Of a DNA stretch of 64,000 nucleotides, positions 1-64,000 are shown piece after piece. The DNA is from Mizuhopecten yessoensis (lineage: Eukaryota): positions 1,175,144-1,239,143 of the forward strand of contig NW_018408922.1 of the NCBI RefSeq assembly GCF_002113885.1, read 5' to 3'. The notes beneath the pieces are model-generated. The model was not told the DNA's origin. It saw only the letters and a program-made list of their open reading frames with translations, and did not search any database. Each line of letters begins with the position of its first letter. The first letter of the stretch is position 1. The position numbers and the translations under genes are program-made.

Positions 1-639
1 AGCGTCCACCAGTCCCTGTGCTGATAAACCAAGAGAGTGCAGTTCCTTCACAGGTCTAGATCGCGAAATTATAATCCCCGTAAATTTAATTTTCTATTTG
101 TTTTTGTTAAACCCGTAAACTGAGTCTTACAATAATTGTAGAGACATTGTCAATCTCTGGATAACCTTTGGTAAGATCATTGATTTATTCATGTCATATT
201 TACATTAATTAAACCATTTCAACCTTTTCACAAAAAGGTGGTTTTAGCTAAAAAAAGAAAACTGGCTGGAATGGCTGTATATGTTTGCACGAATTAAACG
301 TATGTATCAATTAATATTTGTATTCATGTACATCATGTATATACACGATTGAATAATAGAAATTAAAATGGATGATAAATTTGGGTCTTCCAATGTTTTC
401 AAGTGAACAATGGCAAAAAAGGTGACCATACAGATGTGCATTGAGGCCAGAATGCTTAACTCCGTCTATCCTATGGTGACGTTAGACGGAGCTACACGTA
501 CTTGCTAAGAAAAAAACAGCGCCAAGAGAATACCGAAGTGTCAACAGAACCATAATACGAACTCAACATTGATAAAACTAGGGCAATATATAAGCATAGG
601 AAATAATTACAGGGATACCCTAGAAAAAGTACAAGGATA

Positions 640-700
640 AATCACCAGGTGCTACGAAAGGGTTAACGTCTTCTGCTTCACCGATAACACCTGCCCTGTA
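640..700 (-). repeat. Conserved retroelement 3'-tail motif (GCAGAAGACG-TTA-CCCTTTCG-AGCACCTG type); degenerate copies near 6460-6500, 25207-25260 and 38115-38170
   Basis: The reverse complement reads GGCAGGTGTTATCGGTGAAGCAGAAGACGTTAACCCTTTCGTAGCACCTGGTG, and similar strings recur on the + strand elsewhere in the window. The motif is common in mollusc non-LTR/Penelope-like repeats; the exact family is uncertain. Confidence 0.45.
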
Positions 701-2911
701 AATCTATGTAAACTAACCTGATATGGGATGGGTCGCAATCATTTGTTGTTAGAGACAACCAAATGCAGTTCCAGTCCCAAAAGGAGAGCAAACGGATACA
801 TATGTAACAGAAAATCAAGACTGGCTGATACGAGTTTCGCACTCTGTAGTAAAAGCCTTATGAATACATGACCGATGATGATAACGTTTTGCGTCTTGAC
901 AGAAGATACGAACACGGTAATAATTATTTTTAAGTGAAGGATCAAGAACCACATTGATCTGATGAGGATGTTGATAAGCACATCTCGATACTTAAGTTGA
1001 TGAAATACAGATTTGGTATACAATTATGTTTTATCTTAGAAAACGAGTTAAAAAACACGATAGATCAATATTTTCTCATTCTCTATTTATGGAGGAAATA
1101 ATTCCAGAACATGGCCACACACCATTAGTCTTTAAGTGTACAGCTTTTTCCGCGACTGTAAAGCCAAACAAAATGTGAAAATAAGATATCAGGAAAGTGC
1201 TCACCAATTTATATAAAAAGGGTAAAACTTAAGGACATTATGTCCGCTTTGATCTGTTGAGGAATATTGTGGATTTAGTTTCGATTCTAGTCTTAGATGT
1301 TGAATTTGAGTTTCAATATGTGTATCAATAATATTATTCATTTTTGTATAACCCATAACTCCATTACGGATATGATAACGACACATGATACGCCTATCCT
1401 GCGGCTAATAGGAGTCGATCGTCCTGGAATACCAGGTGTACACGTTATGATACAATTTTCCAAAATAATAGGCCAGAGGCCATCACGTTTTACAGTTTGA
1501 ATAAGTTCTTCCTGTATTTTTCTACCAAGGTAGCTAGATGTTTTTATGAAAAATAACGCAGTGATAACATGCTGTTGCTTCTGTAGTTATCTTTTGTTAT
1601 AAGGAGAAAATTATAGCGAGTGGATAGGCCATGCAGGTAAACTATTTTCATTGGATTGAGTGTTTATACCAGACCTGGATAAGTTATTATTTGAACGGTT
1701 CAGAAATGAGTATTTCTGGACAGCAACTAATACTTTTTTTTCACACAGTTTGTATACACACATTTAGACGTGTTTTACTGAGAAACTACTGCAATGTGTC
1801 TGGGCTGATTTGTTGGAATACGTTTACGGGGACAGTTAATATTTCACAATTCAAGCGAGCCTAGAATTTAAAACTTGTGTAAGATTTTTTAATGTATTAT
1901 ATGAACGATTATAAGTTTTAACAGAAGATTATTCCAACTGTTTTTATTCGGCAGAATTTAACACCAGAATATTTAAATGAATTTCACGATGTTTTTTTGT
2001 TTTTATTCTGAGCTCTGCATGAGAAGTATCAGGAAAGAGTATCCTTAAAAATACAGAAAACAAAAAGAATACATATTACTGTATACCTAATTATTTTCTG
2101 TAAATCTACTGTTTAACTGGATGTAGATATGTTATACATACTCAGCAAAAGTAATATTTTTAATTCACTGATCTTTTTTCTTTTTTAAATCCAAGATGTT
2201 TATTCAAATGTTTAACAGGAACATGTTGACGAACTAATTGGAAATCGTCAGCAATGCTTAAAGGTAAGTCATATTTTAAGTTTATTTTGTTTATTGAGGT
2301 AAGTTGATTAATCATATTAATTAATGACATATATGAACTTGGTAACAATATACACGTACTTATGAAAAATAATCACTCAATGTAACATCAATACAGAAAC
2401 CCAATAAATGTTAACATTTTTGCTTCACCTTATGGATATTTCTTCCATTTTTGACTCATCAGTGTTTCTTAAGATTAAACGATTGACAATTTGTGTAAAA
2501 TATTCCGAAAGATGTTTTGGGGAAAAGGCGAAAGTTTATAACGTTATACATGAATATGGGTGCCTGCAACGATTTCTTAGTTGTAAGGTTACCATTGGTA
2601 GAACTAGTGCAATATTAAATGATACTTGTAGATGAAATAGCATACATACTATACCATAGAATGTCCATGGCATTACATAAAGTGTCTCTCTTACAACTGA
2701 AAATATGGAGAGCGAAAAGTGCGAACGTTTATGATTTGTACATATGTAAAACAGACGACTCTCTACCAATGAGAGATGACATGTATAATGTAAATATAAG
2801 ATTTTTGTCCCATCCAAAACCACATGATCTACTTCTTTAAAATAACATTGTACTATTTATGCTTAATTTCGTTATGACCAGTTTGCAAATATTTATCAAT
2901 TAAATACTTTT

Positions 2912-3003
2912 TTTTCTTTTGGTGAATATGTGGTTATATGAACTTTATCTCGGTTGATATATCGTTTTTAGGTCCATATAACCACATATTCACCGAAAGA
3001 AAG
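2912..3003. mobile_element. Hairpin relic of a non-autonomous (Crypton-like) element
   Basis: Inverted arms TTTCTTTTGGTGAATATGTGGTTATATG / CATATAACCACATATTCACCGAAAGAAA around a ~33-nt spacer. Confidence 0.55.
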
Positions 3004-3135
3004 TCCTTTATTGTCAGAATATATTTTAAACTATGATGATTTTATTTTGAAATAAAATAAAATAGAGCTTCATGAAATCGTGAAGAGAGAAATTTTCTGC
3101 ATCAGGCAGAAGACTTTGTGACATTATAACTGAAG

Positions 3136-3241
3136 TGACGTCATAAGGGGAATATTAACATGCTGTTGTTTTCTTTTTAAAAAGTATCTCAGACTCAATA
3201 TCATATGTCACCGAATTCCACGTGACCATGATCCAACCAAT
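3136..3241 (+). promoter_or_regulatory. Candidate proximal promoter of the hydrolase gene (CRE, E-box, CCAAT)
   Basis: TGACGTCA at 3136-3143, CACGTG at 3219-3224 and CCAAT at 3237-3241, 100-200 bp upstream of the ATG. These are short motifs, so function is inferred. Confidence 0.3.
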
Positions 3242-3338
3242 GAGGATGTAGTAATACTTTGTGTCATCTTAAATTAAATTTTATTACTCATACTTAATCA
3301 ATGACTTCCCATTTTATTAGAACTCATCATAACTTGAT

Positions 3339-4976
3339 ATGACGCATACGGACGAGACTATGGGGATTTTGGAACCACAATACACAAAATGGCGTCACTG
3401 GAAGATGTACTTCATATTAGGAGTTTTAGTTGCCATGGTCACGTTCTTAGTCGTCTTGTTAGGTATCACTGCTGGTCTGAATTTAGACGACATAAGTGAT
3501 ACAAGTAACTACAACAAGAACAATGTTATTCAATTGAAAGACATTCTACCGAATTCATTTTTTATCATGTTCAACATTGAAATTGAAAACTCCTCTGATT
3601 TTGAGGTCAGAGATAAAATCACCGTCAAATGGGAAACAGAGTCGAGTATGATTAGATACCAACAAGAAATCGAGGTCTTGATGTTAAACCAAAGTGTCGT
3701 AACCACAGTAAGCATATTGGACGAAAGAGCCGTAGTTTCGTACAGTCTAGAAAATCAGAAAAGTTGGAAGTGCGCAGAAGACATAAAACTCTTTGATTGG
3801 TTCTCGATTTTACAGCTTCTGATGATATCTGTTGAAGCTAATTACAGCGAAAACAATTGTCCTGGGCGTATTTGGACAATTCCATACAAAGGAAAGAGAG
3901 TTTCAATATGTATTAACGGTTTTCGAATTGTTTACGTAAGGTATGGTAACCAGGTTGCTATATCTAAAGATTGGAAAGTTCCATCGCCATCATCCATCGT
4001 ACTTCACATGGAAGCACCCACTTGTACGGTGAAGTATTCCGGAGTCCACACGTTCAAACATGAGCAGATTGCGACCGATTCAACCAGAAACCAATCGATA
4101 AATGGAAATAACTTTGAAAACGATGTAGTTGTTTCTAGAAATGACAAACCCATCTGTTTGTTCATACATGGACTAGGTAACCAGAATCCTAAAACTGGAT
4201 TTAAAACTCTGACTAGAATGGACTATTGGGGTCACATCGAAAACAATACCCCACAGTGTGCAGCACATAGGTTTATTCAATTCAACACAGTCGACAACGG
4301 CTGGGATTCCACTGAGCTGCACCAGATGTTCTGCGAGTTTGCTACAGGCTTAAAGTTTGGAGGAAATATTTCAAACAAGATACTATTTTCCCACTCAATG
4401 GGAAACAACATCGTTGCAGCAGCACTTCACAGCAAAATATGTACATTGGACAAGACATCTAGTAAATGGTTCTCAGTGTCTGCACCCTGGCGTGGTTGCA
4501 TGGTGGCAGACAGGCTGCAAAAGTTCTGCTCTAGTCAGCTTAAAGATAAAGATGGTAACGTATCACCACACATAATATCAAGAATTTTCAGACATACAAA
4601 ATTCTGTTCAGACAACGGTAACACATCAGCAGGTTACACTACGTTAGGAACAGCATATAAATCCAAAACAGGCATTTCCAACACTGACTTAGTTGCCGTA
4701 GCTCGACGGTTGGTGGACGGGGCGCTTTGTGGAACCTCGCCTTGGGGAATCGGGCTGAACCTTCGTTACAGTGGGACCATGAAGTTTATACAGGTTTTTA
4801 GTAAAATGAAAACTCCGAACGATGGTATTGTGGCACTGAATAGCTGCTCTATTTTTGGAGAGAAGTTCAAAAATTCATACAAAAGCAAATTTTACAAAAT
4901 GTCCGTTAATCATGTCGAGAGTTCCACGAAATTCGGCTGTTCCAAAGATCTGTGTTCGTGGTACCGATATCTGTAG
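3339..4976 (+). CDS. Intronless type II membrane protein with C-terminal alpha/beta-hydrolase (lipase/PGAP1-like) domain, 545 aa
   Basis: Long clean ORF with a hydrophobic segment at about aa 24-47. Oxyanion motif CLFIHGLG, nucleophile elbow SHSMG (S353), NDGIV (D495), VNH (H525), and many Cys. AATAAA at 4987-4992 just after the stop. Confidence 0.9.
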   Translation: MTHTDETMGILEPQYTKWRHWKMYFILGVLVAMVTFLVVLLGITAGLNLDDISDTSNYNKNNVIQLKDILPNSFFIMFNIEIENSSDFEVRDKITVKWETESSMIRYQQEIEVLMLNQSVVTTVSILDERAVVSYSLENQKSWKCAEDIKLFDWFSILQLLMISVEANYSENNCPGRIWTIPYKGKRVSICINGFRIVYVRYGNQVAISKDWKVPSPSSIVLHMEAPTCTVKYSGVHTFKHEQIATDSTRNQSINGNNFENDVVVSRNDKPICLFIHGLGNQNPKTGFKTLTRMDYWGHIENNTPQCAAHRFIQFNTVDNGWDSTELHQMFCEFATGLKFGGNISNKILFSHSMGNNIVAAALHSKICTLDKTSSKWFSVSAPWRGCMVADRLQKFCSSQLKDKDGNVSPHIISRIFRHTKFCSDNGNTSAGYTTLGTAYKSKTGISNTDLVAVARRLVDGALCGTSPWGIGLNLRYSGTMKFIQVFSKMKTPNDGIVALNSCSIFGEKFKNSYKSKFYKMSVNHVESSTKFGCSKDLCSWYRYL

Positions 4977-6855
4977 TTTACTGTAAAATAAAAAGTACAA
5001 CTTGTATGCATATGCAACGCTTGTTTGCGATTCCTGTACAGCATAAACTGTACCTTGGATAAGATGTCCAGTAACATTATGGTTTAACGTTTGTCGGCGC
5101 AATATAAACAAACATGATGTCATTTCTGCTACAAGAGTATGTCTACAATGATGTTCTGAATCAAGAAGTTAATTACTAATTATTGTGAATTCTAAAATGA
5201 TAATTATTATAACTGAAATCCAGAAATAACCTGATATTCACTGGTATGATTTATTATTTTCAAATAAAAAATAAATAATCCCAAGATGCATGTAATTTAT
5301 TTTTCACATTTGTTGAAGCCGACTGAATCTTAATTATCTGTATTCATTTATAATAAAATGAAAGGACCGTTTACATACAGTAAACATGTATTTAGTTATA
5401 CTTTTAAAAAAATACGTGGACGTTAAAAATAAAATTAAAATACCAACGCAAGTCGAGCCATTTAATGGTAATAATTTTGCTGTCCACGTCTAATAGCAAT
5501 GTAATATACAAACATATGATGCTTATATATATTCTACCAAGTAAAATGTAATTGAAGCGTTTTCCCCCTGTTTACTTCAGTGTCGTTACGCATATATTAA
5601 GCAAGGTAACATAGATAATCTAATTATCTAAATAAGCTGTTCTTTTGCGCGTGCTAAAATTGATCACGTGATGTCTCCATTCCACAATTACCTGTGTGTT
5701 TTTGTCATTTCCGACCTAATGAGCGATTTTGTCTTTTGAAAATGGAAATACTTAGGAAGGATTTTTTATTTTAGTTTTAGTCGTCATTTGGTCGACACAC
5801 GATAAACAATTGATGCTTTTTATTTCAATCAATTCAATCCACCAATTTATCAACATCCCTTGTTTAGACACGAAATCAGCATTCGATAGATTTACAATCC
5901 CCATGTTTAAGTCACCTTTACGGTAAGTTCAGCGGATCATTCTGAACTTGAGCTGCACAGGTTTTAAGTAAATTTAGAGCGTCATTGGAAACTTTGTTTG
6001 TCCGATGGCAAATCTACAAATACATGCAAAACTAAATGCGTGGACCCTGATTCGACAAATGAAACCAATCATGCGACTCTAGTTTACATTTGCATGATAA
6101 ATGTTTGAAAGACCGCTGCATATGCATGGTTTAGTGGAAAATAGTACACGCAAGCGAATGGTCTATTGTCAGATAATACATGGTCATTAACCAATACGCC
6201 GTGTCATTACATCGCAGGTGAGGTATGATTCTTGTTACTTAACAAAAGAACATAGTACATAATGAACACTTTATAATTTGGAACAAGAACAACATAATTT
6301 TTAATGACTTGGCACTCTGTCTAAAGGAGAAAAAGATGACGATAACATTTTCAAGCACATGGCATTACAGAAATAAAACATTATGTCTCAGATATTGAAG
6401 CCAGGAGCGTATACGTAACATTGATTCCGTTACATACACACAATCACACTATATATAATTAAGCAGTAGACGCTTACTCTTCTGGAACACCTGGTCTTAT
6501 TTGCTTTGTATATTTTCAAGGGTCTCCGCGTTAATCTTTCTTTTGTTCAGTTTTTGCCCTCGTTTTATCGATTACGAGTTCGAATTATGGCTTTGTTGAC
6601 ATTATTTTTCTTCACTTTAGAAATGAGGAAATACATAAACCTTTTGCGAGGTCTAGTTATAGGTGTGTTGTTTTTCACTTAAACAAATGTGACTAAACGG
6701 AAGACAATTCAGACTTGGTTGGTATTCAATATATGAAAAGTTTCCAGGGCTGTATAAGCACCCACTTGACGTACGCTTTATTGCACAAACACTCTTTATT
6801 GTACCATTTTTGTCTATATTGAATTAAATCATCTCTAACGTAAGTATAACATTTA

Positions 6856-7002
6856 TATATAGGATCTTACAGCTGTACTTGAGTTTCCGTTTCATATGAG
6901 ATTTATGAAACGAGTCTAAGAATGTTTCAATAAATGACAAATTTGTGGCGAGTTTCATAAATTTCATATGAAATGAAAACGAGTGTAAGATCCTTTTTAT
7001 CA
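6856..7002. mobile_element. Palindromic Crypton-like non-autonomous repeat
   Basis: AGGATCTTACA...TTTCATATGAGATTTATGAAAC pairs with GTTTCATAAATTTCATATGAAA...TGTAAGATCCT. Confidence 0.55.
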
Positions 7003-7579
7003 CACAATCAAGATTTGTGGCATTTATTCGTGTAAAACGACAATTATCATGCAACATTGAAATGTAAAATGCCACCATTTTGACTCCAGTGCGTAGGTCT
7101 GTGACGTCATGTACTTGTCCTAGGCGTGCCGTCACATTTTAAACAATTGAAACTTACAGGGCTGATCATATTACATGGGTTAGTACGCAAACAAATATGA
7201 CATAGGTATATTCACTGGATAAATATAATCATTACATAAGTGTTATATAACACAAGATGTTGGCTATCGACCTATATCAGGCTCACGGCTCTTGAGCCCT
7301 GGGCCTGATATGGTGTAACTATTATAACGTTTTTGTGATGAACATTTATTGTGCGTTATGCATTAATGATAAACACAGCATCATATAAACGAACCATGCT
7401 TGTTGTCGTTTTCCATAATATCTACGGTCACTCTTTCACCTGCCATTGTCTACAAACCTTGATTGGACAAACGTTCGGAACGAAAAATACGACAATGCGG
7501 ATGGTACATGAGATGCTTTGTCGGTAATGACGTCACAGGAAATATACTGCACCACTTTAGTAAACAATAAACTTAATTC

Positions 7580-7803
7580 GTAATACAACCATTATGAAAC
7601 AAGTAGTTTTAACTTATATTAATCCTTCTTGTTGGCCCGAATGTTAGCGCGCGGGGGATTTAATGTAGGAGGAAACCGAGGGACCCAGAGAAAACCCGCG
7701 TGGTCGGGCAGGTGATCCCATTCCTTTTCACTTCCGATCAGTAAATCGAACCCCGGAGGCCTTCGTGAAGGGCGAGTGCGTTATGCACTGTACAACTCGA
7801 CCA
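7580..7803 (-). mobile_element. tRNA-derived V-domain SINE (BivaV-SINE-like), copy 1
   Basis: GGAGGAAACCGAGGGACCCAGAGAAAACCCGCG is the reverse V-domain core. Reverse B-box AATCGAACC. Tail shared with the other copies. Confidence 0.8.
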
Positions 7804-7854
7804 AAATCAGCCTATTGCCATAGTTCAAACTAACAAAAAGAAGCTATAATGCGC

Positions 7855-7907
7855 GGGGGAGAAGTGGGTGAGGGGAGGGGAGGGGAGGGGAGGGGAGGGG
7901 AGAGGGA
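7855..7907 (+). repeat. (GGGGA)n microsatellite, G-quadruplex-capable
   Basis: About six tandem GGGGA units. Confidence 0.85.
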
Positions 7908-8499
7908 AGATGTTAGAAAAAGAGCTGAGACAACAGGAAATGCCGGATGTTATGAAATGAGATCAACAGGAAATGAGATTTCCTCACAATGAGTTAAAAG
8001 AGATGTTGTTGGTTTAAATTGTAAAGGTAGGGTCAACGCCTATGGATATTTAACATTAGCGTCGGCACCCACTTGGAATTTCAAAACAAGATAAATCCAA
8101 AAAGTTATGGGTATAGGAAGCTTAATTCAGGAACAGTTAGTTTCAGAATTCATTTTATGATAAATGGGACCTCATTGACTTACAACTGTGTATATATTAA
8201 ACGTGTGGTAATACAATTCCTCCTAGAGCATTTAAATGACATAATTACTATAAAATTATATCATCATCGTGCGCAACATATTCATACTGTTATTTTGATA
8301 CCGAATACTACATTATTTCAAGAAAGAATTATTCTTTTTATTGAAGATTAAAGCAGAAAAGTATGTGAAATTTTATTACTAATGAGAAAATTTCCATTTT
8401 TGACACGTAAATTTAAATAGTTCTAAAACTAGTCTATTTTTCATACTTGATTAAAAGTTGACTACCAATAATATCTTTCAACATCAGGAATTTCAAAAA

Positions 8500-8760
8500 A
8501 AATGACAACCGGTAAATTTGTCATATAACACTTTTGATTCCAAAAAAGAAAAACAGAGCTTTCTTTCCACCTTTTCTTTAACTTGTGTTTCTTCATGACC
8601 AAAGGTCTTTGGATCTTGATATTTGGCAAGTAGGTTGTTCATGTGAATGGATTTAAGTTTTGTAAACGGTGATGACCTTGAGCTTCGTTCAAGGTCACAA
8701 ACATCAAATGTGCTAAAAATATTTTTGTATGGGAAGTCGGACAAGGATATCTTTCCCTGC
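8500..8760 (-). mobile_element. Helentron/HINE-type satellite monomer fragment
   Basis: TGACCTTGAGCTTCGTTCAAGGTCA hairpin and other motifs typical of bivalve HINE monomers. Confidence 0.5.
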
Positions 8761-8855
8761 TTTATTTGTTAGGACTTAACGATATAAATTAATGTAATAT
8801 TCCTTCATACTTTGTTTAATGAATGGCAATAAGCAAAAACAAAGAAGGAATAATA

Positions 8856-9648
8856 ACTAGAACTGTAAGGACTAACTAATATCCCAGCTCCTATATAAAC
8901 CAGAAATGTAAGCTTAAGGCTAACTAAAAGCATTGCAAAGCAATCCATAGTCTCCCACCAGTAATTATTTAAATATATATGTCACTTACATACTTCCAGT
9001 ATTCCCTCTCTATGCCAAAACATACTTCCATACCAAATCTTGTTAGCAGGCCAGATGAACCAGTTTTGCTGAATCGTCCTGGTAGTTAAGGAAGAGTTGT
9101 CAAGTCAAAGATTCTTAACAAAGGATCATAACTCCTTAAAAAGGGTCTAAATGAAAAAAATACTCCCCTGATGCACGTACCCTGATGCACGACATCAGGG
9201 GGTAACTACCATATCTGTAAACATTCATTGAAATCGGCCCCATAGCTTTGGAGGAGTTGACTGGACAAGTATTTTTTCAACAAAGGGCCATTACTCCTAA
9301 AAAGGGTCAGATTGAACAAAATAATACCTGGATGCACACCATCAGGTGGTAGTTACCATATCTGAAAATTTTCGTTGAAATTCACCCCTTAGTTTTGGAG
9401 GATGTGTCCGGACAAGGATTTTTCAACAAAGGGCCATCACTATGTAAGAAAAAGGCCAGATTGAAAATATAATGCCTGGATGCACAACTGCAGCTGTTAG
9501 TTATCATATCTGGAAACTTTCGTTGAAATTGGTCCACTACTTTAGAAGGAGTTGTCCGGACAAACGTTTTATACGGACGGTCAGGTGGACGGACAAGCTG
9601 ATTCCAATATCCCCCCTCCCTAACTTCTTTGGGGGAAGGATAATAAAG
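8856..9648 (+). mobile_element. Helentron-associated interspersed element (HINE) with ~146-bp tandem monomers
   Basis: Starts AACTAGAACT. About 3.5 monomers (AACAAAGG..CAT.ACT near 9118, 9279, 9425). GGAC microsatellite-like stretch at ~9575-9595. Terminal palindrome CCCCCCTCCC..GGGGGAAGG followed by ATAATAA. Confidence 0.8.
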
Positions 9649-11919
9649 TGTATCATAGTTTTAATATTAAGATTATTTATTGTTTTTATATAATTGCATA
9701 TCTTTGTCTATAACACAATTATAACCTTAAGTAGTTCTCCAGAGGAAAGATTACTTTGGTTGAATACATATTCATGAGTTATTACTGCTGCACATAAATT
9801 TAAAACATGCGTAAAATAATAAAGTGGTTTGGTATGATACAAAAACAGAAAATGTATTGGTATTTACCATAATAAACCTTGATAATCAAATCTTCAAGAT
9901 TATGTGAAATTGGGCATTGATCATGTTTGGCATGCTAAAAATGTACTTTACCGGTTTTGATATTATATAAAAATGATTCTGTAGACAGAATACATATATG
10001 GGTAGTTTTTTAAGAAGTTTGAAATATAGACTACCATTGTAACTATATATAGGCAAGTTGACAATGTTGGTTATATCTTAAATATTGTGAAACTTTTGCA
10101 TACTTTTCTTATTAAAAGTATCACTACGCTTACTTCACCTTCGCCTGTGACATTTATCTGTCATTTTGTTAGGTAACCCCCGTCACTAAACCTGGTGTTA
10201 TGCAAGGAGGTCCACTACGGTTATCAGTAGCAATTATGAATAATCATTTATACAGTTATTGATAATTTTTATGTATCTACATATGGCAAAAGTGGGGCCA
10301 AATGTTGACTCCATCTTTCTATTTTATATGCGACAAATATGGACATTTTCATATACCAGCTTGTACCAACTCTCGAATTATACCAACCCTTGGGCTGATA
10401 ATTGTTCAGTATATACCATAAAATGGAAACTTAACCGAAAAAATTGTATTTGAGATATTTAAATGTTATCTTGACATTTTCAATAATGTGTCCGACATCT
10501 TTTGTACAGCGTAGACTTATCGACTCTGATGATCAATAAAACATAACAATGTAAGGATTCTTAAATCACTCGACCTTCAGTCGAATACAAATCACATACT
10601 CAAGTCATTAGAATATCATTTCCCTAACACATACACCCTTGCCTGAATGCTTTAATTATATAGTTGCGGTTAAGTCCGTAGGGTCAAGGAATAAACTCGT
10701 TCGGTGTGAAACATAGCGGAGCGATATGCCTTCTCCATGGTACAATAACAAAAGATCAGTTTTAATAGGTGGTGTCGATTTCCTAACTCGATCCATCCTT
10801 AAATTCGTTTAAATGCCCTATTGCCATATGCTATGGGTGACAGGTGAACGCGTTAGAGTTAAGGTAAAGGGTCGGTGTTTAGTCTCTCAATCGACACTGG
10901 TGGTAGGGACACTCACGGATACCTGCATTAGTTGGATTATGACAAGTTTCGATAGATGAGCGAGATTTATAAAAAGTATCACATTTTGAATGGGAGAACA
11001 TTAATAGGACCAAATTAACTGACAAACGGTGAGTAGAAGTATGTGTTGTTAACACCACTTTATGTAAATACCAGCAAACGAACGTCATATAACACATACA
11101 TTATAATTATTTCATATATATTTAAAGATATACCTAACAGGTAGCATTTTATCAAATTACCCCATTGATCTATGCTCGTTTAATGATTAAATGAATATCA
11201 GTTTACCCTCAAATACCAATACAAGGGGACCTACTTAAATTTCTAAGGTATTGTTACTTTAATACACGTTGTATTTTATTTGTTATCGATCTTTGAATCG
11301 CATATCACAGTGGAAAAAATCTTCCGACACCCTAGTATTTTTAATCATGTTGTAGCTTTCTTAAATTTATCTCAAATATTTCTCGTGTGTTTTACTTTCA
11401 GTTCAATATAAACTTTCAGAGTATATTTTGATATTCTAATCTCTAATGAATCGCATGCTTTTTACTTTTAACTCAGCATTATTCTTGTATATATCAATTG
11501 TCTTAAAGTACCTTCATATGAGTTAATTCCAAACACACCACTTAAATGATGTTATACACTTATCAATATAATTTTCACAGTATTTGTACAAAAGCACTTG
11601 TATTAATACGTTGAAACCATTGTCACCTGTAATAAAATATGATTGTCACTTTGGATTGACATGCCTGAGATTGATAAGACAGTTATGTCAACATTTCCCC
11701 GTTATCGACAGTGTCTATTGTATCCAACGAACACTTCTCCCGTTAATCCTTTATATTACGAAACTTCTTAAACAAATCTCACTCAAACGTCAATATTGGT
11801 AATATTTACTAGTATTTAGATCAATATTTTATTATTAAGACAACACTTGATTTTATCGCTAGGTGTGTGTACTTTTGATGACATAACGAGACATTCTTTA
11901 CCTTATCTATACTTTATAA

Positions 11920-12036
11920 GAGTGACGCCAATGTAAACTGGTACTCTCTCATTGTACCGTTCTAGAACTAAAGAAGGCCGTAAGCGTAAACCCCGCACTT
12001 GACTTTAGGAAAACACTGGATCGGCTCACGGTGAGT
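11920..12036 (+). promoter_or_regulatory. Candidate promoter, non-coding first exon and splice donor for the 16618 gene
   Basis: GTGACGCCAAT (half-CRE plus CCAAT) at ~11922-11932. Strong donor CG|GTGAGT at 12031. Candidate acceptor TCTTTTCCTTACAG| at 16036. Confidence 0.4.
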
Positions 12037-15000
12037 CAAATGTGTATATTGCTTGTAATTTGAAATATCTATTACCACGACAATTTAGTTGAGTGTTGAT
12101 AGACATAATTCCGCCCTGTTTGTCATGTTTTATACAGTTGTAAGGAGATAAGGACGAGATCAAATAACTCTGAAACGTTTGTCCTTTGACTTAATCATTT
12201 AACAGAGAAACATATTGAGATGTATGTTTACCCCAAATCGAATACCAAAAGGTGTATGAGAAACCTTTAATATTTTGGAGAAGTGGGATGTATTAAAATC
12301 CAATATTATTTATACAAATCTTTAAATATATTAATAATAGAATATTATTTTAAATTTTTCCTTGCATAAACACATCTAGAGTTGGGATTATTTATTAATG
12401 GGGTATTCACTTCATATATACCACAGAACATGTCCTTCGTAGAGGGAGTGTCTTAATAAAACACCATGTTGAAAACTACAGTGCCTAGTCATAGTTTTCT
12501 ACCACAAGGGGTTGAGTATACGCTGAGGAAATATTCTAGTTGTTATCATTACTTGACTTCCAGTTGTGGGATTCAGCGGCGTTTGTGAAAACAAACACGT
12601 TTATTGTGTCTTAGGTGATTGGTTAACGACATAAGCTCATGTATGTGACATTATTGTTTATCATTAGGGCTTCGTTAGGGTGATTCTGTTGAAATGTACA
12701 TTTCTTAGTAAAGAATACGAAAACTTGATATTGTATATCAGGATATAGATAGTTCAGCACTCCTATTCGGGCAGGAAATCCTGAGGCTTTTTTCTCTTTA
12801 GACAAGCCTTGACAATAAATTTTTTCTGTAAAATGTATGTCCTTTTTCTCTACACACCTGTTAAGACAATTACAAGTTTCTGAATTTATAGAGAGTTACA
12901 ATAATAGGTTCTTTTGCAAAACAATATGTTAAAAAGCATCGTGACCTTAGCGCAGTAAGTGAGTTTAACAAACAATTGGCCGGGATCGATTTCCTGTAGC
13001 AGAGATATTTTGTATTAAGAAGAAATTATGATAAATATCTTTCGCTACAGTAAATGGACAAGCTTCTCTAAACGAGAAAAAAAGTCGCATATATTCGATT
13101 GATATATATGTACAACATGTTCCTTGTTGTTTCCTCAGCTCCTGTTTTTTTCATGACTACCTGGTTTCATATCCAGTTTCTTGTGATGGTGGATGGTCTT
13201 TCCTGTATTTTTGGTGCATCTGTCATTCCGCTAAAACGGGAGACACATCTGTGAAGGATGGGAGAAATGCTGATCATCGATCATTATAGCTGTTATGCAT
13301 TGCTAGTAAGAGGATATTAAAGGGAACAAGTTGTAACATATAATCGATTCATTTCGAACTCAAGATTTTAAATCTTTACTATTCAAATAGATATTAAATT
13401 TCTGCTTCAAACCACAAAACGATTTAAACACAGAACAATATTGTTTACAGTTAAAAACATGCAATCAAAACTTCTTTTTGTAACTTGCTGTCTATTTACA
13501 TATACAAATATTGTTGTCTACAAAATCACCGACATCAAAGATTGCAAAGTGTAAATAACACAATTACCGAGAAGTGTGTTTATCTAACAACTTGTAACGG
13601 TGAAACCCTCCGTATAGAACGCCATACGTAACCTGACATTTACAAACACAGAACCACATACCAAAGTCAAAGGAGAAATTTCGTTTTATCTGCGAACCAC
13701 CTAACATTATGTAAAACACGGTAGATATTAAGGTGTTACTTGAATTACAAAATGAATAAAACATGGAATGGTATTGCTTAATACCGGTATCAATTTTCCG
13801 TAAATGTATTGTATCGGAGTTTAAAATTCTATTCAAGAGTAGAAATTGTCAGTACTTGTTCTTTGGGATCCAAAGTCGCATAACATTATAACGTGAGTCA
13901 CTCATGCATCAATGACGACGCAAGAAAGCCAAGTAGATTACAATCAGTCATTTTGCTATCGTTTACATGTAATACGCGCCACATATCTTCAAAGGGGGGA
14001 CTTCATTCACATTCACCAGACTAAATGTACATTCCGTATCCAGATACGTATTTCTCTTCAGGTGAAAGAGCACTTCAGTTTATATTTATCAAATATTTAT
14101 CTAGAGGAAACATGGACATGCAGACCACAGGAGTAGGTAGTGTACGCTAGAATCGATAACGACACGCTCGTGCACTTGATGGTTAGATTTATTGACTTTT
14201 GGAATGTTTTTAAATTGATTTTTCCTTTGAAGTGGTTCAAACGTATTTCCTTCATTTTTCATATCCCATGTAGAAAATTTGTTTGTAACCAATCCGTATA
14301 CTGTTATGATCAATTGAGTTAGGATCGGAAATATGTATTAATCATATTCTTGTATGTTTTAATGGTTCAATAAGGCAATGAAGCAGACTCGATCCACTTA
14401 GTACATGTTAATGTATTAGAAAAGTCAGAAATTCGGTTGATGGTAAGAAAAAATATATACTTATACCTTAGTACCTTAGTTGCATTTCCGTTTAAGGTCT
14501 GTTTCTATTTATAACATTACTCTCATGCAGTATAAAAGTATGTGTATGCTATAATTTTCCTTTTAAAGTACGGGAGGCAATAACCAGACAGATAAATATA
14601 TATTGCGTGTTTTAATTGTAATGGCATATGATGACATTACACGCAAATAAATTATGTACATTTTTAGGGCTGTATGTATGGCAATATTTCGTTTGGTATG
14701 TTCGCGGTAAAAATATTAAGAGTGGCGTTATTTATTAGGACGTATTGCATAACTGACTTGACATACAGAGGACTGGAGGGCTTTGCGAAATCGACTACCG
14801 TAATTTTTTGCGTATTGTCCGCGGTCTATACAGTTTTTTTACGTTGAACAATGCCCTTAACGGGGTATCTGATGAAGTGGACATTATGTCGAAATGGTTT
14901 AAAAAAAACAAAAAAAACTGCGTGCAATGTGATTATAATCAAATCCAAAAATAAACATCTTCAGATATTGACAAAAACATAACAAAGTTACAGACATTCT

Positions 15001-16617
15001 TATGATTTATCATAGAATTTATGTATGAAAGTTGGTTCATATTACTGGCACTTAATTATATCGACTTTGTGGAGTACTTGAAAATTCGATTATTTACATA
15101 CATGTAGTTACATACAAAAGTAATAAGTACAGGTGAGAACAACATATATCTGACGTTAGAACTTTACGTTGTATTCCTTGTGTAAAACAAACAGTTCTTA
15201 AGTAGCCGGAGCGGGCAGCCTGCTGACGTTTTGTTCCTAAATATGATATTTTGAGAAGTGCGGGCAATTTAACGGAGCGGGCAATACACAAGATATAACA
15301 ATACTCGCGAATATACTTTGGTATCTTAATTGACGATTTTACAGTATACTAGTATGTATATTATATTAACTACATCTTCAATAAGATTCATCAGTGTGGA
15401 CATATGTAATATCAAAGTTTTACTTTTAACACAAACAATGTACCAATTTAACGTGTCGCGAAGTTTCAATACCGACTGGTCCATTTGTAAAAAGCTATGA
15501 CAGAGTGAGCGATTTATATTGTTTACCTGTACAACAATATTACGAAATCGTATATTACTTATGTTCGATAGAGAGCGTGTACACACTGTATACACTATAT
15601 TTAATACGCACATTGTGTAGGAAGTAAAACGTTGATATTGATTTAGCTACAGTTTTGATAAAGCTTTTTTTTCAATGGTTTTCTTTCTATATCTTATATA
15701 TTAACCCCCTAAATTAAAAATCCACAGACTATTTTTTTTCTTCAAATTCGGTATGAATAATGGTCATTTAGATTGTTTTGTATGGACGAGTTACATCAAC
15801 TATTAGGAATAATATTTTGTCTTGTTTTCTCCGATTTTCAACCTGTTCCACAATAATTGCACCAGAAATGCACTATCATGAAATTAAATAAAAAGTGTTT
15901 CATTACAAATACTAACACAAAAACAAATTTGTTTAACATAAGTAATTTTACTTTGTTTTTATCCTATGTTGATCTTGTCTGATAAGTTAAATAGCCACTT
16001 AAATCATATCTCTTAAATCATATCTTTTCCTTACAGGGTTTTGGGCAGATCTCTCGGAAGATCTCCAGGGGGCAACGAGTCCTTTTCAATCTATGTTTGC
16101 ATTCAAGCATTTAGCCAATCGCTAGCTTATCGACAAGACAGCCCTAACCTGTACATCTAAGACCAACCAGCACGGCACTCGACCAAAACTGTCAAAATGA
16201 TAATGGCGATCATACACGGGAAATATCTGAATTATATTTATCGATAGAAGGTGTAACAACACGATGACCGAAGCCATTGTTGAAGTGAAGTAGTGTGGAA
16301 ACACAAGCGAGATATTGTCAGTGTATTCAAGGACACATACGATTTTGATGGATAAGTGTTCACTCAATTATAACTAATTTTTAAATTCCTTCTCATAATA
16401 GGCACACATCTACCAGGTACTTCACAGTTAGCGTTAATTTTGCCACATGTTGAATTCTCCTTTACACTATGTGATTAGACGCTTACGTGGTTATTGAAAA
16501 GGAAAGGTGATTATCTTACCAATATTTCTTTAATTTTGAAAGTGTATATATTGACAAAAGAACATTTGTTTAGGTATTTGTACAAACTTTCTTTGGCAAA
16601 AGATAATTATTTTGACA

Positions 16618-18402
16618 ATGGGTTCGGACAAAGAGAACTCGGAGGTTAGAAACAGTAATTTGAATAAACCCAAGAACAACAAACGCATATCGAGTGGTAA
16701 AAAAAGGAGAGCGAGGGACAGTAATCATGTTGTTAGGCCGGTAACATTACAGGAACACCAGTCGAGAAAACAGAAGATATCGACAGAGAAAACCGGACCG
16801 GTTCGTAATGTGACCACTCTAGAAGGTTCTTCAGATTCAGAAAGTACAAACAGGGAGGCTGTAACCGGTGAACGTGAAACAACGAACGCAGGTTCATTAA
16901 CAGAGAATTCAAAAAAGTTGGAAATTCATGTTGATTTGAGGCTAGATCTCTGCCAGGAGACAAACGCTTCGGTTGAAGAAGCCGAAGAAATAGTCGCAAG
17001 TGCAAATGAAAGAGACGCAGTGACATGTGATAACAGAAGAGACACAAAAAACCCAAATCGTTGTCAAACAAAGTCGATTGCTCGCAAGGATTCCTCATTA
17101 GATGTGATAAATGAGGAAAAGGAAACAAATACCTGTCAAAATGTTATTATCAGGAACGAAACTCTCAAACGGGAAATAACCTTTGACGAGCTAGTGTTAG
17201 ATGATAGCGAGATATTGAGGACGAGTACTCCCACGGGTGATTCTTCTGTACGCTCTCGCGTAAGACCAAAAACTTGTTCATCAGTTGCAAAACGGAAAGG
17301 CTCATTTGGAGCATTTGGAAGACCTAAATCGTCTTTCACTCCAAGGACAGTAAAATATTCTGAAACATGTAGTCCAGCTTCGTGCTGTCAGTTTAGTGAT
17401 TTTGTCAATCGTCCAGCCACTTCACGCTCATATCGTCCGTCAACGGGAAATACAAACATGTCAAATTCCCCAAGAAGAAATATGGAAACTAGGAGATCAT
17501 TCAAGATAACAAAAGAAGATCTGGAACATTCTCTTCCGAAAACGAGTTTCTTTAATTGCCACGATAAGGTCCTAAAGGATGCAGGAATCGAGGTTGAGGA
17601 GGTTTCACCTCTTGGTGCAAAAAAGCGACAGTTCATGCAGCTATTACAGCAAAGAAATAAAGACAGAATAGAAAAGGATAAGGCAAGAAAAATACCTCCA
17701 CCGAAAGTGTTGGGCATGCTGGAACTGTACGAACTGGAATGTAGCCAAGATGACTCAAATACTTCATCTTTAGTTAGCTTTGAAGATCAACAATCGAACA
17801 ACAAAAGCAAGAAAAATGCTAAATCCAGGAAAAAGGGTGATCTTGACGAGGAAGAAATACGTGTTGATTATCAACTGCTGCTGATATACCTTAGGTATGT
17901 GAAAGCCAACCCAGCGGAATTCCTTCAGTATCACAAGAAACACGCGGCGTCAGTAAACCTTGTAAACGTCAGACAAGGAGATTCACTCGTGAAATTAGGA
18001 GGTATATTCCAGCGTGGTCGACATGGAGTTTCCACAGAGAACATTCTTGTGAAAGCCGTGCATGAAATTAGGCCACGATTCACGGATCCAGGGCAGTGGG
18101 CTAGTGCAAATAAGGAGAAAGAGCTGCTAGCTCTAACGTCCACGAAAAAGGAAAATGCCATTCCTCCAAAAACGGAACAAACCAAAAAGGAAACAGCGAG
18201 TAACCAGGAAGAACCAAAAACAGAATATGAAAGGATTAAAATCAAACTTGATGGATGGCTAAAAACAGTGACAACAGCACAACTAAATAAAGCGAAGGAG
18301 CTGGCCCTTCGGGAGTTAGGGCAGGAGGACATATCACTCTCTAGATGGTGGGTCTCGCTGAAATCATGTAACTATATAAGACAGAGAGGTCACAAAGTTT
18401 AG
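16618..18402 (+). CDS. Uncharacterised intronless basic/disordered protein, 594 aa, with helical C-terminal region ending RWWVSLKSCNYIR
   Basis: 1.8-kb ORF in AT-rich DNA. First ATG is at 16618 in ACAATGG context; the track start at 16612 is TTG. K/R/S/T/E-rich with five RPx[ST] motifs. Confidence 0.88.
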   Translation: MGSDKENSEVRNSNLNKPKNNKRISSGKKRRARDSNHVVRPVTLQEHQSRKQKISTEKTGPVRNVTTLEGSSDSESTNREAVTGERETTNAGSLTENSKKLEIHVDLRLDLCQETNASVEEAEEIVASANERDAVTCDNRRDTKNPNRCQTKSIARKDSSLDVINEEKETNTCQNVIIRNETLKREITFDELVLDDSEILRTSTPTGDSSVRSRVRPKTCSSVAKRKGSFGAFGRPKSSFTPRTVKYSETCSPASCCQFSDFVNRPATSRSYRPSTGNTNMSNSPRRNMETRRSFKITKEDLEHSLPKTSFFNCHDKVLKDAGIEVEEVSPLGAKKRQFMQLLQQRNKDRIEKDKARKIPPPKVLGMLELYELECSQDDSNTSSLVSFEDQQSNNKSKKNAKSRKKGDLDEEEIRVDYQLLLIYLRYVKANPAEFLQYHKKHAASVNLVNVRQGDSLVKLGGIFQRGRHGVSTENILVKAVHEIRPRFTDPGQWASANKEKELLALTSTKKENAIPPKTEQTKKETASNQEEPKTEYERIKIKLDGWLKTVTTAQLNKAKELALRELGQEDISLSRWWVSLKSCNYIRQRGHKV

Positions 18403-18534
18403 GCTATTGAGAAAAAATACCTCACAGAATTATAAATTATAATGGAATAGCATTATTAAGCACCTTATATTTGATGACGTACGGGAGATTGTAACGCAAG
18501 TAGTTAGATTTTGTGTTGATGATTAAACTATACA

Positions 18535-18770
18535 TACTGTAAAAATTGGATCTTTTCGTGATGTGGGAATGTTTGCGTTATGACTCTTTAAACAAATCAG
18601 GGATTAAACATTTTCTTCTGAACTGATTGTTTAGAAATCTGTATATCCTATATATCTTTAATCTAAATAATATATTAATTTATATTTGCATTTGGATATT
18701 TTCGCGAAAATTACTGAACGTGAAAAACGCTTACATTTCCACACCGCAAACATTTCTATTTTTTATAGTA
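18535..18770. mobile_element. TA-flanked MITE (Tc1/mariner-like non-autonomous element)
   Basis: Ends TACTGTAAAAATTGGATCTTTTCGTGATGTGGGAATGT and ACATTTCCACACCGCAAACATTTCTATTTTTTATAGTA are degenerate inverted repeats. Related right ends lie near 61068 and 63710. Confidence 0.6.
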
Positions 18771-19389
18771 GTATGACATATATATATAAAGTTAATTTGA
18801 AAATTTTGGTAAATATGCTATTTACATCATGTTTCTTGCTCCACACTTATCGTAAATGTCCATATTTTTTATACCTCAAAACAGGGGTATTGCACAGTTC
18901 ATTACCCTGTAACACGCACGATTAACTATTCCATTACGATAAAGTAAAGGTTCATGTACTTCACAATTCATAGACACATTATGTAAATGTACTTCATTCC
19001 AATCTCGGCACATGTTATCCTTATGTTTTTGCATTGTCCCAATTCATATATTTAAAAACATAATTGTATTTTTGTGTTAGGGAGGATTATACAAATGATT
19101 ATGCAATTCATGCATATAGTCGGGCCTTAATGCTTTCGTAACAGGGAAGAACCGTGAACATTTTTATTTCCTCACTTAGTGATTATGATAACGTGCCAAA
19201 TTAACTTGACAGCTATATATCCTGTCACACCTGATTTGATATAGAAATTGCCAGTGCTTGTCTATTTCCATATCTGGCTTCCCCAATTATAAACTTCTAT
19301 ACGCCTTTGATTGAATTAGGTAGATACAATTTACGTGTATTCTGTGTACAGGTACATACTGTCGTTGCTAACCGTTCTTCTCCGCTTAA

Positions 19390-20420
19390 CATGTAGTCTG
19401 TGATAAATTGTCTTGTAAAGACATACATGTATGTGATACAGTATGTCTTACATTTCCTTCTGTGTATCTAGTTTAAAGACACATGCTGTAAAGTCTGTCT
19501 TACATTCCCGTTTGTAAGTTAGTGTAAAGGTATATGTGGTAGATTTTCTCGAAGTTACTTCTGAATGTCTTGTATAAAGGTACACGTTTTTGAGCCTGTC
19601 TTATGTTTCCTTATATGTGTCTAGTGTAAAAACACACATATAGTTGAGCTTTCCTTACATTACACTATGTGGATCTACTGTAAAGACACATACTGTATAT
19701 ACTGTCTTACATACAGTCTCCTCTTTGTTTCTGGTATAAAGACACACGTTGTAGAGATTGTCTTATATTCCCTTCTGTGTGGCTAGTGTTAAGACACACG
19801 CTGGAGAGCATGGTTTACGTTCCCTTCTGTGTGTGCGGTGTAAAGACACATATTTGAGAGCCCATTCTTCTTTCTGTATGTCATGTGTAAACACACCCGT
19901 TGTAAAGTCTTTCAGATGTTCTCCTCTGTGTTTCTGGTATGAAGACAGATGTTGAAAATCGTTCTAACTTTCCATTCTGCGTGTCTGACAAATGTATGTG
20001 AAGACACATGCTAGGGAGCCTGGTTTATGTTCCCGTCTGTGTGTCTGGTATTAAGTCGCACGTTTGAGAACCTGGTTTACGTTCTCTTCTGTGTATCAGA
20101 TACAAAGACAAGCGTTGCAGAGGCAGTCATTATATTTGTTTCTGGTGAAAAGACACACGTTGTAGAGATTGTTGAACATTTCCTCCTGTGTGTCTAGTGT
20201 GAAGACACACGCTAGATAGTCTGTTTTATGTTCCCCTCTGTGTGTCTGGTATGAAGACGCACGTTTGAGAATCTGGCTTGCGTTCCATTCTGTGTGTCAG
20301 ATGTAAAGACACAAATTGTAGAGGCTGTCTTAGATTTGCGTCTGGTGAAAAGACACACGTTGTAGGGCCTGTCTTGCATTAACTATTTATCTGTCAGTTG
20401 TAAAGACATACGTTGTAGTA
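19390..20420 (+). repeat. Degenerate ~52-bp minisatellite, about 20 units, with a 200-bp higher-order period
   Basis: Consensus is approximately TGTAAAGACACACGTTGTAGAGCCTGTCTTACATTCCCTTCTGTGTGTCTAG. TCTGGTGAAAAGACACACGTTGTAG recurs at 20141 and 20341. Confidence 0.9.
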
Positions 20421-20980
20421 AGTGATATATTAACTCTTCCATCTGTCTGATTTACCTTTCATAGTAAACATAACATACTACCCTAAGTTGAAACCTAGTA
20501 ATTAGGTAGAGACCACGGCAAAGAGTTATTTTATATAGACCATCATATAGCAGACGTTCAAATATTGTATTAAGTACCATATAGCACAGTTAAACACTTC
20601 AGTCAATAAATAACAAACTTTATCATTTAGGATTCATTATTTAAACTTACACGTTTATAAACATTGCCATATTTGTTATAATTTTCAAATATGATTATTA
20701 TGGTATACTTTTACAATTCATATATTTACTTAACACAGATTAAGAGACACCTTTCTATACAGATTATACTATGTATAGAAACGTGTCTGGTTTCTCGGTT
20801 AAACCTGTGCTTTTTTTTATTTGTTATCACGTTTTGAATCCACTTTGTGAACCAGTTTGAATAAATTGAGTACATTTACGAAAATTTGCATTAATTATCT
20901 AGACATAATATATGCAATTTTACCTCAATAAGGTTTAATTGGATTCAACAGCGTATATTAAAAGCAAATGTACGTGGTTC

Positions 20981-20998
20981 TATATATATATATATATA

Positions 20999-21033
<35 letters not shown>
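20981..21033 (+). repeat. Compound (TA)n(GT)n microsatellite
   Basis: Read directly from the sequence. Confidence 0.95.
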
Positions 21034-21036
<3 letters not shown>

Positions 21037-23109
21037 ATTTCCAATCACGACTGATTTTATTCAAATACATTGCTATACTATTTTATTTTTTTAAAGATCT
21101 AACAATAGTTCAAATTGGATACATAATATCAATCGACTGTATCAGAATAGATAAAAACACAAACTCCTTTGTGTGATATCCTGTATAAGGTGATCGGTGT
21201 TTTTTCAACATACAAGGAGATTTTCATAATGCTGCTACTCAAACTCAAAACTCTTTCGACAGGTGACTAAGTGATTCTGCTTTGTTGACTTATGAATTAT
21301 GAAAGAAACAAGCTGGAGTCTCAAAAAGGTAGTAAAAATGTAAGTGTATCTCCACTTATCGGTAAACAGCTTCAAGGAATAGTGTTATCTCTTTAAAGTA
21401 AAGAGCGTTCTCCTGAAAGTGATAAATATTTTTGTGTTTATTATAATGATTTGTATTTTGTTCTGTTGAAAGTAAGGAATTCGGTTGCATGAAATAAATT
21501 GGTTCACAAAAGAAAGGAAGTAATGTTTTGTTTATTGTTTATCTGTGTACCGTGTTAATCATAGCAGCGGGTATCCTTTGGGTATTCTAGATCGGTTAAA
21601 CGGAATGAATGTCAGATCTCGTGTCTAGGAAGGAAATAATATATGGTCATGGCTTAAAGAGTAATTGCTTAAAATTATTTCATATTGATCTTTAATGCAC
21701 AAATGCTGATAAAAACAGGGAAACACATATTTGACTGCCAGGTAAAATTCCCGAATAAATGCATCCTTGTTTTTTTTCTGAAAGAGCAAATACATAGATA
21801 AACATAGCAATATATAAGTGCGAATAAGAAAATGCATATTGAGCAAGGGTGCGTGTCATATACTCAAGTACGTAGGCGAACGCGAGATTATATTGATTTG
21901 GAGTTAAAACACTGATATATCCATGTATTAAGTTCAAGAGTTCAAAAAGCAATAAAGGTATTCATTATCTGAGTGCTGCACTGTTAGTTTCAGTTAAAAA
22001 AAAAAGACGTTTTAAATATGAGTATGCGCAAGATCTAATCTTCATCACGTATAATATCCTTAAAGCGATCAAAACCCAATTATATAGCGATAAAATAAAA
22101 TATAAATCATATATATAACATCAAAATTACAACATTACTTGTAACTAATAAAAGACTGAACAACACACTTCTGCAAACTAAGGTGTAAATAGGAATAGGG
22201 TTTATTAGTCACCTTATCAGGATATTTGCTTTACCATCAGACGATATCTCCACTCCCTCTTAGGCTCGAGTAAGAATGCATGCACTAAGCCAAGAGTATT
22301 TGTTTTTAATTAAAGCACCGCACCCACCATATCCTTGGTTTAAAAGGGAAGTCAGGATTATAAAGCATCGTACATAAGTAATTGATGTACTGATGTCATC
22401 AATGCTAAGAGTTTCGATCAACCAATTTTCCCAAATTTAGAGTATGCACTTGTTATTCAAAAGGTTGCACTCTGCTATTTGACAGCGGATCATTCATTTC
22501 CAATAAGTGCACAAAATAAATACGTCATTACTTTTAGTAAAAGCAATACGTGCAAAGGTTGATTTATTTTATAGAAGATAATGAAAGTTTGTTATAAACT
22601 ACGAATGTATTTAATTATACTTTGAGTTAGAGACAGCAGTGCACCTCTCCGGCAATATCAACAACAACACGATTCTTTAATTTGTTTGAAACTGTTCCAA
22701 ATATCTACAAGAGACTCAGTTCACATACCAAGATTAAACATTCAGGGTCATTTTTATGACTAACACAAAATTACACCACCAGAAACCTAGCAGACTCTGA
22801 AACAAAGGGAAAGAGTACACCCATCCACGAAAGAGTGAAACCGAGACCATGATCCGAAACTGTAATCGTTTTCTACTTGGAACCTGGCATGGTGTTACAT
22901 GTGATCATATCAATGATTTCACAAATATACCTGGGTCATTGTTCACATCACTGAGTTAAGAGAAAATGCTTTTTATTCTTTTGGTTTGGTTTATTTTACA
23001 CCTTATACAAAACATCTTTTGTAAATAATACAAATCAGAACACCGACACTTTCCATCAGGAATAGAAATTATCTAAATATTATAGAAAATGATTATCTAT
23101 TTCAAGTCA

Positions 23110-23370
23110 TCCACTTCAAAAGGGGAATAACTCTTACTGCATATGGTCAATATTTTCAGTAAAAAGATGACACAAAACGAAAACAAAGTAAATAACTAAG
23201 AAAGAAATAATATGGAGTTCTCAGAATTTTCAGGTTCCTTGAATGATTACAGCAGTTCTGTAAGGAGAAATATGTATCTTAAAAGTAAACTTTAAAGTAA
23301 ACAAGATTTCGACGCCAGCAAAATAATTCACAATTGTACATTTACTGAGTTTCACCTGTCTGGTGATATA
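23110..23370 (+). mobile_element. Degenerate HINE/Helentron fragment
   Basis: AAAAGGGGAATAACTCT monomer motif and terminal hairpin TCACCTGTCTGGTGA. Confidence 0.45.
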
Positions 23371-37424: not shown

Positions 37425-38979
37425 ATTGAACATTGCGTAAGCTACTTCATATCATATCTTTTTTACTTTCACCTCACTGCCAAACTTTATGTTAAACGAG
37501 GTGACATTTTACACACTATATGTTCATTGTCTTCCTCGCTACTCTAAGAGACAGTTGCAAGTATCATGATTTTCCCGTAGCCAGGGTTTTCTACTAGAAA
37601 AGACTTCAATATACGGTTAGGAAAGTTTATGCTCGTAATCGTTACTAGGTTTCCAATTTTGTATGATAGTATTAAATACTAATAAAATCCATCATTTCAG
37701 TGTAATGTATTCAGACAAAAAATGCAGCCGATTAAGATATTTATTTTAGATTGAGCACGGGGTTTTGCCAAGTACTTGACTTCAAATAACTTATCCCGTT
37801 GGTCACAGAAATGATAGATATTTTCCCCCTATTTCTTCCTACGGTAAAACTAATTGGAAAAAGTAACCTCAATATACTTCGCCGTTATCAAGGGCACATA
37901 AAATGTTTGACAAAATTGATGACGCTACCCTGGTTATGCTGCATAAAGTGATAACGCGATCGTGACATTCTCAGAATGATAGCGCGCGTGTGTGTTCTAT
38001 TTTCCTAGGTAGGGCCTGTGAAGACATGTTTATATTTGCTGTAGCAAAAATAGGATGCAACTGGGAAATGTGGTCGAATGTGTCTTATATCTTATAAAAC
38101 AATGGTTCCTTGACTGAACATGACACGTGCCACGCAGCTCAAGAAACCCTTACCGTTTGGGAACCCTGTCTCCGTTTTTGTGGGACACGTGATGTTTCAC
38201 GTTCTGTTTTGATGTGCTTTATCAATTTTGAATTATTAGACTATTCCGCCATATCAATGATACATATATACAATATCCTTATTTATCAAATGATTTCATT
38301 GTTCAGTTTACCGTAAGGACCATAAGACCAGGAAGTAATGGATGATAATGTGTTTAAGGTACCTGAGAAATGCCGATGAACACCTCGTATTTTCAGATAA
38401 GTGTATAAGTGTACATCGGAAAATTAGCCAGTAAGAATCAGTTATCATCAAGAGCAACACTACTTTAAAGTGCGCGAAAAGAAACACGAGAATGGGAGAT
38501 GTACATAATTTTGATTACATGCAGTGTTAAAAATGTAAACACGTTATAGACGGGTGATCACGCAAATGAATGGATCGGAGACCCTATCAGTCGTAATAAT
38601 GACACCCCTCAGTGCTGCATGAATCTATTAGTTTTGATAATTTACATAATTTAGAACGGTTTTGTGACCAGAAATTAATTTATCATTATTTATTACATTT
38701 TTTAGATATCACGCCTAGATAATAAACCCATTTGCACGTATACAGTCAATTGGTTAACTGTTTGTTGAACATTAAGTTAGCATAATGATAAGTTGTTGAC
38801 GGGCACTGGGTTGTAAAATCAAAATGACAGATAATGTTCCCATTATAACTGTTATTTAATCAGTTTATTTAAAGATAACTTAACAGAAAGCACAATGCTG
38901 TTAAGGAGATGAAATATATTCAAAAATATATTTTCTGGAACGAATAATTTTAGAAATTTTGACATTAAATATAAACTAT

Positions 38980-39208
38980 ATTTATTTAACAACAATTATG
39001 AAACAAGTTATTTCAACTTATATTAATAACTCTTGATAGCTCGGATATTAGCATGTTGGGGGTATTAATGTGGGAGAAAACCGGAGTACCCGGAGAAAAC
39101 CCATGGTATGGCAGGTTAACCATACCTTTTCAGGTCCAATGGGGGAGTCAAACCCAGTCGCCTTGGTGAAAGGCGAATACGTTATCCGCTGCGCAACCCG
39201 ACCACCCA
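38980..39208 (-). mobile_element. V-domain SINE, copy 3
   Basis: GGGAGAAAACCGGAGTACCCGGAGAAAACCC. Reverse tRNA-like head CCGCTGCGCAACCCGACCACCCC. Confidence 0.85.
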
Positions 39209-39387
39209 CTAATTTGCTTTATAACTTATGCAAGCAAAATTGAATGTTAACAAGAATGGTCCCGAATCTTTGTACATGTGTAATATATGACCTTAGTGGT
39301 TTTGTGAGAGTTCTTGATATCCTTCAAATTTGCTCCCTTTTTAAATTGTTTTTCTTATATTTTATGTCTCCTTTTTCCCTCTGTTGT

Positions 39388-39646
39388 GGGCCCGTAATCA
39401 TGAAAGCATTCTCATGTCAAGCGTGGATTCTGTACTCCATCTAACTGTCATATACTTTGTGAAATGGTAAGAAAGTCAAGTATGGACATTGAAAATGGTA
39501 CTTGGTTTTAATCCCTCCTAACTTCTCCTAAATCATAGGCTTAATGTGATTTTTTTTTTTTTTATTAATTCACCACCTGAAAAAGAAACGGGGCTTTCAG
39601 CACATGACGTGATTTTGATCATGAGAAGGCTTCACGAATACGGCCT
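39388..39646. mobile_element. Older copy of the GGGCCCGTATTCATGAAA MITE family
   Basis: GGGCCCGTAATCATGAAAGCATTCTCATG / CATGAGAAGGCTTCACGAATACGGCC. Confidence 0.7.
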
Positions 39647-40094
39647 CCGTTGCTTACCTTATCTATTTATTTATTTATTTCAATCCAAGGCCCACTTACA
39701 TGTTGATAACAAAAACAACAGTTCAAAATAAATTACAAACTACAATAACACAGACAAAATGTAAAATTATCAAACAATACATACATGATACTTAAAGTAC
39801 AAACAGACTTATGTGTAATGAATTGAAAACAAATCTGTTTCGTTTCTGCTTGAAACGTTTTGAGTGATTCGCTAAAAAGACTATAGGGCTGCACATTGAG
39901 GAAGCTAGAATTATCTGTTGATGCTATGATGTTTTCTTTTCATTTTGCTTCTGCATAATATATGTATATATGTTGTCAATGTGTGAGTGACAATTGCGTT
40001 TTTTTTAATTCTAAATTTGTTCACTTAAAAAATACTGAATCTCAGTACAGCTATAACAAAAACTATATGGTATCATTTTAAATATCTTTCATTT

Positions 40095-40303
40095 GGGGTG
40101 GTCGGGTGGCGCAGAGTATAGCGGCCGGGCTTCGATTCCCTTATCGGACTTGAAAAGGTATGGTCACACACGTCGGTTTTCTCCGGGTACTCCGGCTCCG
40201 GTTTCCTCCCACAGTTAGGACCCCCGCCCCTGCGCGTTTACGTCCGGGCCAACAAGTGTAATAAGTTGTAAAAACTTGTTTAATTATTGTTGTAAAATAA
40301 ATA
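40095..40303 (+). mobile_element. V-domain SINE, copy 4 (internally deleted head)
   Basis: A-box-like GGTGGCGCAG, B-box-like TTCGATTCCC, V core GGTTTTCTCCGGGTACTCCGG..TTTCCTCCCACA, and tail AAGTTGTAAAAACTT...AAATAAATA. Confidence 0.85.
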
Positions 40304-41187
40304 GTTTATATATCATTCACATCCAGACACGAAATGAATACCTACGAATGTAGACAGGGTATGTTTGAACGGTTGTTTTTTATATGAAGCAGTAGTGGGC
40401 ATAAAATTATAGTGATTAAATTGTCAGAAACAACAGGGGGAGGGGGAGTGGGTATACTATTTACTGTTTATCTATAAAAATAAAACGTCAAATATATATG
40501 TATAGGAAACAATGGCCAGTGTACAATCAGGTTATTGTAAGTAACGGTCACTTCTACCATTCTTTGTGGTCACTACAATTACCATTTACCATAAAGAACA
40601 ATCGATGATCTGTGTTGAAAATAAAATCAACGGATTAGAAAAGTATATCAGCATCAAATATCAAAAATAAGTTTGATAAATATCATACAATCATATACTT
40701 CAGTTGAGATGTATGCATGGTTTATAGCTCAAACTACTGTAGTTCCGTAAATAATAAATTGAGCGAAATTTAAGTCCATGATTTGGTTTAATTATATTTC
40801 ACGATACATTTAACACTCTCATACCCTCGTGTCATATTCGAAATAAACAACATACACTCTGAAATAAACAATAGCTTACTTCATTAGGGTGTGGACCATT
40901 ATTTCTATTCCCGGTTATGACACGTAATTGCTTCTATTCTTAGAATGGGGGTTGTAAGTGATTTAATAGCTGCAAATAGAGCTACAATGCAATACTGTAT
41001 TGTTTTTGAATGTGCCGACTTTTAAATAAAACTTTGAATTGAAGTGAATAAAATTGAATGAAACTTTACAGTTCAAGGTAAAGTTCAAATATGTTTCAGT
41101 GTCACACTTTAGAGGTCATATAGAGATATTTAAAATACGCGTAATAATATATCCGCAAATATTTAGTCACGTCCGTCTGAAGTACAT

Positions 41188-41645
41188 TTAAGGATTGACC
41201 TTCATTTTGACTGCGTATACGGTAGTATGAACGCAGTTGGCAACGCACATATTCTATGGAGTTGGCAACGAACATATTCTTTATGGAGCGCTTACGCGCT
41301 CCATAGAATATGTGCGTTGCCAACTGCGTTCATACTACCGTATACGCAGTCAAACTGAAGATCAATTCTTATATTTACATATTTTCCTACTATGATGGTA
41401 CACACAGAATAAAGCTACAATACATTTGCTTTTATAATATAAAGCCTCCGTTACGTGCGTAAATCCAAACAAATGAACAGCCTACAGCCTGCGAGCAGCG
41501 ATCGATCTCCAACGTTACCATTATGACGTCACAATGTAAATTACGTCATCAATAGGAAGCAATGGTCTCCAAGGAATCTCACTGCGTATACGGAAATGTA
41601 TACACAGTCACGGTTTACACAGCTTCAATGGGGGCGAATGTAAAT
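41188..41645. mobile_element. Crypton-like non-autonomous element with long perfect hairpin
   Basis: 41206-41261 is the exact reverse complement of 41299-41354 (56 bp). A third CTGCGTATACGG copy lies near 41582. Confidence 0.7.
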
Positions 41646-41909
41646 ATTCTTTAGTATGAATTACAAATGTGTGAGACATTATTCGTGTACACGTTAAAAT
41701 GACCATTTACCGTTTTATATTGATATGACCATCGGGCGCCTAGCTGCCATATACATGTAAGCAAAAAGCAGTTTGATGCACATCGAAAATTCTCAGATGT
41801 ATATTTCATTTTTATTTATTTCGTGCCCGGTTGGCCGAATGTAAAATGTAAAAAAAAAACATAGTTAATTTGGCTGTTCTTGTACTTTATAATAAACAAT
41901 AGATTCACA

Positions 41910-42045
41910 AGGGGCCGCGGTACCCGTAGGTTGGTGGTTTTTCTCCGGGTACTCCGGCTTTCCCTTCACCACCAAAACCTGGCACGTCCTTAAAAGACCA
42001 TAGCTGTTTATAATAGGACGTAAAAAACAAACAAACCAAACCGAA
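41910..42045 (+). mobile_element. 5'-truncated V-domain SINE with a different 3' tail
   Basis: GGTTTTTCTCCGGGTACTCCGGCTTTCCCTTCACC followed by GCTGTTTATAATAGGACGTAAAAAACAAACAAAC. Confidence 0.7.
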
Positions 42046-42914
42046 CCGAATTGCGTATCCTCAAATATTGTTCCCCGGGCAATCGAACGAGGGGAAGGTG
42101 TGTAGGGTGGGTGTATGCACATGGTTAACAGTCAAGCTACAGAGTACGCGATATGAAATGTTTAAAATGTCTTTAAAATACATTATTTGTAAACAAGGGT
42201 AAGTCTATATTTACGTTTGTTATTAGTCTATTAAGGCTTGTAGCTCGCTCACACGACGACTCTCCTCCAATCATACTTGTAACACTAGCCATGTAACAGA
42301 TTAAAAGACTCGAAACTGAAATCGTCATAATCTATATTTCTGAGTAACGATCTGTGACACTTAACTATGTCTATTCTTAGAAAGGGATTTGAAAGGGATT
42401 AGAATATATACTTGTAACAGGACTCATGACAGGGAATTCTTAACAGACATGTACTGTAATACAGGTGTGTAGTAAATATATCTATATTATAAATAAGTGT
42501 CCGTGACTGTTTAAATGTAGACAAGGTGATTAAAAAAAAAAACATTTTATTAAAAAGCTAAATTGAGGACAGATGCAAGATATGTTAATAAAGATTTAAG
42601 TGTTCTTTCAGTAACATATTATCCAATTATTATTAGATTGAAACCGCCGCGGGGAACATAGCTTTTATCAGCATACCATTGCTATTTAAATCTGTTTAAC
42701 ATGTTAGATTCCATCTAAAAAATTTCATCTTATCAATCAAAATCTCTCTATTTATGTATTAAATGAAAAAAATAGAGACGTCTGATTACTAAATTAAGTA
42801 AACATGTCTGCAATGCAGTGATATACATATTTATTAAATATCGTAAAAAATATGTGTGCGATGCGGTATTAAACTCATAAACATTTGTTTATTAGTTAAA
42901 TCCATATGTCTGTA

Positions 42915-43830
42915 GTTTAAGCATATTTTATTGTACAAATATACAAATGGATCGGACAACAAGTTATTACAACTTAATAGAGTCCTCTCCTCGATACATA
43001 AGGTAAAATTAGTGTATATGCTTTTGGGAAAAGGGAAAAAGATATGGTGGAGAAGGAAAGATGGGGTGGGAGGGGTTGGGGAGACGGAGGGGAGGGGCGT
43101 CACCTAGAAAAGTAAACGTGTAAACTGAGAAATCGATCCGCATTTGAATAAATAATAAACTATACAAATTGCATGACATGCATCCTGGTAGAGTAATTTC
43201 AAAATGAACAGACTCAATGTAACAAATAAATCAGGCAAAATAATGACATACAATTTCATAAACACATATAACAACTTACACATAAATAAAAATAGAAAAG
43301 TAATTATAACTATCAAAACCTATTGCCGGATTTGATGAAATGATGCACATGTCTAAAGATACTTATGTTGTTTTCTACCGAAAGTTGACTATTACCAAAC
43401 AAAAGTAGTTCTGAATTAAAATCAACATGCAAGGCATTCAAATTTTGGAGCAGGGTATGTCTTTCGTTGTTAAAAAGTAAGCACTCACAAAAAAAAGTAA
43501 AAGGCATTTTCACAGGGATGGCCACAATAACAAACTGGAAGTTTAGTGTGCAAAGTGTTCAATTTACGTTCACCGAAACCTAAGTAGATTGGTGGAGGAG
43601 ATTGAACATTTGAAGTTAACGAGTTTATAAAAGAAGGTAATGAGGTCAATGATCGTACTGAAAGGTCCAATGAATTCCAACCGCGAAGAGTTGAAAATAT
43701 AAAAGATGAATTTGTTAGAGAAAGCCTGAAAGGACGAATTCTATAATCATCATTGTTTCTAGGGGTGTAATGGTTATTTTTTGCAACGGAAGATGGCAAT
43801 AGAGAATTTATATAGTCTGGAGTTTATTTG
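42915..43830 (-). mobile_element. 5'-truncated decayed CR1-clade LINE (3' end)
   Basis: Fragments FRLSLTNSSF..STLRGWNSL, GERKLNTLHTKL, CYCGHPCENAFYFF and LLLFGN..FIKSGNRF are homologous to the 56-kb LINE. Same 3' stem-loop tail. Confidence 0.85.
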
Positions 43831-44987
43831 TTGTGCATTTTATACAAAAGTTAGAGTTTTCTGCGTTTTCTTCTACATGTATATGTCTGCAATAGGCTCA
43901 TCAAGTAAAAATAAAGTTCATGACATAAATAATTTATATGCTAAAAAAAAAAAGTTTCTTCATTACCTAAATACGTGTCTGCAATAAGGATATATATTTA
44001 TAAACTTATGTTTCTTGCATGTTACATGTGTTAATGTGTGTTTTACCGAATATTCAAAAGTACATGTAATCACGGAAGTCATTTTGATTTCTTTATCGTG
44101 ACTTTCATAAAGGAATTTTGAAATATTTAATTTTCATTATTGAAACATGTAGTTCCGTTTGTCATTGAAGTTAATGATGTATGTTCACTAATTTGATAAA
44201 AAAAATTAAATACATGTTCAGGTAAATTGAATAATTTATTCACATAAGAAACGAATTCATAACGCTAAATGAAAAAGTTACATCTATAAAGCACTTTTGG
44301 GTATATTAAAAGCAAATTTATATCTTATAACATTGTATCCTGATTTTAAGCGGTTATGGACAAATTCAAGGCATAATACACTACACATTGATTTTCCTTA
44401 CGCGTTTGAAATAATTCCCATCACAAGTACAATGTAACAGGCTGTCAGCATCACACTTCATAGACGAATAAAAAGCAATGCGAGGAAAGTCTAAATCATC
44501 ATCCAGCTTTTAGAATAAAATTATAGCGAACTTGTATGACATCCGAGTCACGCATTTCATCCGCAGGTCGACAGTTGCGTAGTGAGTTCCTTTTATCTGG
44601 CATGTATCTGTTTTAATAAGTTACACCAATGTGTTATGAGTTATGATGTTACCGTTGAATTACACATCTTTCTGTAAGCACACTTCAACACAACATTTTT
44701 TCTTTATAAAAGAGAAATTTGACTTGTAAATCTATCATTGCACATTGGAGAATATTGCACACAATTTGAACAGGGGACGCCATTTCACTGAAAGTTTTCA
44801 CAATAATGTTCCACAGAAAAAAATATCCATCCAAATACATAGTTAAAAAGATTTCAAAAACTCTCCATAACGACAGGTAATCAATTATACCGATTTCCGA
44901 ATAATCCTGTTTAAGTGTGGTTGAAATACGTTGTCTATTAAGAACACAAACTTCCGTTTATAAAACATCACACAGAACAAACTCGAT

Positions 44988-45644
44988 TTACAACATAGCG
45001 GTTTTGGGTCGTTTTTTAACGAAGGGTCCGGATGTGTGTTGGTGCACGCGAGGCCTTGCAACTGTCGTCACCGGTCTGTGCATGACGTCAATCTTTGGTT
45101 TCTGCACGTGAAACAGATTTGGCTTGACTATCCAGTGACGAGAGCCTTTTTGTGACCTGAGATTGTCCAGTGCTATGTGATGACTTCTCACGGCCTCCAT
45201 CCGCCTACTGGTCTGATACGGAAGGAGCACACGTCGGCCCTTTTTGGCCTCGCTATTAGGGTAACATATAGCTTCCGTTCCCACCACGTCTATCACGGGG
45301 GCCACTTTAATTCTCTCCGCCTGAAGTTTCGCTTTGCCTCCGATGGACGTAGGTTTCGTGGCAAAAAGTTTAGCGTCGATTTTGACTTCCCCGAGACTGA
45401 TGGTGTTAGTGTCGGGGGTGTCATCCGTGTTGTTGTCGTCTGCTGAGGGTTGGTACCGAGGTGTCCGGACATTTATCTGGACCAATTCGTCCAGAAGGTT
45501 GTACTTTTCTTGCCACATCTTTGTAATCGCCTTACGCTGCTGAGTTTCTAGTCTCACCTCCTTTTCTCGAAGTCTGTACTCATTACGACGGTTAGAAAAC
45601 ATGGCGTTGAAGTATTTCATTTTTGAAACTGTTGCCGTCGTCAT
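44988..45644 (-). CDS. Intronless 218-aa basic protein with N-terminal coiled coil (CCDC190-like motif)
   Basis: Clean ORF with CAAAATGA start context. Shares a gapless 45-aa motif with the 29035 protein. RPVT and RPKTA motifs. Candidate 5'UTR intron 46067-46360 on the minus strand (GG|GTAAGC ... TTTCAG|). Confidence 0.8.
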   Translation of the reverse strand: MTTATVSKMKYFNAMFSNRRNEYRLREKEVRLETQQRKAITKMWQEKYNLLDELVQINVRTPRYQPSADDNNTDDTPDTNTISLGEVKIDAKLFATKPTSIGGKAKLQAERIKVAPVIDVVGTEAICYPNSEAKKGRRVLLPYQTSRRMEAVRSHHIALDNLRSQKGSRHWIVKPNLFHVQKPKIDVMHRPVTTVARPRVHQHTSGPFVKKRPKTAML

Positions 45645-47359
45645 TTTGACTCTTCACAAAATGTTGTTAAACTTGTTTTCCCGCAATGTTTACTGTGTCA
45701 TATCATCGATATATTTTGGAATATAATAATAATATTTCTTTTCATTATAACTTATGTCCGCGTTGCCGGATGTTCCGGTTTCATCATATATAATGAGACA
45801 GCGTTTTCACTTCATCCTTTGACAAAAATATTGAGTATATGTGTTTGGTTATTTGATGGCCGGATTTATGAAAAAAACAGGATGTCGTTTAGATTTCTGC
45901 TTATGAAATATAAAACACGCTCGATCTGGTCTCTGTTGTCGAATCCACGATATGAAGAAATAATATCCAGCCTCTACCCGAAGAATAATTCTGAACAGTT
46001 GACGATCACATTCGTAAATTGATTTTTACATAAGATGTTAAATAAATAAAAAAACGAAGTGTCGTCCTGAAATCAGTACGAAAGACGCCCAAAGTAGTCC
46101 GATATTTACACCGAACATGCGTAGACATCATCCGTTATGAAAACAAACAGTATTACTGTAAGTACATCGTTCACTTCATCCACACAATTCTCAACAGGAC
46201 TAGTTTATATATTTGTTTTTCATTACGATCTCTTATCAAATAATAAATCCGTATTTAAACAAACACGACTTAAATCGCAGTCTGGTTTTACCTGTTGACT
46301 GGCCGTCCGTTTTGGGCAATAAAACATGGTTTGGTCGAGAACGTCATTTGTACAGCTTACCCTGTTCGTCACTGCCCAAGCGCAAAATCTCGATTATAAT
46401 CCTCTTACGGGTCGAGAAACAACGTGCTGCTTGGTTGGCTCCCTAGGGGTGACAAGTCCCTAAACTTAGCTACTTATAGGTATATACAGTAGCCCTAATG
46501 ATACACCTGTAATTAGTAAGATTATCCAACACCAAGGTATACAGGTGTAAGTAGGACAAGTGTAAACTGATACTCGCGATCGGTTCGTTAGACTGTATCG
46601 AATGGGTTTTAAAAGCGGAAGAAAAGGGTTTTATATTATAAATATACCGAATATTTTCGCTCATTGTGCGATCTTGTGTTATGGCTAGGTATTTAACTAT
46701 TTAGTCTAATATACACTTACTGTAACAGAATAACTTAAAGAACGAATTATTATATATACACTTTGGGTGCGTGTCATTTTAATTTAGAAAAAAGGGCGTT
46801 TTAATTTCGCTCAAAACTGAATAGAGATTTACCCTGTAATAATGAAAGGTTATATCTAAAAACTCATTAACTTTTCATATCTCCAACTAGATATCGCTGC
46901 TCCTTGTTCAGGTAGTGGACTATGGTTCTGTGTGCAGACGTCTCACACCTTCGTACCAGCGTCTCTTAGCGGTATTTATTTAATGGGTTAGGATATGGGT
47001 ATGATTGATTGTTATCAATATCGATTTGATCAATCAAGGGGATTCGATGACATTTTAACCCTCTCAGTATGGGTCCTGCATCAATCATTATCAAAGTAAA
47101 TATGTACTGCACATCCTGTATTTACTATGCACACATGTAGGTTATGTAAATTACAGAAGTACTTATAAGCATTGCATAATGTCATATAACTACATCTCGC
47201 GAGAAAAATGTTCTTAAGTTAGCTTTGAGCGAATAGTTTATCGCAAATAGAACAAACAGTTTAAACATATGCATATAAAACACAGTAAAACATATGTAAA
47301 CTTTGTTCAAATGCTTCATGCATATTTACATATGATGTACTTTAACTGTGCCAAGTATC

Positions 47360-47585
47360 AAACGCGCGTACAAGGTTACTGGAGCAGAAAATTCCAAGGG
47401 TCATAACTCTAGAAAACTTCCATCAAGCACATCTCCATACGATGTACTTTCACTGTGTAAAGTTACAAAAATAATCCAACACACGGTTTAGGAGGAGTTT
47501 CGCTTTTTGTACAAGGACTATGGTTAGACGGACGGACAGGCGATACATATATACCTCCCACACTTTGTTTGCGGGGGTTTAACAA
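47360..47585 (+). mobile_element. Short HINE/Helentron element
   Basis: CAAGGGTCATAACTCT monomer, GACGGACGGACAGG, terminal palindrome CCTCCCACAC..TTTGCGGGGG. Confidence 0.65.
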
Positions 47586-48699
47586 ATCGATTTAAACGCC
47601 ATAAAACAAGTATGTACCTGCAGGGTTATATCATTCAAACTCTATATCTATGTTTAAGTGATTCATTTTAATGGCATATCGATATGAATACAAATAACTT
47701 GTATGCATAAAATCTGCCCTAGCATGACTCAAGGAAAATAAAATATGCATATTATATGTAGCTGTATTAGCGTCCTTGTCACTATTCAAATAACAAAAAA
47801 AACATTAGAATCCATAAACGATGTATTTTATACCCTAAAACGTTAAATATTGGTTCTTTGATTTGAGATAGTCTCTTTTAAATTCCAACTGTGACTCCTC
47901 CGCTTTTGTGGTTGATTAACAATGCATCCAGCTGGTTTCTGACTAAAACGGATATGACACAATTCAGTGAATTAGAATAGAATATGAATAAATAGATAAG
48001 CTCATTACATTATTATAAATACACACAGTATTTCCAAACAGTACATTGCCTTGGCATTGTCGGTGTTTGTCATGCAAGGCAAAAATTTGCAATATATCAA
48101 ACATTTTGATGACGTTCTATATTCTGTTATCGGAAAAGGGCAAAAGTCCTGAACGTTAAGCACTGGTCGACAATGTTAATAGTATCAATACTAAAAGGAC
48201 CACTCTGAGTGCAATGAAAGTAGTAGGTATTTTGCGTTCAACACATACAGTATTTTAGTGCTGGTCGAAAAAAGAAAAAGAAATCGACACAGATGTCATA
48301 ACGAGGAGGACTTTCTCTCGAGACGACACGGGATGAAGCTATACCAAAAATCATATCAAAACAAATATCATCAAGTGTAATGTATTGCAAAGATCTTGAA
48401 CATATCATTCAAAGTAACACTTCAGACCGCTATTCAGCTAACACAGTCCGTAAGAACTGCAACACAGATTTAGACAGAAACGCCCACGCCAGCTTCAATT
48501 TGCCAAAAAAATAGGAAATCGCCAAAAATGTAATAAACACAAACCAAATTACCCTTACTTTTTAATACTTCACCAAAGCGTTGGACAAATACCCCCACTC
48601 CATTATTCCGTGAACGTAGTTATCAGTCAATTCGTGGTAGCCAGCTTACATACATGTAGATCTAAACAGTAGAACAAGTAAATACTCGTAGAAGTCACC

Positions 48700-48870
48700 A
48701 ATTCGTGTTCATTTTTAGTGAAATCTGGAGTGCCCAAAGGAACCGTCATTGGTCCACTTCCTTTTTTGTCCATGTTTATGAATGATTGGCAAAAGGAGGC
48801 AGTTACATCCAATGTCTGTCTGTTCACAGATGGCGCCCTGCTGACACCAAAGTAGACCAACCTTGATGAC
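48700..48870 (+). mobile_element. Small decayed LINE RT fragment
   Basis: Translates to SGVPKGTVIGPL and VTSNVCLFTDG, corresponding to the GVPQG and FADD regions. Confidence 0.6.
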
Positions 48871-48929
48871 CTTAGCAGCCCGCACCCCCTGGACACCCAA
48901 GAGGCCAGTACATACACGTGCCTTGGAGA

Positions 48930-49147
48930 TACATGTACTTACAAGAGATATTTCGCAATATGTAAATCCTCTCCATAAGTTTTGCAGCACACACACCAAA
49001 TCTCAAAAGACTGTCGAAAATGGCTACTTCTTACGGTTACAAGGTTATGTAAACAGACGACGGAGGGATGAAAGGGGCGGACAGACAGACAGACAGACAG
49101 CGTAATTATACCATACAAACTTCTTACTTTTTGTGGATGAATAATAA
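48930..49147 (+). mobile_element. HINE 3' fragment with (CAGA)n
   Basis: ACAGACAGACAGACAGACAG followed by a degenerate terminal palindrome and ATAATAA. Confidence 0.5.
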
Positions 49148-49544
49148 TCTGATTTTTGACAAAAAACGGTTCAAAAACATATATATGTGCAGAAAAAAAC
49201 CGATAACAAAATTGTAATCCTCGGTCGATAAATATTTGTTCTCCGGTTAGGAGAACACTGTCTAAAGAGCGTTTGATACACAGCCGTTTACTATGTTATC
49301 TGAAGCGCACTGTCAAACACCACATTGAAAAATATAAAATGGCGACATATTTAAACCCATCACAATACCAGCCGGTTATATTGCGCTGTGAAAATTCTAC
49401 CCAGAGGTTGTGTTGCTTTGATGAAATGTGGCGGGAATTAAGACGAGCATGAACAAGGTCGGGTGCCTCACGATTGACATAGATGTTTGACGAGTTGTTC
49501 ATCATATGCTCGTCCGTATAATGTCGGGCCTGTGACACCTGGTA

Positions 49545-50130
49545 GACACTATACATTTGTTGACTGGGTTTGAGGACAACATGTGTTATGTTAAACCAGA
49601 GGCCCAAACTGTTGCCTGAGGCCGAAGGCCGAAGGCAACAGTTTGGTCCGAGGGTTCAACATAAAACATGTTGACCGAAAACTCAGTCTACAAATGTTTT
49701 GTAATAACTTTTTCAAAATTTCTGACGTTTCCAATTTGGATTTATCTTGAAAAAAATCCCGTGGGAATGCGTTGTGTTTTGCTTCAATATACTCTGTTAT
49801 TAATTTCTCTGCAACTCTGATCACATTTTTGGTGTTTGTACTGTCTCTGCTATTAAGAATTTCATCAATTTCTGCAGCAGCGTATTCCGAAAATCTGTCC
49901 ATGATTGTACATAAGGCAGCCGACATACATATACATTGCAGACGGCCGGAAGCAGACGTGAGCAATACTTCCTATAGGGATGCCACTATTGGTAATTGAT
50001 TAACGGAAGTTGCCGAGTAATGGCCGGGAAGTACCGAATAGTAATGAGCTGTGACGTAAGCAGTCAACATTTCACTCAATGCCAGTCAACATTTTTGTGA
50101 GGCAAACATCCGGAATTTCGAACTTTTTTC
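49545..50130 (-). mobile_element. Crypton (CryptonV-like) element relic with N-terminal ORF remnant
   Basis: Hairpin CCAAACTGTTGCCTGAGGCCGAAGGCCGAAGGCAACAGTTTGG. Repeated CAGTCAACA motifs. Peptide MDRFSEYAAAEIDEILNSRDSTNTK resembles Crypton/KCTD1-like recombinase N-termini. Confidence 0.65.
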
Positions 50131-50131
50131 A

Positions 50132-52950
50132 CTATTGAAGAGTAAAGAGAATAAAAAGTAAAGGTATAACAACAAATGTTATGGACCGAAGTTCGTCCTC
50201 GGAGAGCACATGGAAATCAGAGATGGCTTCCACCGTATCCATTGGTACACCTTTCCATATCATTGAGCGACGCTTTACGTTACTCTCACTGATAACACGG
50301 GTTTGAACAGTGTTGTCTGCCGAAGTACATTCAACCATTTGGCGAGCGACGTCGCAGTCTGACGGTAGAGATGTCTGCAACGGTGGCCTGTATTTGTTGC
50401 ACAATGCAGCGATGATACAGATGAAGTCCACTATATTGGTCAGATCCTTGTTAGGTACAATATTGGACAGGTACTTCCAGGTTTTCAATCTACCGTTGAC
50501 AGTTTCAACCGCCTATCGCAATTTCGTTACCAGCCGGGAATTGTTGGCATCTTCGGTTGACATTTGTTTCTTTCCTTTTTCTAGGAACGGTGGCGAGTGC
50601 GTTTCGATCCCAATTTCTTCGAGGAAAGGAAGAACATCCCGAAATCCTCAAGCATATAGATATCCCATCTGCATTTGTCTGAAACATGTGCTGTGTTATT
50701 GCCGCGTCATTGTTTCTACCGTCAGCGAAGTATGGACCGAGAATACTTACTATGTAGCCATCTGTTGTCGTGACCATCATGGGTTTTATCAGGAGACGGT
50801 ACTTATACATAGAGAAACATTTCCTTTGAAAACTGTGCTTACTGCTTTTTTTGTATGCATATATATGTACCATCCATGATGAGAATGACTGAATCTGAGA
50901 TGGAATTGGAAATAATTGAACGGCTAAATCGGTTTTATGGTTTTCAAGGATGTCTGATCTAGCGATATGTTGAAAACCTAGGTGCGATGGTACGAAGTCC
51001 TTTTTCAAAGCCTTCTTTGCTGGTGCAATGTAATGAGCCACCTTCCGCCTGTTGCTGATTCTACATAATGTTGCAATTACCCTAACGTTAAAGAAACGTG
51101 TCAACATCAGGATGATTTAACATAGATCGATACATAATCATTTTGTTAAAATAGCAAGTGTACAGTATGATTGGGTATAGTACATGTACATGTATATACA
51201 CTATATACTAGCGAATAAACCGACATTTCTAAATATTTCTTCAGGTTGGTAAGTATGGATTAGCGTATGCACACAAAGGTGTAAAATGTGTATGAGTTTT
51301 CCACACAATCGATGTCGATTCGGCTACGTTGTAAACCGTATGTACAATAATTGTTATGTATGTACCATAATGACTCGATTTAGCTACGCTTTGTTTAATA
51401 CTTGGTCATAGATGTGCGAGAATCTATGAGCCCACTCATCTCGATTTAGAACTGGCCCACTCCGGCGTTTTCCAGATGGCTTCCTTTATTTGCCGTTTGA
51501 ACAGATTGCTATGACTTAGCATTAACCAAAGCGTAGCTGAATCGAGTCATTTCGGTACATTTATAACAATTATTGTATACATTCGCTTACAGCGTACTTA
51601 GCCGAATCGACATTACATATCGTACTAGTCATCGAAACGTCACATATACACACTTATTGGTTGTGTAACAAGAACTTTTCATAATGAATAAACCGACACT
51701 TGTGAAAGATTTATTTTCCTCAATCGTGGGACGATATGTTTCAATGAATTACAGACAAGGCGGAGCAGAGTCCGGAGCAATCCTTTACAAGACTGAGATA
51801 TAAAGAATGTCTTATAAGTGATGGTGTTATATAAGTTATATTCAATCGAGTTAATCTATTCTTAAATACAAGTTATAATACCAAGAGCTTTGGGGAGTGA
51901 TTTGTTTGATAATTATCAAAGAGATTGAATATGAATGAAATGCTATTGTCATGCATTTGATATTTGGTTTATCGCAGAACATAATTTAGCTGGAACATCT
52001 TTATTATATTAGTTTGCCGTTATGTGTCGACGTGTTGTTGAAATAATAACAGTTTGGTATAAACTGTATTATTGGCGCCATTTATTTTATGACGTAACAA
52101 TTTAAAGGTGTGATTAGGTATGAAGTATGCAGATATATTACATATAATAATAATAATAATAATAATAGTAATTTTACCTATCGGACACTCCTATACGCAA
52201 CTTCATCAGGGCATTCCAATTGCCTGTCGTGGTGAGCGCGATTTGGTTTTTGTATTGACTTCACTATAGAACGTTTGCCATCAAACTGCTCTCTATGCAA
52301 CCCAGTTGTATTGAGTAATTGATCATCTGTCATATTCATGTTGTCAAAATCAATTTTATCGGTGTTTACTGCAACATTACGGAGTCCAGTAAGAAGAACG
52401 GTTAATTCATATGTGGGCACCTTCGAATTTGATTCCAATGCCATCATATCTACTGTTACCCCCTGTTTCAGTTTTTGGCAATGTAGGTGTGACTTGCAGC
52501 ACCGTGTTCCCTGAGGAATCAAAACACTTTGACTGACAAAGACTTGCAAACTTGCCTCTGACGGAACATTTGTCATGCCATTACCCGTTTTCTTGCAAAA
52601 CACACATCTTGATTCGGCTTGATTCGGTTCTTCCAGCACCTTGGAACGGCAAAATTACATAACGATTTTGGAACTAGATGTCTTACATGTCTTTGCACTC
52701 CTTTTTTTGTGTTGCAGTCTTCCTACATTTCAAGCAAATGAGGCTGTCCTCGCTGATAACTTTTCCCGCATTTTCGGTAAAATATTTCCGATAACGATAG
52801 TTCATTTTGCTTGCTTGGCCATTTTTTTTATTCTGACGCAACAAATCCCACATATTTGGTATTTCGGCATTATTTGTTGGTGTTTGAGCACTAGATATAA
52901 TTACTTTTGCCAGTTGGAGGGTAAAATAATTCATAAATTTCATCAAAAAT
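50132..52950 (-). mobile_element. Decayed PIF/Harbinger-clan (ISL2EU-like, DDE_Tnp_4) transposase pseudogene
   Basis: Frameshifted fragments: Cys-rich CVFC..IPQGTRCCKSHL, TGLHREQFD, HLGFQHI, FQRKCFSMYK..LIKPMMVTTTDGYIVSILGPYFADGRNNDA and KTWKYL..IIAALCNKYRPP. About 1 kb of non-coding interruption at 51107-52178. Confidence 0.85.
51312..51613. mobile_element. MITE with ~100-bp TIRs nested in the transposase relic
   Basis: ATGTCGATTCGGCTA...ATGACTCGATTTAGCTACGCTTTG...GTCATAG / CTATGAC...CAAAGCGTAGCTGAATCGAGTCAT...TAGCCGAATCGACAT. Confidence 0.85.
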
Positions 52951-53749
52951 AGTGTCTTACCTAAAAAGCGTAGTTGTACTGTACACGTGTACAGGGATTT
53001 GCTGACATGCTTCGATAGAAGTATGTCGCACTAAATAGTAACGAAATTATTACTAACAAAAAATGTAAATTAATAGGTATGTTATTAATGTATAAACAAA
53101 ATTTTCCGTCGATTTGAAAAAAAAACCACTATTGCCTTATATTTTTTTTAAATGAATAACTGAAGCAGGACTCGAACCTGCCCCGTTTATTTTCTAGTCA
53201 CAAGTAAACTGCGTTACACATTCATAGAACATATATATATTGGCAATTACAAACTGATTTTACCCGAGAAACACCTGTCGCAGTTTAGAGAAACTTGATC
53301 ACCCCTGTTTTCCATTATTTTGAGCACTTTCCCAAAGGAGGTCCACTTTTCCGTAATACGATTTGTTTTTGCATATTACATCACGGTCACAAAAAGTTGA
53401 AAGTGTTAAAAGTATTTTTTTTAAGTCCGGGAAACCCCATCACTTTCATAGATATATTGCATTTGGCTATATTTGCAGTATCATATTAACAATGCCTAAT
53501 TTCTCAGCAGTTTAAAAGTTCATATTCAATTGGTTTTATATCTTTTCTATGCATTTTCGCTACACGAAATGTTTTACTTCTTAATTGTTTTCCCCGTTTT
53601 CATAACTGCCATCTAAGGGAAATATGGGCAGTTTTCCGCTATAGCTCAAATTTCAATGATAAACTATACACGTGCAACGTTCTTCCAAAAACTTACCTTC
53701 CCCATTTCCCAAGTATAAATTAATAATAATAATAAGTAATATACAACAT

Positions 53750-54182
53750 TTGATATAGCGCCCTATCTACCTAACATAAGCCACTCTAAATGGCTTTACA
53801 GTACATAGATATACAATTAATACAATTAGCATATGCATTGTATTAATTAATTCAATTTTGAGGAATTCGCAGGAGCTGCCTTATCAGGCGCTAACTACTA
53901 GTCCTATGCCACCTGGCTAATATCTCCCTATGTGTATATGCCTGCGTGTGTTCTGGAGACGTATTGTGTTCGGTTTTGCAGTGGGACAATGCTTCCAACG
54001 GCATCTTTTATAGTGCCACATCACTTGAATGCTACAGCAAAGATACCGCAACATCCACCCCAGACCATTTTATACTCAACCTGGGTTGTTGGAGTTGTGT
54101 GTATTCCATGCGTACGACTTCGAGGATCGAACCCTGGCCGTCTGCACGGAAGGCCGAAGTGTTAACCACTCGACCAATCCGC
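53750..54182 (-). mobile_element. tRNA-derived Meta-domain SINE (BivaMeta/BivaMD-like)
   Basis: Reverse tRNA head GGATCGAACCC...TTAACCACTCGACCAATCCGC. Meta-like core TTTTATAGTGCCACATCACTTGAATGC. LINE-like tail ATATAGCGCCCTATC..CTTTACA. Confidence 0.7.
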
Positions 54183-55589
54183 CCATAATGGGTCGTATGT
54201 GGCTTCATTTTCGCGAATTTGCATTGATGAGTGAAGGTGCGCAGCTTAATACGTTCTACACACTCAATTAACACGTACAACACAAGCTAAAGCCGAAGTT
54301 GTATTCTTTAATATTTTCCTCAGCATTTTCTCGCTCTCTAATATTCCACCATAATACATGCACGTGTGTAAGAATGCTATGTTATACATTTATTACTTTT
54401 ACTTTAGGAGAACACGAATCTTCGTTTCTCCGTGGTTTATCATGTGTCACGAGGTCGAAGCCCAATCGAAACATGAGTAATCGAGGGAAAACAAATGATC
54501 GGTTTTGCCTACTGTAAGGGCAATAAATAGTTTATTCTGCCGAAAAATATCAATAAATAAACAATAACACAATTGAAGAGATTATCAGGTTGACGCGCCG
54601 TTTTTGTCGTCTGCTTCAATTATTCGGAACAAGGTTGTGGAGATTTTTCTAGAGGAGCTTCGAATAAGGGAAATGTGATCTGATAAAACAGAGCGCGCGA
54701 GAGGGGGACATGACGTTTTACTCCCCCGTCATGTGACCAGTACCATTAAGTCAGACATGCTGTAATAAAGCTGAGGTATAAAAATATTGTAAGTGTAATC
54801 CCTACTACTGAAGCATTACGTAATATTTTCAGTATGAATCTGATGATCAAAGAAGGCGTTGTAGTCAACTTTCACGGACCAAAGCATTCTTTCATTGTTA
54901 TCAATGTGAGTCATGTGATCAAAATAAGTTAAATTGTACTGCTTTGTTATTCAGTGTTAGTCTTGCGATCAAATCGTGCTGCTGTATCAATTTCAGTGGC
55001 ATACAGCTATGATCCTTAGATTCAGACAAATATATCTTTAAACAATCTGTTTTGAAAAGTCAGCAAAACATCTGTTGATGAATAATCCAAACAAAAAACT
55101 ATAGATAAAGCATATTTAGGGATATATCAGTGAAATGTATATTACAACTGATATTTGTAACTGAGTGTAATTTGAGAGGACAAACACAAGTTAACACGAA
55201 CATCCTATAGATCAGTAAATTAAACCATTTCTACGTGTACTTCCAAGCATATCTAATAGTCAATACAAAATATCTTCTATTGGCATAGAAAGATTCCTTG
55301 TCAGTCTAGAAATGATTTAAGTATCTACAGTAAAGCAATATTAAAGAAAGCCAGCGATCATATATCATACCCACATCAATGGTGAGAGGATAGGGGAGAT
55401 ATAACCCTATGTGTGCCCCTTTCATCACTGTGTTTAATATCGGAAGTAGGGCTGGAACTTTATAGGAAGTAAATATGTATATAGACTAGGTATGCCTTAG
55501 GAGCGTTAGTCTTGTCTTGATGAATGAGACGCCTGTTCTGTGTCTATAACACAGTCATAGATGCGCTTGCCAACAGTGGAATTTAACGT

Positions 55590-55775
55590 TATCAGTGATA
55601 GAGCACAGCTGATGTACTTTAATAATCTAATGACTTAGCTATAGAATTTTCCTAAGCGTACACATATATAAAAGTTATCACTGAGGGAGCACAATTGATG
55701 TACCTTAATCATCTTAAATGACTTACATGTAGATATGGAACTTTTACTTAACGTGTACATATGAAAATATTACAC
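55590..55775 (+). repeat. Two-copy ~88-bp tandem duplication
   Basis: GAGCACA..TGATGTAC.TTAAT.ATCT..ATGACTTA occurs near 55601 and 55687. Confidence 0.65.
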
Positions 55776-56004
55776 GCAAGGCAATGGCCTAATCTCAATT
55801 CATATGGCTCTAAATTAGGATGTTTGCATCACACAGAGTTTATTGTTCGATTTGATGATTTCTTGATAAATCAACGATAAAAAAAAAGTTTTTAAAAATG
55901 TATAAAGGAAAGCTACATATGAACTTCAGTAAGGCATAAATAGTGTGCTATGTTTATATAAATCATAAAGTATACAATTAGATGACAAGATAAAAAGGAC
56001 TTTT

Positions 56005-58615
56005 TTTACTTTGACTTTAAACATATTTTATTAACCAGAATTGGAAAATAGGATTTGGCACAAGTTATTACAACTTATGAAGCCATCTCCTTACAACAAT
56101 AATTCAAAACAACAGATGATGATATAGACTGTCAATTACAATTCATAGTAGTATGAAGCGACACATACACATACAAACAAACAAAAACATATTTTAAAGT
56201 CAAGTCCATAATCGAAACATGTTAAAATCTTCCACTGGATCTAATAAAAGTTTGTACTTGTTTGAATACATCACAATTTGTATCCAAAGCCAGATTTTCA
56301 TTTCCAAACAGTAATAATCTCAACGTTAAATGTACATTTAAATGATTTATATGATCAAAAAGTAGAGTACGAGCATTTGTGTAAGGTTGACATTCAAAGA
56401 AGAAGTGATAGGCATTTTCGCAATGGTAGCCACAAATTAAGCAATTGGAGTCTTGGACCAAGTTTTCACGGTAAAGATCATGTTTGAGAGGACTGCATTC
56501 GTGTCTTAGTCTGGTATGAAGATTGTTTAGTTTTCTGTCATCACGTAGGTAATGAGGTGGTACTGTATATGGTATGTTGGGGACTAGAGCTGATTTAAAA
56601 TATGAGAAAGACATCGATCTAATATTATAGTCTAGAGTATTCCACATTTTTAATGAAGAAGGCAAGAAAGATAAACTTGTAGCAGAGAGTCTGAAATTGG
56701 GAGTTTTGTAGTTATCATTATTTCTAAGAGCATGTCGGTCTTCTCCTACCTTCGTGGGGAGTAGATTTGTTAGGTAGTTTGGGGTTTGATGCCTATTCAC
56801 TTTGTAGATTAACTGAAGTTTTCGTCTTCTTCTTCTATCCGAAAGTAATTCAAGACCAGTTTCTGTATATAATGATTCATTTCTAGCATATGACGGTAAA
56901 CCTGTAATTATTCTAGCTACTTCACGTTGAGCCCTCTCTAACTTTTCAGAATCGACCAGAGTACAACCATCCCAAACCTCACATGCATATTCTAAAACTG
57001 GTAATTTATAAGTTTTGTAAATTCTTAAGAGAGCATCCCGCTTCAACATATATTTGAGTTTTCGCAAAATATTTATTTTTTTCATTACCGATTTATTGAT
57101 TTCACTTACATGATCTGACCATTTTGCATCTGAATTGAATGTAAAGGCGCCTATGCATACTGTTAAAATTCAAAATATTTCCATCAAAAATCAGTTCAAA
57201 ATCTTCCTCTATATCATTTGAATTTGATATGAAAATAACTTCCGTCTTATTTGGATTGAAAGTAACAAGCCAAGTGTTGGCCCACCTATTTAAGGCTTCC
57301 AGGTCCCTATTCAAAACTGTTTGTATATCTAGACAAGAAGATGAATAGCTTTTTAAAGACGTATCATCAACAAAAAGACTTGTTGTAGATTCTAGTACTT
57401 CGGCGATTTCATTAATATAAATTAAGAAAAACAAGAATTGAACCCTGAGGAACTCCAGCACATATCAAACCAGCATCAGAAGAAGAATTATTTATAAACA
57501 CTTTCTGTTGTCTGTTGCTTAAGTAGTTTTCGATCCAAGAAAGGAAATTTCCTGAGATACCATATGATTTTAACTTGACTAATAAACCATTATGCCAGAC
57601 TCTGTCAAAAGCTTTTGAGATGTCACAGAAAACTAAAACTAAACAAGTATGCTTCTTTTCTTCTAGATCAAGACAAATATTATGACATAATTCGATTAAT
57701 TGATACACAACTGAGTGGCCAGGCATAAATCCTGATTGGTACTGATAAAATAGAGAATTTTCAAAAAAATAAAATTTGCAAGTACTTAAAGATAACACTT
57801 TCAAATGTTTTACCAACCGTAGACGAAAGAGAAATCGGTCTATAGTTAGAAGCAGAATGCCTATCACCCTTCTTAAAAAGCGGTAACACTTTAGCAAATT
57901 TCCAAATATCAGGATAAATACAAGTAGATAACGATAAGTTAAAAAGAAGTTTCTAGTGGTTTACATACAGTTTTTGCAGTGTACTTCATCCATGCCTGAG
58001 GCTTTGTCAAGTTTTAAATTCAACAAGACATCACATATTTCATTATAGTTAATTATAGGAGATTCAAATGAACTCTCCGTTTTCGGTTCTAAAATAGGAA
58101 TATCAGTATTGTTATCATCTATGCTAGTGATACTGCAAAAATTGTTATTCAATAAATTTGATTTGTCCTTATCGTCAACTAATAAACGTCCCGATGTTGA
58201 ATCAACTAAAGTAGGAATAGACTGCGAGGTCCCTGAATTTCCCATCAGTCGCCAATATTTTTTAGGATCAGATGAGTAATAAAAATCAATAAGATTTCCA
58301 ACATTTTTACAGAAGGATTTTCTAGCATGCTTTTTCATGTTATTAATTTGTTTCGCTGTTTTTTGAGTTTAGATATATCCCGTGGATGCTTAGAATGCTT
58401 GGCTGTTTTTCGTAATCTATCGCGTAGTCTCATATTTTTTCTCAGGACTAAATTCATCCATGGCTCATCGTTAGGTCTTATAGTAACTTCTTTGTGTGGT
58501 ATTGTTCTACAAGCAAAATCGAAGCCGAATCAACAGAGTTACATGTAGCAAAAAGAGTATTCCAGTCATATTCCTCGATAAGGTTAAATAATACATAGTC
58601 ACCTCTTTTTTAGGA
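56005..58615 (-). mobile_element. CR1-clade LINE, 5'-truncated, frameshifted reverse transcriptase
   Basis: QSGFMPGHS, FCDISKAFDRVWH, GVPQGSIL, FLIYIN..FVDDT, WLVTFNPNKT, PVLEYACEVWD and C-terminal CLICG..CENAYHFFFEC. 3' UTR stem-loop and AATAAAATATGTTTAAA tail. Confidence 0.93.
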
Positions 58616-60385
58616 CTTTTTTATTCGTTACCCAAATGAATTTCGGGTATTTTTGAACTTGTTAAATATATCAGTATATATGATATTACGACTATTTTTT
58701 TTACGCCAAACAGAATTATCTCTAATTGTTAAAGCACGGACTAAGATAGCTAATTATGTGGTTAAAGTAATATACATGTACACGTACTTATGATTTGCTT
58801 GAATAGATATAAGTTAATAAAGATTCATATTCAATCGATTGTGTCGATTCATAAGCGTATTTTTAGCTTTAGATATTATATCTAAATGATATAACCATGA
58901 AATGCCATATACATTATTGTTCTGTATGTATGCATCTGCGAAGCGAATTCTTGCGCCTGTTCATAAGAAGTCTACTATTCATATATAAAAATCGATTTTT
59001 TTTCTGCCCAATACAAACGATCAAATTAAAAGCATATGTCTGTCGCTGTGTTACTCCACTATGACGTCACTGTTTAAGTTGTTATGCAATACACAAATGT
59101 CAAGTACATTGCCTTGTGGCCTTTTATCATATTGGTATGAAAAGAAAATGTCGACAAATATGGCTATCTGTTGTGTGAAATCCAATAAAACAATCATTAA
59201 ACCTTCATAATTTTTTTTTTTTTTAAATGCTCATTATATAACAATATCCTGTCAATGCTTATAAAAATGTGCGATAAAACTACAGAAGTGTAAAATGAAA
59301 ACATGATTGTGGAGTGTTTTTTTTATACATGAATAATTCGTAATACGGAGCACATTCAAATAAACTGATCAAACAACGCTTCCACTTTGGCAACTACACA
59401 CAATCCAGATGTACTACAAAGGTACGACTGGTGTGAAAGTGTGATTTCTGACATATCTGTTTGATATAACTGATATACACTTACATAAATCACCCTCTAG
59501 TATTGGTCATGTCCCTTAGTGGGTAGGCCGACGTGGTTCGGAAACCTCCGCCATAGTGTGTCCATATGGCTATCAATGACACTTGTAGATAATTTTGTAT
59601 AAAGAGGACCCTGTCAAGATAGGGATCACTAATATCGATCTCGCAAATATTGTCATCGGAAAAACAAGTTGACATTGCGATTTTTCTTTCTTGGCAGAAT
59701 GTACGTTGGATATACGCATTTTGAATAATTATTACAGTAAAAAGTTATTTTCAACAGTGGTTGAGTTTTCATCATCCGGATGTTTTTTTCCCCGAGGGAA
59801 TAACAGCAGGAATTACGCACCTTGGAGAATGGCAATACACATTGAATAATTCTTACAGCAAGTAAAACAGTTTTGGTAAGAAAGATTTTTCTTCGTTGGA
59901 ATCTAATAATATTCGTACATATTGAGGAGTGATAAAAATGCCTTGAATAATAGTTAGAGTCAGGAAATATTTCTTTTTTAAGAAAGGTTTCCCTAAACTA
60001 AATGGAAATTAGGAAGATTTATATATACATTGAGATACGATACCTTAAACATTTGATGATTTAATACGAAAGTAAATATTTTTATTAGTTTTTATCTATC
60101 AGAAGTGTCAAAGTCATCTAAAATAAAATAATGATATACGACTTTGATTAGTATTACGTTAAGGTGAGTAAATGTATTGCGTTGGTGATTATTTTCCTCT
60201 CGTAATAAGAAAGGAAAAGTTTATCATTACGTGTATCACGTTAATAATTAAAGTGAGTAGTTTTTTATAGGAATCAATATAAAATATTGTATTCCTAAAG
60301 GGATATCCAAGATTTTAGTTTCGTACATGTATTACCTCCCTATGTGATACAGTAAAGGAGAGTCGTCCGCGTGCGTCAAGTCCTC

Positions 60386-60493
60386 ATGACACCCACAGTC
60401 TGTACCCTGTTGTTCCTGTCAATTCTAACAATGGTCCTTAGCACCCATTTCCGGGGAGGAACGATCAGCTGGAAACCTTTAACAGGAAACACG
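60386..60493 (+). CDS. Coding exon 1 of secreted HFRGG-family ('integrin beta-like'/Sib-like) protein; absent from the ORF track
   Basis: MTPTVCTLLFLSILTMVLS-THFRGGTISWKPLTGNT (signal peptide plus HFRGG motif), 36 codons, then phase-0 donor GTGAGT at 60494. Confidence 0.88.
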
Positions 60494-62069
60494 GTGAGTC
60501 CGCACTAACAGAAATAGCGATAAATCCTCTTAACACGGAATGCTGACGTCTTTCTATGTACATTTATTTCTTGGCGTGACAACCAGTTACGCGATAAAAA
60601 AAAATCTTATTTTAAATATGTAATTATATCTATCTTAAAAGTGTTTTTGTCACATTCTTCTAATTTACTCTTTTCTAATTCGATCTAAATTTTGTTGAAT
60701 TTCCGGGGTTTCTTTTGTATGCATTCTTCGCAAAGTAAAATGAACAGGTTATTCGCTCTGTGTATTGGCAAACATCTTTTAGATGTTTTCAGTTTTTGCA
60801 ACATTCCAATGTCTATTTAATTCATTTAAATAAGGCTCATTAAAACAGAACGTTTCCTGTTTTGTTACCAACAAATTAGACCAGATTAGCATTGCCTGTT
60901 CGTATGGATTTATGCATGCCTATGTCACATCAGTGATTTCGCGGGTAATCTTCATCCACGTATCAAACGTCAACGAAGTTATTATAGATTTGACATGAGA
61001 CAAAAAATGGAGTTTTGTCGTGAAACCACGAAATATTGGCCCCCAAGCAAATATCTGATTTCACAGTATACAAGTTCCATGTTTTAATAAATGGATTAGA
61101 TTAAAACACACGGATTGAATATTGTATGGTCGATCTTGTCGGGGTTATTCAACAGGAACTGCTTAACAGTTAATTAAACTTGTCTCAAGACACACTAGAT
61201 GCAAGCTCCAATGATTTTTGTAAATATTTTCGACATAACGAATGTGTCTTCTTTATGGCTTTGCCATGTTCATCTTTGCCCTACACTATCAATATATGCA
61301 ATTTTACCAGGAGTATTTAAAAACACAACACAATAGTAATTATGGTTAATGTATGCAAAAATATTTACCATTTCTAAAACATGTTGAAATAATCATTAAA
61401 ATAGGTTGTGCTTTTTACCGGTGCGAGCGATGTTTCTGGACTTCGCCATATGTATCAGACAACAATTATAATTTGATTTACTATTATACACAACACACAC
61501 ATTAGAAAATGTATTTGAAACTACGCCATTCGAGGAATAAGGTGCCAGTTCGACAGTTTTAAGAGTTTTATTTAAACAAAGCATTGGACATTAAACCTCC
61601 TGTTCATGTCTTTCTTTGGAAGAGAAATAGGGCGGTATGCACTAGCTGTGATTGCTTGTGTCGGTCGGCCATGTATCCGTGTACTGGATCTGTTTATCGT
61701 CTGTGGTGCTGATAACATTTGCAGATGTATACACAGGTAGTGGGTATTTGTTTCTTTTGCGTCATCGCAGCAGTAAACGTTATTTGCAAACGATGCCAAA
61801 CGATGATATCATCACCTAGTCTTTTCAAACGTCCTTAAATATCTGTTCGACCTTTGCGAGCAAGGCGTCAAACGTTGTATTTGAAACTACATGTAAGCCA
61901 ATAAATGAGATTTTTCTTTATTTTGATTGGGGATAAACTTCAAAACGTCATCTGGACTGTGACTTTAATGCAAACTTTGTAATATAGTGTACAAATGTTT
62001 GTTAATCGTCAACAGGAGCTTTTGATCAATAAATAGAAAATTATTCAGTTTGAACGATTCAGCACAACC

Positions 62070-62425
62070 CCATCCTCGATATCCAGGGGTTACGCTCACT
62101 TACGCTCTTTGCATCCCTGGAATATGTCATAGCAAAATTGAACGCTCAGTGTTAGCCACCTTGTTGCTGAGACAAGAAGACTAGTTTGATCATTTGATGT
62201 ACATCAGAAGAATTTCGCGGTCGCGTAACGGTAAAAAATGACTGACTTTGAAGTCGGGTGTCGCCCCTTTGTAAACTTCAAAGGACATGTATCAGCCTAG
62301 CGATTGGTCCGGTTTTGTTACCCGAGACAAGTCAAACAGCTGTCTTTGTGCCTTCAATTCTGCTATGACATATTCCAGGGGTGCAGAGAGCGTACGTGAG
62401 CGTAACCCCTGGGTATCGAGGATGG
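62070..62425. mobile_element. Young MITE with ~73-bp TIRs and probable 7-9-bp TSD (Mutator-like?)
   Basis: CCATCCTCGATATCCAGGGGTTACGCTCAC...CATAGCAAAATTGAA / TTCAATTCTGCTATG...GTGAGCGTAACCCCTGGGTATCGAGGATGG. Flanks GCACAACC / GCGCAACC. Confidence 0.88.
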
Positions 62426-62504
62426 CGCAACCAATACAATATCATTATACGGCATTAATTATAATTACAATCTTGCTGGAAGATAATTCTCGTTCCTCTT
62501 TAAG

Positions 62505-62767
62505 GTGGAGTTCAAATTCAAAATGGGCTGGTCGCACGGGAAGGGTCCCGGCTGTACGGCAGCAAAGATAGGCCAATTCGTCAGTAACTCCTTCATATCT
62601 GACGACCCCTGGAAGTGTGTTAAGGGGTGTGGTGGGACATCCTACTCCAAGCCAACAGTGGCACCGGTCTACTACTATTGTACGGGTGCCAACAGGGTAG
62701 AAGACTGGGAACAGGGCCAGAACTCATTCAACTATACGTTCAGTGGTCTAGGTCCCTACACTATAAG
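62505..62767 (+). CDS. Coding exon 2 of HFRGG-family protein
   Basis: Acceptor TTCCTCTTTAAG|. Reads VEFKFKMGWSHGKGPGC...WKCVKGC...YYCTGANRVEDWEQG..F.YTF...GPYTI. Donor AG|GTTAGT in phase 2. In frame with exon 1. Confidence 0.9.
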
Positions 62768-62812
62768 GTTAGTAATGTATGTTTTCGTCAACTGTGTTAT
62801 CTTCCACTCAGG

Positions 62813-63160
62813 CATTCTCGAAATCATTGGGTTTCGTCCTCAACACACATCACATGTCTTCTCTGCACTCCTGGAATCTAGCATGACAAAATTGAAGGCA
62901 TGCAGTTAGGTATTTGCTTGGTTTGTGGTATAAAATGTACGAAACGATAGGCTGATACTCGTCAGTTGGAAATTACAGAGGAAAATGCACGACTTCAAAA
63001 CCTGTCGATTTTATCGTTACGCTGCTACGCGATTCTTTTGATCTTCATCCAAAGACATAAGACTGTCTGCTTATAACAACCTTCTTTTTTGACATGACAT
63101 ATCCCAGGGGTGCAGAGAGGTTATTTGTATCGAGAATGGTACCCTTTGATTTCGAGGATG
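62813..63160. mobile_element. Related, older MITE in intron 2
   Basis: CATTCTCGAAATCA...CTCTGCACTCCTGGAAT / ATCCCAGGGGTGCAGAG...TGATTTCGAGGATG. TIR core shared with 62070-62425. Confidence 0.7.
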
Positions 63161-63281
63161 CATCTTCGGGACTGATATTTTTTGTTTTTCATTCACCAAC
63201 TCAATGATAATTCTTGTTGATTAACAAGAGTTGTGTTACTTTTCACCTACTCGAGTATTTTCAACATGTCATGTCTTACAG

Positions 63282-63422
63282 CTACCACGGTACCCAGTGG
63301 CGCCCTCTGAGTTTCGGAACTAATGGCGACTGGAACCTACAAACCATAGTAGACCTTCACTCGCGGAGTGATATTGGCCGACCTAACAGTAGCCCAATCA
63401 CCTCCAACAAACCACTGTTCGA
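63282..63422 (+). CDS. Coding exon 3 of HFRGG-family protein (gene continues beyond this exon)
   Basis: Acceptor TCTTACAG|, phase-2 compatible. Reads SYHGTQWRPLSFGTNGDWNLQTIVDLHSRSDIGRPNSSPITSNKPLF. Donor GTGAGT at 63423. Confidence 0.9.
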
Positions 63423-64000
63423 GTGAGTATAGTGACACGTTGTAAGGCTGTCTCAAAATAATACCGAGGGTCATCACATATCATTTAAACTATTGTATAT
63501 ATTAGATGTACATAGTTTAGCGGTATTCCAAATTTAAAGCTTTTTGCGCTATAACTATTGCGCAAAATAATGACTGCAATCATTGACGTTTCTGTATATA
63601 ATTTTCTGTTTGTACGCAGCGTGAGTGCGAAAATTTATCAAAGTGGTAATCTTTGAAAAATCCATAATACGTTAAAATCTTAGTCCGCTAAAATATCTAT
63701 TTTTTCAGTATTTCAACACGTTATAACTAAATTAGATGCGGATAAGCTACTGTCAATACTTGTTTGTAATATGTTTGGACAATATTAAGAGTATATTCCA
63801 TTTTTGTGGAGTTGAACCCATGTCTGCCAGTGCACAAGGGTTCTAATCACCTTAGTTCGAATCTAAAACTGAACGTCACATGAATTATATTCGAAAAACA
63901 ACAAGAACATTAGGAAAAAAAGCAACGGAATTAGAATTGTTTCCTTGAAGCAGGCGAATAAAACATAATATCATCAATAATTGATGTAATTTCATTAATC

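Follow-up and report, generated by a model that had tools for sequence, protein, structure and literature searches.

The window analysed here, a 64,000-nucleotide stretch of the genome of the scallop Mizuhopecten yessoensis, carries on its plus strand, at 3339-4976, the coding exon of a predicted type II membrane-anchored lipase, and this exon belongs to a real gene of the scallop, on which purifying selection acts. The gene does not stand alone, being one of about ten copies of a tandemly expanded, unnamed bivalve family. The product is very probably a lipase-type hydrolase, and the domain that precedes the catalytic one is likely, at the level of the predicted fold only, to be LolA/ependymin-like. 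The whole reading that we propose is of a selected and expanded bivalve membrane-anchored lipase with its own lipid carrier, acting in the endolysosomal system and gained once from a protist; we give it an even chance of holding in all its parts. The family appears to be undescribed, as a two-domain lipase family without a Pfam model. Searches of the accessible main texts yielded no paper on the family or the fusion, nor any that names one of six gene identifiers from the family; supplements with lists of transfer candidates could contain it.

The uninterrupted coding sequence recognised in an earlier, sequence-only reading of this DNA is confirmed as a single open frame of 545 codons. Compared with the neighbouring paralogue, the gene has a dN/dS of 0.25, which falls to 0.17 when the catalytic domain is taken by itself, and none of the 5 differences found within the frame in two resequenced runs creates a stop. 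The exact 545-residue protein is already present as a database record, and its relatives are annotated as uncharacterised only. The GC content of the frame (0.40, as against 0.42-0.49 in three other open frames of the window) represents a host-like base composition, which is uninformative on origin if the event is old.

Residues 268-545 (4140-4973, plus strand) form an alpha/beta-hydrolase lipase-like domain, as assigned by fold comparison and conservation. The triad proposed from the letters alone lies at S353, D495 and H525, which are kept in 137, 139 and 138 of the 139 aligned family members, respectively, and the HG oxyanion motif lies at residues 277-278, each position of which is kept in 138 of the 139. 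The elbow around S353 reads SHSMG and is indeed non-canonical, departing from the GxSxG pattern; across the family, S, T, A or V stands at position 351, and G is never common there. AHSxG elbows occur in active Bacillus lipases. Helices 388-434 lie at the expected position of a lid in the model. The predicted structure has the alpha/beta-hydrolase fold and the sequence has the Ser-Asp-His order, with ester hydrolysis as the predicted activity.

In structure searches with the model, residues 265-545 matched bacterial family I-type lipases best, with Z scores of 17.6-18.7 and rmsd values of 3.1-3.8 over 219-241 aligned residues, the best single match reaching Z 18.7 at rmsd 3.1 over 219 residues. 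These closest solved folds include Pseudomonas aeruginosa LipA (1ex9), Burkholderia lipases and Bacillus licheniformis BlEst2 (6wpy), and they have the HG oxyanion motif, the HSMG elbow and the NDG acid motif in common with the scallop protein. The profile of the 139 family rows aligns the NDG motif with D229 of 1ex9, which we take to be the position of the catalytic acid, at an E value of only 0.11, identity is 14-16%, and phmmer returned no lipase at E≤1. Unlike the bacterial enzymes, the scallop protein has S, T or A rather than G as the first residue of the elbow across its family, many conserved cysteines, a membrane anchor and an extra N-terminal domain. LCAT and lysosomal phospholipase A2 (LPLA2; PF02450), which belong to the same broad alpha/beta-hydrolase branch, follow below the bacterial lipases at Z 14.7-15.7, and gastric lipase follows at 11.4. 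LPLA2 is a lysosomal lipid hydrolase; both LCAT and LPLA2 are soluble and are not known to have a LolA-like domain. The sequence-only reading held that classical animal lipases are not matched, and this agrees with the searches: no Pfam family exceeded its cut-off for the window protein, and LCAT, which matches weakly at the elbow in 9 of 12 family members, gave the window protein 19.2 bits against a cut-off of 21, over the 44 residues 347-390 only.

The remaining architecture was examined on an AlphaFold2 model built with 139 sequences (pLDDT 86, pTM 0.74). The predicted N-terminal anchor of the earlier reading is found as a putative single transmembrane signal-anchor at residues ~25-47 (3411-3479, plus strand), with a hydropathy of 3.0 over the 19 residues from residue 25 and a helix at 16-47 in the model. 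Eight N-glycosylation sequons lie C-terminal to it, as would be expected if the C-terminus is lumenal. On the bivalve side, 15 of 21 rows have an internal, type II-like anchor, as do 10 of 14 rows on the oomycete side and 8 of 34 elsewhere. Ahead of the anchor, residues 1-24 (3339-3410, plus strand) form a predicted cytoplasmic tail in which ETMGIL is a degenerate acidic dileucine-like motif, ending in IL rather than LL or LI. A strict [DE]xxxL[LI] stands at the same place in the four closest relatives of the window protein, and 10 of the 16 bivalve-group tails of at least 10 residues carry one, as compared with a mean of 0.41 and a maximum of 5 in 10,000 shufflings; the carriers fall in about five sub-lineages with related tails, so that the count of 10 overstates independence. 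Among the other rows with a hydrophobic segment, the motif occurs in 1 of 14 on the oomycete side and in 0 of 34 elsewhere, and several paralogues are without it.

Between the anchor and a low-confidence linker at residues ~236-267 (4044-4139, plus strand; pLDDT below 50 at 246-266) lies a beta-sheet domain, residues ~65-235 (3531-4043, plus strand), which the sequence-only reading had overlooked and which is predicted to be lipid-binding and is modelled with a pLDDT of mostly 80-97. Its LolA/ependymin-like character is suggested by weak Foldseek matches to LolB (E 4e-4) and LolA (E 5-6e-4), and by a TM score of 0.57 to an Atlas cluster of LolA, which is below the naming bar of that resource, together with ependymin leads at 0.82-0.85. 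Searches with the whole model are filled by the lipase domain and barely probe this one. Neither Ependymin (PF00811) nor LolA matched any of 12 members at E≤0.1 in Pfam. Cysteines 145, 174, 191 and 229 are conserved in bivalve and non-bivalve rows, and a profile built from bivalve N domains alone recovers 17 of 71 long non-bivalve rows at E<0.01; judged from these sequences, the domain is homologous in the protist-like members. The family also occurs without it, because many members of ~290-360 residues (P0048, P0050, P0056, P0065, P0087 and others) have a signal peptide and then the lipase domain directly.

Human EPDR1 has a LolA fold and is lysosomal and lipid-binding, as described in PMC6363788 (see also PMC6608618), and the former also presents EPDR domains fused to a lysosomal-type hydrolase, cathepsin. 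The scallop N domain shares the fold of this LolA/EPDR superfamily at the level of a lead, with no match to the Ependymin Pfam model. In the known fusions, the partner is cathepsin, whereas in the scallop family, it is a lipase with a type II anchor; the word 'lipase' does not occur in the main text of PMC6363788.

A search of the scallop genome with the protein gave 11 matches, six of them on the scaffold of the window, and a search with an amoebozoan member gave 10 of the same 11 loci, all of these counts being lower bounds. Eight copies could be read whole; all eight are collinear with the protein from the anchor to the stop, and none has an intron in the coding exon. Two of these eight paralogues, at G000:C5595:1149406-1153185 (L003) and G000:C1566:546182-549967 (L004), are broken in this assembly, one by a premature stop in the N domain and the other by a frameshift where that domain ends, which may reflect birth-and-death turnover, null alleles or assembly errors. 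L003 is adjoined by a 2.6-kb degenerate tandem array with a period of ~160 bp (L032, ~1840-4490). Two further copies, on C5034 (L006) and at C5595:949774-953559 (L007), are near-identical, lie on different scaffolds with matching flanking frames and may be uncollapsed haplotypes or a very recent duplication. Orthologues at 50-52% are present in three other scallop genera (Ylistrum, Pecten and Argopecten), and family members are present in the unionid mussels Potamilus and Sinanodonta. On this sequence distribution, the bivalve family is older than the split of the scallop and unionid lines in the early Palaeozoic, and any transfer would be old since both groups have the family.

A search of 1.84 billion cluster representatives gave 450 matches at E≤0.001, of which the best 150 were listed. 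Twelve of these 150 clusters, formed at 50%, fall in the bivalve group, and the four of them that carry names are all bivalves. Among the 150 listed, the tenth bivalve-type row scores 1.8e-59, and the match after it, at 4.9e-43, belongs to the amoebozoan Luapelamoeba hula. Looking up 20 representative rows returned two bivalve names, one amoebozoan name and one MMETSP transcript, and the named non-bivalve rows overall are the oomycete Nothophytophthora, L. hula and that transcript. No named non-bivalve animal, choanoflagellate or fungus was present among the 20 looked-up rows or in the word-based protein searches, which are insensitive and gave 7, 7 and 9 matches. A pattern scan of metagenomes identified 18 relatives among 261 matches; 13 of these could be placed, none of them inside the bivalve group. 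Pattern scans of viral contigs (26 matches) and of 185,579 prokaryote genomes (211 matches) contained no relatives; both used short patterns and are not sensitive. A viral or prokaryote source was thus set aside on these insensitive scans.

The sequence-only reading had recognised, from recall, the motifs of an expanded oomycete family, and this resemblance holds in part. Homology to an oomycete protein is significant, at an E value of 2.3e-18, and Oomycota is the commonest taxon (0.99) in the Atlas clusters nearest to the window protein, a resource that covers clusters of at least 50 only and thereby favours the heavily sequenced oomycetes. The closest non-bivalve matches among those listed, however, are not from oomycetes, the nearest outsider being the amoebozoan. 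All named animal rows among the matches listed are bivalves. With a profile made from bivalves only, the best row of the oomycete clade, so labelled from one named row (P0007), ranks 91 of 139. The family thus appears, from its sequence matches, to be wider than oomycetes, with members in Amoebozoa, oomycetes and many protist-like sequences. Oomycete proteins annotated as 'AB hydrolase-1 domain-containing', such as BBJ28_00007970 of Nothophytophthora, have both domains and the triad in common with the scallop protein, and many have an internal anchor, as in the scallop family; they differ in that identity is 22-25%, they form a separate clade in every tree and the dileucine motif is present in 1 of 14 of them.

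Five trees were built: a FastTree tree, a second one with 151 rows, before which 11 short or duplicate rows had been dropped, two later ones with 83 of those rows and a last one with 49 rows. The 49-row set was also used for the AU tests; P0069, P0028, P0143, P0045 and P0100 are among the long rows not included in it. In each of the five trees, the bivalve rows come together as a single group, in some with P0069 beside or inside it, and support for this group is 0.99 in the FastTree tree (with P0069 as its sister), and by SH-aLRT, 81 with 151 rows, 98 in the first 83-row tree and 100 with 49 rows. In the careful 83-row tree, the group has support of 78/79 with an unconverged bootstrap and a backbone without resolution. 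P0069 is a divergent 545-residue member with an N-terminal anchor, which moves away from the bivalve group in another tree; the organism it comes from would bear directly on the origin of the family. A clade of bivalves, the oomycete clade and a few further rows has an SH-aLRT of 98 with 151 rows and 95 with 49 rows, while the sister of the bivalves is without resolution in either 83-row tree and lies elsewhere in the FastTree tree. In the AU tests, neither a grouping of bivalves with the oomycete clade (p 0.80) nor one with the amoebozoan (p 0.61) is rejected. The exclusive bivalve and oomycete constraint scored 15.2 likelihood units above the quick free tree, and the quick free search was evidently suboptimal because the constrained trees beat it in both tests. 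The sister of the bivalve group is therefore unstable, and the trees as they stand name no donor. The bivalve-type sequences cohere among diverse protist-like ones, and these five trees give no supported nesting within a stramenopile or protist clade.

The choice between an ancient protist-to-bivalve transfer and differential loss is close to evenly balanced. We regard an origin by transfer from a protist into an early bivalve as having slightly better than even prospects on the sequence data, because all named members of the bivalve group among the 150 listed clusters (4 of 12) are bivalves, because the scores drop sharply after the tenth bivalve-type row, because all eight whole copies have one coding exon and the bivalve rows are one group in every tree, and because the names known outside the group belong to one oomycete, one amoebozoan and one MMETSP transcript. 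Vertical inheritance, by which an ancestral eukaryotic gene would have been lost in most animals and the same enzyme kept and expanded by bivalves, is a serious contender that falls somewhat short of an even chance. It fits the breadth of the family among Amoebozoa, oomycetes and protist-like sequences, the amoebozoan identity of the best non-bivalve match among those listed, the bivalve and amoebozoan clade at p 0.61 and the lack of supported nesting in any donor group. Moreover, 7 of the 12 bivalve-group clusters are without an organism name, 1 more was not looked up and the listing covers 150 of the 450 matches, so that other animals may be among the remainder, and the patchy distribution of EPDR and cathepsin proteins in animals, as given in PMC6363788, provides a precedent. 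Vertical inheritance, however, needs many independent losses, and the looked-up rows and word searches supplied no named non-bivalve animal, choanoflagellate or fungus. The coding region is also intron-free in all whole copies, and old animal genes seldom lack introns in their coding regions. Both alternatives named at the outset, transfer and patchy retention, stand, and an oomycete donor specifically is not established by these data.

The narrower form of transfer, in which the donor was an oomycete or one of its close stramenopile relatives, is unlikely in our judgement. The SH-aLRT values for the clade that joins bivalves and oomycetes in the 151-row and 49-row trees argue for it, as do the likelihood and p value of the exclusive constraint, the Oomycota clusters at the top of the Atlas matches and, as a weak pointer, the frequency of the internal anchor on the two sides. 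However, the grouping is absent from the FastTree tree and from both 83-row trees, both groups have long stems, so that attraction is possible, and the bivalves lie at most beside the oomycete clade and never inside it in any tree. The low rank of that clade by bivalve-only profile score, its single named row and the sampling of the Atlas also count against it.

Transfer and retroposition had both been suggested by the description of the gene as intronless, which applies to the coding exon from anchor to stop and probably not to the gene. In the annotated isoform X1 of the neighbouring paralogue, a first exon of 66 nt is followed by a 3.5-kb GT-AG intron, and the start of its exon 2 is matched in the window gene by an AG at 3320, 18 nt ahead of the ATG. 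The window gene therefore probably has a 5' intron, with a likely splice acceptor (a pyrimidine tract and the AG ending at 3320) and 18 nt of exon before the ATG at 3295-3338 on the plus strand. A candidate upstream exon of 45 nt (2219-2263), preceded by AG and followed by a strong AAG/GTAAGT donor, was located by inspection at 2219-2269 on the same strand and is in frame with the coding exon. At 3330-3332, the reference has an in-frame TAA and both resequenced runs have CAA, an allele with which an upstream exon could lengthen the protein at its N-terminus, as happens in isoform X1 of the neighbour. No RNA run is among the listed runs that contain the gene region; from two runs presumed to be RNA, contigs of 180 and 152 nt were obtained that lie within the coding exon, too little to count. 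Old transferred or retroposed genes tend to look like this, with one coding exon and an intron at the 5' end.

It is nevertheless very improbable that the gene arose as a retrocopy from one of the ordinary animal lipase genes with introns. A single coding exon within an intron-rich genome would suit such an origin, but all 11 genome matches belong to the family, the LCAT match remains under its cut-off and confined to the elbow, and every animal lipase family is much more distant than the protist proteins. Retroposition as the alternative source was accordingly dropped, with no spliced parent found among the genome matches, whose counts are lower bounds.

An origin of the sequence in a protist inhabitant of the scallop, by contamination or misassembly, which the protist-like affinities of the protein might suggest, is vanishingly unlikely and was rejected in view of the runs of several studies, the repeat-spanning contigs and the size of the scaffold. 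The window sits on a scaffold of 2,296,768 bases (2.30 Mb) in a 988-Mb genome. Of the 18 listed runs, 14 DNA runs from 5 studies contain at least half of the words of 3000-5400, and one contig in each of two DNA runs, from different studies, covers 2969-6497; on these contigs, the gene has the depth of the unique flanks, and the contigs extend into high-copy host repeats. The gene physically belongs to the scallop genome, since 14 runs contain it and single contigs join it to its repeat flanks, and the orthologues of other scallops lie on contigs of up to 71 Mb. The argument against contamination from the repeat flanks is thereby upheld, the flanks being high-copy repeats of the same organism, as is the continuity of the gene with them.

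In the window, very high-copy short elements at 6870-7130 and 7560-7730 reach a summed contig depth of up to ~60,000, against 11-14 in unique DNA, the former having a self-inverted, MITE-like structure, and a tandem repeat of 147-148 bp is present in 2.5 copies at 9184-9563. Further single open frames of 615 (16555-18402, plus strand), 373 (29032-30153, plus strand) and 221 residues (44988-45653, minus strand), with no Pfam family over the cut-off, are probably large exons of host genes. On the minus strand, a fragmented non-LTR reverse-transcriptase element lies at 56222-58368 (RVT_1, E 1.2e-13), with a shorter fragment that resembles it by eye at 43485-43823, and decayed DDE transposase pieces, presumably Harbinger-like, lie at 49591-53030 (DDE_Tnp_4, E 0.0055, under the cut-off).

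Acidic dileucine motifs route proteins to endosomes and lysosomes, and the motif in 10 of the 16 bivalve-group tails suggests lysosomal work; an endolysosomal role for the family is, in our estimation, fairly probable. We propose that the anchor would keep the lumenal part, glycosylated and rich in disulfides, attached to the membrane, and that the tail motif would route most family members to endolysosomes via adaptor complexes. A lipid bound or extracted by the beta-sheet domain would then be handed to S353-D495-H525, which would hydrolyse an ester bond of a glycerolipid, phospholipid or sterol ester via an acyl-enzyme intermediate. The most natural setting for this would be the digestive cells, in the intracellular digestion of filtered microbes. 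As for its history, the two-domain gene would be old and widespread in protists; the single coding exon would have entered the bivalve line before the scallop/unionid split, and gain of the 5' intron would have been followed by expansion through birth and death.

In its boldest form, which we offer tentatively and consider rather doubtful as a whole, an early filter-feeding bivalve would have captured from a protist, possibly a stramenopile, a complete lipid-carrier-plus-lipase gene that all other animals lack. The gene would then have acquired a 5' intron and a signal for lysosomal sorting, and multiplied, to serve intracellular digestion as an enzyme with its own activator domain. To our knowledge, few documented eukaryote-to-animal transfers go back to the early history of a class and have persisted; if true, this one would be such a long-lasting transfer, tied to the digestion of microbes by bivalves. 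Whatever the origin, a LolA/ependymin-like domain fused to a lipase would be common to bivalves, oomycetes and amoebae. As a rule, lysosomal lipases depend on activator proteins that are separate from them. The idea of a carrier domain within the enzyme can be put to a direct test, whose outcome would give a function to the expanded, uncharacterised oomycete family as well.
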